A stretch of 64,000 nt of DNA. Origin: Bacteroidia bacterium (GTDB taxonomy: Bacteria; Bacteroidota; Bacteroidia; M30B66). Both the position numbers and the translations under genes were made by a program. How positions within the stretch are numbered: position 1 is the first letter of the stretch; each line of letters begins with the position of its first letter. The stretch covers positions 3,936,001-4,000,000 of the forward strand of contig OZ257142.1 of the NCBI GenBank assembly GCA_965279035.1, in the 5' to 3' direction. Positions 1-64,000 of the stretch are shown one piece after another. Under the pieces are notes generated by a model. The model had not been told where the DNA came from. It saw only the letters and a list, made by a program, of their open reading frames with translations, and did no database searches.

Positions 1-132
1 TTTTCGCTAGAAGAAGCGATGGAATACATTCAGAAAGATGAGTATGTAGAAATCACTCCAACTGCTCTTCGAATTCGGAAGATTCATTTGGATGAAAATA
101 CTAGAAAACGTGCTTCGGCACAGCTTTCTTAA
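1..132 (+). CDS. typA: Translational GTPase TypA/BipA, C-terminal end (partial)
   Basis: Frame 1 reads FSLEEAMEYIQKDEYVEITPTALRIRKIHLDENTRKRASAQLS*, the conserved TypA C-terminus (SLE.A.E.I..DE.VE.TP...R.RK). Confidence 0.9.
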   Translation, partial: FSLEEAMEYIQKDEYVEITPTALRIRKIHLDENTRKRASAQLS

Positions 133-151
133 TCCATTGGATTTATAAATT

Positions 152-186
152 AAACGCCTGCTTCTTTTATAGAGGCGGGCGTTTTT
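152..186 (+). terminator. Intrinsic terminator after typA
   Basis: AAACGCCTGCTTCT-TTTAT-AGAGGCGGGCGTTT hairpin followed by a T-run. Confidence 0.75.
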
Positions 187-214
187 GTTTTCACAAACAT
201 CAATAACTGAAACG

Positions 215-249
215 AAAAAAGCCAGTCCTAATGAAAGAACTGGCTTTTC
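215..249 (-). terminator. Intrinsic terminator of the 268..1293 gene
   Basis: AAAAAAGCCAGT...ACTGGCTTTT hairpin; the A-run gives a U-tail on the minus strand. Confidence 0.7.
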
Positions 250-267
250 AGATAGTATTAGAGAAAC

Positions 268-1293
268 TTAGTGAGCAACAAATACTTTAGTTGTTACAGA
301 AGCTCCTTTGTTATTCATAGCACGTAGAATATACATTCCGTTATTCAAATTCGAAGTTGATACTACGGCAATGTTCATTTTACCAATGATTGATTCTTTG
401 GCAACAACACGACCACTTAAATCCAATACTTCAACGCCAGTAAGTTCTTCACCAGAAGCAAAGTTTACAGTCATTAGTTCGTTAGCTGGATTTGGAGTGA
501 TGTTTAAGTGTTGAGAAGCAGCTACTTCAGCAAATCCAACTTCATTTGGATTTACGTACGTTACTGTTGTATCGCTTGAAGTTGAAGTAGCATCAATTGT
601 TAGTGTCATCAAATTATATCCTGGATGATCTGTTGAAACCCAAGTGTAAACAGTAGTTGTTCCTTGTCCAGCCGGTGGAGGAAGTGGAATTCCGAAATCG
701 TCTGTATAGTTTTGAATTGATTTTTGACGTAGAACATTGCTGAAAGTTCCTGCTGGAGTAGTTAAAGATCCTGAACCATCAATCAAAGCTACATTTGTTC
801 CTGTACGTGTAAATCCAGATGTTCCTGCAGTTACAGCCATTGCATAGTCATCAGTAAATGTTGAATTTAAACTTGCAGGGAAATGCAAAATGTCCATTGC
901 ATCTGTATAGTTTAAAAGAACATCTCCATCAGTAGCATGAGCAAATCCACCAATCATTTGCCATGTATTAGCATCCACTTTAAAATACGCTGCTACATTT
1001 GTAGAACCATCTGTAGATTCAACTGCATAGGAAGCTGTAGGGAAATTAGAACTTCCTATTGCTCCTGCTGCTGGAACTGTAGTTTCGGTATAAGATGAAT
1101 CAGATACCAAAGAGGCAAAATTCCAACTTTGTCCTGAACCTGAAGCACCTACACTTAAGGCACCACTTAAACTTACAACGTGGTAAACTTGCGATAGACC
1201 TGGCGATGGAGTCCAATTAGAATTAATCGTTTGAGCATTTAAGCCTAACGAAACAGAAGCAAATGCCGCTGCGATAAGAGTAACGTTTTTCAT
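268..1293 (-). CDS. Secreted protein with T9SS type-A sorting domain
   Basis: Signal peptide, Ser/Thr/Gly-rich beta body, C-terminal ITPNPA...DLSGR...LNNGMYIL...KVFV sorting domain. Confidence 0.85.
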   Translation of the reverse strand: MKNVTLIAAAFASVSLGLNAQTINSNWTPSPGLSQVYHVVSLSGALSVGASGSGQSWNFASLVSDSSYTETTVPAAGAIGSSNFPTASYAVESTDGSTNVAAYFKVDANTWQMIGGFAHATDGDVLLNYTDAMDILHFPASLNSTFTDDYAMAVTAGTSGFTRTGTNVALIDGSGSLTTPAGTFSNVLRQKSIQNYTDDFGIPLPPPAGQGTTTVYTWVSTDHPGYNLMTLTIDATSTSSDTTVTYVNPNEVGFAEVAASQHLNITPNPANELMTVNFASGEELTGVEVLDLSGRVVAKESIIGKMNIAVVSTSNLNNGMYILRAMNNKGASVTTKVFVAH

Positions 1294-1554
1294 GCGTTTT
1301 TTTTCTTAAAATTATTATTGAAAAAGAAATTGTTAACTACTGCAAAAGGAAACTGTGAACAATAGGATGTGCATAGCTTTAACAGCAAAAATCCTAACGG
1401 TTTTTCTCCTACAGAGTTACTGACAGAAAATTCAATTTCCACAGCAGATGTGTAAGAAATCATGCATTAGAGGCCTTCTCCACATGAATTGCTCGCATAA
1501 TCTATAAGATTGAGCAAATTCTTACTAAAATCACAGTGTAAGTTCAAGTGAAAA

Positions 1555-2646
1555 TCAGCGCGCTTTCGATAAAGTAAAACCGAACGTTGTTCCAATTCCA
1601 AGAGTACTTCGAACATTAATGGTTTGGTTGTGCGCTTCAATAATATGCTTCACGATTGATAATCCCAATCCTGTTCCTCCAATATCTCGAGAGCGACTTC
1701 GATCTACCCGATAAAAGCGTTCGAATAAACGCGGGATATGTTCTTGTGAGACACCAATTCCGTTGTCGGTAACCTCAACCAGAATATTCTCATCCATATC
1801 GTAAAACGAGAGCTTGGTTTCCCCGATTTGCTTGCTATACTTAATTGAATTAACCAATAAATTACTCAATACTTTTTGTACACTTTCTCGATCAGCCTTC
1901 ACATAAATCGGTTTGTCGTATACTTCTTTAAATACAAGCTTTACGTTACTTTTTTCAGCACTGTATTGAATACTCGACATGGTATCACGCGCTAATTCTA
2001 CGATATCAAATTTCTCTTTGTGTAAGATGAGTTGTCCTGATTCGAATTGGGTAATGATTTCCAAATCTTCTACAATATTGACCATGCGCTCCACACTTTT
2101 CTCAGCACGTTCGAGATAGGTTCGATTGATGGAAGGGTCTTCTAATCCACCTTCGAGCAAGGTCATAATATAACCCTGAATGTTGAAGATGGGAGTTTTT
2201 AATTCGTGACTCACATTGCCAAGAAATTCGCGGCGGTAATTTTCGAGATTTTTGAGGTATTCGATTTCCTCTTTTTGGTCTTTAGCCCAAGCTTCAACGT
2301 CTTTATTCACGGCGGCTATGATGTCGGTATTTAAATCAACTGATTTGGGCTTTTGTCCCTTTTTCAGTTTTAATTGATGGATATTCTTATAAATGAGTTT
2401 GATTTTCCGGTAGATGAATCGTTCAACAGCAAATTGAAAGAGGAAAAATGAAAGGATAAACGTTACCGTACTCACCACGATAGGCACCCAAACCGTATAG
2501 TGTTTATGGAAAAGGTACTCCGAAATACTCACTAAAAATCCCACACAAACCGAAAACCAGAATGCGAGGTAAAGCGATAAACTACGCGGCGTTGAAGTAT
2601 TTAGCCGTTGTGCAAAGGTGAGTTTGGGGATTGCTTTAGAATTCAA
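1555..2646 (-). CDS. Sensor histidine kinase, PhoR-like
   Basis: Two N-terminal TM segments; H-box VSHELKTP; N-box NLLVNSIKY; DNGIG; FERFYRVD; GTGLGL. Confidence 0.9.
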   Translation of the reverse strand: MNSKAIPKLTFAQRLNTSTPRSLSLYLAFWFSVCVGFLVSISEYLFHKHYTVWVPIVVSTVTFILSFFLFQFAVERFIYRKIKLIYKNIHQLKLKKGQKPKSVDLNTDIIAAVNKDVEAWAKDQKEEIEYLKNLENYRREFLGNVSHELKTPIFNIQGYIMTLLEGGLEDPSINRTYLERAEKSVERMVNIVEDLEIITQFESGQLILHKEKFDIVELARDTMSSIQYSAEKSNVKLVFKEVYDKPIYVKADRESVQKVLSNLLVNSIKYSKQIGETKLSFYDMDENILVEVTDNGIGVSQEHIPRLFERFYRVDRSRSRDIGGTGLGLSIVKHIIEAHNQTINVRSTLGIGTTFGFTLSKAR

Positions 2647-3316
2647 ATTTGTATCCTACTCCTTTAATGGTACGAATGTATGTATCTCCAAGTTTTTCTC
2701 GAAGTTTTCGGATATGAACATCAATTGTACGATCACCTACAACTACATCATCTCCCCACACATTTTTTAAAATATCTTCTCTGGTAAAGACTTTCCCAGG
2801 TCGAGAAGCTAATAATGCTATCAACTCAAACTCTTTTTTTGGAAGATTGATTTGAACATTGTCTTTCACAATCAAGTATTTCTCCCGATCAATCATAAAC
2901 CCATTCACATCCAATACTTCCTCTTCCTGATTGTTACCTTTTCTACGCAATAGTGCTTTCACCCTTGAAACTAAAACACGTGGCTTGATTGGCTTATTGA
3001 TATAATCATCAGCACCTGCATCAAATCCAGCAATCTGAGAATAATCTTCGTTACGCGCTGTCAAGAAAGCAATAAGCACATCCTTTAATTCTGGAATTTC
3101 ACGAATGACGCGACAGGTTTCAATACCATCCAAATCGGGCATCATCACATCCAAAATAATCAACTGTGGTCTTTCTTGTTGAGCCAATCGTATCGCATCT
3201 TTCCCATTCCCACTCGTGAATACATCAAATCCTTCTTTTGTCAAATTGTAGCTAATGAATTCCAGAATATCCGGTTCATCATCTACAAGCAAGATTTTTA
3301 TTTTCTCTGCACTCAT
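2636..3316 (-). CDS. OmpR/PhoB-family response regulator
   Basis: Receiver domain (LVDDE, LDVMMP, KP) plus winged helix (RTIDVHIRKLREKL...GVGYKF); overlaps the kinase start. Confidence 0.92.
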   Translation of the reverse strand: MSAEKIKILLVDDEPDILEFISYNLTKEGFDVFTSGNGKDAIRLAQQERPQLIILDVMMPDLDGIETCRVIREIPELKDVLIAFLTARNEDYSQIAGFDAGADDYINKPIKPRVLVSRVKALLRRKGNNQEEEVLDVNGFMIDREKYLIVKDNVQINLPKKEFELIALLASRPGKVFTREDILKNVWGDDVVVGDRTIDVHIRKLREKLGDTYIRTIKGVGYKFEF

Positions 3317-3338
3317 AAGTCAGTGTTACGTTTCGGTT

Positions 3339-3416
3339 GCGAAATTATTCCTGTTATGAATCCCGAAAGTTAAGTCGAGGTTATGAAATTGACACAATCG
3401 TGATGAACAAATGTTA
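3339..3416 (-). promoter_or_regulatory. Putative promoter with 11-bp-phased TAAC repeats (pho-box-like) upstream of the response regulator
   Basis: GTTA on the + strand at 3369, 3380 and 3413 (multiples of 11 bp), plus one at 3353; -7-like TAATTTCG at 3340-3347 on the minus strand. Confidence 0.45.
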
Positions 3417-3445
3417 TATTTTTTGAAATAAGAACCATTATGTAA

Positions 3446-4792
3446 TTAAACGACTTTGCTTTTCCATGTGCCTTTTCGCATGTATAACCAGGAAACAATC
3501 CATAAAGCAAAGAAATAGTATGGTTCAGTAAACCAAATAACAAATACATCTGCTTTTAACTGAATTCCTAAAAACCAGGCTAAGAGTAAATACGAAGCAA
3601 TTGTTATGGTTTCGATTAACAAAGATGTTTTTGTGTTACCCGATCCAGTTACTCCACTATACCAAGTCATGGCTGGGCCAAACAGCAATAAGGAAGCAGT
3701 TATTACAAATAGGGTTGGAATACTTTGGCTAATTAATCCTGTGGCGTCTTTGTTTTCAACGGCTAAACCAAGAACCATTTCTGGAATGAGTAAATTAACC
3801 AATACAAAAGGAGCAACCAGAAGCAGTGAAAGCCATGTAATGCGTTTGAGTAAAGGCAATACATCCTGATATCGGCCTTCGCCAATGGTAAACGAAACCA
3901 TCGTGTTTGAAGCAGAACTTAATCCCCAGAAAGGAACCATTTCAAACATATAAATGATTCGAATAATGACAGAAATTGCTAAGGCTCTTTCTCCACTTTG
4001 TTCAATTATGATGAAGAAAAGAAACCATCCAGCATGGGAAATAAAATTCTGAAACATCACTGGTGAAGCAATGGAAGAAATGCTTCTCATCACCTCGGGT
4101 TGCCATTTCCACGATTTAAAAAGATGATAGGTTTGATGGTATTTCCCAATATAAGCATGCGTAGCGAACCATATTAGGCCAATAATTTCTGATAGTGAAG
4201 AAGCGATTGCTGATCCGGCAATTCCTAATGAAGGAAAACCCCAAGCCCCAAAAATGAGCGCGTAATTGAGAATGACATTGGAAATTGCCATGACAATTGT
4301 GCTCCAAATAATTACGCCTGTGCTTGAAACACCAATAAAGAAAGCACGATACGCCAAATTAATCATGGCAAACGTGATCCCCCAAGCTCGATTATCTAAA
4401 TACTTGACCGAAGCTTCATAAACAGCTGGTGATTTTACTAGACTCTTTAATATGGGTGGTCCTAGAAATTCCATTCCTAGCCATAGAAACAAGGCCATTC
4501 CAACAAGGAAGATCAAACTGTTGTCGAAAATATCGCCGATCGCATGGTATTTTTTTTCTCCGTGACGACGTGCAATGAGTATTTGAACACCGGTTGAAAA
4601 TCCAAGTCCTAAAATGTAAATCGTTGTATAAAAGAGTCCCGCTAGTCCAACGGCTGCGAGCGAAACTTCATCCACTCTTGCCATAAAAAAAGCATCCGTG
4701 GCTAAAATAACGTTCGATGCAATTCCACCTATGATGATGGGTGTTGCAAGCCGCATGATATGGCCGTAGGAAGATGTTTTAGGCAATGACAT
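3446..4792 (-). CDS. MATE family efflux transporter
   Basis: About 12 TM helices; typical MATE N-terminus (LATPII...D.FF...LAAVGL) and NVILNYALIFG.WGFP.LGI.G.AIA motif. Confidence 0.9.
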   Translation of the reverse strand: MSLPKTSSYGHIMRLATPIIIGGIASNVILATDAFFMARVDEVSLAAVGLAGLFYTTIYILGLGFSTGVQILIARRHGEKKYHAIGDIFDNSLIFLVGMALFLWLGMEFLGPPILKSLVKSPAVYEASVKYLDNRAWGITFAMINLAYRAFFIGVSSTGVIIWSTIVMAISNVILNYALIFGAWGFPSLGIAGSAIASSLSEIIGLIWFATHAYIGKYHQTYHLFKSWKWQPEVMRSISSIASPVMFQNFISHAGWFLFFIIIEQSGERALAISVIIRIIYMFEMVPFWGLSSASNTMVSFTIGEGRYQDVLPLLKRITWLSLLLVAPFVLVNLLIPEMVLGLAVENKDATGLISQSIPTLFVITASLLLFGPAMTWYSGVTGSGNTKTSLLIETITIASYLLLAWFLGIQLKADVFVIWFTEPYYFFALWIVSWLYMRKGTWKSKVV

Positions 4793-4800
4793 GAATCAAA

Positions 4801-5973
4801 TTATCGAACCAAAACAACCAATCCTTTCAGGTATTCGCCTTCGGGATGATAGATACTTACTGGATGATCGGCAGGTTGAGTGAGTTGATGTAAAATCACT
4901 ACTTCGCGTCCGGCTTCAATGGCAGCTGCTGTAACAGTATTGCGGAACAATTCCCGATCAACTACTTGGGAGCAAGAAAATGTAAATAACAAACCATCTG
5001 GACCAATTTGCTCCATCGCCATTTTATTGATGCGTTTGTATGCTTGAACAGCACGGTGACGAGCATCTTGATGTTTGGCAAATGCTGGTGGATCGAGCAC
5101 AATGACATCGTATTCGGCCTTGTTCGATTTTAACCATTCGAGCACATCAGCAACAATGGCTTGATGTTTTTCTTCGGAGAAGCCGTTTAATTCAATATTT
5201 TCTTTGGTTAGCTCAATGGCTTTTTTCGAACTATCAACCGAATCAACGCGAGTTGCACCTTCTGCTAATGCATACACCGAAAATCCACCGGTATAGCAAA
5301 AGGTATTGAGTACCGTTTTGTCTTTGGAATAACGTCCAACTAACTCACGGTTATCGCGTTGATCGATGAAGAAACCCGTTTTTTGTCCAGTGATAAAATC
5401 AATGTGAAAACGATGTCCATTTTCGACATACTCTTCTTGAATTGCCTCGCCCAATAAATACGCATTGGCTCCATCTTTCCCGAGTGTTTCGGATGATTTA
5501 TCGTAAACTGCTTTGATGAGTCCGTTGCTTTGAGAAACAATCGCCTGAGCAATCATTTTACGTGATGCATACATTCCGTGCGAATGACATTGAACAACAG
5601 CTGTTGATCCGTAAACATCGACTATGAGCCCGGGCATATTATCGCCTTCGGCATGAACCAAACGGAAAATATTGGTGGCTTGAGAAGGAAATCCAATCCG
5701 ACGACGATGAGCATAGCAGCGTTCAAACGCTTCGTTCCAAAAATCTTGATCGATGAGAATATCTCCAAAAAATAATATCCGAACGGTAATTGAACCTTTT
5801 TGATAATGCCCAACACCAAGCACTTCGCCTCGTTGATCTTTAACGCGAACGGTATCGCCATCTTGAAGATCGCCTTCGGTTCGGGCAATTGCGCCAGAAA
5901 AAACCCAAGGATGAAATCGTTGAAGGGAACGTTCTTTTCCCGGTTTGAGGTGAATAACAGATAGTGCCGACAT
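4801..5973 (-). CDS. rlmI: 23S rRNA m5C1962-type methyltransferase, RlmI/RlmK family
   Basis: HPWVFSGAI (PUA), GQKTGFFIDQRDNR, VLNTFCYTGGFS, DPPAFAK, FSCS, YLK. Confidence 0.85.
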   Translation of the reverse strand: MSALSVIHLKPGKERSLQRFHPWVFSGAIARTEGDLQDGDTVRVKDQRGEVLGVGHYQKGSITVRILFFGDILIDQDFWNEAFERCYAHRRRIGFPSQATNIFRLVHAEGDNMPGLIVDVYGSTAVVQCHSHGMYASRKMIAQAIVSQSNGLIKAVYDKSSETLGKDGANAYLLGEAIQEEYVENGHRFHIDFITGQKTGFFIDQRDNRELVGRYSKDKTVLNTFCYTGGFSVYALAEGATRVDSVDSSKKAIELTKENIELNGFSEEKHQAIVADVLEWLKSNKAEYDVIVLDPPAFAKHQDARHRAVQAYKRINKMAMEQIGPDGLLFTFSCSQVVDRELFRNTVTAAAIEAGREVVILHQLTQPADHPVSIYHPEGEYLKGLVVLVR

Positions 5974-6079
5974 AATTGCGCGAAGATAGTGATTCGGAGC
6001 AGCTAGAAATGGAATTCAGATCGGATTGAACCCGTATCATTTTGAAAGATTTTGACATCATCTTTCTTTGTCAAAAACA

Positions 6080-6087
6080 TACCTTTG
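6080..6087 (+). promoter_or_regulatory. Bacteroidota -7 promoter element for the tolC operon
   Basis: TACCTTTG (TAnnTTTG) ending 9 nt before the ATG at 6097. Confidence 0.55.
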
Positions 6088-6096
6088 AGCCTTTCT

Positions 6097-7512
6097 ATGA
6101 AAAGATACCTCTCCATTTGTTTTTGTCTGTTTGTTTTGTCGCTAACAGTGCAAGCTCAAACTGTAAAACGTTGGTCCTTGCAGGAATGCATTGAGTATGC
6201 GATAGCTAATAATTTACAGATTGCTCAAAATAATTTGAGCGTTAATCAAGCCGAAAACACCTTGCTACAAACCAAAGCAGGTGCGCTTCCTACATTAAAT
6301 GGTTCTGCAAATCATACGTATAACTTCGGTAGAAGGATTGACCCCTTTACCAATGTGTTTGCAACTAACCGAGTGCTTTCTCAAAATTTCAGCTTGAGCA
6401 GCAACGTGAATTTGATCAGTGGATTATCGAATACTCAAACGATTTTAGCAAATCAGCTTTCAGTAATTGCAGCGCGCTATAATAATGACCAATTAAAGAA
6501 TAATATATCGCTTCAGGTGACGAATGCTTTTTTGCAGATTATCCTAGCAGATGAATTATTGACCATTGCCGACAATCAACTTCGACTTACAAGAGAACAA
6601 TCGGAAAGAGGAAAACTTTTGTACGAAGCTGGAAGAACAGCCAAAGGAGATTTTCTTCAAGCGGAAGCACAATTGGCAAATGAAGAATTGAATGTTGTAA
6701 CAGCACGCAATCGTCTCGATTTAGCTAAACTCACTTTAGCTCAATTACTATCGCTTGAATCGGCTGATGAATTTGATATTGTGAAGCCTGACTTTGATAA
6801 AATGCCCATTGAGCTTCCACCGTATAATGCGCGTGATTTATTTACAACTGCTGCTGAGCGTCAACCGGGAATTTTGGGTGCAGAGTATCAATTGAAAAGT
6901 GCAGAACGAGGCTTAAGAGCGGCACGAGGTGGATATTATCCAAGCTTGAGTTTGTTTGGTGGAATTGGAACTGGGTATTCTGAACTTTCTAGAACAGCTA
7001 TTGGAAGCACTATTCAACAACAGAATCTGGGGACATTTCAAGGACAACCGATCATTATTGATGTGGAAGTTCCAACGTATGAGAAAACTCCTTTTCACAA
7101 TCAGTTGAATCAGAATTTTAACCGTACAGTAGGCTTCTCGTTGAATGTTCCCATTTTTAATGGATTGAGAACAAGAACGCAAGTTTCACAACAAAAAATT
7201 GCGGTTGAAAATGCGCGACTTCAACACCAGATTACAAAAAATCAATTGCGCCGTGATATTCAAACAGCTTGGTTCGATGCACGTTCTTCGTATGAACGTT
7301 ATCAAGCAACGCAGAAATCGGTGAATGCATTGCAAGAAGCTTTCAGCTATATTCAACAGCGTTACGATGTTGGAATGGTGAATGCCTTGGAATTTAATAC
7401 ATCAAAAAATCAGTTGTTGAGTGCTAAAAGTAATCTTGCTCAAGCACGTTATGAATTTATTTTAAGGGTAAAAGTGCTCGATTTTTATCAAGGCAAACCC
7501 ATCGTATTTTAA
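6097..7512 (+). CDS. TolC-family outer membrane efflux protein
   Basis: Signal peptide, WSLQECIEYAIANN, two OEP repeats, C-terminal LDFYQG; the ATG at 6097 is preferred over the upstream TTG. Confidence 0.88.
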   Translation: MKRYLSICFCLFVLSLTVQAQTVKRWSLQECIEYAIANNLQIAQNNLSVNQAENTLLQTKAGALPTLNGSANHTYNFGRRIDPFTNVFATNRVLSQNFSLSSNVNLISGLSNTQTILANQLSVIAARYNNDQLKNNISLQVTNAFLQIILADELLTIADNQLRLTREQSERGKLLYEAGRTAKGDFLQAEAQLANEELNVVTARNRLDLAKLTLAQLLSLESADEFDIVKPDFDKMPIELPPYNARDLFTTAAERQPGILGAEYQLKSAERGLRAARGGYYPSLSLFGGIGTGYSELSRTAIGSTIQQQNLGTFQGQPIIIDVEVPTYEKTPFHNQLNQNFNRTVGFSLNVPIFNGLRTRTQVSQQKIAVENARLQHQITKNQLRRDIQTAWFDARSSYERYQATQKSVNALQEAFSYIQQRYDVGMVNALEFNTSKNQLLSAKSNLAQARYEFILRVKVLDFYQGKPIVF

Positions 7513-7517
7513 GAAAC

Positions 7518-8912
7518 ATGAAAAAAAGAACTTGGATCATTCTCAGTGTACTGTTCGTATTTATTGTAGTAGGAATTGCTGCCAAGAAAGCCGGATGGAT
7601 TGGAAAACCAACTGCTTTAGAAGTAAGTGTTGAAACCGTTCAAAAACGCACCATTGTAGAGACCGTTTCTGCCAATGGGAAAATTCAACCCGAAGTTGAA
7701 GTGAAGATTAGTGCCGATGTTTCGGGGGAGATTGTGGAGATGAAAGTGATTGAAGGACAAAAGGTGCAAAAGGGCGATCATTTACTTACGATTAATCCCG
7801 ATATGATTAAAGCAGTTGCTGATCGTATTGCTGCAACAGTAAGCCAAGCCAAGGCGAATCTTGCGAATTCACGAGCACGTGAAAATCAGGTAAAAGCTAC
7901 GTTTATCAATATCGAAACAAGCTTTAATCGTAGTAAAAAATTGTATGATCAAAAGGCGATTTCGGATGCAGAATTTGATGCAGCAAAAGCACAATATGAA
8001 GGAGCAAAAGCCGATATGGAAGCTGCTCGACAAACGGTAATTGGCTCTGACTTTAGTGTTCGTAGTGCCGAAGCCAGTTTGAAAGAGGCAAACGACAATC
8101 TATCACGCACACGCATTTATGCTCCAACCGATGGAACAGTTTCGAAGCTGAATGTTGAATTGGGCGAACGCGTTGTTGGAACAGCTCAAATGAGCGGAAC
8201 AGAACTACTTCGTATTGCCAACCTCAATGAAATGGAAGTGCGCGTTGATGTGAATGAAAATGATATTGTTCGTATTCATTTGAACGATACAAGTGACGTG
8301 GATGTGGATGCATACGCCGATCGTAAATTCAAGGGAATCGTTACCGAAATATCGAATTCTTCAAATAACTCTTCGGTAGCAGTAAACAGTGCAGATCAAG
8401 TAACCAACTTCACTGTTAAGATTCGCATTCTACGCGAGTCCTATGCCGATTTGGTTGATACGGCTCATCCCTATTTATCACCTTTCCGCCCAGGCATGTC
8501 TGCAACTGTTGATGTGAGAACGCATTCGGAAGTGAATGTTTTAACGGTTCCGATCATGTCGGTAACAGTGCGTACCTTGAAAGAACTTCAAACCAAAAGT
8601 GAAGGTAATAGAGAAGGAGAAGCTCCTTTAAATGATGAAGAAGAGTCAAAGCCGAAGACCGAAGAGAAAGAAAAAACGACAGCTGAAGAAGAAGTGAAGG
8701 AGATTGTTTTTGTGTTAGAAAATGGGAAAGTGAAACCTGTTGAAGTAAAATCAGGCATTCAGGACAATAATTACATTCAGATTTTAAGTGGATTAAAAGA
8801 AGGACAAGAGGTAGTTTCAGGTCCATATTCAGCAATTTCGAAAGTGTTAAAAGAGGGCACAGCGGTAGAAAAGACTAGTGCAGATAAATTGAATCAACGA
8901 AAAGAGAAATAA
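7518..8912 (+). CDS. Efflux RND/MacA-type periplasmic adaptor subunit
   Basis: N-terminal TM; GKIQPEVEVKISADVSGEI lipoyl-like motif; coiled coil; IYAPTDGTV; FRPGMSA. Confidence 0.9.
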   Translation: MKKRTWIILSVLFVFIVVGIAAKKAGWIGKPTALEVSVETVQKRTIVETVSANGKIQPEVEVKISADVSGEIVEMKVIEGQKVQKGDHLLTINPDMIKAVADRIAATVSQAKANLANSRARENQVKATFINIETSFNRSKKLYDQKAISDAEFDAAKAQYEGAKADMEAARQTVIGSDFSVRSAEASLKEANDNLSRTRIYAPTDGTVSKLNVELGERVVGTAQMSGTELLRIANLNEMEVRVDVNENDIVRIHLNDTSDVDVDAYADRKFKGIVTEISNSSNNSSVAVNSADQVTNFTVKIRILRESYADLVDTAHPYLSPFRPGMSATVDVRTHSEVNVLTVPIMSVTVRTLKELQTKSEGNREGEAPLNDEEESKPKTEEKEKTTAEEEVKEIVFVLENGKVKPVEVKSGIQDNNYIQILSGLKEGQEVVSGPYSAISKVLKEGTAVEKTSADKLNQRKEK

Positions 8913-8914
8913 GT

Positions 8915-9616
8915 GTGAGTGGAATTCGAATTCTACATATTGAAACAGCAACAACAGCTTGTTCTGTATCCATTGCTGAAGATGGAAAATTGATTTCTGT
9001 TCGTTCAATAAGTGAAGGATATAAACATGCAGAGAATCTATTCAAGTTGATTCGGGAAGTGATGGAAGATGCTGCTTGGAAACAACAGGATTTGTCGGCA
9101 GTAGCAGTTTCGGCAGGACCAGGATCATACACAGGATTGCGTATTGGAGTTTCTGCAGCAAAGGGAATTTGTTATTCTTTGTCGATTCCGCTCATCTCCA
9201 CTTCTACCCTATTTACCTTAGCTGCCGGTTTCAAACGTCGATTTCCAGAAATAGACACCTTGCTTTGTCCTATGATAGATGCCCGCAGAATGGAAGTGTA
9301 CACTGCAATATATTCTGCCGATTTGCATACGTTACGCTCCGATCATCCACTTATAATAAAAGGCACAGAAAGTATCCCAGAATTAAACGAGCAGGCTGTG
9401 AGTTTCTTTGGTGATGGGGCGTTTAAGTGTGTTGAGTTGATGGATCAACATCCGAATTTCGGGTATTATAACAACATTGAACTTTCAGCCGAAGATATGG
9501 TTCAATCTGCCCTTGAATCGTATCAACTGGGCAGCTTTGCCGATCTTGCCTATTTCGAACCAGAATACTTGAAGCCTTATCATGGCACTCCGCCCGTTTC
9601 CAAACCCCTGTTTTGA
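8915..9616 (+). CDS. tsaB: tRNA t6A biosynthesis protein TsaB
   Basis: ILHIETAT..CSV, GPGSYTGLRIG, IDARRMEVY, EPEYLK. Confidence 0.95.
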   Translation: MSGIRILHIETATTACSVSIAEDGKLISVRSISEGYKHAENLFKLIREVMEDAAWKQQDLSAVAVSAGPGSYTGLRIGVSAAKGICYSLSIPLISTSTLFTLAAGFKRRFPEIDTLLCPMIDARRMEVYTAIYSADLHTLRSDHPLIIKGTESIPELNEQAVSFFGDGAFKCVELMDQHPNFGYYNNIELSAEDMVQSALESYQLGSFADLAYFEPEYLKPYHGTPPVSKPLF

Positions 9617-9653
9617 AAATGAATGCATATTAAAATGCTGAATTCAAATTGCC

Positions 9654-9756
9654 CGCTTCGACAAGCTCAGCGCGCAGCATCAGCCAAGCTGATAAGATCC
9701 GATATCATTCACGCTCCCTGAGCCTGTCGAAGGGAGCACATCTCCCGATAACTATC
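9654..9756. repeat. Dispersed ~100-bp palindromic element (CTTCGACAAGCTCAG family), copy 1
   Basis: Two inverted CTTCGACA(A/G)GCTCAG arms; near-identical to the reverse complement of 16072-16180. Confidence 0.85.
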
Positions 9757-9790
9757 AGGAACACCAGCACATCATCTAATCAGCACATCA

Positions 9791-10726
9791 ATGAAAGGCC
9801 TCGTCATTCGTTCTACAGGAAGTTTCTGCACGGTAAAGACCGATGATGGAAATGTGCGCGAGTGCAAAGTAAAAGGTTCGTTTCGGATGAAAGGAATTAG
9901 AACAACAAACCCAATAGCAGTAGGCGATCGTGTTGTTGTTGAAGCATCACTTGGTGGTGATTATTTTGTGATTACAGAGATTGAACCTAGAGAAAACTAC
10001 ATCATCCGACGTTCAATCAATTTGAGTAAAGAGGCTCATATTTTAGCTGCCAATGTGGGGAAAGCGTTTATTATAGTTACTATCAGTTCTCCTCGTACTT
10101 CCTTAGGTTTTATCGATCGTATGCTCATTAATTGTGAAGCGTATCATATTCCAGTTTCCATTGTTGTAAATAAATGTGATACGTATTCAAGCGATGCTGA
10201 TATAGATAAATTGGCTGAATTGCAAGACATCTATAATCAAGCAGGCTATGAAGTAATCCTTGTTTCTGCTCTCAATGGATTTCAATTGGATGCCTTGAAA
10301 TTACAAATGGATGATAAAATCAATTTGTTTATTGGTCATTCTGGTGTTGGAAAATCAACCTTAATCAATTCCTTAAAACCTGGACTTCAATTAAAAACAG
10401 GAGATATTTCAGCTGCTCATAGCAAAGGAAAACACACGACTACCTTTGCCGAACTATTCGAATTGTGGGAAAATTCTTGGATTATTGATACTCCAGGAGT
10501 GAAAGAATTTGGGATTGTGGATATGAAGAAAGAAGAGATTGGTGACTATTTCCCTGAAATTCGACGCTTAGCTGAACATTGTCGCTTCAGTAACTGCATG
10601 CATGAAAATGAACCAGGATGTGCAGTAAAAGAAGCTGCCGAACATGGTGATTTTTCAGCAATTCGATACAGTTCGTATCTTGGTCTGCTCCATTCTGAAG
10701 AATTAAGTAAAGAATCCTGGGACTAA
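9791..10726 (+). CDS. rsgA: Ribosome small subunit-dependent GTPase A
   Basis: OB fold, [24 protein letters not shown]-terminal [14 protein letters not shown] zinc site. Confidence 0.95.
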
Positions 10727-10728
10727 GT

Positions 10729-11181
10729 ATGAGAGTTGTTGTCCAGCGTGTATCGAGCGCTTCCGTCAGCATTGACGATTCCGTTTACAGTAAAATCCGA
10801 CAGGGATTAGTATTGCTTGTTGGGATTGAAGAAACAGATGCAGTAGAAGATTTAGTTTGGCTAGCAGCTAAGATTGTGAACATGCGCATTTTTAGCGACG
10901 ACAAAGGGCTGATGAATAAAAGCGTAGCCGATATTTTTGGGGAAATTTTAGTGATTAGCCAATTTACCTTGTATGGTAGCACTAAAAAAGGAAATCGACC
11001 TTCGTTTATTCGCGCTGCTCGTCCAGAATATGCAACCAAATTGTATGAGATGTTTTGTGCTCAATTGAGTCAGGAATTAAGTCGACCGGTAAAGACCGGA
11101 GTATTTGGAGCTGATATGCAGGTTTCCTTGATAAATGATGGTCCTGTAACTATTTTGATTGATAGTAAGCACCGAGAATAA
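10729..11181 (+). CDS. dtd: D-aminoacyl-tRNA deacylase
   Basis: [34 protein letters not shown]. Confidence 0.95.
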
Positions 11182-11228
11182 GTAAATGTGAGAAGATTTT
11201 TCTACTTTCATGCCGAAATCCCTGACCC

Positions 11229-12929
11229 ATGAAAAGAAAAATACTCTTTATTCTCAGTGCCATGATATGCATGGCTGTTGCATTTTGGCCATCTCAATCT
11301 GCACATTCTAATGGAAGTGGCGCTGCTGCTGGTTATACTGGTTCACCCAATGAATTTTCTGGTAGAACCTGTTCGGCTGGAGGAAGCTGTCATAGTGGTG
11401 GAACTACAGCACAAACTGGCTGGGTAACATCTACAGTTCCTGCTTGTGGCTATACTCCCGGACAAACCTATTCCGTTACTGTTTTTGTAACATCACCAGG
11501 AAGAACCAAATTTGGATTCAGTGCATCACCACAAAAACCGAATGCTACTCTTGCCGGAACTCTCATCGCTGGAACTGGTATGCAAATAAACGGAAGTGGA
11601 AAATACATCACCCACACCAGCGCAGGAACAACTCAAACTGGTACCAATAGCAGAACATGGACATTTCAGTGGACTGCTCCAGCTTCCGGAACTGGAACTA
11701 TCACTTTTTACGCAGCCATGAATGCAACCAATAGTAGTAATACAAGTGCTGGTGATATGATTTATAGTTCAAACTTGGTCATACCTGAAGCACCTGCTAC
11801 ATTGGCGATTTCTAATAGTGGATCAACAACATATTGTCAATCAAGTCCAGTAACATTAAGTTCCAACATCTCAGGTGGCAACGATTGGAAATTGGATGGA
11901 GTTTCTGTTGGGTCTCAAAATTCGGTAGTTGCAAGTGGAAGTGGAACGTATCTTCTAACAAATACGACAGGTGCTTGTGTTCAAACAGCGAGTGTAGTTC
12001 TCACTTCGGTAGCAAGTGCTCCGGTTGTTTCGGATATTGTTGTTGGATCTCAAGGCTCAACACTTTGCGAAGGACAAAGCACTACATTAACTGCAACTGG
12101 CTCGGGTGTAACATGGCAACCAGGCGGACAATCCACCAACAGCATTACTGTTAGTTCAGCAAATACTTATACATATTCGTTAACGAATGTATGCGGAACA
12201 AGTACATCCAACCCGGTAAGTGTTATTGTAAATCCTTTGCCATCAACACCTGTGATAACTACAGATGGTGATGTAACACAAGCATGTGAAGGACAAACAA
12301 TCGGACTCAATGCCTCAAATATTTCGGGAATAGAACAAGCTACTTGGCAACCTGGAGCTTTGACTGGTAACTCGATTCAAGCAAGCCAAACGGGAACTTA
12401 TTCTGTAGTATACTCTAATGGATGTGGCAATTCATCGAGTGTTTCGGTAGATCTTCAATTCAATCCAATTCCCCAAACACCTTCAATTTTTGTCAATGTA
12501 GATTTAGATCTCGAAGCAACCATTGATGGTTCTTCGTATGAATGGTATTTAAATGGAACATTGATCGATGGGGTAATTGATCAAGTTTTAACACCAACTG
12601 GACCAGGACTCTATTCGGTAAAGGTTATTTCAGGGGATGGTTGTAATAGCGCTATATCGGCTGAATTTGAAGTTCTTGCTTTAGGAATTGCTCATAATAA
12701 ATCAACTGATGGTATTCGTTGCTTTCCAAACCCAAGTGCTGGAATTGTTCAAATTTCTGTTTCAGGAAATCAACATGGGGCTCACTTTCAGCTTTTCGAT
12801 TGTACAGGAAAACTCGTAAAAAGCTTTGTATGCAGGAACAATAGCTCTCAAACAATTGACTTAAATAGTCCATCAGGACTGTATTTTCTACGAAGTGAAA
12901 ACTGGAGTTCTACTTTAGTAATTGAATAA
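11229..12929 (+). CDS. Secreted Reeler-like (choice-of-anchor V type) protein with Ig-like repeats and T9SS CTD
   Basis: Signal peptide; GYTGSP...C...CH; GYTPGQTY; ITHT; WTFQWTAP...GTITFY; Ig-like C.G...L repeats; FPNPS...GLYFL CTD. Confidence 0.75.
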   Translation: MKRKILFILSAMICMAVAFWPSQSAHSNGSGAAAGYTGSPNEFSGRTCSAGGSCHSGGTTAQTGWVTSTVPACGYTPGQTYSVTVFVTSPGRTKFGFSASPQKPNATLAGTLIAGTGMQINGSGKYITHTSAGTTQTGTNSRTWTFQWTAPASGTGTITFYAAMNATNSSNTSAGDMIYSSNLVIPEAPATLAISNSGSTTYCQSSPVTLSSNISGGNDWKLDGVSVGSQNSVVASGSGTYLLTNTTGACVQTASVVLTSVASAPVVSDIVVGSQGSTLCEGQSTTLTATGSGVTWQPGGQSTNSITVSSANTYTYSLTNVCGTSTSNPVSVIVNPLPSTPVITTDGDVTQACEGQTIGLNASNISGIEQATWQPGALTGNSIQASQTGTYSVVYSNGCGNSSSVSVDLQFNPIPQTPSIFVNVDLDLEATIDGSSYEWYLNGTLIDGVIDQVLTPTGPGLYSVKVISGDGCNSAISAEFEVLALGIAHNKSTDGIRCFPNPSAGIVQISVSGNQHGAHFQLFDCTGKLVKSFVCRNNSSQTIDLNSPSGLYFLRSENWSSTLVIE

Positions 12930-12966
12930 AAATTCTTGATTACTTAAAAATCAATTCATCAATGAA

Positions 12967-12997
12967 GATGCTGCCCCCAAAAAGGGCGGCATTTTTT
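12967..12997 (+). terminator. Intrinsic terminator
   Basis: GATGCTGCCC-CCAAAAA-GGGCGGCATT followed by a T-run. Confidence 0.75.
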
Positions 12998-13105
12998 ATG
13001 AAATACTATTTTCGTTGATATTTTCGATTAGTAAATTATTACATATTCATAGTACTGGTCATTTGTTTATCATTTTGACATAATTATAAAATATTTACTG
13101 AATTA

Positions 13106-13137
13106 TTTGCATCGTATCCTTCTCGTTTCTATGTTTG
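13106..13137 (+). promoter_or_regulatory. Consensus Bacteroidota sigma-A promoter driving the tRNA-like RNA
   Basis: TTTG at 13106-13109 and TATGTTTG at 13130-13137, separated by 20 nt. Confidence 0.7.
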
Positions 13138-13156
13138 CAGTAATAAGTTCTTTTAT

Positions 13157-13308
13157 TGTAGGGTGTTGAAACGGCAGACAAACCCTCTTGTCTCGAGGGT
13201 GAGGAATTACAGGATAAACGATGTTTAATGGGTTGACCACTCCCTTCTGCTTGCAGAAGTTGAACATTGGCTAACTGCCTCGTGGAGGTTCGAATCCTTC
13301 TCCTACAG
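13157..13308 (+). ncRNA. tRNA-like RNA (GUC anticodon loop) with an 84-nt structured insertion at the variable arm
   Basis: Acceptor TGTAGGG/TCCTACA plus G73; D-arm TTG-AAACGGCAGA-CAA; anticodon arm CCCTC-TTGTCTC-GAGGG; T-arm GGAGG-TTCGAAT-CCTTC; variable region 13200-13283; no encoded CCA. Confidence 0.8.
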
Positions 13309-13325
13309 CGAATCCCCTAATACCC

Positions 13326-13366
13326 AGCCCCCGACGTTTGTGATGGTTCGTCGGGGGTTATTTTTT
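13326..13366 (+). terminator. Intrinsic terminator downstream of the tRNA-like RNA (also faces the convergent peptidase gene)
   Basis: AGCCCCCGACG...CGTCGGGGGTT stem followed by ATTTTTT. Confidence 0.75.
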
Positions 13367-13369
13367 GCC

Positions 13370-14740
13370 CTATTCTGAATATTTATCTAATAGATAAAGC
13401 AAGGCTGCAATCGAAGCAGCACCTAATTCTAGTTCACGTTTGTTCACTTTGTCGAACGTATCGGAAGCTGCATGGTGAATATCAAAATAGCGTTGTGAAT
13501 CGGGAATGTATCCAAGACAAATAGTCCCTTGTTTTTTCAATGGTCCAATATCAGAACCACCGCCACCTTTTTTGAAATCGTGCAAACCATAAAGCTCTAA
13601 AAGGCTTTTGTAAGCAGCTATTTTGGCAACAATAAGTGGATCATCACTGTCAACTGCAAATCCTCTCGGAGTAAATCCACCTCTATCGGATTCTATCGCG
13701 TATAGATGTTTCTCTTTTAAAGAATCGGCTAAGGCTGCGTATCGTTTTCCTCCACGAAGACCATTTTCTTCATTCATAAAAAGTACAGCTCGTAGATTAT
13801 GTCGAGGTTGATAGCCTATTTGGTGTAAAATGCGCAGAGCTTCATAACTCTGAACACATCCAGCTCCATCGTCATGCGCTCCTTGCCCATTGTCCCAAGC
13901 ATCGAGGTGACCACCGCTAATGAGATAAGAAGCATTCGGAAGCGAACCTTTCAATTCTCCAATGACGTTATGAGAAATCGTATCAGGTAACATTTGAGCA
14001 TTGCTAATTAATTCTACTCGTAATGCTGGATTCTTCTTGAGTGCATTGCTTAACCAGCTTGCGTCAACCGTACTTATTGCTAATGCTGGAATTTTAGGAT
14101 ACAAGCTGTCATAACCCATTGCTCCTGTATGAGGAAATTCATCTTCCCGTAAGGAAACACTTCGTACTAATGTTGCTACAGCACCATATTTTGCCGCTTT
14201 AGACGGTCCTGCCCATCGTTGATCTACACAACCACCATACGCTTCGAATGTATGGATGTGTCGAGGTTCCATAGGACGAGAGAAAAAGACAATTTTTCCT
14301 TTAATACCCGCTTCACCGAGTTGATCAAGTTCTTCGAATTTTTTAACTTCAACCACAGTGGCATTTGCCTTCCCTCCTACACTACCGCCCAAAGCACAAG
14401 AATTCAAATTTTTAGGGGCTGCTCCTTTTTGTTTGATAGTAACTGTACTAGCTGTACCTCGAACCCAATGAGGAACCATCATTTTTTGCAAAAATGCAGC
14501 ATCGAATTGCTCTTCTTTCATCACACTAAGCATATAATCAACAGCTTGAGCTGCACCTGGAGAACCACTTAAACGAGATGGAACTTTCGTACACAAATGT
14601 TCAAGTACTTCATAGCATTTGCTTCCAGTTAGAGCCTGATCAAAGATCTTTCGAATAAAGAGGGAATCTTCCTGATTCTGAGCGATTGCTGAAGTAGATA
14701 GAAAAAGTAAAATGAGCAGATAAAAGCGAGGAATAATCAT
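13370..14740 (-). CDS. M28 family metallopeptidase (carboxypeptidase Q-like) with PA domain
   Basis: Signal peptide; GGHLDAWD, GAHDDGAG, NEENGL, ESD, YFDIHH zinc ligands. Confidence 0.88.
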   Translation of the reverse strand: MIIPRFYLLILLFLSTSAIAQNQEDSLFIRKIFDQALTGSKCYEVLEHLCTKVPSRLSGSPGAAQAVDYMLSVMKEEQFDAAFLQKMMVPHWVRGTASTVTIKQKGAAPKNLNSCALGGSVGGKANATVVEVKKFEELDQLGEAGIKGKIVFFSRPMEPRHIHTFEAYGGCVDQRWAGPSKAAKYGAVATLVRSVSLREDEFPHTGAMGYDSLYPKIPALAISTVDASWLSNALKKNPALRVELISNAQMLPDTISHNVIGELKGSLPNASYLISGGHLDAWDNGQGAHDDGAGCVQSYEALRILHQIGYQPRHNLRAVLFMNEENGLRGGKRYAALADSLKEKHLYAIESDRGGFTPRGFAVDSDDPLIVAKIAAYKSLLELYGLHDFKKGGGGSDIGPLKKQGTICLGYIPDSQRYFDIHHAASDTFDKVNKRELELGAASIAALLYLLDKYSE

Positions 14741-14754
14741 AGGACTAAAGGACA

Positions 14755-14789
14755 AAAAAAAATCCGGAAGAGGATGTCTTTCGGATTTG
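14755..14789 (-). terminator. Intrinsic terminator of the small 14808 gene
   Basis: A-run then AATCCGGAAGA-GGATG-TCTTTCGGATT hairpin. Confidence 0.6.
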
Positions 14790-14807
14790 AAAAGAAGTTG
14801 AATGGAT

Positions 14808-15077
14808 TTATTCGAAACTTAATTGAATATCACCACTTGAATTAACTTGTTGTATTGGAGAATCTGTTCGCTTTCCAAGGATATTACGACGCATATCAGC
14901 CAGCTTTTGCATTTGAATCTTATCAGGATTTACGAGAGGAAAATCTTCCATCATAAATTGATGAACTAACTCATCTGCCTGAACATCTGTGGCATTCATC
15001 TGTGCATCGAATCGACGAAAAACCTCATTCAAACGTTCTAATTCGATTTGTTGATCCTGTGTAAGTGACATGGGCAT
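14808..15077 (-). CDS. Small hypothetical protein ending in a QLSF motif
   Basis: ORF with ATG at 15077 or 15071, a TAAATTTG -7 element (15136-15143, minus strand) and a terminator; helical body, C-terminus DIQLSFE. Confidence 0.65.
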   Translation of the reverse strand: MPMSLTQDQQIELERLNEVFRRFDAQMNATDVQADELVHQFMMEDFPLVNPDKIQMQKLADMRRNILGKRTDSPIQQVNSSGDIQLSFE

Positions 15078-15249
15078 TGTTTTAAGTTGCCTGAAAATGA
15101 AACTATTAAACAAAGAATTCTGTGTTTAACTAAAACAAATTTAATAGGACTTTTAGAATCTGGCAATAGTTAAGAATTCAGTTATTAACAATTTATACTG
15201 ATTATCATGACAATAGCCTCAAAGAACTAATTTACCAAACATTTTTTTT

Positions 15250-16008
15250 ATGGAAACAATACACACAGAGATTCGAAATTCCATTGCTATTATTCGCTTA
15301 AATCGTGGAAAAGCCAATGCCATTAATGCAACAATGGCCAATGAACTTTTAGACACTTTGCTCGAGATGAAAGCCAATGAGCAAGTTCGCGGAGTATTAT
15401 TAACTGGACATGGCGAATTTTTTTCGGCAGGATTGGATGTGATTGAGCTCTATCATTACAACGAAAGTGAAATCATTGATTTTTGGAAAGTGTTTGATCG
15501 ACTCATACGTCGCTTGGTTTCATTTCCAAAACCGTTGGTAGCTGCCATTACTGGGCATTGTCCGGCTGGTGGATGTATTTTAGCCTTAGGTTGTGATTAC
15601 CGGGTGATGGCCGAAGGAAAATACCGGATCGGTTTGAATGAAATCCCTTTGGGAATTGTAGTTCCTGAAACGATTTATCATTTATACAGTTTTGTTTTAG
15701 GTCGTGGAAGAGCGTATCAAAGCTTATTAGAAGGAAAACTTCATACTCCTGAAGAAGCACGATCTATACAATTGGTTAATGAAATTTGTCCGCTAGAAGA
15801 TGTGGAAACTCAAGGCTTGAAGCAGCTTGAAAAATATCTTCAACTAAGCACTGCCGTTTGGGCACAGAGCAAATTGAATTTCCGAAATGCCATTCTACAA
15901 AAACTGACATCCGATTTTAAGACTTCATTTGAGCCAACACTCAAACAATGGTGGGCACCCGAAACACGCGCTATTTTAGGGAAGATGATTGAAGGATTGA
16001 AAAAATGA
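15250..16008 (+). CDS. Enoyl-CoA hydratase/isomerase (Delta3,Delta2-isomerase-like)
   Basis: FFSAGLD, PKPLVAAITGHCPAGGC, IGLNE crotonase motifs. Confidence 0.9.
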   Translation: METIHTEIRNSIAIIRLNRGKANAINATMANELLDTLLEMKANEQVRGVLLTGHGEFFSAGLDVIELYHYNESEIIDFWKVFDRLIRRLVSFPKPLVAAITGHCPAGGCILALGCDYRVMAEGKYRIGLNEIPLGIVVPETIYHLYSFVLGRGRAYQSLLEGKLHTPEEARSIQLVNEICPLEDVETQGLKQLEKYLQLSTAVWAQSKLNFRNAILQKLTSDFKTSFEPTLKQWWAPETRAILGKMIEGLKK

Positions 16009-16063
16009 TGTGCTGGTGTGTTGATGTGCTGGTGTGCTAATTTGGAAATGTGCTCATGTGCTG
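16007..16063. repeat. Degenerate octamer tandem repeat (RRTGTGCT)
   Basis: GATGTGCT GGTGTGTT GATGTGCT GGTGTGCT AATTTGGA AATGTGCT CATGTGCT; similar tracts at about 9762-9790, 35681-35735 and 53757-53775. Confidence 0.7.
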
Positions 16064-16071
16064 GTTATCTC

Positions 16072-16180
16072 GATAGTTATCGTGAGATGTGCTCCCTTCG
16101 ACAAGCTCAGGGAGCGTGAATGATATCGTTCGATGAACTTATCAGCTTGGCTGATGCTGCGCACTGAGCTTGTCGAAGCG
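16072..16180. repeat. CTTCGACAAGCTCAG-family element, copy 2 (inverted relative to copy 1)
   Basis: Reverse complement aligns to 9654-9756 with a few substitutions and one short indel. Confidence 0.85.
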
Positions 16181-16261
16181 TGCTGATAAAACCGATAAGA
16201 TGAACTAGTGCGAAGGCTTTTGCTTGATTGACTGTTGAAGCGGTTGGATTATAGCTTCTTT

Positions 16262-16768
16262 TTAAGATTTTGCTTTTTTCACATATTGAAAAGCCTTAGC
16301 AGTAAAAAAAAGCAAGGCATGAAACATCCAACGATCTTTCTCTTTTGATTGCTTATCCTGTATTGTAAGGCTTACACTTTTTAAGGTTCGAACGATTTGA
16401 TAGGATATGATTTCTTGACCGTATTGCTGAACCAGCCAAGTTTGATGAGGACGCATTTTCCAAGTTAACTCGAAAGTGCCTTTGCCGCAGAATATTTGAC
16501 GGCTCGATTTCCAAAAGCTGCCTCCTTTCACTTCTAAAAGTAGCTGACCGACTTCATCTCTTAATTGCATATTCATGCCTGAAAAGCCCTTGCGACGAAG
16601 TGTGTAGGTTTTTCCCAGATGACTTACTTGAGCTTGTGTGAACCAAGTGTTGAGTTGTAAGTCAATTAATTTTTCTTGGTTGATATACAAACTATACAAG
16701 TGCTTTCCGGTCATTTCCCATCGTGTTGGGGAAACTGTTTCAGAGATAGGTCTATTAAAGTGAATCAT
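16262..16768 (-). CDS. Hypothetical protein (beta-rich, scramblase/tubby-like pattern)
   Basis: 168-aa ORF overlapping the upstream gene; YTLRRKGF motif and terminal hydrophobic helix. Confidence 0.6.
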   Translation of the reverse strand: MIHFNRPISETVSPTRWEMTGKHLYSLYINQEKLIDLQLNTWFTQAQVSHLGKTYTLRRKGFSGMNMQLRDEVGQLLLEVKGGSFWKSSRQIFCGKGTFELTWKMRPHQTWLVQQYGQEIISYQIVRTLKSVSLTIQDKQSKEKDRWMFHALLFFTAKAFQYVKKAKS

Positions 16769-17267
16769 ATTCAGATCCTAATCGGGTGATGGATTGAAGA
16801 CGTAAATCGTTGTAAAGGCTTGTATAATCGGCTTGAATATCCTCATGTAATTTGGAGATGTTTGTTGACGCTTTTTTCAAACACCGAAACATGATTCTAG
16901 ATAAAGCAGCAGTCCGAAATTCACGTCGGTAGTTCGTGTGATAGTACTCAACTAATGCAAGTAAAAGTTCACATTCACCCTGACGTGAACCAGTAAAACG
17001 GAGGTATTTGGAAATGAGTCGAAGGGATTTTCGAATGCTTTTAGTGAAGGAATAGGCATTTACGAAAGGTGTTTCGAAAGGAAGAAGAATATCTGCTTTA
17101 AAATCTTGAGCGTAAAGCAAAGGATCACTTGCCGACCAAAGCAGGTAATCGAGTAGTTCTTTGTTTTCGGTTTTATGCTTGGCAATACGCAAACACAGCC
17201 GGACCAATTCGGGTTGTGGTAAACTTTCTAGTTCACGCTTCAGTTCCGGTAGCTTGGCTTTTATCAT
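16755..17267 (-). CDS. Conserved hypothetical helical protein
   Basis: Likely start MIKAKLPELKRELE...LCLRIAKHKTENKELLDYLL; the longer upstream extension would overlap the Arc-family gene. Confidence 0.7.
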   Translation of the reverse strand: MIKAKLPELKRELESLPQPELVRLCLRIAKHKTENKELLDYLLWSASDPLLYAQDFKADILLPFETPFVNAYSFTKSIRKSLRLISKYLRFTGSRQGECELLLALVEYYHTNYRREFRTAALSRIMFRCLKKASTNISKLHEDIQADYTSLYNDLRLQSITRLGSEYDSL

Positions 17268-17433
17268 CAGAAATTTCGGTAGGTTTACGTAAACGTTTTG
17301 CTTTAACAAGAGCATCGCGGATAATCCATTCCAATTGCCCATTGGTACTGCGAAATTCATCAGCAGCCCATTTCTCCACATCGCGGAGCATGTCTTCGTC
17401 GAGACGGAGGACAAATGGTTTTTTCTTAGCCAT
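17233..17433 (-). CDS. Arc/ribbon-helix-helix DNA-binding protein
   Basis: MAKKKPFVLRLD...VEKWAADEFRSTNGQLEWII, an RHH pattern typically found after SPFH genes. Confidence 0.85.
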   Translation of the reverse strand: MAKKKPFVLRLDEDMLRDVEKWAADEFRSTNGQLEWIIRDALVKAKRLRKPTEISDDKSQATGTEA

Positions 17434-17923
17434 GAGCTGGTTTAGGAATGTTTAGGTCGTATAAAAACGCTTCTACCGATTCACGCTGTTTGGTTCCTAT
17501 TAGAACTTTTTGACCGTTTTTCAGATAGAACTGAATGCCGATGTTGCCATCCACATTATACGCTCTGTTTTTGGAAGTCCAACCTTTAATTCCCCATCCT
17601 CCATATTCGAACAATGCTTTGTATTTGCGCACTTCGGCCGATTCAATTTCATCCCATTGTATTTCTTTAAATTTCATTTGAAAAGGAAACCAGCGAAATC
17701 GAATTCGAGTTGCATCTATATCTGTATCAAGTCGAGCAAGAATTAGCAAAAGGAGAAATATACCTTCAAAAAAGGCAACGAAAATTATAGAGTACAATCT
17801 ATCTACAACAGGCTCTCCTGCTGATGACAATAGGATAATCACAATCGAAATGATCATCACTAATACTGCCACCCAAGCGATTGGATTACTTCGTAAATAT
17901 TGACGTTCTTGAAAATGAGGCAT
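17426..17923 (-). CDS. Membrane protein with bacterial PH-like domain
   Basis: F.ERQ N-terminus, two TM helices, FRWFPF...I.W.EI, EYGGWGI, GI...KNG.KVLIGT. Confidence 0.75.
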   Translation of the reverse strand: MPHFQERQYLRSNPIAWVAVLVMIISIVIILLSSAGEPVVDRLYSIIFVAFFEGIFLLLLILARLDTDIDATRIRFRWFPFQMKFKEIQWDEIESAEVRKYKALFEYGGWGIKGWTSKNRAYNVDGNIGIQFYLKNGQKVLIGTKQRESVEAFLYDLNIPKPAHG

Positions 17924-17928
17924 GGGGA

Positions 17929-18030
17929 ACGATGTTCGATGTACGATATACGATTTACGAAATGGTGTCGATCGTAAGTCTGATAGTTTGGCTGCTGGAG
18001 GCAGGCGAAGCGGTCGTATATCGTAAATCG
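17929..18030. repeat. Inverted heptamer (ACGATDT) tandem repeats
   Basis: ACGATGT TCGATGT ACGATAT ACGATTT ACGAAAT ... TCGTATA TCGTAAA TCG (inverted). Confidence 0.7.
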
Positions 18031-18034
18031 GGTT

Positions 18035-18886
18035 TTAATGATTCAACGTACCAGTATTTACGACTGGTGAAACAGCACGATCGGAGCAGAGTACAACGAG
18101 GAGATTACTTACCATGGCGGCTTTGCGTTCGTCGTCGAGTTCTACAATTTGCCGTTTTGATAAATGTTCCAATGCCAATTCAACCATACCGACGGCACCT
18201 TCTACAATACGTGTACGAGCTGCAACAATGGCTGTTGCTTGCTGACGCTGTAACATAGCTCCGGCAATTTCTTGTGAATAGGCTAAGTTGCTAATACGCG
18301 CTTCGATAACAGAGATGCCCGCCATGTGCAGTCGCTCGGTGAGTTCGCGTTCAAGTTGGTGGTTAATTTCGTCACCACCCGAACGAAGTGAGATTTCTTT
18401 GTGATCATCATCGAAACTATCATAGGGATAAATTCCAGCTAGTTTTCGGATAGCTGATTCGCTTTGGATTTTCACAAAGAGCTCGTAATTATCGACTTCG
18501 AAAGCAGCTTTGAATGTGTCTTCAACTCGCCATACCAACACAATCCCAATCATGATCGGATTACCCAGCTTATCGTTGACTTTGATTGGTTGACTTTCGT
18601 TGTTTCGTGCACGAAGTGATATTTTACGTTTTACATAAAATGGATTCATCCAAAAAAATCCATTTTCTTTTAATGTGCCTTTGTATGATCCAAACAAAAC
18701 AGCAACAACCGATTCGTTCGGGTTGACAGTTGATAATCCAATTAAGGTTAAAAGTGCTGCTACAAAAGCAAAAGGAGCAATAACATACATCTGAGCTACG
18801 ATACTCCAAACACCAACTGCAATGAGCACAAGTGCAAGAATGAGAGCGAAGCCTCCTGAATTTGGTGAAATAGATTTTTCTTTCAT
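18035..18886 (-). CDS. SPFH/Band 7 domain protein
   Basis: Two N-terminal TMs; KVNDKLGNPI.IG; IQSESAIR; ISNLAYSQEIAGAMLQRQQA; AAMVSNLLVVLC. Confidence 0.92.
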   Translation of the reverse strand: MKEKSISPNSGGFALILALVLIAVGVWSIVAQMYVIAPFAFVAALLTLIGLSTVNPNESVVAVLFGSYKGTLKENGFFWMNPFYVKRKISLRARNNESQPIKVNDKLGNPIMIGIVLVWRVEDTFKAAFEVDNYELFVKIQSESAIRKLAGIYPYDSFDDDHKEISLRSGGDEINHQLERELTERLHMAGISVIEARISNLAYSQEIAGAMLQRQQATAIVAARTRIVEGAVGMVELALEHLSKRQIVELDDERKAAMVSNLLVVLCSDRAVSPVVNTGTLNH

Positions 18887-18914
18887 TGATATTAATTTGA
18901 TATCACAAAGGTAT
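18887..18914 (-). promoter_or_regulatory. -7 promoter overlapped by GATAYC/TGATATCA repeats (putative RHH operator)
   Basis: Minus strand reads ATGATACCTTTGTGATATCAAATTAATATCA-ATG; it contains TACCTTTG. Confidence 0.55.
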
Positions 18915-18961
18915 CATAATAAATTATTAAAAAACAAAATGTTTTTTAATAATTTATTATG
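18915..18961. repeat. Perfect 22-bp AT-rich inverted repeat with 3-nt loop
   Basis: CATAATAAATTATTAAAAAACA-AAA-TGTTTTTTAATAATTTATTATG. Confidence 0.9.
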
Positions 18962-18994
18962 CAGCATACCGCTAGCCCTAGCCCTGCCCCAGGG

Positions 18995-19110
18995 CCCGGA
19001 TTGAAATCCGGGGGTGCTGGTTGTGAAGTTCCGGATATAGAGATTTAAGTTTTGATTCCAATTTGCATCCCTCTTGCCAGTAGCCCCGGATTTCAATCCG
19101 GGGGTGCTGG
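18995..19110 (+). repeat. REP-like palindromes (CCYYGGA-N6-TCCRRGG family), cluster A, 2 copies
   Basis: CCCGGATTGAAATCCGGG (18995) and GTAG-CCCCGGATTTCAATCCGGGG (19084), each followed by GTGCTGG. Confidence 0.85.
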
Positions 19111-19149
19111 ATGAAGTGCAAGTAAATTCAACTAGATATAGAGCATGAG

Positions 19150-19245
19150 CGATTGCAATGGAAAACCCGCAATGTATGCCATAGCCTTGGCGAAGGCATA
19201 CGTGAGGTTCCGATAGCTATCGGAATGGAATGGAAAGCGCGGCCA
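19150..19245 (+). repeat. Dispersed repeat (GAAAASCCGC...GAGG...GAAAGCSCGG family), copy 1, with nested palindromes
   Basis: Aligns with 51700-51780; contains TATGCCATAGCCTTGGCGAAGGCATA and TTCCGATAGCTATCGGAA. Confidence 0.75.
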
Positions 19246-19310
19246 CATAGTGGCATGCCCAAACAATAAAAATAAAATTCTGTCGTAGCTTTGACTTTCA
19301 GCTCGAGCCG

Positions 19311-19478
19311 ATGTTTTTAAAAAAGATTCTCTATTACTTGGATATTCGAACCTTATTTCGTCCGAACGAAAAGAAGGTAAATGCCAATGTTCGGTTTATG
19401 AATGGAATGAACCGGATTAGTATTTTTATGTTTCTGTTTGCTTTAGTGGTCTTGTTGATTCGTTATCTGAAACACTAA
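19311..19478 (+). CDS. Small membrane protein (55 aa, DUF6728-like), absent from the ORF track
   Basis: MFLKKILYYLDIRTLFRPNEKKVNANVRFMNGMNRISIFMFLFALVVLLIRYLKH*; TAGCTTTG -7 element at 19286-19293. Confidence 0.75.
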   Translation: MFLKKILYYLDIRTLFRPNEKKVNANVRFMNGMNRISIFMFLFALVVLLIRYLKH

Positions 19479-19481
19479 ATA

Positions 19482-22400
19482 CTATTGCTTTACAATACGT
19501 TGGGTAGAAGAAATTTTACCTTCAGTTTCCACTTTAAGCAAGTATGTTCCTGATGCCAAATTGGATGTAGGAATTTGAATTTGCTGGTTTACAGTAGGAA
19601 TGACTTGTTGATGAAGTAGCATGCGACCGCTTAGATCAAATAGGTAAACTTGCGTTTGAGAAGTTGCATTTATAAATCGAATGCTCAGTTGATCGTGAAA
19701 TGGATTGGGTGAAATTTGAAATAGATTGGAACTAAGTTCTGCAATAGCTTCTGGACGTTGAACAGTAAAATTCGTGTCGAGTGAACAACCTGCTGCATCT
19801 GTAATAGTAACATGGTAGGTGCCCGGTGCGAGGTAGTTTACAGTTAAGTCGTTTAAGCCTACAATTTCGTCCCAAGAAGTATGATACGGTTCGAGACCAC
19901 CAAACATTGTAATGAATATAAAACCATTGTCGGCATTGAGGGAAGCGTTGCCCACATTAGCAGTTAATGACAATGAAGGTACAACCGTAATGGTTTGTGT
20001 GCGATCGTCGGTGCCTAAGCTAGTATTGCTAGTAAAGGTGGTTGTGTAAGTTCCTGGATAGAAATAGGTAACATCAACAACACCGTTGTTAGAAACAGAG
20101 GGCAAACCACCCGCAAAATCCCATGAAACACTGTCGGAAATGGGTTGTGTGATATCGGAATAAGTAATAGTACTACCGGCACATACTGTAATTTGACTAG
20201 CAGTAAAGTTGGCAAAATCGGTACTTGAGCAAAATGGAGGTGTGTCAAAAGCTGCTAATCCATCGTACACATCTTCGGAGCTACCTTGATCGGCGCTATA
20301 TCCTAATCCACGACGGGCAAAGGTGTTCCATATTAAGCACTTATTTGCTCCTGCATAGTTGAGTTCATCGGCTTGTAAAATGGCATCACGAGAATCTACA
20401 AATCCGGGAGAACATACTTGAAGTCGCATACCATCCATTACTAATTGAATGGTTTTGTTGTTTCCCCCTGTGCCATTAATTAGGTCTTGATCGTAGCCAT
20501 ACACATCAATCATATTCCAATATAAATCCCATAAGATAGTACACCAGATTGTGCCTAATCCATGCGCTTCATCGAGATTGACAATTTCGTTGTATGTCAG
20601 AGGATTTATATTCATATCGCGAGAATAGGGATAGACGCGAATTCCAGGTCCATTAACATCAGTACCTTGCACATAATTCCCTACAGCTCTAGGCGCATTG
20701 GCTGTATTATCGGGAGTTGCAGTCATGATGAGTGCAAAGAAATCGCTCCAACCCTCGCCAGCTTGTTCGGCATTGTACAAACAATCGACATTGAGCGGTC
20801 CACCAGTTAAACGGTTTGAAACACCATGTCCATATTCATGAGCAACAACTCCATTATCAAAACTGGAGTCGAAGAAATTCATATCGGAATTAATATTGAT
20901 TGTTACGTTTAAATTTCCTGTTAATGCAGCTCGAATAGTATTACCGTCTTCTTGAGAAATCATTAAAGAAGGAATGCTAATACCTGGATCTCCGCCACCC
21001 ATGCTAAAAGGAGTTCCAGTTTCGTTATTTGCAACAATAACGGCAATTGCACCCATCAATTCGGCATTAAATACTTTATCAGCAAAATAACAATTACCAC
21101 GATCAATTAGAACAATCTTCCCTGTTAAATCATCGATTGATGAACCACAACCTTCGGTAGGATTTATTTCCCCATCGTTCATTAAAACAAGTTGACCAGT
21201 AATGGGTATTGGTGTGGATTGAGCTCCGAAAGTTGAAACAGCCGAAACATAAACTCCTGCGATAGAAGAAGGCGAATTGACAGTTAAATAAGAACCTAAA
21301 TTATTTCCCCAAAGATACATTTGCATGCGAGGTGATTCCCCATCGGGAGGAGTTCCGAAATTGGCGTTGTTCGTTCCGCTGCCATCAAAAGCTTCGGCAT
21401 TCACAGGATCTAAACTACCGTCGACATTGGTGTAATTATCGTTTTGGAAATTTCCACTTGTTTCATCAAAACCATAATGCCAAAGCACATCATGCAAACG
21501 GTTATTATCGTAAAATAAATTAGTAATAGATGCACTTCGGTTTCCAAGAGGATTGCTGTTCGGAGCAGTTGTGAAGGGGAAATCGAAACTGAGAAGTGCC
21601 CCTCCATCCACATAATCATCAGGGAGATCGTCGTTGTTTTGATCATCGTATGCATTGACATTATTTCCAATTGTACGTGTATCATCTGCTCCATCAATAC
21701 CATCGAGATCGTGCCAGCCGTATGGAGATGCTATAAGATCGGAAGGATTTGTAAGTAATACGCGCGGTCCATTGAGCGGACTTTCTAAAGGATACGGAAA
21801 CACTCGGTATTGTGATCCATCCGATTGCAATTGATCTACAGTTTCTAAATTTTTATTGGAGATAGGTTTTGCACCTGAAGGAAAATGTGGAGCATCAAAT
21901 TGACAACTCAGTGTGTGATTATGTGATTCGAGAATATTTCCAGTAGCAGCATCGATGCGAATTTGCCATTGAGCATCAGAATTTACTGGCGTGAAACGGA
22001 ATGTGAAACAATCGAAAAGCTGAGCATCTTTACTAGGAAAATAAAGTCGTTCGATATAGATGAATCCTTTAACACCGGCTTGTTTGGCTTTCCAATAATT
22101 GACTTTTATTTCTTTTATATCGGTAAAACGAATTTCCTTTTCAATTCCTTTCGATTGAAGTGCTTTACTTGCTGCATTTTCCATTGTTAATGAAGAAGCG
22201 CTATTGGGAACACGAGAGCGGACATCTTTTATAAAATGACATTGTGTGCTAAACAGCTTTCCATTTTTATCAATGGTCACTTGCATATCAGCTCCAAACA
22301 CCGGCATTTCATCCACATACTGGCGCAACCAGATAACTTGCATTGTTCCATTTTTTGACTGGTAATGACTGCTTACTCGAACATTTTCGAAATCGGATGT

Positions 22401-22517
22401 ACTTAGTTTACAGCTATCCTTCAATTGAGGGATAAACGTTTTCCAATCGGCTTTTTGGGCATTCGAGACGAAAATGCAAAAGCAAAATAGAACGAGTAAG
22501 TGTAATTTTTTAGTCAT
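19482..22517 (-). CDS. M36 (fungalysin) metallopeptidase with PA insert, PKD and T9SS CTD
   Basis: FTP propeptide; YGFDETSGNFQ; NNANFGTPPDG.SPRMQMYLW; PA domain (DRGNC.F..K); HEYGH...GEGWSDF; CTD ISPNPF. Confidence 0.92.
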   Translation of the reverse strand: MTKKLHLLVLFCFCIFVSNAQKADWKTFIPQLKDSCKLSTSDFENVRVSSHYQSKNGTMQVIWLRQYVDEMPVFGADMQVTIDKNGKLFSTQCHFIKDVRSRVPNSASSLTMENAASKALQSKGIEKEIRFTDIKEIKVNYWKAKQAGVKGFIYIERLYFPSKDAQLFDCFTFRFTPVNSDAQWQIRIDAATGNILESHNHTLSCQFDAPHFPSGAKPISNKNLETVDQLQSDGSQYRVFPYPLESPLNGPRVLLTNPSDLIASPYGWHDLDGIDGADDTRTIGNNVNAYDDQNNDDLPDDYVDGGALLSFDFPFTTAPNSNPLGNRSASITNLFYDNNRLHDVLWHYGFDETSGNFQNDNYTNVDGSLDPVNAEAFDGSGTNNANFGTPPDGESPRMQMYLWGNNLGSYLTVNSPSSIAGVYVSAVSTFGAQSTPIPITGQLVLMNDGEINPTEGCGSSIDDLTGKIVLIDRGNCYFADKVFNAELMGAIAVIVANNETGTPFSMGGGDPGISIPSLMISQEDGNTIRAALTGNLNVTININSDMNFFDSSFDNGVVAHEYGHGVSNRLTGGPLNVDCLYNAEQAGEGWSDFFALIMTATPDNTANAPRAVGNYVQGTDVNGPGIRVYPYSRDMNINPLTYNEIVNLDEAHGLGTIWCTILWDLYWNMIDVYGYDQDLINGTGGNNKTIQLVMDGMRLQVCSPGFVDSRDAILQADELNYAGANKCLIWNTFARRGLGYSADQGSSEDVYDGLAAFDTPPFCSSTDFANFTASQITVCAGSTITYSDITQPISDSVSWDFAGGLPSVSNNGVVDVTYFYPGTYTTTFTSNTSLGTDDRTQTITVVPSLSLTANVGNASLNADNGFIFITMFGGLEPYHTSWDEIVGLNDLTVNYLAPGTYHVTITDAAGCSLDTNFTVQRPEAIAELSSNLFQISPNPFHDQLSIRFINATSQTQVYLFDLSGRMLLHQQVIPTVNQQIQIPTSNLASGTYLLKVETEGKISSTQRIVKQ

Positions 22518-22519
22518 AG

Positions 22520-23008
22520 TTATTTGAGAATGCAGCTGCATTGTTTAACATGATTCGATCGGATGCGTTTATTGATATGAGCAATCGAATTGTTGCTTGG
22601 ATCATATACACCACAATAATATAGATTTTTAAAAGGTTTCTTCGTTTTAATGTGTTGTAACAAAACTGTTAACGAAGGAACTTCTTTGAGATTTGCATAT
22701 TCCTCTAATGTATAATCGAGAAAAGCAGTATTGGCTGAAATTCCACGAACATCAAGCCACCAGCCTTTGCGAAGCTTTTGAGGAAGAAGCATCGTTTTTA
22801 CATCGGCAGGTGAAGGATAGGCAACAATTTGGTTTCCATCGGTCGATAAAGTGACCGGAACGAGTGTTTCCCAAGGACCGTTTAATTGATAGACAATAGC
22901 GTTCGGACCGGGAATTAAAAAAGGGGAATACGAAATCTGTTTTTCAGGATTCATCCAAGCAGAAATTCCGCCCATGAAAACAAAAACCAAGCTTAGTATT
23001 CCCCGCAT
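22520..23008 (-). CDS. Conserved hypothetical exported protein
   Basis: Signal-like N-terminus; tightly packed between the C10 and M36 protease genes (5-nt and 2-nt gaps). Confidence 0.7.
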   Translation of the reverse strand: MRGILSLVFVFMGGISAWMNPEKQISYSPFLIPGPNAIVYQLNGPWETLVPVTLSTDGNQIVAYPSPADVKTMLLPQKLRKGWWLDVRGISANTAFLDYTLEEYANLKEVPSLTVLLQHIKTKKPFKNLYYCGVYDPSNNSIAHINKRIRSNHVKQCSCILK

Positions 23009-23013
23009 AGTAC

Positions 23014-25587
23014 TTATTTCTGAATGGAAATAGTTCGTGTGAATGTTTGTTTTTCATTCATGTAACGCAACATATAAATTCCAGCGTCTAATCCATTTGT
23101 ATGAAGCTGAAATTGATTAGGCTTGCCTGTTACTTTCTCCGATTTTACCACTTGTCCTAATTCATTCATCAAGTCAATCCGACCATTTTCCAAACCAGCA
23201 GAATTGCTGATCCATAGATAATCTTTTGCTGGATTTGGATACACTTTCAAGTTCGATTCTTTTGCTTCATCAATACCTAAAATCGATCGCGAAACTTGGA
23301 TATCGAGTAAATAAGAACCTGTGTTTCCTGTAAAATAAGGAGAAACCTTAAACAGTACATTTCCACCATTGTTCAATAAAATGGCTTCGGGAGCAATATC
23401 ATCAATTGCAGGTGACGAACCCGAACCATCATCATACGAAAACACCGCATCAACTGTATACGTATTACCATTGCCAGAATTGTAAGAATCATGGATGCGT
23501 GGAGTGATTACATAATTGAATCCGGAAGGAAAACTCACCCCGTAATAATCTATGTCAGAACCCAAGTGAAAGTTAGAACCTGTAGTCAGTACCGAAGAAT
23601 TGGAGCCACTAAAAGTAGGTGTGAACACATAAGGTGATCCAGCAGCATCATTGTTTTCGTATTGATCAGGACTCAAAGGTGGTGCGACAACCGTAATGGT
23701 TATTGGATTGGTAAAATACGAACCACCTAATAAATAATATTGACCTGATCCTGATTCTTCACCCATCATAGCCAAAATATAGGTTCCTGGATTTACATTC
23801 AAATTCGCTGTAGAAAACGTTAAATATGGCGACAAATAAGAATATCCATAAGGTAAACCTTGCGTTTCATTTAATGTACCTATGGTTGTTACATACGTCC
23901 CTTCGAGATCATATAATGCACATGCATAAGTGCCTAGCCAGTCGTTTAAGCCTTCGTTAATCAAATTTACATTCACTGAAGCTGCTTGTCCACTTACGAA
24001 TTGAGTTGGACTTAGCGTCATATTGGAATACAATTGAATGTAGTTATAAGGTCCTAGAATAGTTACTGGGACTGGATTGTAGGCACCTGTTCCAGCATCA
24101 ATCAATTGCCAGTTTCCTGAACCTTGTTTGAATACGATAGCAACCAAATAATCGCCAGGAGTGGCAAGTATTCCCGTGGTGCTAAATGTTGCGTTCACAC
24201 TGGTACCAGCTGCAATGGTTTGGTTGGTGAATGTTTGAACAAAATCGACTAAATAGCCATCGGTTGTTACTACAGCAGCAGCAAAATCGGCAGTAAGGCT
24301 TGTTGAACCTGTATTGCTTACTGTTGCATATACATCAAAAGCAGAATTAAAATCGAGCTGAAATCCTGGATTGAGACTGATGCCCGAAGTGATCGATAAA
24401 GCAGCAGGAGCTGGAGGTGTTGTTCCGCCAGGTGGTTTGATACCTTTAATCACTTGTTGGTTGGAGTTGAATCCACCATCTCCCCCACCCGTTCCTAAAG
24501 ACGTAGGGTTTAGCGCATCTAAATTGAAGAAGCCATTGTTTTGATTGCTCCATCCCCAATTCATGTGGAAAAAGTTGTTATCGTCGTAGCCATCGCAAAC
24601 CCAAGTATGACCACCACCGCTACCAATTCCGGCATATTGCATTACGCGACCGGCATCGAGTTCGGCTTTCATCATGGCGATCCATTGTTGATCGGTTTGT
24701 GTTTGACGCATCACTCCTACCAAAGTACTTGCATCATATCCGAAATACGTTTTGTAAGCATATTCAGCACAATGTTGAACGGGTGATGCTGCAGCTACAA
24801 CATAAGCGCTACTTCCTCCAGTTTGCCCAACACCATAAGTCATTTCAACACTTACACCGCAATGGTACATGAGCTGAGCAATTTCGGCGTTGGCTGATGA
24901 AATTTGATTTGGCATAGCTGCCCAATTGTATGTTGCACTTCCAAAATTAGCCGATAAGGTTCCATAGGCTTGTGTATCGTAGGAATGAAAACCACTTCCT
25001 TGTGCAGGATAGGACCAGTATTTCATCACCATTGCCATGGCAGTTGCTACACATCCAGTAACCGTCCGATCGTTGTATTGGGTATTGAATGGACATTGCG
25101 CATTGTAATTAGGTGCTTGATCCCAACCAACTTGAAGCAAAGGACCAACAGTATTTCTCAATACATTGGAAGGTGTTTCAGCATTGCGGAATTTTGTCCA
25201 AGCAGTAGAAATTTGGGATGTTGCAGGAGCATCTTCGTTAATGATGTAGACAATTTCGTTGTGGTATTTTTCGAGCCAAGTAGTTACTTGCGGAGCTTGA
25301 TCATCAACCACATACTGTCCTTTTAAGGAATAGCCAAGGATGGGATATACTTGATCATCACCTGAGACGATAACGAATCCATCGGAAGCATTAATCTGAT
25401 AAATATAAAACACAGCTCGATCATCGTATTCATCGGCTTGAACGAGTGTGAGAAAATCGGGAGCTTGACCTTGCTGAATTCGGTAAAAATTAGCAGCAAT
25501 AGCACGTGCAGCATCTTGGGGAACTTCGTCGGCCCAAAGGGGAAGAAAAAAGATGCTAAGGAAGAGAGCGAGTAAGAGTGAACGCAT
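23014..25587 (-). CDS. C10 (streptopain/PrtT-like) cysteine protease with propeptide and T9SS CTD
   Basis: GFVIVSGDD..PILGYS propeptide; WDQ..YN; TGCVATAMA (Cys); GGHTWVCDGY (His); FHMNWGW; CTD VYPNPA. Confidence 0.93.
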   Translation of the reverse strand: MRSLLLALFLSIFFLPLWADEVPQDAARAIAANFYRIQQGQAPDFLTLVQADEYDDRAVFYIYQINASDGFVIVSGDDQVYPILGYSLKGQYVVDDQAPQVTTWLEKYHNEIVYIINEDAPATSQISTAWTKFRNAETPSNVLRNTVGPLLQVGWDQAPNYNAQCPFNTQYNDRTVTGCVATAMAMVMKYWSYPAQGSGFHSYDTQAYGTLSANFGSATYNWAAMPNQISSANAEIAQLMYHCGVSVEMTYGVGQTGGSSAYVVAAASPVQHCAEYAYKTYFGYDASTLVGVMRQTQTDQQWIAMMKAELDAGRVMQYAGIGSGGGHTWVCDGYDDNNFFHMNWGWSNQNNGFFNLDALNPTSLGTGGGDGGFNSNQQVIKGIKPPGGTTPPAPAALSITSGISLNPGFQLDFNSAFDVYATVSNTGSTSLTADFAAAVVTTDGYLVDFVQTFTNQTIAAGTSVNATFSTTGILATPGDYLVAIVFKQGSGNWQLIDAGTGAYNPVPVTILGPYNYIQLYSNMTLSPTQFVSGQAASVNVNLINEGLNDWLGTYACALYDLEGTYVTTIGTLNETQGLPYGYSYLSPYLTFSTANLNVNPGTYILAMMGEESGSGQYYLLGGSYFTNPITITVVAPPLSPDQYENNDAAGSPYVFTPTFSGSNSSVLTTGSNFHLGSDIDYYGVSFPSGFNYVITPRIHDSYNSGNGNTYTVDAVFSYDDGSGSSPAIDDIAPEAILLNNGGNVLFKVSPYFTGNTGSYLLDIQVSRSILGIDEAKESNLKVYPNPAKDYLWISNSAGLENGRIDLMNELGQVVKSEKVTGKPNQFQLHTNGLDAGIYMLRYMNEKQTFTRTISIQK

Positions 25588-25709
25588 AAACTTGGGTTAG
25601 AATGATTGAATCGGTGAGCTAAATCAAAGATATAATTTAAAGTGTGTGATGAATTAGATGGTTCAAAAAATTTGATAGTAATTTAAAACTAAGAAAAGGA
25701 TGAATGTAT

Positions 25710-27761
25710 TTAGTTCAATGAATTAATTAAATCGGATTGATAAGTTAATAAATCCATTTTGGTTAAGAAAAAATGACGGTAGACTAAAAAATTATAATCA
25801 TTCATGGCAGTAAATAGAATATTGAGATTATCCTCCCTGTATCTTTTACCACTGAAATAAGTTAAATCACTAGATACATAGCTTGTGTAATTTTGGAACA
25901 TAGCATCAGGAAGTTCACCTTTTAATATTTCAAGATTTAAAAGTGAACGAATGTCATTTTTGAATTCTATTTCCATAATAGCTAGGTCTTTTAGATTTAA
26001 TTCAATAATGTCAAACGTTGTAGTTTCTCGAATGAAATTACTTGCATTGGATATTTTCGTATAAAACTCCATTCGATTATCAAATGCTTTATCTAAGAGA
26101 AAAAACGTGCGGTATTTTTCTTTTAATGATCCCTCTTTTCCCTGTTTTGAGGCTTGAAACATGAAGAATTGATAGATTTGAATGTCATTCTGTTTAATTA
26201 ATTCTTTTCGAGATTCAATTTCTTTTTCAATAAGAATTAATAGAGAAACAGCCTCTTGGGATTTATATTTCTTTCCATCATAATCAAAGGTCTTTACAGG
26301 ATATTCGCCACTATTAATATTCGTTATTGTTATTTTATCATTTTCGAGTGCTATTAACTCATAAATTAAATCCACTTTTTCTCTACTAAATAAGGTTTCA
26401 AGATTTGATAAGTCATTATTTAATACAATCTCATCTACATCAAATAGGGTAAGATTTTTATTGTCGAAATACTCATTATAAATAGCAGGAAAACTATTAC
26501 TAGCAATCAATTTCGAAAAATCAGATTTAAAAGATTCTGGGGTTAAATCTTGTATTTTATTTTCATAAACAATAGTTGAAAATAATTTCTCAGTAAATAA
26601 TTCTTCCCATTTTTGAACATGATCAAATAATGAAATAGCAAGATTAGAATTGCTGTATGGTTTGACAATATTAAGTTTTTCTAAAGCTGTTATGCGTTCA
26701 ATAGTACTAGGATGTGAAGCCCATTGGTCTTTAATATTGAGTTTCGATTTATTGTATTTGCTTAAATCTTGATTGCTTAATAGTGGTAATTCATTTTTAA
26801 AAGAATAGTTATTTAATTGTGCTAAATAATTCAACACATACCGTTGATTTTGAAAGATATTCTTAGTTGTAATTCCATCAGCAACTCTATTTGTATAGTA
26901 ATTAATAACGGAAGAATAGGAGTGGTCGGATAAATCCATTCGTAATAATGATTCTTTAAGAGGAAGATAGCCTGCAACATTGGCCGCAACTTCATCGGCA
27001 TGGAATTCCATTTCACGAGAAAGTGCCATATAACTAATATTAACCAATTCATACATTTTCCTTAAAACTGATTGAATACCAGAAATAATTCCAACTGCTA
27101 TATTGACAAACAAAGAGAAATATCCGCTAATATTTGCCCATCGATCTATCATTTCCTGAAATGATTCATTGTCATAGAGCATGTTATAAATTACCTGATT
27201 TACATTGTAAACAAAGCTTCCCACTTTCATTGTTCGTTGTGAGAAATGGCCAAATTCGTGAGCCATAATGGCTTTAAATTCCTGTTCTGAAATGGTATTT
27301 ACGAGTCCGATTCCAATTTGCAGATTTTTACGGATTGGAAAAAACATACTCCAAAAGCTGGAATCGTAGAAAACACTGGCATTTACATCGCTCGACAAAT
27401 AAATCTTTTTCGGGAAATCAGTGCCTACTTCTTGAACAATTTCATTGATAAATTGAAACAAGCGAGGTTCTTGACTTTGAGTAATTTCGACTAAGTGACT
27501 TCGATCTATTTTATGTTTTTTAAACAAAAATTTAAAAAGGAATATGAGAATAAAAAAGCCAAGACTAGCAATGCCTAAACCTAATCCGATTGTAATAACC
27601 ATTGGCTTAAATACAATTAATGCAATGCCTGCAACTCCACAAAAAATTGTTAACCCAATGGCTAAAGCCAATAATAAAATATAGACTAACATGAATAAGA
27701 CAATTGAAAAAATTGCCTTGGTAGTCATTTTCTTAAAACTCGAAGATGTTTGAATTTGCAT
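25710..27761 (-). CDS. M48 family membrane metalloprotease
   Basis: N-terminal TMs; DVNASV; AHEFGHF; REMEFHAD; SHPST.ERI. Confidence 0.88.
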   Translation of the reverse strand: MQIQTSSSFKKMTTKAIFSIVLFMLVYILLLALAIGLTIFCGVAGIALIVFKPMVITIGLGLGIASLGFFILIFLFKFLFKKHKIDRSHLVEITQSQEPRLFQFINEIVQEVGTDFPKKIYLSSDVNASVFYDSSFWSMFFPIRKNLQIGIGLVNTISEQEFKAIMAHEFGHFSQRTMKVGSFVYNVNQVIYNMLYDNESFQEMIDRWANISGYFSLFVNIAVGIISGIQSVLRKMYELVNISYMALSREMEFHADEVAANVAGYLPLKESLLRMDLSDHSYSSVINYYTNRVADGITTKNIFQNQRYVLNYLAQLNNYSFKNELPLLSNQDLSKYNKSKLNIKDQWASHPSTIERITALEKLNIVKPYSNSNLAISLFDHVQKWEELFTEKLFSTIVYENKIQDLTPESFKSDFSKLIASNSFPAIYNEYFDNKNLTLFDVDEIVLNNDLSNLETLFSREKVDLIYELIALENDKITITNINSGEYPVKTFDYDGKKYKSQEAVSLLILIEKEIESRKELIKQNDIQIYQFFMFQASKQGKEGSLKEKYRTFFLLDKAFDNRMEFYTKISNASNFIRETTTFDIIELNLKDLAIMEIEFKNDIRSLLNLEILKGELPDAMFQNYTSYVSSDLTYFSGKRYREDNLNILFTAMNDYNFLVYRHFFLTKMDLLTYQSDLINSLN

Positions 27762-27932
27762 GAGATAGCTTTTAACCTAGGGCACAGAAATTAATTGAAA
27801 TACGAATTCTGTTTTATTAAATCTTTCCAAAATTATAAGAAACTGTATTATATAGAAATTTCTATCCATTTCTTTCCCTATTTGCAAATTTCAGATTTAA
27901 ACTTCAGGGTTATTTCAAAGTTTTTCTAGATT

Positions 27933-27963
27933 AAAAAACTCCGTACAAAATGACGGAGTTTTT
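27933..27963. terminator. Intrinsic (bidirectional-type) terminator
   Basis: AAAAAACTCCGT-ACAAAATG-ACGGAGTTTTT. Confidence 0.7.
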
Positions 27964-28007
27964 AATTAATTATTTCTATAGGTGCAAATAAATCCCTTTT
28001 ATTTATG

Positions 28008-31000
28008 TCAATGTCCAATCATCACCTTCCTACTTTCCTCACCCAATTGCACTAAATACAATCCATCTGCAAAGTTCGACACCGGAATTTCGACTTGTTT
28101 TCCATTCCAATTTGACGAATAAACTAATGCCCCTGAAGAAGAAAATAATCGAATGATTTCTGTATTCATTTTTCCGCTAGAAGTGATAATTAATCGGTCG
28201 TTAGCTGGGTTGGGAAATACGATAAATCCCGGTTTTTGAAATTCATTTATTCCAGTACATACATCTACCCAAAGCGTGTCGCGTAAATTGCAACCTAATT
28301 CATCGGTGGCGGTAAGGGCATATTGTCCGGTGGTAGTAATAGGGAGACTTTGACCGCTTGCGCCGGTTGACCAATCATACGCTTGATAGCCTGATTCTGC
28401 TAATAAAACAAATGGCAGGGCACTAGAACACACCCGATCGGAACCATTATAATTCAAATTTAAATCATTGGTATTGGAAGTTGCAATGACTAAAACAGTA
28501 TCGGTATTCATTTGACAACCATCACTCGCCCTAACCCAATAGGTGCCGGGTAGATAGACTGTTAGCGTACTGTTTTCAGAACCATTAGACCATTCGTATT
28601 CCGAAAATACGTTGGTTGTAGTGAGCACTATTATTTGCTCATTGCATAAATATTTATCGGGACCTAAACTAACTACCGGAAGGGCTGGAAAAGGTGATAC
28701 TTGTGTGGTATCGCTCAAAATACATCCCGATGCTCCTTTTACTTTTACCCAATACAAACCTGTTGAGGTAACGTTTAATGAATCGGCATTGGAACTATTA
28801 TTCCATTCGTAGGATAGAAAGCCTTCACCAGCATATAATGTAAGCGTATCGCATAAATAAGATGTAGCTGGTAAAGAAAATGGCTCAGGCGCATTTGTTT
28901 GAACAAGCAAGGTGTCATGCGTAATTCCACATCGACCATAAACAGTAACCATGAGCACATCGGTGCCTGGATTTGCCCCACTGGTTAGCGTTGCATTTGT
29001 ACTTCCATTCTGAGCATTAAAAATACCGGGGCCAGTATGTGTCCAAACAGTTGAATCTTCAGCTGAAGCGAGAGATATTCCGTATAAATAGGAATTTCCA
29101 CCTTGGCAAATATTTTTAGGTCCCGCAATGGCTGGATTATGCGCATTTAAATAACCAGCAAGCATATTTGGGAAACTTGCCCCTGGAGTACTACTAAAAC
29201 TAACAAGAAAATTCGATTGCTGATAATTACAAGCAATACCATATTCATTCGGATTAGCGATGTAATCGATTTGTGGGCCGTTAAACTGATACACATAAAT
29301 TCTCCCATCAGCTCCCAAGACTAATTGTCCATAGCTTCCATATTGTGAAATATCAACTACATAAGCAGAATAAAATACTTCTGTTTCGGTAGTGGAACTC
29401 AAATCAAACTGACGTAATTGTCCACCTTGCCATTGTCCCACATAGAGTTTTGAATTATCAAGTGAAAACTCAATTCCGAATGGTTGATTTGAACCATTTT
29501 CATTTAAAGGAAGTTCCAACGCATTGCTGAATTGACCTGATTCATTGTCGAAATCAGCAATTACAATTTTATCACCTACTACATAGGTTGCCATACGATT
29601 TCCATCATGGGAAAAACGCATATTTCCGAGACAGGCAATTATCCCAAATCCCGGACGATTTTCTGTCCCAATAACTGAAACAACAGGTTCTGCATGCAGT
29701 CCATCTTGATCAATTAAAAAGGCGAGATAGGTATTGCTATTATACAAGCAGGTTCCAATCCACACATCGTGACCGTTTGCATGCCACGTAGCAGCTAATT
29801 TTTCACTTCCACCTAATAATAAAAGTGTGTTTTTGCTTGCAGGAATTACATCACCCAATCCACCATTAAGCGTCATATCTACAATACTATAACGTAATCC
29901 ATTAGCGAGACTGTGTTCAAAATCATCGTTCGTCAACACATAAAACTGATTTGGATTACCTGGATGCGGAACAATCAACACACACTGACTTGCAGAAGGA
30001 TTTCCCATCAAACCTGAACCATTAGGCATGATAGCATAATTGCGATTCCACACTTTTTGTCCATCCGAAAAAAGAAGCAAATTCCCATCTGCATCCGAAA
30101 TTGAGGAAGTAACTTCAGTACTGACGTCGTTTATTGGACTGTATTGTGGCAAGAAAACAGCCGTATTATTTTCGAAACGAATGGCGTTATTGACGAAAAT
30201 CCAATTACTAGTTGCACCCGATAAATCACAATTACCAATTTGGAAGAATTTAGTGGTAGAAGTATCACTGCACGTTTCGTTGCTTGTGACTAGATACAAA
30301 GAATGTCCACCAACTGAATTAAATTGTTGATTCCAAGTGTTGGAATTTCCTACGAGATTACCATCTAAATACCAAGCATACGTGAGTGAATTTGATGGCA
30401 AACTAGCAGCATTAATAGTGTCACCAGGATTATAAGGTCCTTCGGAAAACTGCATAGCAGCTTGAGATGAACATCCAACTATGATCACTTGACTTTTAGA
30501 TGTGGTACAATTGGGATCTCCATTAAATCCAGTGACTTTTATTGTGTAAACACCCGGAGAATTAAATTGATAATACAATTGCTCCGTAGAACTTATAAGT
30601 GTATCATTTACGGTCCATTCATAGGTTGTGGCATTAGTAAAATCTTCTAAACCAAAAAGGCCAACCATTCCATTTACAAAGGAATTATTAAATGATGTGA
30701 TATTGAGATTAATTGGAGCAAGCATACACGGACTAGCACATCCATTTGATTCAAGTAGTATGGAACGAGCTGTTGTTAATGCTGCATTCATGCGATCTGA
30801 TTGCCCACTAGTAAAATGGAATTGACATACTTGATAGCCATAATCCATGTAATTACTAAACATATCAGGCTGATCACCTAAACCACCATTTGCTACTGGA
30901 CGAAAAGGATTATTCACACTTAAATCATCATCATCCGTAGTACAGGTATTGGTAGTATTAAAACACGCTATTGCAGCCGTTGAATTATCGGGCGGAGTAT

Positions 31001-31787
31001 CGCAAACACGATCTCCATCGGTCTGACAATTAGAGTTGGCGCAACCACCTTCAAACGTGTGATATAAACCAAGATAATGTCCTGCTTCGTGAATGTGTAC
31101 TTTGGAGTTATCGGGAGATGTACCAAAAAATCCGATTTCATTTACGATACCATCTTCAGGTTGTCCTTGAGAAGAAGGGAAATTGGCATAACCTGCTACT
31201 CCACTGCCCATAGAAGCAGAGGTAATTTCGTTCACCAACCAAATATTAAGGTATTTATTTGGATCCCAACGAATGAGATTTTTCAGATCAGCATCTTGCG
31301 TTTCGATGGTGACGTTTGATAGCTCCGACTCGGTAAAGGTAATTCCATCGGTCAATTCTCCCAAAGGACCAGTTCTAGCTAAACAGAATTGAATGTCGGT
31401 ATTCACTCCTAGAGGATTATAATAAGTTCCAGAATTTGAAAAAGCAGCATTTAAATGGTCTATTCCATTCAAGACATGGATATAAAACAGCTGGAAAGGA
31501 TCTTGTCCTGGAAGATAAATCACATGCACGACCACAGGAATGGTCAATACAGAGCGGTCATTGGCTGGTCGCGCTTGCTGTTGTATGATACTATTCTGAA
31601 TAGCTTCACGCATTTTAAACGATGGATCAGATTCCCGTTTCGCACGTAAATATTCATCGGTAAAACAACGTGGTGGTGGAGTGTTTTCGGAATTCTGTTG
31701 AGCGAATAACGATACCTGGCTAAGGAATAAAAAAAGACATGCGTAGAAATACTTCATCATGGGGTAGATTTTGGTGAAAGATTGCAT
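28008..31787 (-). CDS. M43 (pappalysin/ulilysin-like) metalloprotease with PKD, beta-propeller, Ig-like repeats and T9SS CTD
   Basis: RCFTD Cys-switch-like propeptide; IPVVVHVI; WDPNKYLNIW; HEAGHYLGLYHTF; NYMDY Met-turn; CTD VFPNPA. Confidence 0.9.
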   Translation of the reverse strand: MQSFTKIYPMMKYFYACLFLFLSQVSLFAQQNSENTPPPRCFTDEYLRAKRESDPSFKMREAIQNSIIQQQARPANDRSVLTIPVVVHVIYLPGQDPFQLFYIHVLNGIDHLNAAFSNSGTYYNPLGVNTDIQFCLARTGPLGELTDGITFTESELSNVTIETQDADLKNLIRWDPNKYLNIWLVNEITSASMGSGVAGYANFPSSQGQPEDGIVNEIGFFGTSPDNSKVHIHEAGHYLGLYHTFEGGCANSNCQTDGDRVCDTPPDNSTAAIACFNTTNTCTTDDDDLSVNNPFRPVANGGLGDQPDMFSNYMDYGYQVCQFHFTSGQSDRMNAALTTARSILLESNGCASPCMLAPINLNITSFNNSFVNGMVGLFGLEDFTNATTYEWTVNDTLISSTEQLYYQFNSPGVYTIKVTGFNGDPNCTTSKSQVIIVGCSSQAAMQFSEGPYNPGDTINAASLPSNSLTYAWYLDGNLVGNSNTWNQQFNSVGGHSLYLVTSNETCSDTSTTKFFQIGNCDLSGATSNWIFVNNAIRFENNTAVFLPQYSPINDVSTEVTSSISDADGNLLLFSDGQKVWNRNYAIMPNGSGLMGNPSASQCVLIVPHPGNPNQFYVLTNDDFEHSLANGLRYSIVDMTLNGGLGDVIPASKNTLLLLGGSEKLAATWHANGHDVWIGTCLYNSNTYLAFLIDQDGLHAEPVVSVIGTENRPGFGIIACLGNMRFSHDGNRMATYVVGDKIVIADFDNESGQFSNALELPLNENGSNQPFGIEFSLDNSKLYVGQWQGGQLRQFDLSSTTETEVFYSAYVVDISQYGSYGQLVLGADGRIYVYQFNGPQIDYIANPNEYGIACNYQQSNFLVSFSSTPGASFPNMLAGYLNAHNPAIAGPKNICQGGNSYLYGISLASAEDSTVWTHTGPGIFNAQNGSTNATLTSGANPGTDVLMVTVYGRCGITHDTLLVQTNAPEPFSLPATSYLCDTLTLYAGEGFLSYEWNNSSNADSLNVTSTGLYWVKVKGASGCILSDTTQVSPFPALPVVSLGPDKYLCNEQIIVLTTTNVFSEYEWSNGSENSTLTVYLPGTYWVRASDGCQMNTDTVLVIATSNTNDLNLNYNGSDRVCSSALPFVLLAESGYQAYDWSTGASGQSLPITTTGQYALTATDELGCNLRDTLWVDVCTGINEFQKPGFIVFPNPANDRLIITSSGKMNTEIIRLFSSSGALVYSSNWNGKQVEIPVSNFADGLYLVQLGEESRKVMIGH

Positions 31788-32091
31788 GCGTGCTACCCAT
31801 TTGATGGCAGTTCAAATCAATTATTTATTCAGATTAAATGCTGAAGAAATGATTGGAAATTTTACCAGAAAATAGATATAAAACAAGGCTGGGACGATAT
31901 CTAAATATAGGAATTAAATATTAGATAAGTTTAACTAGTCAAATAAAAGCACCATTTCAGGTAAAAATGTATTTAAATCACTTATAAACAAGACATAAAG
32001 TTTAGTCCGACAAAAAAAAGAAAGTAAAGAATAGTGAGTTCGAATAGGACTTTAACTTTGATATAAAAGAGAATGAATGTATATTCGTAGT

Positions 32092-32382
32092 ATGAAAACG
32101 AAAGCAGAAATTGAGTTAAAGCTTCAGGAAATCAAACCTTTGCTTGCATCTAAATTTCATGTAAGTAGAATTGCTTATTTTGGTTCATACGCAAAGGGAA
32201 TTCAAACTGAGAAAAGTGATATTGACTTGTTGGTAGAATTTTCTGAACCAATTGGTTGGGAATTTTTCACACTTGAAAAATTCTTAGAAAATACATTCGA
32301 GTTGCCAGTCGATTTAGTAACAGCTGATGCTTTAAAAGATCGAATAAAAATGTCTATCCTGAATCAACTCCGGTACATTTGA
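32092..32382 (+). CDS. mntA: Minimal nucleotidyltransferase (MNT) antitoxin
   Basis: GSYAKGIQTEKSDID (GSx10DxD) and VDLVT. Confidence 0.88.
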   Translation: MKTKAEIELKLQEIKPLLASKFHVSRIAYFGSYAKGIQTEKSDIDLLVEFSEPIGWEFFTLEKFLENTFELPVDLVTADALKDRIKMSILNQLRYI

Positions 32383-32735
32383 AACCGTCTGAACGCGATC
32401 CAATTCTTTATTTAGAAGACATTGTTTTATCCATGCAAAGGGTAAAAGAATATATTGGTGAATTAAATTTCCAGGAGTTTAAATGGGATTACAAAACAGT
32501 AGATGCTGTGATTCGAAATTTTGAAATTATTGGTGAAGCATCTAAGAATATACCCAATCACATCAAAGAAAACTATAAACAAATTCCTTGGGATGAAATG
32601 TATCGTTTACGAAACAGAATTTCACATGAATACTTTGGAATTGATTACGAAATTCTTTGGGCAATTGCTACCAAATATCTACCAACAAATTATATTGATA
32701 TGCTAGCAATTCTTGAACACGAGAAAAACGCATAA
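32379..32735 (+). CDS. hepT: HEPN (DUF86) ribonuclease toxin
   Basis: DAVIRNFEIIGEA; RNRISHEY (Rx4HxY); 4-nt overlap with the MNT gene. Confidence 0.88.
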   Translation: MKPSERDPILYLEDIVLSMQRVKEYIGELNFQEFKWDYKTVDAVIRNFEIIGEASKNIPNHIKENYKQIPWDEMYRLRNRISHEYFGIDYEILWAIATKYLPTNYIDMLAILEHEKNA

Positions 32736-32824
32736 ACTTCAAATCAATAAAATTAATTTCAATTAAACTTATCATTGATTGTCAAATAAACAAATCTTTA
32801 ATATCGATCTACTTATTAAATTTA

Positions 32825-35662
32825 TCAATGCGCCTCCAACCAATTCATTCCAGTGCCAATTTCAACTTCAATAGGAACGGTGGTTTTAAAGGCGGTACGC
32901 ATGTGATGCAAAATAATTGGTTTTAAAATTTCGAGTTCCTCTTTATGCGCATCAAATACCAATTCATCATGCACTTGAAGCGTCATTTTAGAGCGTAAAT
33001 TTTTCTCTTTTAATTCTTGGTGAATGCCAATCATCGCCATTTTAATTAAATCGGCAGCAGAACCTTGTACAGGTGAATTAATTGCTTCCCGTTCGGCAAA
33101 TCCACGAATGGTGAAATTACGCGAATTAATATCTTTTAAATACCTGCGACGCCCCATCATTGTTTTCACGTATCCATTGGCACGAGCGAATTCTAGCGTA
33201 CTGTTCATGTATCCTTTAATTCCCGGATATTGTGCAAAATAATTCTCAATTAATTCAGCCGCTTCTTTTCGTGGAACTCCCAATCGTTGCGAAAGTCCAA
33301 ATGCGGATATAGAATAAATAATTCCAAAATTCACCATTTTCGCCTTGCTCCGCATTTCACGTGTTACATCCTCTAAAGCCACACCATAAACACGTGCAGC
33401 CGTTGCTTGATGAATATCGATGCCTTTAGTAAACGCATCTAACATGGCTTCTTCTTTCGCAATTTCAGCTACTAAACGTAATTCAATCTGACTATAATCC
33501 GCAGAAACCAAAACGTGATCCGCATCGCGTGCTATAAAGGCTTTTCGTACCTGTTGTCCGCGATCAGTTCGGATTGGAATATTTTGAAGATTGGGATTTA
33601 CCGAACTGAGTCGACCGGTAGAAGCAATGGTTTGATTAAACGTGGTGTGAATACGCCCTGTAACAGGATTAATCAAATTAGGTAACGAATCAACATAGGT
33701 CGATTTTAGCTTGGTAATTTCTCGGTAATCGAGCAATTTCGCAGCAATCGGATATTCCTTTTCGAGTTTGCTGAGAATTTCTTCCCCAGTAGCATACTGA
33801 CCCGTTTTTGTTTTTTCAACACTCGGTAATTTCAATTTATCGAAAAGAATTTCACCCAATTGTTTCGGAGAATCAATGTTGAATTCTTGTCCAGCCATTT
33901 CCCATATCGAATCTCGAAGGAGAATTAAATCGCTTTGTAATTCTTCGGAATAATTCGCCAAAAATGCTTCATCCACTTTTACACCTTCATATTCCATATC
34001 GGCTAAAACAGGAATTAAAGGCAATTCAATTTTTTGCAATACATCCACCACTTCTCTCTTCTCCACCATAGGTTGAATCACCTGCTTTAATTGCAAGGTG
34101 ATATCCGCATCCTCAGCAGCATATTCTACCACTTGCTCCACCGGAACATCGCGCATTGTTCCTTGGTTTTTGCCGCGTTTCCCAATGAGTTCAGTAATGG
34201 AAACAGGCGTATATCCCAAATAGGTTTCGCTCAAATAATCCATACCGTGTTTCATGTCGGGCTCCACGAGGTAATGCGCCAACATGGTATCATAAACAGG
34301 CAAAGAAACTTCCACCCCAAATTGACGCAATACGAGTAAATCGAATTTTACGTTTTGTCCAATTTTTAGGATGCTTTTACTTTCGAGCAAAGGCTTAAAA
34401 TAACTGAGAATTCGAGCTACTTCACTTTTATCCGAAGGTGTTGGAACATAATACGCTTCGCCTTCTTTCACACTAAAAGAAAGTCCTACTAATTCTAAAC
34501 TAAAATAATCGAGCGATGAAGTTTCCGTATCAAAACAAAACTCTGTTTGTTGTCCGAGTAAATCCGCCAGATTCTTTAATTCCTCCTCACTTTCTACACG
34601 GAAATACGTATGTGGAGTATTGCTAATATTTTTCCCTTTTTCAGTCGGTTCTGGATGATCTTCCTCAGGATTATTTTCCTCACCGAACATAGAAATTTGT
34701 CCGTTCGATGGCTTAGGTGCAGCAGGAATACTCTTCTTCACTTCGGGCGCAATCTGTTGATTCACGCTAAAATCAGCACCCAAAATACGACGCCCCATAC
34801 TGCGGAATTCGAGCTCGGTAAATAAGGCTGCTAATTTCTCCCGATCCGGTTCAGAAATCAATAAATCATCATCGCTCACTTCAATCGGAACATCCAAAAT
34901 TATGGTAGCAAGCATTTTCGAAATATGTGCCTGGTCGACAAATGCTTCCACATTTTCTTTCATTTTCCCCTTCAATTCATGCGAATGGGCAATCATATTT
35001 TCCATCGAGCCATATTGCTGAATGAGCTTCTTGGCGGTCTTTTCACCAATACCTGGAATTCCTGGAATATTATCCGAAGCATCTCCCCACATGCCCAAAA
35101 TATCAATCACTTTCAATGGATCATCAATCTCCCATTTTGCACAAATCTCTGGCACACCTAAAATCTCAATATCGTTGCCCATACGAGCCGGTTTGTACAT
35201 GTAAATATTGGGCTCAACCAGCTGTCCATAATCCTTATCAGGCGTAACCATATACACCACATGTCCTTCGCGCGCCTTTACTTTAGCAATGGTTCCAATA
35301 ATGTCATCGGCTTCATAACCAGCCAATTCGAGCATCGGAATATTAAATGCACGAATTATCTCTTTAATCCAAGGTAAATTGCTCTGAATATCTTCGGGCA
35401 TCGCCTCGCGGTGTGCCTTGTAAAAGCTGTGCTCCACGGCACGATTGGTCTCCGCAGCCGAATCAAATACTACTGCAATATGCGTAGGCCTTTCCTTCAG
35501 CATGAGTTCCACCAGCGTATTGGTAAAACCCGATGCAGCACTCACATTCATGCCTTTTGAATTCATCAGTGGATTCCGGCTAAAGGCAAAATAAGCGCGG
35601 TAAATCAAGGCAAATGCGTCCAACAAGAAAAGACGCTTATCGTCGTGTGGGTTGATGTTCAT
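32825..35662 (-). CDS. polA: DNA polymerase I
   Basis: 5'-3' exonuclease (LLDAFALIYRAY, EADDIIGT, GDASDNIPG), 3'-5' exonuclease (FDTET, YAAEDAD), polymerase motifs TGRLSS.NPNLQNIP, DYSQIELR, QVHDELVF. Confidence 0.98.
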   Translation of the reverse strand: MNINPHDDKRLFLLDAFALIYRAYFAFSRNPLMNSKGMNVSAASGFTNTLVELMLKERPTHIAVVFDSAAETNRAVEHSFYKAHREAMPEDIQSNLPWIKEIIRAFNIPMLELAGYEADDIIGTIAKVKAREGHVVYMVTPDKDYGQLVEPNIYMYKPARMGNDIEILGVPEICAKWEIDDPLKVIDILGMWGDASDNIPGIPGIGEKTAKKLIQQYGSMENMIAHSHELKGKMKENVEAFVDQAHISKMLATIILDVPIEVSDDDLLISEPDREKLAALFTELEFRSMGRRILGADFSVNQQIAPEVKKSIPAAPKPSNGQISMFGEENNPEEDHPEPTEKGKNISNTPHTYFRVESEEELKNLADLLGQQTEFCFDTETSSLDYFSLELVGLSFSVKEGEAYYVPTPSDKSEVARILSYFKPLLESKSILKIGQNVKFDLLVLRQFGVEVSLPVYDTMLAHYLVEPDMKHGMDYLSETYLGYTPVSITELIGKRGKNQGTMRDVPVEQVVEYAAEDADITLQLKQVIQPMVEKREVVDVLQKIELPLIPVLADMEYEGVKVDEAFLANYSEELQSDLILLRDSIWEMAGQEFNIDSPKQLGEILFDKLKLPSVEKTKTGQYATGEEILSKLEKEYPIAAKLLDYREITKLKSTYVDSLPNLINPVTGRIHTTFNQTIASTGRLSSVNPNLQNIPIRTDRGQQVRKAFIARDADHVLVSADYSQIELRLVAEIAKEEAMLDAFTKGIDIHQATAARVYGVALEDVTREMRSKAKMVNFGIIYSISAFGLSQRLGVPRKEAAELIENYFAQYPGIKGYMNSTLEFARANGYVKTMMGRRRYLKDINSRNFTIRGFAEREAINSPVQGSAADLIKMAMIGIHQELKEKNLRSKMTLQVHDELVFDAHKEELEILKPIILHHMRTAFKTTVPIEVEIGTGMNWLEAH

Positions 35663-35860
35663 GCGACGAAGATAGGGAATTGATGTGCTGATTTGCTAGT
35701 GTGATGGTGTGCTAATGGATGATTTGCTAGTTATTTGAAAATGTTTGATTTGTACTCAAGAATTCTAATTTTTTGGGCGCCCGGGCAGGCTATCGGTTCG
35801 TGGGAACTCACCTCTATCCTTGGCGCTTACGTGAAATTTAGATCAATTATGTGTAATTGG

Positions 35861-36180
35861 AAATTTTTGCTGGTAGCTGTCATTCCTCGGATTGAAATCC
35901 AAGGTTGCTGAAGGAATTTGGGACATTCCTATAAAACTGGTGTGCTAGTTTGTTGTCCACATGCAACCCCGGAATTCATTCCGGGGATTAAATCATATCA
36001 TGTGCAATTAGAAATTTTTGCTGGTAGCTGTTATGCCTTGGATTTAAATCCAAGGATGCTGTTGCTATTCTCGACTTTTCGTTCATTCTCTAAAACAGTA
36101 CTTTGATGCAGAAAGAGAAAAAAAACAACCTAACTTATCCTTGGATTGAAATCTAAGGTTGCTGAAGGAATTTGGGACAT
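35861..36180 (+). repeat. REP-like palindrome cluster B (4 copies) with duplicated linkers
   Basis: Palindromes at 35885, 35967, 36036 and 36139; GAAATTTTTGCTGGTAGCTGT and GGTTGCTGAAGGAATTTGGGACATT each occur twice. Confidence 0.8.
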
Positions 36181-36292
36181 TTCGTTTATACTATAAAACG
36201 ATACTAAGTTGCTGGAGTTATTGGTGACATTTCGTTTATACTATAAAACGATTCTAAGATGCTGGAGTTATTGAGGACATTTCGTTTATACT
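36176..36292. repeat. 50-bp tandem repeat, about 2.3 copies
   Basis: GACATTTCGTTTATACT starts at 36176, 36226 and 36276; the unit contains the imperfect palindrome TCGTTTATACTATAAAACGA. Confidence 0.85.
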
Positions 36293-36398
36293 TTAGAACT
36301 GCACTATAATGCAGCTTGCGTTAAACCAAACTTTCGAATAAACTAAATTTGGGATTTAAAATTCGAACTTTATTGTCGAGTTATTTGCTAAACACAAT

Positions 36399-36812
36399 CT
36401 ATTTTGTCGCTTCAGTTTCGTTACGTCGAATCTCCACTTTAGTCATTTTTCCGGATATTTTTCCACTTCGGGCATTGATCGTCATCATGCGTTTCCGACG
36501 AACCATTGCCCCTTTTTTCTTATCTAAATACTGATTTTCTGTGCCTGTAGATCGAATAATTTTCTTGCTCAAATAATCCCGCTCTGCTGTCACTACCCAT
36601 GCGTCACCATTGGGAGTTCGAGTGGCAGTCCAATCTTCCCGAAAACGCAAAAAGTTGATGAATTTCGCATACCGAATTGCATCTTCAGCAGTAAATTCGA
36701 GCGTGTCTTTCCGACCACTATTTTTAAAAGAAACATCATTCGCTTGGGCAAACTGACTGAAGAAAAGACTAATAGTTAAAATCAAAATTCGAGTAATAAA
36801 TGATTGGTTCAT
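36399..36812 (-). CDS. Hypothetical exported basic protein
   Basis: Signal peptide (…AQA), Lys/Arg-rich 137-aa ORF. Confidence 0.7.
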   Translation of the reverse strand: MNQSFITRILILTISLFFSQFAQANDVSFKNSGRKDTLEFTAEDAIRYAKFINFLRFREDWTATRTPNGDAWVVTAERDYLSKKIIRSTGTENQYLDKKKGAMVRRKRMMTINARSGKISGKMTKVEIRRNETEATK

Positions 36813-37116
36813 AACTTAATAATTTACTGTAAAGATACCACTGTTTTGCTGAAAAATATCGAATGAAAAAAGCTTAACACAAAAGAAACAATGAATGAAA
36901 AATCCGGTTTCGTGAATTAAATTGAAATCCATTTCATTCTTATTGAATTGTAAAATCTTCAACAAAAAAATAATAAATAATGAAACGATTAATTCTGTTA
37001 ATACTATGTGAATTCTTATTCATTTTTTCCGATTATTAATTTTTAAACCTTTAAATTAATTTACAGGGATTTTAGATTCGTTATAAAAATTCCAAATAAT
37101 TAAATACATTTCCCAT

Positions 37117-38400
37117 ATGAAAAAAAGTATAAGTATTTTCTTTTGCCTATTTGCATTACTAAAGATATACGCTCAAGGCAATTATATTCACACCTCAGGC
37201 CGACATATTCTTGGTTCCTGCGGTGATACACTTCTGATAAAAGGAGTGAATTATGCTCCTTACAATTGGGGATATTTAGCCGATGAATTAAGACTCGATC
37301 AAATTGCTCAAACCGGCGCCAATGCCGTCCGTATGGTGTGGTACACAAACAATAATGCAGCTCCAGTATATGCGAATTTAGATGCATTAGATTCAGCTAT
37401 TACGCGCTGTACTCAACTTGGAATGATAGCCATAGTAGAACTGCACGATTTCACCTGCACGAACGATGCTGCAGCTCTAATCACAGGTTTAGCTTGGTGG
37501 GAACAACCCGAAGTAATGAATCTACTCGATCGTAATAAAGAAAGCGTTATTGTAAATATCTCCAACGAAAGCTTGTATTATAATTGGGGCAGCAATCCAA
37601 ATCAAGCGCTAAGCAGCTATTTCAGCACCTATTCGACTATTATCTCCAACTTACGAGCGCATCCGGAGTTTAAATTCCCATTACTGATTGATGCACCTGA
37701 TTGCGGTGGTTCTTCAGATGCATTTGTCACCGCCTCTACAGCAGCAAATTTGATAAATGCCGATCCAGAACACAACTTAATTTTCAGCACACATACGTAT
37801 TGGTATGCCCAAACAAACAACGACTCCAGCATAATATATCAGCGTTTAGCCAATGTGTGTAATGCCAATATTCCACTGATTGCAGGAGAAGTTGCCAATT
37901 CTCAAGATGATACCGAACTATGTCAATATGCACTGAATTATTCAGCTGTAATTAATAGCTGCAATTCCCTTCAAATGGGCTGGTTAATTTGGTGCTGGGA
38001 TCGCGATGGTTGTCCCGAACGACAAATGAGCAGCGACGGGATTTTCGCTAATCTAACAACTTTAGGAAATGATATTCTAAACAATTCGAATTATGGTTGG
38101 ACTATTCATCCACCAGAAAAAAGTAAATACCTCACCACTGCCGATTGTAGCTTAGGAAATAAATTAATTAACGACTCGCATTTTAGTATTCAATTCAGCA
38201 AAACAAACAATCAATTGAATTTCTCTTCTACCTCAACTATACAGCAAATCCGCTTATTCGACAACCAAGGAAAAGAATATCCACTACATACGAATGGAAT
38301 AAACACCTATTTATCGAATGAATTAATTTCAGGCATTTATATCATTCAAGCACAGGATAAAAATGGCAGTATAATTCACCAAAAAATTCTTGTGAATTAA
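37117..38400 (+). CDS. Glycoside hydrolase family 5 (mannanase-like) with T9SS CTD
   Basis: IKGVN, TGANAVR, ELHD, NISNE (acid/base), FSTHTY, IAGE (nucleophile), GWLIWCW; SGIYII...KI CTD. Confidence 0.85.
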   Translation: MKKSISIFFCLFALLKIYAQGNYIHTSGRHILGSCGDTLLIKGVNYAPYNWGYLADELRLDQIAQTGANAVRMVWYTNNNAAPVYANLDALDSAITRCTQLGMIAIVELHDFTCTNDAAALITGLAWWEQPEVMNLLDRNKESVIVNISNESLYYNWGSNPNQALSSYFSTYSTIISNLRAHPEFKFPLLIDAPDCGGSSDAFVTASTAANLINADPEHNLIFSTHTYWYAQTNNDSSIIYQRLANVCNANIPLIAGEVANSQDDTELCQYALNYSAVINSCNSLQMGWLIWCWDRDGCPERQMSSDGIFANLTTLGNDILNNSNYGWTIHPPEKSKYLTTADCSLGNKLINDSHFSIQFSKTNNQLNFSSTSTIQQIRLFDNQGKEYPLHTNGINTYLSNELISGIYIIQAQDKNGSIIHQKILVN

Positions 38401-38407
38401 TTTATTT

Positions 38408-41400
38408 CTAGTTTTTAATAACCCGTTTATTCATCACCCAACCTGCTGATTGAATTCGAAGAATATATACTCCAGAAGTAAGATTCTCAAATGACATAGA
38501 AATAGCTGAAGTAGCAGGAAGGACAATACGTTGAAGAACCTGTCCCTGTATTGTTAAGAGATTCAAATGCGCCAATTGATTACTCGTAGATTCTATCCGA
38601 ATAATATCATTTGTTGGATTCGGATACAAACTAAAATCAGTCGTTAAATCGGATATTCCAAGAACTGTGTAATTAAATGCTGTAGAATTCGATTGGCACC
38701 CATTCGTATCAGTAATCAAAACCGAGTAATCGCCTGTAACAGTTGGATTTATTAGAGCATTATTACTTCCTGAAATGGTTGAACCATTGAAATACCATTG
38801 GTAGAAAACAGGTGAAGTTCCTGAAATAGCTTCGAGCTGATTTCCGTTTAACACAATGCTTGGAGTTTCGGGTAATGCATAAACAGTTATTGTATCATTT
38901 AAGAGAAGTGTATCGCTACCATTTGGATTACTCACTATTAATTGAACAGGATAAATGCCTGATGTTGGATAACAAATATTTATTGGATTTTGGATAGTAG
39001 ATGATGCGGTGAAAGCACCCGGAAATGACCAATTCCAAGTAATTGGATTACCAGTTGAAGTGTCTGTAAAACTGATACATCCGCCGGTACAAATTGCAGG
39101 ATTTGAAATACTAAAAGCTGCATGAGGGAATTCTGAAATAGAATTGCCACAAACCGAAACATGTTGCCCAAGATTAGATAAATCATCTACAGGCAAAACG
39201 TTCCATTGTGAGGATGATTGATTCCAATCGGTATTAGCTCGATCGGATGATTGACTGCGGATGAGCGTGTGTGAGGCTGTATTGGTTCCATTGAAAGTCC
39301 AATTGCTACCAGGATTATTTCCAATTATTCCAATTAAATCAATGATTGTTTCTTGATGTTTCAGAGCAAGGGCATCATTTCCATTAAATGAAACAACCAA
39401 ACTTGATAGAGTTGCAACAGAATTAATACTAGGTGAATTAGCCAATGGATGTTTGATAACAATTACTTGATGCGATGCAATACTGCCTGAAAGCACTTGA
39501 GAATAGGAAACCGTGTTTGAACCATTTAAAAATAATTCAAGCGAATAATTCGATAAATCAATAATTGATGAAGTTGGATTAAATAGCTCAATTGCATTTT
39601 CATTTTCCGAACCATCTACATATTCTGAAATAAATAATTCGGCACATCCTTCTGATTGAGGAATGCTAATCGCACAAGGTTTTGTAAGTGTGGTGTAGCC
39701 ATAATCGTTATAAGCCGTTAAGGTTACATCATGACAACCCGGACTTAACATCGTAACACTTTGCACATCCTGTGAAATAGAACTCGGTGGATTTGCATCT
39801 TGAAATTGCCAAAACCAGAAATCAGGCATATTGCCACTAAAATCAAAGAAATCAACCGAGTTTCCCGTTACATCAAATGTAAAATTCGGTTGAGGCGGAA
39901 GTCCTAATTGATTTGTAACAGTGATCCAATAATCTTCTGTTTCTCCAGCATTAAATAGCGCACATGCATCAGCAGCACCCATCGACAATGCTACAGGAAC
40001 GCACCTTACACGCATTCGCGTTATACCCAATAAAGCATTGACTGGTACTGATAAATAATTAAATACCGGCTGATTAGGTATTGAAGCAGCTGAAATTTCA
40101 ACATATTCGGATACTGTAAATTGTCCATTTTGATCCCAGTCGGTCCAAACGGCTATGCGAGCAGAAACATTGGTTCTAGCTGCAAAATTATACGTGTAAT
40201 TTCTAATAACTTGTGTAGTGGTAGTTCCTGATGCAGGCCAGAGTGTATAAGCATTTCCTGTAATCCCATTGCATCCACTTGGATCGTTTAGTAAGGTCGA
40301 TTGATACATTCGAACAGCATCCAAATAAACCGAACTTGAACAAGCATTTGAATGAAGTGTGGTACAGTAATTCAAATTGGCAACAATCTTCACACGATAA
40401 TCCTGAGTTTCACCAAATGAATACACCGTACATGGGTTCATATTACTACCATTCAAGCCAAGTCCAAATGCAGATCGAACTCGAATTCGGTACACGCCAG
40501 ATGCTTGATTTATTGGAACATTTAAAGTGAAATGCAATGTTTCATTTGGAACACCGGCATTCGCTTCCTGCTCCCCTATTTTCTCATTTAATTCGAATTG
40601 ATTGTTGTTATTCCAATCTACCCAAATCGCATAGAATGTTCCTTGATCGGCACTTATTCGAGTTCCAGAAACAATCTGAAAATCTACATTGGCATTAGGA
40701 GAAGTTATCAAAACTTGATTGGGATAATCATGATAAGTAACTGTTCCAACAATTCCTGAATTGAGATTATTTATGGTACCGCCAATTACGCTTTCTATGA
40801 TATCGCCATCCGAATTACCATAGGTACTTGCAGGCAAACAAGTGCTTCCCGAATTAGAAACGATTGTTACATTATAATCTTCTGTTTCTCCATCTGCATA
40901 ATTTCCACAGGCTTGAAGTGGTAATGGAGAAGAAGTACAACGCACTCGCATACGTGCAGCTCCAGCAGGTGCATTTGCGGGAATAACAAATCCTAAATGA
41001 TGCTGCAAATAGGAAGTAGATGAATATTCTCCCAATTTTTCACCCGAATCATTAAAATCACCATCGCGATTAAAATCAATCCATGCCGCATAATTTGACG
41101 TGTTTGTATAGCCACTAGTAATGGATAAAGTATTCGAATTGCCTGCATATAAAATAGCAGGAAGTAAATTGGAATAATATTGATAAAATGGACTTAATAA
41201 TTCTCCTGATGGATTGAATGTATATCCGATTGATACATCCGAAATAAAATGACCGTTTGAATTAGTATGCGTTGGATTACAAGACGATGGCATAGAACTA
41301 ACCACACGCACATCGTAGTCTTCGGTTTCTCCAAATGAATATCCAATACACGGATTAATTCCAACGGTATTAAATGCACTTCTAACACGCATCCGATGCA

Positions 41401-42259
41401 TTCCTGAACTAGCATTTAATGGAACAGTAAATGGAAACTGAATAATGTCAAACCCATTGCTAGAGCCAAATTCACCCAAGTTCTCATTCACATCTAAAAA
41501 ATCAGCATCATTATTCCAATCTATCCAAACAGCAAATCGATTGTAATCATTTAAGCCATTTTGAACATTGACCACGTAATTAATTCCGGGAGTTAATTCG
41601 GGCACATTGGATGAAGTAAAATAATCATAAAAGGGAGATGTTGATGGTCCTGTAACATTACTCATATTAAGCAAAACCACTGATTTAATGTAATCACCTT
41701 GCAAACTTCCTCCTGCATATATTGGTGTGCAAAAACCACTTAATTCAGGAATAATTGTGACGGAATAATCTTCAGTTTCACTCCAAATATAATTTCCACA
41801 AGGTTCCATATTCAATCCTTGATAGGCACATCGCACACGCATTCGTTTAGCTCCCGTAGATATTCCAATGGGAACTTGAAATGCAATTGTTAAAACTTGT
41901 GCTTCTGAGGTACATAAAACTTCCCCTAATAATTCCTGATCATCGTCAAAATCCTGATCATTATTCCAATCGATCCAAGCTGCATAGCGATCATTGACTA
42001 CGGTTCCAGTAGTTATCGATATAGAATAAGAACCATCAATGGCTAAATCTGGAGCTGTTAATGAAGTATAATCCGAATAAAAAGGGAAACCTGTTGCACC
42101 ACTTGTATTCGTAAGCGTTCCCAAAGAAATGGATGCGATATAATCACCATTCACCGTTCCATCATCGCTGGTTGGAATACAATATTGAGCTTTGACTAAA
42201 TGACTGAACAAGACAAGGCAGATAATCAAAAACGATTTTTGCATGAAATGTAATTTCAT
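38408..42259 (-). CDS. Secreted protein with five GEVED domains, PKD, lamin-tail domain and T9SS CTD
   Basis: Five repeats of WIDWN..DF...RMRVR...(G/S)ET(E/Q)DY; LFISEYVDG..AIELFNPT (LTD); two PKD domains; LYPNPT CTD. Confidence 0.88.
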   Translation of the reverse strand: MKLHFMQKSFLIICLVLFSHLVKAQYCIPTSDDGTVNGDYIASISLGTLTNTSGATGFPFYSDYTSLTAPDLAIDGSYSISITTGTVVNDRYAAWIDWNNDQDFDDDQELLGEVLCTSEAQVLTIAFQVPIGISTGAKRMRVRCAYQGLNMEPCGNYIWSETEDYSVTIIPELSGFCTPIYAGGSLQGDYIKSVVLLNMSNVTGPSTSPFYDYFTSSNVPELTPGINYVVNVQNGLNDYNRFAVWIDWNNDADFLDVNENLGEFGSSNGFDIIQFPFTVPLNASSGMHRMRVRSAFNTVGINPCIGYSFGETEDYDVRVVSSMPSSCNPTHTNSNGHFISDVSIGYTFNPSGELLSPFYQYYSNLLPAILYAGNSNTLSITSGYTNTSNYAAWIDFNRDGDFNDSGEKLGEYSSTSYLQHHLGFVIPANAPAGAARMRVRCTSSPLPLQACGNYADGETEDYNVTIVSNSGSTCLPASTYGNSDGDIIESVIGGTINNLNSGIVGTVTYHDYPNQVLITSPNANVDFQIVSGTRISADQGTFYAIWVDWNNNNQFELNEKIGEQEANAGVPNETLHFTLNVPINQASGVYRIRVRSAFGLGLNGSNMNPCTVYSFGETQDYRVKIVANLNYCTTLHSNACSSSVYLDAVRMYQSTLLNDPSGCNGITGNAYTLWPASGTTTTQVIRNYTYNFAARTNVSARIAVWTDWDQNGQFTVSEYVEISAASIPNQPVFNYLSVPVNALLGITRMRVRCVPVALSMGAADACALFNAGETEDYWITVTNQLGLPPQPNFTFDVTGNSVDFFDFSGNMPDFWFWQFQDANPPSSISQDVQSVTMLSPGCHDVTLTAYNDYGYTTLTKPCAISIPQSEGCAELFISEYVDGSENENAIELFNPTSSIIDLSNYSLELFLNGSNTVSYSQVLSGSIASHQVIVIKHPLANSPSINSVATLSSLVVSFNGNDALALKHQETIIDLIGIIGNNPGSNWTFNGTNTASHTLIRSQSSDRANTDWNQSSSQWNVLPVDDLSNLGQHVSVCGNSISEFPHAAFSISNPAICTGGCISFTDTSTGNPITWNWSFPGAFTASSTIQNPINICYPTSGIYPVQLIVSNPNGSDTLLLNDTITVYALPETPSIVLNGNQLEAISGTSPVFYQWYFNGSTISGSNNALINPTVTGDYSVLITDTNGCQSNSTAFNYTVLGISDLTTDFSLYPNPTNDIIRIESTSNQLAHLNLLTIQGQVLQRIVLPATSAISMSFENLTSGVYILRIQSAGWVMNKRVIKN

Positions 42260-42361
42260 AATTGGGAGCTAAAATAAATCATCCATTGTTGTCATTGTAA
42301 ATTATGATTTTCCTGTTTAAAGCAAGTCCAATATCTCTCAAACGATCGGTATCTTTGCATC

Positions 42362-43432
42362 ATGCTTCGCCTTCCTATTTTCTTGCTTTTCATTTCCTGC
42401 ATTATTTCCTGCAATCGTCCTTACACCGGAAAATATACACCACCCATCGTAGCCAAGTCATTTGCAGATTGCGCCATTCCGCCTGCTCCAGATTATAGCA
42501 ATCCGGATCATTGGGCCGCATTACCTACAAAAAAAGATATGGCGGATAGCGTTCCAAATCGCAGTGTAAAAGATGGACAAGCTGAGGCGAAGGTTGATGT
42601 ATTTTTTCTACATCCTACACTATATCTCGAATCGGGTGAAGGAAAACCCTATCCTTGGAATGCTGAAGTGAACGACGCTACTATGAATGCCAAAGTGGAT
42701 GGTAGCACAATTCTCAATCAAGCTAGCGTATTTAATGGTTCGTGTCGTGTGTATGCGCCTCGCTATCGTCAAGCTCATATCAGTTCGTTCTTTACTACTG
42801 ATACCAAAAGTGGTGAAGCAGCCTTAGCTCTTGCTTATGAAGACACCAAAACAGCCTTTCTTTATTACCTCGAACATTTCAATAATGGGCGACCGTTTTT
42901 TATTGCTGGACATAGTCAAGGAACACGTCATGCGGGTTTGCTCATTCGAGAATTTATAGAAGGAAAAGCACTTGCAAAAAAACTCATTGCAGCGTACGTC
43001 ATTGGCATGCCCGTTCCCAGCGACTATTTTACTCAACTCCCGATTTGCGATAGTCCAGACCAAACAGGTTGTTACATCACCTGGGCAACCTATCAAAAAG
43101 GATTTTACCCGCTTAATTACGAAAGTGCAGGATTCAATCGCGGAAAGTGTGTAAATCCACTATGCTGGACAACCGATTCAACCTATGTTTCGAGAAATAA
43201 AAATAGTGGTGGAATAACATGGAAATTCAACAAGGTAAAAAGGCGAATTAATGGGGCTCAATCGAACAAGGGAATTTTATGGATTGAAAAACCTCATGTT
43301 CCCGGACGAATGTTTATTCACATTGAAAATTATCACGTGGCCGACTACAATTTGTTTTGGTTTAACATCCGCGACAATGTTCGTATTCGTTCAGAAACGT
43401 ACCTTAAAAATACGCCATACTATTCCAATTGA
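42362..43432 (+). CDS. DUF3089 alpha/beta-hydrolase lipoprotein
   Basis: Lipobox ISC; DVFFLHPT; YAPRYRQ; GHSQG nucleophile elbow; YHVADY. Confidence 0.85.
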   Translation: MLRLPIFLLFISCIISCNRPYTGKYTPPIVAKSFADCAIPPAPDYSNPDHWAALPTKKDMADSVPNRSVKDGQAEAKVDVFFLHPTLYLESGEGKPYPWNAEVNDATMNAKVDGSTILNQASVFNGSCRVYAPRYRQAHISSFFTTDTKSGEAALALAYEDTKTAFLYYLEHFNNGRPFFIAGHSQGTRHAGLLIREFIEGKALAKKLIAAYVIGMPVPSDYFTQLPICDSPDQTGCYITWATYQKGFYPLNYESAGFNRGKCVNPLCWTTDSTYVSRNKNSGGITWKFNKVKRRINGAQSNKGILWIEKPHVPGRMFIHIENYHVADYNLFWFNIRDNVRIRSETYLKNTPYYSN

Positions 43433-43516
43433 AGCAATTGAGTAGGGCAGAATTCTATTTTTATCTTCTTTTGCTTCCAAAAATTTTCTTAGGTTTGAAA
43501 AAAAATACCCATACTT

Positions 43517-45853
43517 ATGAGGAACATCGCTACGTTTCTTTTCCTGCTTTGCAGCTTTCCAATTTTCTCTCAAAATTGTCAAACAGGCTTCACCGAAGTC
43601 ATTGTTAAAATCATCCCCGATAACTATCCAACTGAAACTTCTTGGGAAGTTTTAAATGCAGGAAATGTTGTTGCTACTGGAACAACCAATAGTGATACGC
43701 TTTGTGTTCCGGATAATTCCTGTGTTCAAGTACTCATTCACGATTCGTATGGTGATGGTATTTATTCACCGGGTGGATATTGGATTTACATCAATGGTAC
43801 ACAAGTGGCCACAGGTAGCTCATTTGGATTTGAAGCTATTCATGAAGTAGCTTGCCCGCAAGGTTCTACTTGTAGTCAACCGTTCCCAATCAATACAGGA
43901 AATTGGGTTACTCAATTTGAAGATACATGGTACTCATATACACCCGGTGTTTCTGGAATTTACACACTCAATACTTGCGGAACTAACACGTGTAATACCG
44001 CTCTTTGGGTTTTTGAAAATTGTCCAATCGTAGGCGTAACTGATGGACCAATGGGTTCTTATGCATTTAATGATGATGTGGCTACTTGCGGAACACAATC
44101 AACTGTGAATGTGATTATGGTTGCAGGTCATACCTACATTATACGTGTTGGAGATGTGGCCAATGGTTGTACCGATCCAATCAATTTCTCTTTTAATTAC
44201 CAAGGACCAATCACAGGTTGCACCGACATTAGTTCATGTAATTACAATCCTTTAGCAACAGAAGATGATGGCTCATGTATATATTATCCAAACCCAGGTT
44301 GCGAAGGTCCTGACTTAGCTTTCGATTCGGTTCGTTTCGTAACTTCTCTCTACTTAGGCACACATACAACTTCTGGTTGCGATATTTCTGAAGACTGTGT
44401 TACAGGATACGGATTACGCTATGTAATTCAATTTTCATCAAAAATCAATAATGTCGGAACAACCGATTATTATATTGGAACTCCTTCTTCACAGCCTGGA
44501 CAATTTAATACTACTAATTGCCACGGACACGCGCATTACGAAGGGTATGGTGATTACAGATTATATGATGCCGACAATAATATCATCCCTGCTGGACATA
44601 AAAACGGTTTCTGCGTGATGGATTTATGTGGATTTGGTCAGTATAACTGTTCCAACATGGGAATTTCGGCAGGTTGTTATGATGAGTATGGTGCTGGAAC
44701 ACAATGTCAGTGGATTGATATTACTGATGTTCCTGAAGGCGATTACCGCTTAGCTGTTATTATCAATTCGCAACACCGAGCTGATGCTTTGGGTCGTCAC
44801 GAAATTAATTACATGAACAATGCATTGCAGGTGTGTATTCACATTACACGCGATGCGAACAATGTTCCTTCGTTTACACTCTTGCCAGAATGTACTCCAT
44901 TTGTTGATTGTGCTGGCATTCCGGGTGGTATGTCTATTGCCGATTGCAACAACGATTGTGGTGGTTCAGCCATGTTTGGTAATACTGTAGAAGATCAAAT
45001 TGTGAATGCTCAAGATATGGCTGGGTATTTCAATTTGTTTGAACAAGATAATGCTGCTGCAATGCCATGTTATGACCTTAACAGCAACAATGCATTAACT
45101 GTTTACGATGCTGCACTTGAACAATGGTGTTTGAATTCGGCTGGAACTGGTGCTGGTATGTCGCATTGTTATTTCCCACGCGATGTCATCAACCCTTCTG
45201 ATACAACTGGAGTTGCCATTACTCAGGTGAATTTTAATAGTAATTATTTGGATGTTGAATTAATGTCGCCACGTGCTGATATAATGGCTTGGCAGTTTCG
45301 AGTGAGTGGTATTCATATGACCGATGTAGTTGCTTTAACAAGCGATATTGATATGCCAATGTTGTTAGGTAAAAATGTTTCACGTAGTGAAGTATTTGGA
45401 CTTTACAATGGCGATAGTTTATTGCACCGCTCACCAACAGCGAATGCCATTTGCCGTATCTATTTTGATCAAGTTACCGATACAGCGATTTGTATTTCAA
45501 ACATTCAGGATATTCCTAACAAGAATGGAGAAAAAACAGTGACCGAAATTTATGGATCATGTTTCGAAACTTCAGTGGGTATGAGCACATTACCAATGCG
45601 TTCTCATCTAACCATTATGCCAAATCCAGCAAAAGACATGGCTTGGGTGAATGTTCCAGAAGGCAGCAATTGGAATGGTGCTTGGGAATTAATTGATGCA
45701 ACTGGACGTGTTGTTCGAAGTGTTCAGCCTTCTATAGGCAATCATGCTCAACTTTTTGCCATCCAATTAAATGATCTGAGCAACGGTGTTTACATCTTGC
45801 GAATACAGGATAAAAATGGCCGAAATGCAATAGGAAGATTAGTGAAGAATTAA
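43517..45853 (+). CDS. Secreted lysyl-oxidase-domain protein with T9SS CTD
   Basis: CHGHAHY copper site; GHKNGFC (LTQ Lys); GCYDEY (LTQ Tyr); CQWIDITDV; GCTD..CNYNP.AT.DDGSC repeat; IMPNPA CTD. Confidence 0.88.
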   Translation: MRNIATFLFLLCSFPIFSQNCQTGFTEVIVKIIPDNYPTETSWEVLNAGNVVATGTTNSDTLCVPDNSCVQVLIHDSYGDGIYSPGGYWIYINGTQVATGSSFGFEAIHEVACPQGSTCSQPFPINTGNWVTQFEDTWYSYTPGVSGIYTLNTCGTNTCNTALWVFENCPIVGVTDGPMGSYAFNDDVATCGTQSTVNVIMVAGHTYIIRVGDVANGCTDPINFSFNYQGPITGCTDISSCNYNPLATEDDGSCIYYPNPGCEGPDLAFDSVRFVTSLYLGTHTTSGCDISEDCVTGYGLRYVIQFSSKINNVGTTDYYIGTPSSQPGQFNTTNCHGHAHYEGYGDYRLYDADNNIIPAGHKNGFCVMDLCGFGQYNCSNMGISAGCYDEYGAGTQCQWIDITDVPEGDYRLAVIINSQHRADALGRHEINYMNNALQVCIHITRDANNVPSFTLLPECTPFVDCAGIPGGMSIADCNNDCGGSAMFGNTVEDQIVNAQDMAGYFNLFEQDNAAAMPCYDLNSNNALTVYDAALEQWCLNSAGTGAGMSHCYFPRDVINPSDTTGVAITQVNFNSNYLDVELMSPRADIMAWQFRVSGIHMTDVVALTSDIDMPMLLGKNVSRSEVFGLYNGDSLLHRSPTANAICRIYFDQVTDTAICISNIQDIPNKNGEKTVTEIYGSCFETSVGMSTLPMRSHLTIMPNPAKDMAWVNVPEGSNWNGAWELIDATGRVVRSVQPSIGNHAQLFAIQLNDLSNGVYILRIQDKNGRNAIGRLVKN

Positions 45854-45895
45854 TCAAAAAAAAGCCTCGGAAAATATCCGAGGCTTTTTTTTGAT
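45853..45895. terminator. Intrinsic terminator after the LOX gene
   Basis: ATCAAAAAAAAGCCTCGGA-AAATA-TCCGAGGCTTTTTTTTGAT. Confidence 0.85.
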
Positions 45896-45949
45896 AGTTT
45901 GAATCGCTTATAATTTGATTCAACTAAATCTAGCATTCGTCATTCATTG

Positions 45950-46163
45950 CCTCGGACTTAAGTCCGAGGGTGCTATTGTTTGAAATTAGCAGATTGCAGA
46001 GAATGTATAGGGATTTACTAAATCTGGCAGCATTGAATTGTAGCCTCGGACTTAGGTCCGAGGGTGCAGATATTAGAGATTGGCAGATTGCAAAGTATGT
46101 GATTAGGATTTACTAAATCTACCTTTTATCATTCGTAGCCTCGGACTTAAGTCCGAGGATGCT
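45950..46163 (+). repeat. REP-like palindrome cluster C (3 copies)
   Basis: CCTCGGACTTA(A/G)GTCCGAGG at 45950, 46044 and 46139; two are preceded by GTAG; linkers share GCAGATTGCA and GGATTTACTAAATCT. Confidence 0.88.
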
Positions 46164-46289
46164 TTTGTTAGAGAATTGTATTTGTAGTAATTCGCTATTC
46201 GTTTGTTAACATTTCCAACTGTAAAAGTTCTTTGAGAAGATTGATGGTAAAGACTTCCGGATGTGGTAGTTTTGTATACCACCCTGAAC

Positions 46290-47447
46290 ATGACCGTTAA
46301 AAATCTACTCTTGGCAATCTTGCTCCTTTTTCCTTTTTGGGGAGAGGCTGCACGTGCAAAACGGTGTGAGGGAAAGATTTCGGATCAGGTGGAACATTTG
46401 TTCTATCAAATTAAATCGAAACGAAGTGCTCATAAGCTGGAAGAAATATTCCAAAAGCTGCGAAATACCTATGGTTTTAATGGTGTAGTTCTTATTTCAG
46501 AAAAGAATCATGTCATTTATAAAAAGGCCTTTGGTTATGCCGATTTGCAAAAGCACGATAGTTTGCAACTAAACAGTCAGTTTCAACTAGCTTCCGTTTC
46601 CAAGCAATTCACTTCTATGGCCATTATGATGCTCAAAGAACGTGGCTATTTAAATTACGACGATAAGGTAACACGCTTCTATCCTGATTTTCCTTATGAG
46701 AAAGTAACCATCCGTCAGCTTTTAACACATCGTGCTGGATTGCCCGATTATCGATGGTTTATTGATACGTTATGGACAGATAAAAACAAACCCATTTCGA
46801 ATCAAGATATGATGCGTTTGTTTGCTAAACACAAACCTGATCCTTACTTTTCTACAGGTTCGCACCATGCATACAGTAATACGGGTTATGCGATTCTTGC
46901 AGCCATTGTAGAAAAAATTAGCGGAGTGAGTTTTAGCCAATTTATGCAACTGGCTATTTTCAAGCCTTTGGGAATGAATCATACTTTGGTGTATTCGAAA
47001 TGTGATAATGAAAATCTTCCTGGAAATGTGTGTGGATACGAACGCAATGGTCGTTGGAAAGCTCCCAATGATTGCTTTAACGGAATTACAGGTGATAAAA
47101 ATGTATTCTCAACCGTTGATGATCTTTTCCTTTGGGATCAAGCCTTATACAGTGATAAACTAGTAAAGCAAAGCACACTTAGTGAAGCATTCAAACCGGG
47201 TAGTCCCGAATTAAAAGGTTGGAGGAATTATGGTTTCGGCTGGAGAATTAATCGCACAAATCCCGACAAACTTATTGTTTACCATAGCGGCTGGTGGCGA
47301 GGTTTTCGGACGTTTTTTATGCGAAACGTAAGTGATCAAAATTCCATCATTGTATTATCCAATACGGTGAATTATAGTATCAATAGTTTAGGTGAAGTAT
47401 ACTCGATGGTGATGAATAGTCAACTCGATTCTTTGGCTGTTGACTAA
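46290..47447 (+). CDS. Serine hydrolase, beta-lactamase (class C-like) family
   Basis: ASVSKQF (SxxK), LLTHRAGL, YSN, HSG; signal peptide. Confidence 0.88.
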   Translation: MTVKNLLLAILLLFPFWGEAARAKRCEGKISDQVEHLFYQIKSKRSAHKLEEIFQKLRNTYGFNGVVLISEKNHVIYKKAFGYADLQKHDSLQLNSQFQLASVSKQFTSMAIMMLKERGYLNYDDKVTRFYPDFPYEKVTIRQLLTHRAGLPDYRWFIDTLWTDKNKPISNQDMMRLFAKHKPDPYFSTGSHHAYSNTGYAILAAIVEKISGVSFSQFMQLAIFKPLGMNHTLVYSKCDNENLPGNVCGYERNGRWKAPNDCFNGITGDKNVFSTVDDLFLWDQALYSDKLVKQSTLSEAFKPGSPELKGWRNYGFGWRINRTNPDKLIVYHSGWWRGFRTFFMRNVSDQNSIIVLSNTVNYSINSLGEVYSMVMNSQLDSLAVD

Positions 47448-47492
47448 TGTCGCGTCGAACATTTCGTAAATTCCCGCACAAATTGCTGTAAA

Positions 47493-49877
47493 ATGCTCAA
47501 GAAGATTCTTCTCGGATTAGGACTATTGTTGATTATTGCTGTTGGAGGCACTTGGTTTTGGCTTCATTCTTTAAAACCTCAGTATAGCGGGGAAGTCAAT
47601 CTGAAAGGACTTCAACAAGAAACCGAAATATTTTACGACAATTTTGGTGTGCCTCACATTTATGCTAAAAATGAGCAGGATGCGTATTTCGCTCTTGGCT
47701 ATGTGGTTGCTCAAGACCGCTTGTTCCAAATCGAAATGATTCGTCGATTGGCTTCCGGACGACTTGCTGAAGTACTCGGAAATTCTCTTGTTAAGACCGA
47801 TCGATTTTTCCGCACGTTGGGTTTAAACAGACATGCTAAATGGTCGGTGGATGAATACTTGAAACGAGCACCCGAAAATGTTCAAAAAAGCACGCAGGCA
47901 TATATTTCAGGAATAAATCAGTACATCGAAAATGGGAGTACACCGATTGAATTTTCTATTCTAGGAATTGAAAAAGAACCCTTCACCCTAAACGACGTTT
48001 TTTTGATTACAGGCTATATGGCTTTTGGCTTTGCCGAAGGATTTCGTATTGATCCACTTATGGAAGGCATGTACCGCAAAGTGGGTGATAAATACATGAA
48101 TGAATTGGAGAAAGGTTGGCCTAAAGGCGGATTAACCATACCTGTTCATCCACGTGTAATGGCGAATGCGGAGCAACTCAGCATGAACATCGATCATATA
48201 TTGGAAAGCTATCCTGTTTCTCCCTGGATTGGTTCGAATAGTTGGGTATTAGCTCCTAAAAACACCAAAAACAATAAAACACTTTTGTGCAACGATACGC
48301 ACATGGGTTATGCTCAACCAGCCATTTGGTATGAAGCACATCTCGAATATCCTGGTTTTCATTTTTACGGAAACCATCTCGCAGGTTTTCCCTTTGCATT
48401 AACTGGTCACAGCGACTTTTGTGGTAATGGTTTAACGATGTTCGAAAACGACGATGTAGATTTTTACATAGAACAACGCGAAGGCAATAATGTGCAGTTT
48501 AACAATGCTCCGGTTCCATTGAAATTTTTCACCGAAGTGATTCATGTGAAAGATTCGGCAGATGTGAACTTGCAAGTGGCTGAATCGCCTCACGGCCCTC
48601 TCATTGAGCAGGTTTTTGAAAATTTTCCAGTGTACAACCAAGCGGTTTCGGTATGGTGGTCTTATTTGAAATTTCCTGCACGTTCGCTAGAAGCTGTTTA
48701 TGAAATAAATCATGCCCGATCGATTGATGAAGCGCGTGCCGGTGCTGCTAAAATTGATGCTCCCGGTTTAAATGTGATGTATGGAGATAAAGACGGACAT
48801 ATTGCTTGGTGGGCATCTGCGAAATTGGTAAAACATAGGCCGGGATTGTTTAGTAAACGCTTTTTTGATGGTGCTTCGGGGAATGATGAACCGCTCGGTT
48901 GGTTTGATTTCAGTCAGAATCCGCAATCAGAAGATCCTGAATCGGGGTATGTTTATTCGGCAAACAACCAACCCGATAGCACTGCTGGTGGCTATTATCC
49001 TGGATATTATGTGCCCGATAACAGAGCACGTCGAATTGATAGTATGTTGAGTAGTAAAAAAGGGTGGGATGTAGAGATGATGCGTAAAATGATGACCGAT
49101 GGCACGAGCGATACCTACAATCGAATTGCAAAAGAGCTATTGCATGTACTCGAAACTATTGAACCTGTTGCAATAAAATCGGAAGAAGCAAACCGATTGG
49201 CAAGTTGGGAAGGCGGACATGGTTTGGAATCTTCGGGTGTGTTAATTTACTACCGTTGGATTTATAATATTCTCAAAATATCCGTCTCTAGTAAAATCGG
49301 TTCTACATTGTTTAAATCCTACATGAACTCCCATTTCATGAAGACTTCCTATCCGGTGCTTTTGAAAAATCCGGATTCTATTTGGTGGGATAATTTATTA
49401 AGTAAGCCGATCGAAAAACGTCATCATATTATTCAACAGGCTTGGCATAAAACCATTGATGACCTCATTTCGATTTATGGGAAAGATCAAACGAAATGGA
49501 AATGGAGCCGAGCACATACAATTGAACATGTGCATCCTATCGGTCGCAAAAAGCCGTTCAATATCTTCTTTAACGTTGGTCCAGAAAGCGTCAATGGAGG
49601 GAATGAAGTAATCAATAATATTGGATTCAATATCGATTCAACAGGATATTATCCAGCGAAGTTTGGTCCTGCCATGCGGCGAATTATCGACTTTGCAGAT
49701 CCTGATCATAGCTTGAGTGTATTACCAACCGGACAATCGGGGTATTTTATGGCTGATCATTACGACGATCAGTTTGAACTATACAACAAAAACGGATTTC
49801 GGGATCAGTTGATGGATCGAGCAATGATTGAAAAACAAGCTCAAGGAAAATCCCTGAAATTGATTCCTGCAAAATGA
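47493..49877 (+). CDS. Penicillin acylase family (S45) Ntn-hydrolase
   Basis: GVPHIYA, AQDRLFQ, GSNSW nucleophile, NDTH, WYEAHL, SANN, PTGQSG. Confidence 0.92.
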   Translation: MLKKILLGLGLLLIIAVGGTWFWLHSLKPQYSGEVNLKGLQQETEIFYDNFGVPHIYAKNEQDAYFALGYVVAQDRLFQIEMIRRLASGRLAEVLGNSLVKTDRFFRTLGLNRHAKWSVDEYLKRAPENVQKSTQAYISGINQYIENGSTPIEFSILGIEKEPFTLNDVFLITGYMAFGFAEGFRIDPLMEGMYRKVGDKYMNELEKGWPKGGLTIPVHPRVMANAEQLSMNIDHILESYPVSPWIGSNSWVLAPKNTKNNKTLLCNDTHMGYAQPAIWYEAHLEYPGFHFYGNHLAGFPFALTGHSDFCGNGLTMFENDDVDFYIEQREGNNVQFNNAPVPLKFFTEVIHVKDSADVNLQVAESPHGPLIEQVFENFPVYNQAVSVWWSYLKFPARSLEAVYEINHARSIDEARAGAAKIDAPGLNVMYGDKDGHIAWWASAKLVKHRPGLFSKRFFDGASGNDEPLGWFDFSQNPQSEDPESGYVYSANNQPDSTAGGYYPGYYVPDNRARRIDSMLSSKKGWDVEMMRKMMTDGTSDTYNRIAKELLHVLETIEPVAIKSEEANRLASWEGGHGLESSGVLIYYRWIYNILKISVSSKIGSTLFKSYMNSHFMKTSYPVLLKNPDSIWWDNLLSKPIEKRHHIIQQAWHKTIDDLISIYGKDQTKWKWSRAHTIEHVHPIGRKKPFNIFFNVGPESVNGGNEVINNIGFNIDSTGYYPAKFGPAMRRIIDFADPDHSLSVLPTGQSGYFMADHYDDQFELYNKNGFRDQLMDRAMIEKQAQGKSLKLIPAK

Positions 49878-50776
49878 GGGCGCAGAGCAGTTCTAAGGTA
49901 TTGATGATTCGTCCTGCGAATTTCGGTTTCAACTCAGAAACTGCTGCCAGTAATGTTTTTCAACATCCATCTGAAGGTAACGATTCACAAGCAAAAGCCC
50001 TAGAAGAATTTGATGCGATGGTTGAAATTCTACGTTCTGAGGGAGTCGATGTTTGGGTTGAAAACGATAATCCTGATGTGGTTTGTCCGGATGCTATTTT
50101 CCCCAATAATTGCTTAGGAATCCATCCTGAAAAGCACCTAGTTCTTTATCCGATGCTTGCCGAAAACAGGCGATTAGAAAGAAATAAAGCATTAATTAAA
50201 CACATCCAAGAAAAATTACCACAGCATCAATTAAGCGACCTAAGCGATGCCGAAAAGCAGGGAAAGTTTTTAGAAGGAACTGGCAGTTTAGTTTTTGATC
50301 ATATACGAAAAGTGGTGTATGCGAGTAAATCTGAAAGAACGAATGAGGAATTGGTATTGAACCTTGCTCAATTGTTAGGTTATCGCCCATTCGTTTTTGA
50401 TGCCTTGGATGAACATGGAATTCCATATTATCACACAAACGTACTATTGACAATAGGTACTCGCTTTTCGATAGTATGCGCAGAATGCATCCCCGAAAGC
50501 CAACGGAATGCTGTTTTAGATTCGTTATTCGAAGGAAATCGTCCGGTATTGTTAATCAGTAGAGCGCAGGTAAATGCCTTTGCAGGGAATATGTTGGAGT
50601 TGAAAAACTCGGCTGATGAAACACTTCTAGTGCTTTCAAACACGGCGCTTTCCTCGCTCGAAGCCAGTGAAATTGCTTTTTTACAACAATTTGCTTTGTT
50701 GCTTCCTATCGAAATTCCGAGCATAGAGCGAATTGGTGGCGGCAGTGTGCGATGTATGATGGCAGAAGTTTTTTGA
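49874..50776 (+). CDS. ctlX: Citrulline utilization hydrolase CtlX (amidinotransferase fold)
   Basis: MIRPANFGFN.ETA..N.FQ, PDAIFPNN, LEGTGS, YHTNV, GGGSVRCM.AE. Confidence 0.88.
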   Translation: MRAQSSSKVLMIRPANFGFNSETAASNVFQHPSEGNDSQAKALEEFDAMVEILRSEGVDVWVENDNPDVVCPDAIFPNNCLGIHPEKHLVLYPMLAENRRLERNKALIKHIQEKLPQHQLSDLSDAEKQGKFLEGTGSLVFDHIRKVVYASKSERTNEELVLNLAQLLGYRPFVFDALDEHGIPYYHTNVLLTIGTRFSIVCAECIPESQRNAVLDSLFEGNRPVLLISRAQVNAFAGNMLELKNSADETLLVLSNTALSSLEASEIAFLQQFALLLPIEIPSIERIGGGSVRCMMAEVF

Positions 50777-50847
50777 TGTTTTGAATAGAACAAGAATGAA
50801 TCTGCAAAAACCTTATCTTTGAATCTCTCATACGCTAAATAAATTCT

Positions 50848-51420
50848 ATGATTCGCTATACCTTGCCCCATTTATTGGGTGCTTTTCTTTTCTGTGGAAC
50901 AGTGATGAGCACAACTGCATTGGCTCAACCTAAGACCGAAAAAACTGAAATGACGGCTGCTAAAAAGGACGATCGTCCAAGTCCGCCGCGCAGTGCTGAA
51001 GCTACCATCGGTGATTTAAAAGTGACTATAAATTATAGTTCTCCGGGTGTAAAATCTCGGACTATTTTTGGTGATTTGGTGCCTTATGGAAAAGTGTGGA
51101 GAACAGGTGCAAATGAAGCTACAACCGTTGAAATTAGCCGCGACTGCAAAGTGGGTGGCAGCTTTTTACGTGCAGGAAAATATGCCTTATTTACCATTCC
51201 AGGCGAAACAGAATGGACGATAATATTCAATACCGTTCCTGATCAGTGGGGCGCTTATAAGTACGATGATAGTAAAGACGCCCTGCGTTTTAAAGTGAAG
51301 CCAACAAAGTCTGCTGAATTCAACGAGCGTTTGAAATTTGAGATTAGCTCGGATGAAACTGGGAATGGAAAAGTGAGCCTTTTTTGGGACAATACCCAAA
51401 TTACTTGGGAGATGCGTTAA
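50848..51420 (+). CDS. DUF2911 domain exported protein
   Basis: SP...YSSPGVK.R.IFG.LVPYGKVWRTGANEAT, WG...YD...D. Confidence 0.9.
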   Translation: MIRYTLPHLLGAFLFCGTVMSTTALAQPKTEKTEMTAAKKDDRPSPPRSAEATIGDLKVTINYSSPGVKSRTIFGDLVPYGKVWRTGANEATTVEISRDCKVGGSFLRAGKYALFTIPGETEWTIIFNTVPDQWGAYKYDDSKDALRFKVKPTKSAEFNERLKFEISSDETGNGKVSLFWDNTQITWEMR

Positions 51421-51440
51421 GCTATTTTTAAAAAAATTTT

Positions 51441-51473
51441 GAAGCCATTCGATTTCTCGAATGGCTTTTTTTG
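51441..51473 (+). terminator. Intrinsic terminator
   Basis: GAAGCCATTCGA-TTTC-TCGAATGGCTTT followed by a T-run. Confidence 0.8.
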
Positions 51474-51478
51474 TTTAC

Positions 51479-51670
51479 CCCCGGACTGAAGTCCGGGGGT
51501 GCTGGAGTTGGTTGAAGCTTTACGTTATGCTTGTTGGTGCTCCGGCAGCCCCGTACTGATTCCGGGGGTGCTGTAAAGAGTTGAAGCTTTACGTTATGCT
51601 TGTTTGTGCTGTGGCATGCCCGGACTTAAGTCCGGGTGTGCTGGAGGTAGTTTGGGGATTTACGTTATGA
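51479..51670 (+). repeat. REP-like palindrome cluster D (3 copies, ~70-bp period)
   Basis: Palindromes at 51479, 51549 and 51619, each followed by GTGCTG; linker GTTGAAGCTTTACGTTATGCTTGTT is repeated. Confidence 0.85.
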
Positions 51671-51699
51671 CGCCGGCTTCGTGCGTCCTAAAAGCAGTA

Positions 51700-51780
51700 G
51701 GGATAGAGCGAAAAGCCCGCAGCGTATGCCATAGCTTCAGCGAAGGCATACAGTGAGGACTTGCAGCGAAAGCCCGGATA
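51700..51780 (+). repeat. Dispersed repeat family of 19150-19245, copy 2
   Basis: GAAAAGCCCGCAGCGTATGCCATAGCTTCAGCGAAGGCATACAGTGAGGACTTGCAGCGAAAGCCCGG. Confidence 0.75.
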
Positions 51781-51785
51781 CTGCC

Positions 51786-52382
51786 CTATTCGTTTAAGCC
51801 TTGGTAATCGGGTTGGAGCAGGGAATAAAGGACTGAATCTTCGGCAATGCCATTTTTGACATAATGCTGACGTAGAAGTCCTTCTTTTTGGAAACCGAAC
51901 TTATTGATTAGCGCGATAGACGCTTCATTCCAAGGACCAATGCAGGCTTCGATACGATGCAAATAGAGTTGATTGAAACCAAAGTTGATAGCAAATTGAA
52001 GCGCTTCGGTCATAAAGCCACGTCGTTTCCAAACATCATCAATGAGTGAATAGCCAATTTCGGCGCGCCGATGCATGAAATTCCAATTATGATACCCGCA
52101 ACTACCGATTCCTAATTCTGTTTCTTTATCGAAAATTTGAAACCAGCAAATATTGGTACTATAACTCTGCAATCCTTGTTTGGCTTTCATTTTCTCTTGC
52201 AACCATTCGGCATCGTTGCGGATATTCATGAATGCTCTTGCTTGTCGTGCAGGTGCTTTTAAAGCTAAAAAACTTCGTGTATCTGCCCGCAATTCCCGTA
52301 ACACTAAGCGGCTGGTTTCGTGCTTAGGAATAAAGGGAAAGGCATTCAATAAGCCTTTTATTTCATGAGCCCTTTGATCCAT
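51786..52382 (-). CDS. GNAT family N-acetyltransferase (RimJ/RimL-like)
   Basis: ETSRLVLREL; AEIGYSL; RGFMTEAL; LHRIEA; NEASI.L..KFGF.KEG.LR; exact start uncertain. Confidence 0.85.
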   Translation of the reverse strand: MDQRAHEIKGLLNAFPFIPKHETSRLVLRELRADTRSFLALKAPARQARAFMNIRNDAEWLQEKMKAKQGLQSYSTNICWFQIFDKETELGIGSCGYHNWNFMHRRAEIGYSLIDDVWKRRGFMTEALQFAINFGFNQLYLHRIEACIGPWNEASIALINKFGFQKEGLLRQHYVKNGIAEDSVLYSLLQPDYQGLNE

Positions 52383-53716
52383 TTGTAGATGTCGTTACCA
52401 TTGGCAAAAACGAGTAAGCTAAGTAGCAAAATCATTCCCACCATTTGCGCACGTTCCAAGAATTTTTCGCTTGGTTTACGTCCGGTGATGATTTCGTAGA
52501 GCAAGAATAACACGTGTCCACCGTCGAGTGCTGGAATGGGAAGGATATTCATGAATGCGAGCGCGATGGAAAGGAAAGCGGTGATGTTCCAGAAGCGGTG
52601 CCAGTCCCAGCCTTTATCGAATTGAGAAGCAATGGCGCCAAAGCCTCCTACTTTTTGAGAACCTTCTTTGGTGAAGACGAGTTTGAACTGTTTAACGTAA
52701 TTGACAAGTGTTTGACTTCCTTCGGAAATCCCAGCTGGGAATGATTCGAAGAAGCCAAATGTTTGTGTTTTAAAACTGAGTAATTTCTTGGGATCGATGT
52801 TGTAGAAACCTAGTTTCCCATCGTCACCAATTTTGGTTTTAAGAGCAAGTGTGTCTGCTCCACGTTTAATTTTGATGCTTACGTCTTTGCCTTTATTGGC
52901 GGAAAGAAGCTTACTTAATTCACCGAAGAAAACAACTTTTTCGGCATTGAAACCAACAATGGTATCACCTTTTTTCAATCCTCCTTTTTCGGCAGGAGAA
53001 TCGGCCATAATTGAATCGACAATGGCAGGAACAGCTGGCATGAAAAGCGTCGTTTCTTCGAGCGACATGACACGTTCGGCAAAGCCTTCGGGAATTTTCA
53101 CTTCCAATTTTTCGCCATTTCGGTCTATCTGAACAAGGCTTGGTTCATTCAATAAAATTCCAAGATTGAGTTCTCGAAAATCCTCTGGCATTTTTCCATT
53201 TACACCGAGAATTTTATCTCCATTTTGGAATCCTAAATCGGAAACAATTTTATCACCTACAACAATTCCATATTTGGCATTTGCTACAGGCAGATATTCT
53301 TTCCCCCAAACAAAAAGAATCATCGAATAGATGACCATTCCCAAAATGAGGTTTACGGTAACACCACCAATCATGATGATGAGACGTTGCCAAGCTGGTT
53401 TAGAGCGAAATTCCCATGGTTGAGCAGGTTGAGCGAGTTGCTCTTTGTCCATCGACTCATCGATCATTCCAGAAATCTTCACATAACCACCAAGTGGCAG
53501 CCATCCAATTCCATATTCGGTCCCTTGATCAACGCCGTTTTCGTCAATCTTTTTGGTTTTGACTTTAAAGAGCGAAAATCCCCAATCGAAAAAGAGGTAA
53601 AACTTCTCCACACGGGTGTTGAACCAGCGTGCCGGAAAGAAGTGACCCATTTCGTGAAGGATGATAAGAATAGATAAACTCAGGATTAGTTGAGCAGCAA
53701 GAATAAGGGTATCCAT
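52358..53716 (-). CDS. rseP: RIP metalloprotease RseP
   Basis: HEMGH, GWLPLGGYVKISGM, two PDZ domains, NILPIPALDGG; start MDTLILAAQ. Confidence 0.95.
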   Translation of the reverse strand: MDTLILAAQLILSLSILIILHEMGHFFPARWFNTRVEKFYLFFDWGFSLFKVKTKKIDENGVDQGTEYGIGWLPLGGYVKISGMIDESMDKEQLAQPAQPWEFRSKPAWQRLIIMIGGVTVNLILGMVIYSMILFVWGKEYLPVANAKYGIVVGDKIVSDLGFQNGDKILGVNGKMPEDFRELNLGILLNEPSLVQIDRNGEKLEVKIPEGFAERVMSLEETTLFMPAVPAIVDSIMADSPAEKGGLKKGDTIVGFNAEKVVFFGELSKLLSANKGKDVSIKIKRGADTLALKTKIGDDGKLGFYNIDPKKLLSFKTQTFGFFESFPAGISEGSQTLVNYVKQFKLVFTKEGSQKVGGFGAIASQFDKGWDWHRFWNITAFLSIALAFMNILPIPALDGGHVLFLLYEIITGRKPSEKFLERAQMVGMILLLSLLVFANGNDIYKWIKGLMK

Positions 53717-53767
53717 TAAGAATGTTCGGAGTTGAGGGCGTAAAAGTAAGGAAAAATTGGTGTGCTG

Positions 53768-53828
53768 GTGTGCTCCCATCGACAAGATCAGGGAGCGTGT
53801 AAATACCGAGCGCTGAGCTTGTCGAAGT
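53768..53828. repeat. CTTCGACAAGCTCAG-family element, shortened copy 3
   Basis: GTGCTCCCATCGACAAGATCAGGGAGCGTG...GCGCTGAGCTTGTCGAAG. Confidence 0.75.
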
Positions 53829-53850
53829 GTGCTGATTGTTTAATGTGATA

Positions 53851-53873
53851 GTAGCTTCGGATTCAATCCGGGG
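53851..53873 (+). repeat. Single degenerate REP-like palindrome
   Basis: GTAG-CTTCGGATTCAATCCGGGG. Confidence 0.6.
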
Positions 53874-54005
53874 ATAAATGATTGTTAAAATAAGTGTGAT
53901 TCGTTAGATTAGAAAGGATTCACTGGGATGATTAATTAACGATATGATTGAAATTGGTTTGTAATAACGGAATTCAATTCGAGGATTATTAATTAAATTT
54001 ATAGT

Positions 54006-54182
54006 ATGAAAAAAGCAATTTCCAAATTAAACAAAGAGTGGCATTTGGCGAATAAAATGCCTGTCAATGCTCGATTTGAGGAGCGTGTTAAATGGCATCT
54101 AGAGCATGCTAAAAATTGTGCATGTAGACCGATACCAGAAAAGTTGTTGGAGCAAATGAAACAAAAAGGAATTCAGATTTAA
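54006..54182 (+). CDS. Small His/Cys-motif protein (58 aa), absent from the ORF track
   Basis: MKKAISKLNKEWHLANKMPVNARFEERVKWHLEHAKNCACRPIPEKLLEQMKQKGIQI*; ends 10 nt before the next gene. Confidence 0.75.
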   Translation: MKKAISKLNKEWHLANKMPVNARFEERVKWHLEHAKNCACRPIPEKLLEQMKQKGIQI

Positions 54183-54192
54183 AATTTATGCA

Positions 54193-54702
54193 ATGGATTT
54201 AAAACTCCGATCGTGGGAATTGAGTGATTTAGCAAGTCTTGTTAAGTATGCAAATAATCCGAAAATAGCGGCAAACATGACAGATGCTTTTCCTAGTCCA
54301 TATACCGAGGACAGCGGACGTGCATTTATTACAATGGCTCAAAAGGGAGGTTCCATTTGCTTAATGGCTATAGAAGTTGAAGAAGAAGCTGTTGGAGGAA
54401 TTGGTATCCATTTACAAAGTGATATAATGCGAAAAAATGCTGAATTAGGGTATTGGCTCGCAGAACCTTTTTGGGGAAAAGGAATTATGTCACAAGCGGT
54501 AAAAAAGATGGTTGAACACGCATTTAATACGTTTGATATAAACCGTATTTATGCTCGTCCGTTTGGAACTAATAAAGCATCGCAACGCGTTTTAGAAAAG
54601 TCTGGTTTTAAGCTTGAAGCCCGAATTGAGAAGAATATTTTCAAAAAGGGGGAATATCTGGATGAATTAATTTATGCGATTCGAAGAACTCCTACTACTT
54701 AA
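54193..54702 (+). CDS. GNAT family N-acetyltransferase (RimJ/RimL-like)
   Basis: FPSPYT, AELGYWL.EPFWGKGIM, N.AS.RVLEK.GF.LE. Confidence 0.88.
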   Translation: MDLKLRSWELSDLASLVKYANNPKIAANMTDAFPSPYTEDSGRAFITMAQKGGSICLMAIEVEEEAVGGIGIHLQSDIMRKNAELGYWLAEPFWGKGIMSQAVKKMVEHAFNTFDINRIYARPFGTNKASQRVLEKSGFKLEARIEKNIFKKGEYLDELIYAIRRTPTT

Positions 54703-54747
54703 ATTAATTATTTACAGTATTCTTGGTCTTTCCGAATCACTTTCACC

Positions 54748-55551
54748 ATGAGCCATTTAAATTACATTGATGTTAACAGAAATTCTTGGAACAACCGACT
54801 CGAAGCGCATTTGAAATCGGAGTTTTATGATGTAGTAGGTTTTAAACAAGGAAACTCTTCTCTTAAATCTATAGAATTAGCCTTATTGGGAGATGTAAGT
54901 GGATTGAAAATTCTGCATTTGCAATGTCATTTTGGACAAGATAGTTTGTCTTTAGCACGAATGGGAGCTCAGGTTACTGGAGTTGATTTATCGGATAAAG
55001 CGATTTATGCTGCTCAAGCATTAAATTCCGAATTAGGATTAAATGCGCGTTTTATTTGTTGCGATTTATACGATTTGCCAAATCATTTAGACGAATCATT
55101 CGACCTTGTATTTACAAGCTATGGGACGATTGGATGGTTACCTGATCTGAATAAATGGGCTGGAATTATAAGTCACTTTCTAAAGCCGGAAGGTCGATTT
55201 GTGTTTGTAGAATTTCATCCAGTAGTTTGGATGTTTGATGATGCGTTCGAACAAGTTGCTTATACGTATTTGAATTCGGGTGAAATAATCGAAACAGAAA
55301 CGGGAACTTATGCTGATAAGCAAGCAGAAATACATCAAAATTATGTATGTTGGAATCACGGAATTTCGGAAGTTTTGAATGGATTAATAAGGCATGGAAT
55401 ACTCATTCAATCGCTTGATGAGTTTGATTATTCCCCCTATAATTGTTTCCAAAATACAATTGAATTTGAACCTGGTAAATTCCGAATAGAGAAAATGGAT
55501 AATAAGATCCCCATGGTGTATTCGGTTTTGGGAAAGAAAGAAATTAAATAG
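54748..55551 (+). CDS. Class I SAM-dependent methyltransferase
   Basis: LHLQCHFGQD, VTGVDLS, FDLVFTSYG...WLPDL, EFHP. Confidence 0.88.
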   Translation: MSHLNYIDVNRNSWNNRLEAHLKSEFYDVVGFKQGNSSLKSIELALLGDVSGLKILHLQCHFGQDSLSLARMGAQVTGVDLSDKAIYAAQALNSELGLNARFICCDLYDLPNHLDESFDLVFTSYGTIGWLPDLNKWAGIISHFLKPEGRFVFVEFHPVVWMFDDAFEQVAYTYLNSGEIIETETGTYADKQAEIHQNYVCWNHGISEVLNGLIRHGILIQSLDEFDYSPYNCFQNTIEFEPGKFRIEKMDNKIPMVYSVLGKKEIK

Positions 55552-55595
55552 GCTGAATTCCCTTTTCTATCTTTGTCTAAAATTGAAACCAATCC

Positions 55596-56237
55596 ATGAA
55601 ACAATCATTTTTTGCCCTTTTTTTTCTTCTTTTATTTAATTCGATAGACGCACAAAAAAAAGCGGTTACGGAAACTGGAGAGGAAGTCATTCTTTTTGAG
55701 GATGGTACTTGGAAATATGAAAATACTCCACCCACGATCTCGGAAGAGATAAAATTAAATCCAAGTACTTTTAAGAAAAGTCCAAAAGCAAGTTTTTTAT
55801 TAAAAAGTAGTCGCTTTAATATTGGATTTTGGATGGATTCAAAAGTATGGACCTTCAAAAAAGCGACAAACAATGAGTCGGCCGAATATGAACTTCATGC
55901 AAAAGATTTGGATATCTATGGAATGATTATAACGGAAACAATAGAAATTCCTTTAGAAACTCTCAAAGATATTGCACTTTCGAATGGAAAAGGAGTAGCT
56001 CCTGATTTGCATGTAACCAAAGAAGAATATCGCATGGTAAATGGCTTGAAAATATTATTACTTCAAATGGATGGAACTGTTAAAGGAATTAAATTTTCAT
56101 ATTATGGTTACTACTATTCCAATGCAAATGGAACTGTTCAATTCATCACCTATTCATCTCAAAAAATAATTGAAGAGAACAGAACTATTTGTGAGGATTT
56201 ATTGAATGGAATTTTTGAAGTTTCAACAAGTAAATAA
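55596..56237 (+). CDS. Hypothetical exported protein (DUF3157-like N-terminus)
   Basis: Signal peptide; TETGEEVILFEDGTWKY. Confidence 0.7.
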   Translation: MKQSFFALFFLLLFNSIDAQKKAVTETGEEVILFEDGTWKYENTPPTISEEIKLNPSTFKKSPKASFLLKSSRFNIGFWMDSKVWTFKKATNNESAEYELHAKDLDIYGMIITETIEIPLETLKDIALSNGKGVAPDLHVTKEEYRMVNGLKILLLQMDGTVKGIKFSYYGYYYSNANGTVQFITYSSQKIIEENRTICEDLLNGIFEVSTSK

Positions 56238-57041
56238 GTGATTGACATGAAAACTGAAATTAGAAAATCTCTAACTCTTATTTTATTTTTTTTGAGTTAT
56301 CATGTTGGAATTTCGCAATGCACAAGCATAGATCAATCGCAATTAAATTATAACGGTGGCACTAGTGCACGGAATTTAGATGGATACAGTGAGTGGCAAA
56401 GTTTTCAAGCTGGAAATACAGGAATACTTTGTAAGATTGAAGTAGGCTTATTTAATTTCATGAATGGAACCGGAATTTTTCGCGTGTATGAAGGCATTGG
56501 AACAGCAGGAACAATCCTTTCTGAAGATACCGTTTTGATAAGTGGTGATGGGAATTTCTTTTTCCCATTTGATGTTTCAGTTCCAATAACAGCTGGATTG
56601 AATTATACCTTTCATTTAAAACCCATATTAAATGGTGGATTACCTGATCCATATGGTGTTCAGGTGCAGAATCCAAGAACTTATACTACAGGAGAAATGT
56701 ATTTAGTTGATCCATCTGGATCGTATGCAACGGGATTTGATATGGTTTTTAAAACATATGTAGAAACAAATACAGGATTAAAACAAACTGATCCAATTCC
56801 ACATTCAATCATCTATCCCAATCCAAGTAATGGATTCATTACGATTGATAACAGAGGAATTGAAGGTGTTAATCTTATTGAAATTATTGATATTCAGGGT
56901 AAAACAATTAAGAAAATCTCCAATGAAAATCTTCAAGAAATAAAATTAAATACTTCTGAATTTCGATCTGGAATGTATTTTATCCGAATTAAATCTGAGA
57001 AAGGAATTGTACAAAATAATAAACTAATTCTATCCCTTTAA
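56238..57041 (+). CDS. Small secreted protein with T9SS CTD
   Basis: Signal peptide; WQSFQAG...DMVFKTY beta domain; IYPNPS...SGMYFIRI...KLI. Confidence 0.82.
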   Translation: MIDMKTEIRKSLTLILFFLSYHVGISQCTSIDQSQLNYNGGTSARNLDGYSEWQSFQAGNTGILCKIEVGLFNFMNGTGIFRVYEGIGTAGTILSEDTVLISGDGNFFFPFDVSVPITAGLNYTFHLKPILNGGLPDPYGVQVQNPRTYTTGEMYLVDPSGSYATGFDMVFKTYVETNTGLKQTDPIPHSIIYPNPSNGFITIDNRGIEGVNLIEIIDIQGKTIKKISNENLQEIKLNTSEFRSGMYFIRIKSEKGIVQNNKLILSL

Positions 57042-57057
57042 CGAGTTAAATAAAACC

Positions 57058-57432
57058 TTGAATAAGATTCCCAAATTAGAAAGTGAAATTGTTGCTGATT
57101 ACATGGAATTATTAAATCATCCCATGAAATTAGAGATTGAGCTTCTTCGCACTATTATTAAAGAAGCTTCTCCAGAAATTCAAGAACGAATTAAATGGAA
57201 TGCTCCTAGTTATTATGTTGGCAAGCATGATATCCTCACGTTTAATCACCGAATGACCGATAAGGTACACTTGATATTTCATAGTAGCGTGATTGAACAA
57301 ATTATTCATCCGATACTAGAAGGAGATTACAAACAGCGCAGAATGAGCTATTTTACCTCCATGGATGACATTGAGAACAAGCGTGATAAAATCCAATCCA
57401 TTATTCAACAAAACCTAGCACTATTAAAATAA
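57058..57432 (+). CDS. DUF1801 domain protein
   Basis: LR.II....P.I.ERIKWNAPSY. Confidence 0.8.
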   Translation: MNKIPKLESEIVADYMELLNHPMKLEIELLRTIIKEASPEIQERIKWNAPSYYVGKHDILTFNHRMTDKVHLIFHSSVIEQIIHPILEGDYKQRRMSYFTSMDDIENKRDKIQSIIQQNLALLK

Positions 57433-57519
57433 AAAAGACAAAATAATTACATAACGATTTATCTAAAAATTAGCAAGTTTCGGGTCGAAATTAATCCTCG
57501 AAATGCGCATTTTTGTGCT

Positions 57520-58386
57520 ATGTCAAAAAAGAGTGAAATCCAATTAAGTAGCGACTATGCTCGCATTGAAAAAGCCATACACTTTCTAAGAGCAAATTTT
57601 AAATCTCCACCAAGCCTAGAAGAATTGGCCAATCATGTGAGTTTGAGTCCTTTTCATTTTCAACGTTTATTTACCGAATGGGCAGGCGTAAGTCCAAAAC
57701 AATTCATTCAATTTACTCGTCTCGAATACGCCAAGAAAATCCTACAAGAATCGACTCATTCAATATTTGAAACAGCTTTCGAAACTGGACTTTCTGGCAC
57801 TGGACGATTGCATGATTTATTTGTCAAAATAGAAAGCATGACACCCGGTGAATATAAAAATGGAGGAGAGAATTTAAGTATTTATTATTCGTTCGAAGAA
57901 AGTTTATTTGGTAAAATACTCGTTGCTTCTACAAGTAAAGGAATTTGTGCTATTACATTTGTAGATGACGAAGCAAGCAGTATAGATGAGATAAAAAAGC
58001 GATATCCAAAAGCTAATTTTGAGAATTTGTATTCTCCTATTCATTCACAAGTTGCTGCCATATTTCAAAATAATATTGACTTATTACCAGAAATTAAATT
58101 GCACATTCAAGCAAGTGAATTTCAACTCAAAGTATGGGAAGCACTATTGAAAATTCCTTCTGGTAAATTAAGTACATATGGACAAATTGCCGAAAACATT
58201 CAAAACCCAAATGCCGCAAGAGCAGTTGGTACTGCAATAGGAAGTAATCCAATTGCCTTTTTGATTCCATGTCACCGGGTAATTCAAAGTACAGGAAATA
58301 CGGGAGGGTATATGTGGGGAACGGATCGTAAAACGGCAATCCTAGGTTGGGAAGCTGCAAAAGCAAACCTATCTGAACAATTTTAA
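57520..58386 (+). CDS. ada: Bifunctional AraC-HTH / methylated-DNA--protein-cysteine methyltransferase (Ada-like)
   Basis: LSPFHFQRLF..WAGVSPK AraC HTH; RAVGTA, IPCHRV active site; no N-terminal Zn-binding Ada domain. Confidence 0.85.
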   Translation: MSKKSEIQLSSDYARIEKAIHFLRANFKSPPSLEELANHVSLSPFHFQRLFTEWAGVSPKQFIQFTRLEYAKKILQESTHSIFETAFETGLSGTGRLHDLFVKIESMTPGEYKNGGENLSIYYSFEESLFGKILVASTSKGICAITFVDDEASSIDEIKKRYPKANFENLYSPIHSQVAAIFQNNIDLLPEIKLHIQASEFQLKVWEALLKIPSGKLSTYGQIAENIQNPNAARAVGTAIGSNPIAFLIPCHRVIQSTGNTGGYMWGTDRKTAILGWEAAKANLSEQF

Positions 58387-58406
58387 ATGTGCTTTGTAAA
58401 ATTCAA

Positions 58407-59021
58407 ATGAATTCCTATTTACTTCCTTTCGAATTTGAAATTTCAAAAGAGAATATTCTCCCACAAGATGGCTGTGTACTTTATTTTGGTAAAATATTCA
58501 GTCTTGAAGAATCTCATTTCCTATACGAAGAATTACTCAAAGGAATAGAATGGAAAAATGATGAAGCATTTATCTATGGTAAACATTATATCACCAAACG
58601 AAAAGTAGCGTGGTATGGTGATAAAGCTTATGAATATGCATATTCAGGATTAAAAAGAACTGCTCTTCCTTGGACAAATACTCTTCTTGAATTAAAACAA
58701 AAAGCAGAATTAATATGCGGATGTGAATTTAATTCCTGTCTGCTTAATTTATATCATACTGGAGAGGAAGGAATGGCTTGGCATAGCGACGATGAGCCAA
58801 CATTAAATAAACAAGCTGGAATTGCATCCTTTAGTTTTGGGGCAGAACGAAAATTTTCTTTCAAACATAAAATTCTTGGTATCAAAGTGGAAATTCGATT
58901 AGAAAAAGGAAGCCTCTTACTGATGAAGGATGAAACACAAACCCATTGGCAACATCGATTACCATTAACTAAAAAGGTGAATAGTCCAAGAATAAACTTG
59001 ACGTTTAGAACAATGAAATAA
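58407..59021 (+). CDS. alkB: Alpha-ketoglutarate-dependent dioxygenase AlkB (ALKBH2/3-like)
   Basis: FNSCLLNLY, WHSDDE (HxD), HWQH, RINLTFR. Confidence 0.9.
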   Translation: MNSYLLPFEFEISKENILPQDGCVLYFGKIFSLEESHFLYEELLKGIEWKNDEAFIYGKHYITKRKVAWYGDKAYEYAYSGLKRTALPWTNTLLELKQKAELICGCEFNSCLLNLYHTGEEGMAWHSDDEPTLNKQAGIASFSFGAERKFSFKHKILGIKVEIRLEKGSLLLMKDETQTHWQHRLPLTKKVNSPRINLTFRTMK

Positions 59022-59040
59022 TGTTAGATATTCGTACACT

Positions 59041-59556
59041 ATGAAAAGCCTCATACTTATTCTATTCGCATTTAATAGTTTCTGTGTAATAAAAATAAAT
59101 GCACAATCTAATCCCGAAGCATTGGGGAAAATTGTATTTGACTGTTATAAAAATGATAGTCTTTCTAAGCTTAAAAAATACTTCCCTTCAGTTGAACAAT
59201 TAATTCAATACAGCAAAACTCACGATTTAGATGTAAATGAGGACTTAATCAAACTATTGAAAAATAAATATCCAGATTTAATTCAAGAACTTCAGGATAA
59301 ATTGATTTCTTTTCAAACAACTTCAATAGCTAAAGAAATACAATGGGATAAAATACAATTAGATAGTATTTATTCTAAACTTAAAAAGTCACCAAGGGCT
59401 AATTCTGAAACGGATTCCTTAGAAATAAATCGATTGGAAATTAGCTTTCAAAGTAACTTACATCCATACCAAATTGTATTTGAAAATATAATTGAAATTG
59501 AAGGAAGATGGTATTTAGATAATAAAGTTCATTTTCGTGATTTATTAGAAGAATAA
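59041..59556 (+). CDS. Hypothetical exported protein
   Basis: Signal peptide; 171-aa ORF. Confidence 0.65.
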   Translation: MKSLILILFAFNSFCVIKINAQSNPEALGKIVFDCYKNDSLSKLKKYFPSVEQLIQYSKTHDLDVNEDLIKLLKNKYPDLIQELQDKLISFQTTSIAKEIQWDKIQLDSIYSKLKKSPRANSETDSLEINRLEISFQSNLHPYQIVFENIIEIEGRWYLDNKVHFRDLLEE

Positions 59557-59615
59557 TAATCCATGAACATTTGAGAATTTCAACTGAAAACAACGGATAT
59601 TGTTGACCTCAAATC

Positions 59616-62600
59616 ATGGAGAAAATTCAAGTACAAATCCATACGAATCCAAGTGAAATTTGGATTGTAGGGAAAGCAATCAGCGACCTCAATACACAAT
59701 TGATTCTATCAGTATCTAGCGAAATGGTTGCTAGTGATGCGCGTGGTTTTTACGACATACAGCCACAAGAAATTCAGGTGGATTTTGCGCGTTTTGATCG
59801 AGTGAAAAACATGCGAGATAGCGCCTCTGTTCAGGTGGAACAACGTGAAGAGGGAATATTTCTACAATGTAGCTGTGGACATATAAAAAAGTCCCTCTGT
59901 CTTCATCAAGCTCAGGTATTATTTAATTTGATGAATCGACCGGAGATTCGTGTTTTCTTTGATCCATCAATTCGTAAAAAACAATTAAGTGATTTTGCAA
60001 TTCAGGTTGGTTTAGGGCAAGAAGAAGATCCTTCAATTTACTTTCAATTCGAATATGAACAAGGGAAAACGCAAATCGTTCCTGCTCAAAAAGAACTTCT
60101 TTTATTGGATTCCCAAATTCAAAAAAAGATCAATGAACACTTATTGATTGGTCAGAAATCGATAGCAAATGAGGAGAAAGAGCAATACGAATTCATTCTT
60201 GTTTTCCGGAAACACCGTTTTTATGATCATCTCTGTATTGAGCTTTGTAAGGCAAGTAGAACACGTGAAGGCAAACTCAAAAAGCCCATCCAAACGCTTA
60301 ATCCTTTTGAAGTTATTTGGAAATATAATCAGCCTGATGAACTTCGATTTTTCACTGCATTAGCACGTTTTGCTAATCTATATGAAGAAGATCGAAATGA
60401 TAGTGATCTTGAGGCAATGAAAGCCATTTTTCGCAATCCTTTGAAATTGATGACTTACCTACTTCCTGCTGATTCAAATGATGCAAGCTCGATTTCAGCG
60501 TATGAAGTAGTTCAACTTCAAGAAATTGATTCCCATGTTCATTTGATGGTAGATCAACGAAATACCTTATTTCGAATTCAAGGGGAGCTCGAACTAAATG
60601 GTCGAATGATTCCTTTTGATCAATTGCGAAATGTATATGGATATTTTCTCCGTCTCGATAATACATTGTATTTCAATTCCGATAGGCAGATTATACGTTT
60701 ATTGGAATTCTTTCGACAAAAACGTTTTCAAGTCTTAATTCCATCGACCACATTTGAGGAATTTCGGTTAAATACTTTATCTCCATTAGAAGAGAAAATT
60801 CGCATAAGCTATGCACATCTTCAACCGGCTACTGAAGAGCAAAAAGTAGAAAGTGGATTAAATGAATCACCTGAAAGTTTGTTGTATTTAAGTCAGGTAG
60901 ATAATGAGGTTCAATTGATTCCTGCGATGCGTTATGGACCAGTGGAAGTGCCTGTATTATCTCAGAAACAGATTTATGCGTATGATGAAAAAGGAAATGC
61001 TATTACAATTATTCGTGATGATGAGGCAGAAAATAAATTATTAGCAGCTCTGCTCTTACTCATTCCTGAATTAAATGAACAAATCTCAACTGGTAAATTA
61101 TGCATTCATAAATCTGCATTTTTAGATGAGGATTGGTTTCCCGATTTCATAGAAAGTTTAACGAATAAGAATATTCGCGTTTTAGGCTTTTCAGAGTTGA
61201 GTAAGCAATCTCTCAATATGCACAAAGCGAAAGTAAATGTGCAAGTGAAGAGTGGGCTCGATTGGTTTGAAACTTCTTTAGATGTTCGCTTTGGAAAGCA
61301 ACGTGCTAAAATGAAACAACTCATGACTGCTGTGAGAAATAAAAGCAGATATGTGCAATTAGATGATGGTACACAAGGGATTTTACCTCATGAATGGCTC
61401 GATCGATTTACACGGTATTTTAATTCAGGAATTGTTGCATCTGAATTATTAAAAACTCCACGAATCCGCATTCAAGAAGTAATGGAGGTGTATGATTGGA
61501 ATCTGTTTGATGTAAACACTCAATTGCAATTAACTGAATTTAAGAATCGTTTTCAGCATTTTAATAAAATAGAAGAAATTGAAATTCCAACAGGCTTAAA
61601 TACTCCATTACGTGCATATCAAAAAGTAGGATTGAATTGGCTAAATTTCCTTCATCAATTTGGCATTGGTGGCTGCTTAGCCGATGATATGGGTTTGGGT
61701 AAAACAATTCAAATCATAGCTTATATTCTGCATTTAAAAGAAAAGAAAGAAATTGGAACACATTTAATTGTTGTACCTGCTACTCTCATTTTTAATTGGC
61801 AAGAAGAATTTCAACGTTTCGCCCCTTCACTTTCTATTCATAGTGTATACGGATTAAATCGAAGTACGAATCAAATTGATTGGTCAAATGCAGATGTGAT
61901 TATTACTTCGTATGGTGTGTTGCAATCGGAAATATCAGCATTTAAGAATTTTCAATTTCATGTAGCTATTTTGGATGAATCACAAGCAATTAAAAACCCT
62001 GAAACATTACGATATCATGCAGTTTGTCAAATTAAAGCGCGACAACGAATTGTCTTAACAGGAACGCCTCTTGAAAATAACACCTTCGATTTATTCGGAC
62101 AAATTTCATTTGCTTGCCCAGGATTATTAGGAACAAAACAACAATTTAAATTGCTCTTTTCTATTCCCATTGATACATTTAAAGACAGTGATCGGGCGAA
62201 GGAATTAAGTAGAATAGTTCGACCATTTATTTTACGTCGTACTAAAAATCAGGTAGCACGCGAATTACCTCAACGCACAGAAATGCTGGTGTATTGCGAA
62301 ATGGGTGATGAGCAACGTCGTATTTATGATGCATATACCAAAGAATTACGCGATTTTATTGCGAATAAACAATCCGATGAAATCAATCGAAATAGCATGT
62401 ATGTATTGCGCGGACTTACCCGTTTACGTCAAATATGCAATGCTCCATCTTTGTTGAATGAAAAGAATTATTTCAGCAAAGCCTCTGCTAAAATTGAAGT
62501 ATTAATGGAGCATATTGAACAACATGCACCGGATCACAAAATTTTAGTTTTCTCGCAATTTGTTGGCATGTTGGAATTAATTCAACAGGAATTAAACAAG

Positions 62601-62996
62601 CGACAAATTCCACACGAATTCTTAAGTGGAAAATCACGGAATAGAAAACAATTAGTTTCCTCTTTCAAAGAAAACGAAGAAGTACGCGTATTTCTCATAA
62701 GTCTGAAAGCAGGTGGAACTGGACTCAATCTCACCGAAGCCGATTATGTATATTTAGTGGATCCATGGTGGAATCCAGCAGTAGAAAACCAAGCCATTGA
62801 CCGAGCTCATCGTATAGGACAAAAGAACCGAGTTGTTGCTGTGAGATTAATTTGTCCGGATACAATTGAAGATAAAATTCGACTGTTACAAGAAAGTAAG
62901 CAGCAATTGATAGCTGAATTAATTCAAACAGAAAATGGTTTATTGAAAGGTTTAGATAAGAAAAACCTACTTGATTTATTAAGTCCGCTTAAATAA
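59616..62996 (+). CDS. SNF2-family helicase/ATPase with N-terminal SWIM zinc finger
   Basis: CSC...LCLH (SWIM); LADDMGLGKT; DESQ; LTGTPLEN; FSQF; SLKAGGTGLNL; DPWWNP..E.QAIDRAHRIGQ. Confidence 0.93.
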   Translation: MEKIQVQIHTNPSEIWIVGKAISDLNTQLILSVSSEMVASDARGFYDIQPQEIQVDFARFDRVKNMRDSASVQVEQREEGIFLQCSCGHIKKSLCLHQAQVLFNLMNRPEIRVFFDPSIRKKQLSDFAIQVGLGQEEDPSIYFQFEYEQGKTQIVPAQKELLLLDSQIQKKINEHLLIGQKSIANEEKEQYEFILVFRKHRFYDHLCIELCKASRTREGKLKKPIQTLNPFEVIWKYNQPDELRFFTALARFANLYEEDRNDSDLEAMKAIFRNPLKLMTYLLPADSNDASSISAYEVVQLQEIDSHVHLMVDQRNTLFRIQGELELNGRMIPFDQLRNVYGYFLRLDNTLYFNSDRQIIRLLEFFRQKRFQVLIPSTTFEEFRLNTLSPLEEKIRISYAHLQPATEEQKVESGLNESPESLLYLSQVDNEVQLIPAMRYGPVEVPVLSQKQIYAYDEKGNAITIIRDDEAENKLLAALLLLIPELNEQISTGKLCIHKSAFLDEDWFPDFIESLTNKNIRVLGFSELSKQSLNMHKAKVNVQVKSGLDWFETSLDVRFGKQRAKMKQLMTAVRNKSRYVQLDDGTQGILPHEWLDRFTRYFNSGIVASELLKTPRIRIQEVMEVYDWNLFDVNTQLQLTEFKNRFQHFNKIEEIEIPTGLNTPLRAYQKVGLNWLNFLHQFGIGGCLADDMGLGKTIQIIAYILHLKEKKEIGTHLIVVPATLIFNWQEEFQRFAPSLSIHSVYGLNRSTNQIDWSNADVIITSYGVLQSEISAFKNFQFHVAILDESQAIKNPETLRYHAVCQIKARQRIVLTGTPLENNTFDLFGQISFACPGLLGTKQQFKLLFSIPIDTFKDSDRAKELSRIVRPFILRRTKNQVARELPQRTEMLVYCEMGDEQRRIYDAYTKELRDFIANKQSDEINRNSMYVLRGLTRLRQICNAPSLLNEKNYFSKASAKIEVLMEHIEQHAPDHKILVFSQFVGMLELIQQELNKRQIPHEFLSGKSRNRKQLVSSFKENEEVRVFLISLKAGGTGLNLTEADYVYLVDPWWNPAVENQAIDRAHRIGQKNRVVAVRLICPDTIEDKIRLLQESKQQLIAELIQTENGLLKGLDKKNLLDLLSPLK

Positions 62997-63060
62997 CATG
63001 ATTTAGCTCATTTGATTTTTCAATATTCTCTTGGATATTTATTGAATTCATTTGAGCAGT

Positions 63061-63693
63061 ATGAAAAGTATTCTCATTTTAAATTTAATGATTGGAATAA
63101 CATGCTTTGTAGCAGGACAAAACCCATTTCCTGAAGGTGTATATTCGAATGTAAAAATGTTAAACACTAAAACGCTTTCGGGAATATATCCTTTCACTAT
63201 TACCCGAAATTCGGATTCAGAAATAAAAAGAAATGGTGGAAATGATTATTTCATTCAATGTGATCCTGTGTATTTTAGTAAAAGGCAAATAAAGCGAGAA
63301 TTAACAGCCATAGTCCGTCATGATTCACTCTTCATTAATGGATTAAAAATCGGCATTGGTAAAGAGTATACACTTGCACTTACTCAAGGACGATTCCTTT
63401 GTTTGTATGCAGCATTGCCGGGTTCAAGAATATTACAAAGTCAATTACGAAAAGCTGGATTGTATCAACCCGCTGGTGGATGGGTTTCACATGGAAAATC
63501 ATACACCAATGCGCGTTTTTATTATGTGTATGATATTGAAAAGGATCAAATAAATAGTCTAGATTCGAATGTTGTTGAGCAGATTTTATCTCCTTATCCT
63601 GAAATTTTTTCTTCCTATAAAAACGAACAAATAAAATCACCCGAAATATTCATAAAATATATTGCAGAATTAAACAAGATATTAATGAAATAA
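63061..63693 (+). CDS. Hypothetical exported protein
   Basis: Signal-like N-terminus; P.GVY; DSLFING; ~210-aa ORF. Confidence 0.7.
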   Translation: MKSILILNLMIGITCFVAGQNPFPEGVYSNVKMLNTKTLSGIYPFTITRNSDSEIKRNGGNDYFIQCDPVYFSKRQIKRELTAIVRHDSLFINGLKIGIGKEYTLALTQGRFLCLYAALPGSRILQSQLRKAGLYQPAGGWVSHGKSYTNARFYYVYDIEKDQINSLDSNVVEQILSPYPEIFSSYKNEQIKSPEIFIKYIAELNKILMK

Positions 63694-63728
63694 ACTATTA
63701 ATAAGATAAACATAAAAAATAAAAATAA

Positions 63729-63893
63729 ATGTCCGATTTCTCTTATATCGACCGTTATAAAGTAGAAAACCGTTTATTTATTGAGAGTGAAATTTCTGCA
63801 AATAGAATTGTATTTTTAGGTGATTCCATTACTGAATTTTGGTCTTTAGAATATCCTGAATTTTTCAAGAATTCGAACTACATAAATCGATAA
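63729..63893 (+). pseudogene. Truncated SGNH/GDSL hydrolase
   Basis: MSDFSYIDRYKVEN...RIVFLGDSITEFW...FF...YINR*; it stops exactly where INRGISG (block II) should follow. Confidence 0.75.
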
Positions 63894-64000
63894 ATTCGTG
63901 TATAATTTTTTTTATAGTATTAATATTTAAAGGAATAATGAATCAATGAATTATCAAAACTTGCACATACTGCATGTTTTGATAATTCAATTCCCTACTT

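Follow-up and report, generated by a model that had tools for sequence, protein, structure and literature searches.

In canonical elongator tRNAs, the variable region does not exceed about 21 nt. tmRNA has a tRNA-like acceptor and T-arm together with large added domains, lacks an anticodon arm, and carries a tag reading frame. The tRNA cluster of phage T4 gives rise to stable non-tRNA RNAs, "species 1/2". In YrlA, which also occurs in phages, a Ro60-binding helix replaces the anticodon arm, and the rsr gene adjoins that of YrlA. YrlA is described as a bacterial Y RNA with a tRNA-like module (Chen et al. 2014, PMC4201824), and allo-tRNAs and tRNA-Sec are described as non-canonical class II tRNAs (Mukai et al. 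2017, PMC5389517).

The RNA analyzed here has something in common with each of these. Like YrlA, it is non-coding, stands alone, mimics a tRNA, and has a structured domain added to it; unlike YrlA, it has an intact anticodon arm, the addition sits at the variable arm, no Ro60 gene recurs nearby, and Rfam has no match. Like tmRNA, its relatives reside in phage tRNA arrays. By description it resembles the T4 species, as an RNA encoded among phage tRNA genes, with the difference that it is shared with host chromosomes. Like the allo-tRNAs and tRNA-Sec, it is a class II molecule whose anticodon is mismatched to its body type. In contrast to their 8/5, 9/4, 8/4 or 9/3 geometries, it has 7/5 geometry, along with U37 and a far larger variable arm.

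The gene was found in the window, i.e., the whole 64-kb stretch of Bacteroidia DNA that was analyzed. It is 152 nt long (13157–13308, + strand), with a Bacteroidetes-type promoter 5′ and a hairpin/T-run terminator 3′ (Table 1). The locus is a stand-alone gene, and its RNA folds as an L-shape-competent cloverleaf with a structured variable-arm domain. A preliminary description, made from the letters of the window, had seen here a complete transcription unit devoid of an ORF. The promoter, stems, insert helices, and terminator were all re-read in the sequence, and the RNA is free of overlap with any ORF of at least 60 aa. The RNAfold minimum free energy structure (−46.3 kcal/mol) is this cloverleaf with the extra arm. 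Calculated for the single window sequence, the z-score of that energy against shuffles is weak at −1.22, a value in favor of a decaying tRNA-Leu pseudogene or a chance fold.

The Bacteroidetes promoter consensus is TTTG/TAnnTTTG. In a crude scan, 22 of the 50 family copies have a TAnnTTTG box in the 70 nt preceding them, the downstream copies of tandem sets having none; by a similarly crude measure, a stable hairpin preceding a T run lies downstream of 22/50. The sigma-70 scan of the window covers promoters other than the Bacteroidetes type, and the terminator scan missed the window's hairpin because its loop limit was 8 nt.

Table 1. Features of the tRNA-like RNA locus, in window coordinates.
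Feature	Position	Strand	Details
Promoter-like element	13106–13137	+	−33 TTTG 13106–13109, 20-nt spacer, −7 TATGTTTG 13130–13137; read directly
tRNA-like RNA	13157–13309	+	U1 13157, A72 13307, G73 13308, C74 13309; cmsearch match 13156–13312, 132.2 bits
Acceptor stem	TGTAGGG 13157–13163 with TCCTACA 13301–13307	+	7 bp
U8 G9, Leu-type D arm, position 26	13164–13182	+	TTG-AAACGGCAGA-CAA
D arm, detail	13164–13182	+	3-bp stem; loop with G18 G19 C20 A20a G21
Anticodon-like arm	13183–13199	+	stem CCCUC/GAGGG; loop UUGUCUC 13188–13194: G34 U35 C36 U37 C38
Variable-arm insert	13201–13281	+	81 nt
Insert P1v, GAGG/CCTC	13201–13204 with 13278–13281	+	
Insert bulge	13205–13209	+	
Insert P2v, CAG/CTG	13210–13212 with 13275–13277	+	
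Insert internal loop	GAUAAA 13213–13218 opposite CUAA 13271–13274	+	
Insert P3	13219–13228 with 13260–13270	+	10-bp helix
Insert hairpin UGGGUUGACCA	13229–13239	+	TGG-GTTGA-CCA
Insert hairpin CTTCTG-CTTG-CAGAAG	13244–13259	+	CUUG loop
G47, U48, T arm	13282–13300	+	T arm 13284–13300, GGAGG-UUCGAAU-CCUUC
Intrinsic-terminator-like hairpin	13328–13366	+	9-bp G+C-rich stem, 12-nt loop, then UUAUUUUUU
Terminator stem	CCCCCGACG 13328–13336 with CGTCGGGGG 13349–13357	+	then TTATTTTTT

Standard annotation does not see the gene. ARAGORN, run on the whole window, reported 0 genes, neither tRNA nor tmRNA, and called no tRNA in six further family loci. Rfam 15 gave 0 matches in the window at gathering thresholds; at permissive settings (E up to 10) there was no tRNA match, only two chance snoRNA matches with E values of 2.3 and 5.6. 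The window scores 132 bits (E 8e-36) with a covariance model derived from 31 homologs. Family members score 77–146 bits with this model, and ordinary tRNAs, tRNA-Leu included, score at most 62 bits. tRNA-Leu genes are the best ordinary matches (33–62 bits), which bears out the Leu-type body named in the preliminary description.

Members of the family occur in 49 of the 401 Bacteroidota genomes sampled, with Hymenobacter, Ohtaekwangia, Fulvivirga, and Reichenbachiella among the named carriers; four Flavobacteriales genomes have no copy. At least 120 metagenome contigs and 79 IMG/VR phage contigs also have copies, those of phages often within tRNA arrays. No earlier description of such an RNA was found in the openly accessible literature, and its proposed novelty stands against ARAGORN, Rfam, and that literature alike. 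The family is a large set of tRNA-Leu-derived, tRNA-shaped RNAs, absent from Rfam 15 and uncalled by ARAGORN. The RNA is real, conserved in Bacteroidota and their phages, and probably abundant.

The fold is supported by covariation among 48 distinct homologs. Compensatory double changes occur in 13 of the 28 modelled pairs. Paired cells make up 93.2% of the total versus 87.5% in shuffles, and none of 500 shuffles attains the observed value; sliding the partner columns by 1–3 positions drops the figure to 54–64%. The seven acceptor-stem pairs are 100% paired, with the top three (U1-A72, G2-C71, U3-A70) invariant and the compensatory changes confined to the lower four. In the D stem, pair 10:25 covaries (A-U 24, U-A 15, G-C 6). 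The anticodon stem is 97.5% paired with zero double changes. The T stem is 100% paired, and the T loop UUCGAAU and U48 are invariant in the 31 aligned homologs. Other nucleotides of the canonical cloverleaf are present as well: U8, A14, G18 G19, and U54 U55 C56. RNAalifold also proposed a pairing of AGACA in the D arm with UGUCU in the loop. It was rejected because one homolog with UAUCU (L098) and two with AGCCA (L009, L082) lose this pairing and show no compensating change, whereas pair 10:25 of the cloverleaf covaries. The compensatory changes, the numerous homologs, and the 132-bit score of the window uphold the view of the preliminary description that this is a selected RNA rather than a decayed tRNA.

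The anticodon-like loop is also strongly constrained. The types found are CUGUCUC (20 of the 48 homologs), UUGUCUC (18), CUAUCUC (3), UCGUCUC (2), CUCUCUC (2), CGGUCUC (2), and CUGUCCC (1). That is, position 37 is U in 47/48 and C in 1/48, U33 is replaced in 4/48, and position 34 is A or C in 5/48. The Asp-type loop that had been pointed out differs from that of the carriers' own tRNA-Asp, CUGUCAC, at position 37 and nowhere else.

The variable arm ranges from 37 to 139 nt across the family, the upper figure being approximate. Its proximal part, consisting of two helices and a GANAAA/CUAA internal loop, is conserved, and the distal part ranges in length between 8 and 96 nt; the independent folding that the preliminary description ascribed to the insert is thus conserved and covarying in the proximal part and variable beyond it. 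P1v occurs in 9 and P2v in 17 different pair combinations among the 48 homologs. All three P2v pairs form in 36 of the 48 sequences and two of three in the remaining 12. The internal loop has a GANAAA-like strand opposite CUAA in 47/48. In the UAA/GAN motif, a UAA strand lies opposite a GAN strand beside a Watson-Crick pair, forms a cross-strand stack of adenines, and takes part in tertiary contacts. CUAA opposite GAN-AAA, flanked by the covarying P2v helix, carries the signature of this motif at the level of sequence. Half of the bacterial copies (24/48) and most phage copies (59/63) contain a GGKWGACCA hairpin, which short forms lack. The suggestion that the insert might be removable finds no support in any of the results.

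The nearest ordinary relative is bacterial tRNA-Leu. The D arms are near-identical (U8 G9, 3-bp stem, G18 G19, 20a, G21), and U48, the T loop, a long variable arm, and a gene end at N73-C74 are shared. Ordinary tRNA genes in related genomes likewise end at N73-C74, with CCA unencoded. The family differs from tRNA-Leu in having G73 for A73 and U1-A72 for G1-C72, in its YUGUCUC loop versus a Leu anticodon followed by purine 37, and in its 37–139-nt arm with a conserved internal loop. As for the tRNAs of transamidation, the family joins the loop determinants and G73 of tRNA-Asp to the U1-A72 pair of tRNA-Asn, and differs from both in its class II Leu-type body, U37, and large insert.

Giege and Eriani (2023, PMC9976931) give G73, G34, U35, C36, and C38 as strong Asp determinants, and also G10, G1-C72, and G2-C71; G1-C72 is called important for bacterial AspRS, and G73 is listed as a LeuRS antideterminant. 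In the homologs, as read from sequence, G73, U35, C36, and C38 each occur in 48/48 and G34 in 43/48. G2-C71 is likewise found in 48/48, G1-C72 is replaced by U1-A72 in 48/48, and G10 is found in only 6/48. Bailly et al. (2006, PMC1635274) describe U1-A72 as promoting amidation, G1-C72 as preventing it, and a supernumerary U20A as an antideterminant of the amidotransferase. The U1-A72 pair occurs in 48/48 bacterial and 61/63 phage copies of the family; in the same genomes, tRNA-Asn has U1-A72 in 4/5 and tRNA-Asp has G1-C72 in 5/5. The Leu-type D loop of the family RNA contains a 20a nucleotide (A). The 20A rule may not apply in the carriers, because the D loops of their tRNA-Asn and tRNA-Asp are equal in length. 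Canonical tRNA-Asp(GUC) is present in 5/5 RNA-positive genomes tested.

Phage carriage of the RNA was not anticipated in the preliminary description. The phage tRNA arrays that hold it also hold tRNA-Asp, tRNA-Asn, and tmRNA. Of 63 phage copies, 32 are of a UGAAU type, and many swap GANAAA/CUAA for GAAAUAG/UGAAUC; phage copies also carry extra D-loop hairpins. Among GenBank phages (INPHARED), the single match, with 71% identity, is in an uncultured, unannotated phage of 636 kb. A search of 48 phage records, a subset of the 79 phage loci, gave no GatB_N. A freshwater metatranscriptome contains 82 contigs of family relatives, with a single-contig depth of up to 25000. The RNA runs gave zero cover of the window-specific part of the insert (13206–13257), so that expression is known from family relatives.

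In bacteria, an AsnC-type regulator recurs beside the gene. In 29 of 41 genome loci (27/38, plus 2/3 later loci) it lies next to the RNA gene in divergent orientation, with an intergenic region of about 120–280 nt; it is also adjacent in 44 of the 62 metagenome loci with room upstream, and it is found in 0/72 phage loci. The divergent upstream gene is AsnC-like, scoring 154–173 bits with the NCBIfam AsnC model versus 45–47 bits with that for Lrp, and its best PDB match is E. coli AsnC (2cg4, E 1.3e-37). About 30% of bacterial loci, including that of the window, have no nearby AsnC gene; a tblastn search of the 64-kb window with the AsnC-like protein gave a best E of only 0.71. The outer flanks of the regulator vary between loci (SufB, ABC permease, RRF, AMP-binding enzyme), and the other, non-AsnC neighbors are mutually unrelated: aspartate kinase/homoserine dehydrogenase, ArfB, Obg, RRF, pseudouridine synthase, and a beta-lactamase-fold protein. 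One copy has a class IIb synthetase gene immediately upstream, which proved to encode LysRS. Among recurrent neighbors there is no Ro60, RtcB, nuclease, defense, or transferase gene; where the preliminary description had pointed to Ro60 and RtcB as neighbors to look for, it is the AsnC-type regulator that recurs. In RNA-negative genomes, the AsnC homologs adjoin genes for S41/M14 peptidases or saccharopine dehydrogenase and not asnA/asnB, and in-situ replacement of asnA/asnB was rejected for that reason.

The gene content of the carriers is of interest with respect to asparagine. All 46 BLAST-positive genomes fall within the 343 that are GatB-positive and 0 among the 58 that are GatB-negative, and 42 of the 46 fall among the 130 that also have GlnRS, counts that ignore phylogeny. 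GatB_N is present in 8/8 model-positive named genomes. Fifteen genomes were examined closely. The eight that are RNA-positive have GatB and AsnRS and lack an E. coli-type AsnB, and 7/8 have no AsnA; the five that are GatB-negative have an E. coli-type AsnB and no family RNA. All 15 have asparagine synthase paralogs of the TIGR01536 class, 620–660 aa in length. Among 80 further GatB+GlnRS+ genomes, 77 are without the RNA, as are two GatB+ genomes. For Bacteroidetes in which AsnRS, GlnRS, and GatCAB occur together, the literature explains the combination by a non-discriminating AspRS acting on tRNA-Asn. The ordinary transamidation route, using tRNA-Asn with U1-A72, is available in 4/5 genomes. 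On present knowledge the family RNA is not needed, because the ordinary AspRS/tRNA-Asn/GatCAB route is both available and published.

The first proposal is that the family RNA does not decode on the ribosome. This seems probable, because of U37, the occasional loss of U33, the inconstant position 34, the length of the variable arms (as much as about 139 nt), and the D-loop hairpins of phage copies; the preliminary description, too, had thought normal decoding unlikely, and U37 in 47/48, the U33 losses, and the long arms suggest the same. The second is that the RNA is matured like a tRNA, by RNase P cleavage, 3′ trimming after G73-C74, and CCA addition, and that AspRS then loads aspartate onto it; we would give this an even chance. 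Aspartylation is predicted because G73, G34, U35, C36, and C38 plus G2-C71 are kept, and G73 would also block LeuRS. The third is that the invariant U1-A72 pair serves as a determinant for bacterial GatCAB, which would amidate the attached Asp to Asn, so that the RNA would carry the amino acid for tRNA-dependent synthesis of asparagine outside translation. Through its structured variable arm and U37, the mismatched Asn-RNA, which has an Asp anticodon, would be kept off EF-Tu and the ribosome. An Asn-charged family RNA would be unusable for Asn codons because its anticodon is Asp, not Asn. As a whole, this chain (no decoding, charging by AspRS, amidation by GatCAB, and a carrier role in making asparagine) is put forward tentatively, with the balance of probability against it.

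In bacteria, the adjacent AsnC-type regulator would switch the RNA on; phages, including jumbo phages of 200–330 kb, would have copied it as an auxiliary metabolic RNA and would supply it constitutively. The full picture, i.e., a regulated, translation-independent asparagine route via a dedicated tRNA-like cofactor, AsnC-switched in Cytophagales and Saprospirales and copied by phages, is slightly more doubtful. Several observations speak against the asparagine chain: G1-C72 is replaced, G10 is rare, TIGR01536 paralogs exist, and no GatB was found in the 48 phage records searched; moreover, most further GatB+GlnRS+ genomes are without the RNA, about 30% of loci are without AsnC, and phage arrays hold tRNA-Asp and tRNA-Asn. 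The asparagine model also leaves the role of the conserved insert unexplained. Among the functions named as candidates in the preliminary description, a non-ribosomal Asp donor fits the new evidence best.

Other roles can be read from the same features. Phages use variant tRNAs against tRNA-cleaving defenses, and the family RNA might be an anticodon-arm mimic of tRNA-Asp, acting as a decoy or sponge for a tRNA-Asp-binding protein and, in phages, as counter-defense. The targets proposed are an anticodon nuclease cutting G/Q34-U35 tRNAs, the tRNA-guanine transglycosylase, or AspRS, for which U37 and the bulky arms would make the RNA a non-productive or resistant ligand. A loop that is tRNA-Asp-like except at position 37, the 79 phage contigs, many with the RNA beside arrays of replacement tRNAs and none with an AsnC gene, and the great abundance of relatives in the RNA library are all consistent with a decoy. 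It would leave unexplained the acceptor end (U1-A72, G2-C71, G73, C74), which is as invariant as the loop, the AsnC-type neighbor in about 70% of bacterial loci, and the restriction to GatB-positive genomes, and no nuclease or defense gene recurs nearby; we regard this role as unlikely. So is that of an unaminoacylated scaffold, which would owe its stability and processing to the tRNA shape in the manner of bacterial Y RNAs, and whose GANAAA/CUAA loop and GGKWGACCA hairpin would bind a putative dedicated protein or else contact the body of the tRNA. It is indeed the insert that holds the best-conserved elements foreign to tRNAs (CUAA in 47/48; the hairpin in 24/48 bacterial and 59/63 phage copies), and its loop has the signature of the UAA/GAN tertiary-contact motif. 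A scaffold does not account for the complete Asp identity set or the conservation of the acceptor end, however, nor does it sit well with the short forms that have no hairpin and the many phage copies that replace GANAAA/CUAA; the regulator aside, no protein partner gene recurs next to the RNA.

An improbable alternative is that the RNA is a working, if unusual, class II tRNA-Asp isoacceptor that decodes GAY, possibly a backup resisting a toxin directed at the anticodon loop. All core tertiary nucleotides of tRNA and a canonical T loop are kept, the Asp identity set is present, and the gene ends at N73-C74 as in real tRNAs; a toxin-resistant backup would also explain the placement between ordinary tRNA genes in phage arrays. 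Yet U37 occupies, in 47/48, a position where a purine is expected, U33 is lost in 4/48, and A or C at position 34 in 5/48 would change or blur the codon read. The variable arms of up to about 139 nt and the extra phage D-loop hairpins argue against decoding too, as do the canonical tRNA-Asp in all genomes tested and in phage arrays and the rejection of the RNA by ARAGORN and the Rfam tRNA model. More improbable again is an Asp-charged donor for a non-ribosomal aminoacyl-tRNA transferase (with a lipid, the cell wall, or a natural product as acceptor) with no amidation involved. The arguments for charging are the same as those for an asparagine carrier, and exclusion from decoding suits a dedicated donor, but no transferase gene recurs nearby and the U1-A72, GatB, and AsnC observations go unused. 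As for a decaying tRNA-Leu pseudogene or a chance fold, the weak z-score of the window sequence is outweighed by hundreds of homologs with compensatory changes, a promoter and terminator of its own, a conserved neighbor, and relatives in RNA libraries, and this explanation is refuted.

Provided that the family is what it seems, it constitutes a major RNA class missing from the catalogs, carried by about 1 in 8 sampled Bacteroidota genomes, by cultured genera such as Hymenobacter and Ohtaekwangia, and by many environmental phages, and it may be expressed at tRNA-like levels. Whether the RNA serves asparagine synthesis or acts as a decoy, standard tRNA and Rfam annotation is blind to it, and genome pipelines miss it. 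It offers a testable case of a tRNA-shaped RNA that has a full synthetase identity set and is apparently barred from decoding. Were it a decoy, it would bear on tRNA-targeted immunity. Were it a carrier for asparagine, it would be the first known tRNA-like RNA to serve amino-acid biosynthesis alone and, in phages, the first "auxiliary metabolic gene" that is an RNA; the retention of GatCAB in bacteria already equipped with AsnRS and GlnRS would then be explained.

The locus reads as a unit of a promoter-like element, a short leader, the tRNA-like RNA, and a G+C-rich hairpin followed by a T run. The sequence, re-read, agrees with the preliminary description, which had placed at 13106-13366 of the window a stand-alone RNA with a Leu-type core, an Asp anticodon, and U37. 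No ORF of at least 60 aa overlaps the RNA. Its minimum free energy structure is a cloverleaf with an extra arm (-46.3 kcal/mol, RNAfold), with a single-sequence z-score of only -1.22. The RNA is uncalled by ARAGORN, which reports neither a tRNA nor a tmRNA anywhere in the window, and is without an Rfam family: Rfam 15 gives no match at the RNA at gathering thresholds and no tRNA-related match in the 451-nt region at E up to 10.

Upstream lie genes for RsgA, D-aminoacyl-tRNA deacylase (Dtd), and a T9SS-sorted protein; downstream, on the opposite strand, lies an M28 peptidase gene. These flanks, all chromosomal genes, indicate that the window belongs to Bacteroidota. The hairpin that directly follows the T9SS-sorted protein gene looks like the terminator of that gene, and as such would isolate the transcription unit of the RNA. 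Other family copies adjoin RRF, ArfB, Obg, LysRS, or pseudouridine synthase genes. These neighbors, like Dtd and RsgA at the window locus, may simply be the usual company of tRNA genes.

Features of the locus, of the variable-arm insert, and of phage loci (window positions, or contig positions after an L handle, which names a family locus)
Feature	Position	Strand	Remark
RsgA GTPase gene	9791-10726	+	2-3 kb upstream of the RNA
D-aminoacyl-tRNA deacylase gene	10729-11181	+	2-3 kb upstream of the RNA
GCUGCCCCC-AAAAA-GGGCGGC hairpin and T run	12965-12998	+	
Promoter-like element TTTG-N20-TATGTTTG	13106-13137	+	sequence reading
Short leader	between promoter-like element and U1 (13157)	+	sequence reading
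tRNA-like RNA	U1 13157 to G73 13308, C74 13309	+	sequence reading
9-bp G+C-rich hairpin (before a T run)	13328-13357	+	sequence reading
Insert helix P1v, 4 bp			9 different pair combinations (48 copies)
Insert A-rich 5' bulge			3-5 nt in 43/48 copies; extra hairpin instead in 5
Insert helix P2v, 3 bp			17 combinations; 3/3 pairs in 36/48 copies, 2/3 in the other 12
Insert asymmetric internal loop			GANAAA (GAUAAA 24, GACAAA 9) opposite CUAA (47/48)
Example phage copies with D-loop hairpin and GAAAUAG/UGAAUC loop	L191:7908-8083, L253:8858-9034, L224:4917-5092		
Phage tmRNA genes	L191:1028-1383, L203:6311-6704, L260:7105-7491		with tag peptides, beside tRNA arrays
Phage PF01467 gene, 150 aa	L222:6592-7041	-	also in 7 related phage loci
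Other phage array RNAs, 126-153 nt	L246:5266-5413, L246:5061-5186, L249:7475-7600, L196:7679-7831	-	

The neighboring M28 peptidase, with a best match at 66% identity, gave access to relatives, and BLAST matches to the RNA occur in 46 of 401 genomes sampled across the phylum. A covariance model, R1 (147 positions, 28 pairs), was built from 31 aligned full-length copies. R1 separates the family cleanly: bacterial family loci score 95-146 bits and the window RNA 132, versus 28-62 for ordinary tRNAs, the best of which are tRNA-Leu. Covariation and motifs were counted in 48 distinct bacterial copies. Both sides change in 13 of the 28 modeled pairs. Pairing holds in 93.2% of cells, versus 87.5% in shuffles (0/500 as high) and 54-64% after sliding of the partners. 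It is complete (100%) in the acceptor stem, where 4/7 pairs show compensation, and in the helix at the base of the insert (3/4 pairs). D-stem pair 10:25 occurs as A-U (24 copies), U-A (15), and G-C (6), and no double changes were seen in the anticodon stem, 97.5% of which is paired. Many genomes carry tandem copies 50-540 nt apart (L093, L094-L096, L120, L127, L128, L092, L098, L100-L102, L148, L149), often one short form (113-123 nt) and one long. The two Reichenbachiella copies differ in loop, CUAUCUC vs CUCUCUC.

Parsing the same 48 copies revealed a fixed proximal module in the insert, including a GANAAA/CUAA internal loop, which bears the sequence signature of the UAA/GAN motif. Beyond this module, a helix closes a distal part of 8-96 nt, which is a simple tetraloop hairpin in the shortest copies and a three-way junction with a conserved GGKWGACCA hairpin in longer ones; that hairpin occurs in 24/48 bacterial copies. 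Across the family the variable arm spans 37-139 nt. Thus, the 81-nt insert of the window RNA, which the preliminary description gave as an 84-nt folded domain, is a genuine, selected element as regards its proximal half and its UGGGUUGACCA hairpin; its CUUG hairpin is lineage-specific.

The family D arm is nearly that of tRNA-Leu in the same genomes, but the discriminator is G73, not A73, in all 48 bacterial copies. The first pair is U1-A72 in 48/48. Among these copies the loop is CUGUCUC (20), UUGUCUC (18), CUAUCUC (3), UCGUCUC (2), CUCUCUC (2), CGGUCUC (2), or CUGUCCC (1); position 37 is U in 47/48, U33 is lost in 4/48, and position 34 is other than G in 5/48. All 5 carrier genomes tested have a canonical tRNA-Asp(GUC); the family RNA is therefore distinct from the cellular tRNA-Asp. 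In carriers, ordinary tRNA genes end N73-C74, CCA not being encoded. The family genes end G73-C74 in 48/48 bacterial and 63/63 phage copies, which would fit maturation by the tRNA machinery.

The sections of Giege and Eriani (2023, PMC9976931) on these systems give G73, G34, U35, C36, C38, and G10 as bacterial aspartate identity elements, with G1-C72 and G2-C71 adding to them, and name G73 as a LeuRS antideterminant. In the family, G73, U35, C36, C38, and G2-C71 are each present in 48/48 copies and G34 in 43/48; the departures are G10, in just 6/48, and G1-C72, which is absent. In the carriers themselves, CUGUCAC is the loop of tRNA-Asp, which has G1-C72, and CUGUUAA that of tRNA-Asn, which has U1-A72 in 4/5 genomes and G1-C72 in Hymenobacter. 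For the bacterial amidotransferase, Bailly et al. (2006, PMC1635274) report that amidation of Asp bound to tRNA-Asn is promoted by U1-A72 and blocked by G1-C72 and U20A. Judged by its sequence, then, the RNA is a three-way chimera: its body is of Leu type, its anticodon loop and discriminator are of Asp type, and its first pair is of Asn type.

Expression data concern relatives. The likely source DNA run, X1, covers the RNA stretch fully at depth 152. Two more family members are present in X1 on separate contigs, aligned to window 13173-13309, one (depth 29.8) with the insert replaced by a 19-nt segment without the CUAA loop and one (depth 102.7) with a GGGUCGACCAC hairpin; the source sample therefore contains other organisms or paralogs. 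In a freshwater metatranscriptome, X19, 82 contigs align to the conserved 5' and 3' parts, with single-contig depth up to 25000 and summed depth of 106000-172000 over 13271-13309 and 3800-5500 over 13167-13205. Family-type inserts, among them a GGGUCGACCAC hairpin and a GAUAAAGCA...GAGCUCG arm, are visible in their unaligned ends. From a further RNA run came a single contig of 172 nt, at depth 73, that belongs to a relative. These data speak for abundant transcripts of relatives rather than for transcription of the window locus itself, and RNA libraries can contain DNA.

Clustering of flanking ORFs gave a sole recurrent neighbor, a divergent gene that lies upstream of the RNA at a distance of 120-280 nt and encodes a protein of about 155 aa with Pfam HTH_AsnC-type and AsnC_trans_reg domains. 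It scores 154-173 bits against the NCBIfam AsnC equivalog (model cut-off 227) versus 45-47 against Lrp, and E. coli AsnC (2cg4, E 1.3e-37) is its best match with a solved structure. The gene is adjacent in 27/38 genome loci, in 2/3 loci found later, and in 44/62 loci of an independent metagenome sample, counting loci for which 700 nt or more of upstream sequence was available. Genes beyond the pair vary by locus (SufB, ABC permease, RRF, AMP-binding enzyme); thus, the conserved unit is regulator plus RNA. The window itself has no AsnC-type gene, and AsnC homologs of RNA-negative genomes adjoin peptidase or saccharopine dehydrogenase genes. E. coli AsnC is described, in the part of PMC2504300 that concerns it, as an asparagine-responsive activator of the divergent asnA.

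R1 is positive in Fulvivirga, Hymenobacter latericoloratus, one Lewinellaceae MAG, and Saprospiraceae and Cyclobacteriaceae MAGs, and finds two copies in Ohtaekwangia koreensis (tandem), Reichenbachiella, and a Thermoflexibacter MAG; Dokdonia, Flavobacterium, Aquimarina, and Gramella have no match. Among 15 Bacteroidota genomes profiled closely (G001-G005, G406-G415), the 8 carriers all have GatB and AsnRS, 6/8 have GlnRS, and 0/8 have E. coli-type AsnB (NF006949); among these carriers, AsnA is found in Hymenobacter only, whose RNA has a CUC loop. The GatB-negative genomes have E. coli-type AsnB in 5/5 and the RNA in 0/5, and two GatB-positive, GlnRS-negative MAGs lack the RNA. E. coli-type AsnB (about 555-560 aa) and GatB are mutually exclusive in this set, the former occurring in 5/5 GatB-negative versus 0/10 GatB-positive genomes. 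Of the 401 sampled genomes, 343 encode GatB and 186 encode GlnRS. The 46 BLAST-positive genomes fall as 42/130 GatB+GlnRS+, 4/213 GatB+GlnRS-, and 0/58 GatB-; the contrast of the first two classes gives a Fisher value of 8e-19, which ignores phylogeny. R1, run with stricter filters on 80 of the 88 BLAST-negative GatB+GlnRS+ genomes, added 3 carriers and left 77 without the RNA. Two points count against a strict requirement for the RNA: TIGR01536-class asparagine synthase paralogs (620-660 aa) occur in 15/15 genomes, and Alperstein et al. (2014, PMC4206432) attribute the retention of GatCAB in such Bacteroidetes to a non-discriminating AspRS that acts on tRNA-Asn.

A degenerate pattern of 27 letters, taken from the D-arm/anticodon-arm region, matched 79 IMG/VR contigs and at least 120 contigs from metagenomes. 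Family members are present at every one of the 79 phage loci (57-145 bits), 77 of them full-length at 77-145 bits and two cut at a contig end (L219, 110.8 bits; L241, 57.4 bits). GenBank phages gave a single match, an unannotated 636-kb uncultured phage. The first pair is U1-A72 in 61/63 phage copies and A1-U72 in 2/63; G2-C71, G73, and C74 are each found in 63/63, pair 3:70 covaries, and the GGKWGACCA hairpin occurs in 59/63. Many phage copies have GAAAUAG/UGAAUC in place of GANAAA/CUAA, and many have an extra D-loop hairpin of about 20-25 nt between A14-A15 and G18. AsnC genes are found in 0/72 phage loci with room upstream and GatB in 0/48 phage records; 9 of the 48 are at least 90% complete by CheckV (61-326 kb), one with terminal repeats. 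A large terminase subunit lies within 3 kb of the RNA in 10 phage loci. ARAGORN finds tRNA genes near the RNA in 14/20 loci scanned, 11 of the 14 having arrays of 8-25 tRNAs, often with tRNA-Asp and tRNA-Asn, and 3 also a tmRNA. In the L222-type group, a PF01467 cytidylyltransferase-like gene, on the same strand as the RNA, has its 3' end about 50 nt upstream of it, and metallophosphoesterase and PD-(D/E)XK exonuclease genes recur within 3 kb. Some arrays hold other RNAs with tRNA-Leu-like acceptor stem, D arm, T arm, and A73, in which a large unrelated insert takes the place of the anticodon and the variable region; their R1 scores are about 50 bits, and they are uncalled by ARAGORN. They may represent another type of expanded tRNA-like RNA, or else tRNA-Leu genes with introns.

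On a tRNA, about 75 Å separate the acceptor end from the anticodon loop, and the simplest explanation for their joint invariance is an enzyme that recognizes both. The set conserved at these two sites is that of AspRS. To our knowledge, GatCAB is the one other enzyme that acts on Asp-tRNA, and its determinant is U1-A72. Decoding would be expected to suffer from U37, from a variable arm of this great size, and from the D-loop hairpins. Thus, the RNA is probably not a decoding tRNA; that it is aminoacylated with Asp we consider an even chance. We suggest that AspRS would charge the RNA with Asp and that GatCAB, via U1-A72, would amidate the bound Asp to asparagine, the RNA serving as a non-translational Asp acceptor for making asparagine.

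Phage copies would suit such a carrier as an auxiliary metabolic RNA, and they are also compatible with a decoy or with a backup tRNA. Neither of the latter explains the invariance of the acceptor end, the AsnC link, or the GatB link. With the AspRS set, U1-A72, the features expected to hinder decoding, the AsnC-type regulator, and the confinement of the RNA to GatB-positive genomes taken together, an acceptor on which asparagine is made is the most coherent reading; as a whole chain, with steps beyond structure that we infer, it is a tentative possibility. Full-text literature searches found no published description of such an RNA. tRNA-like non-coding RNAs are already known as a kind from YrlA and tmRNA; if its carrier function were confirmed, this RNA would be categorically new.
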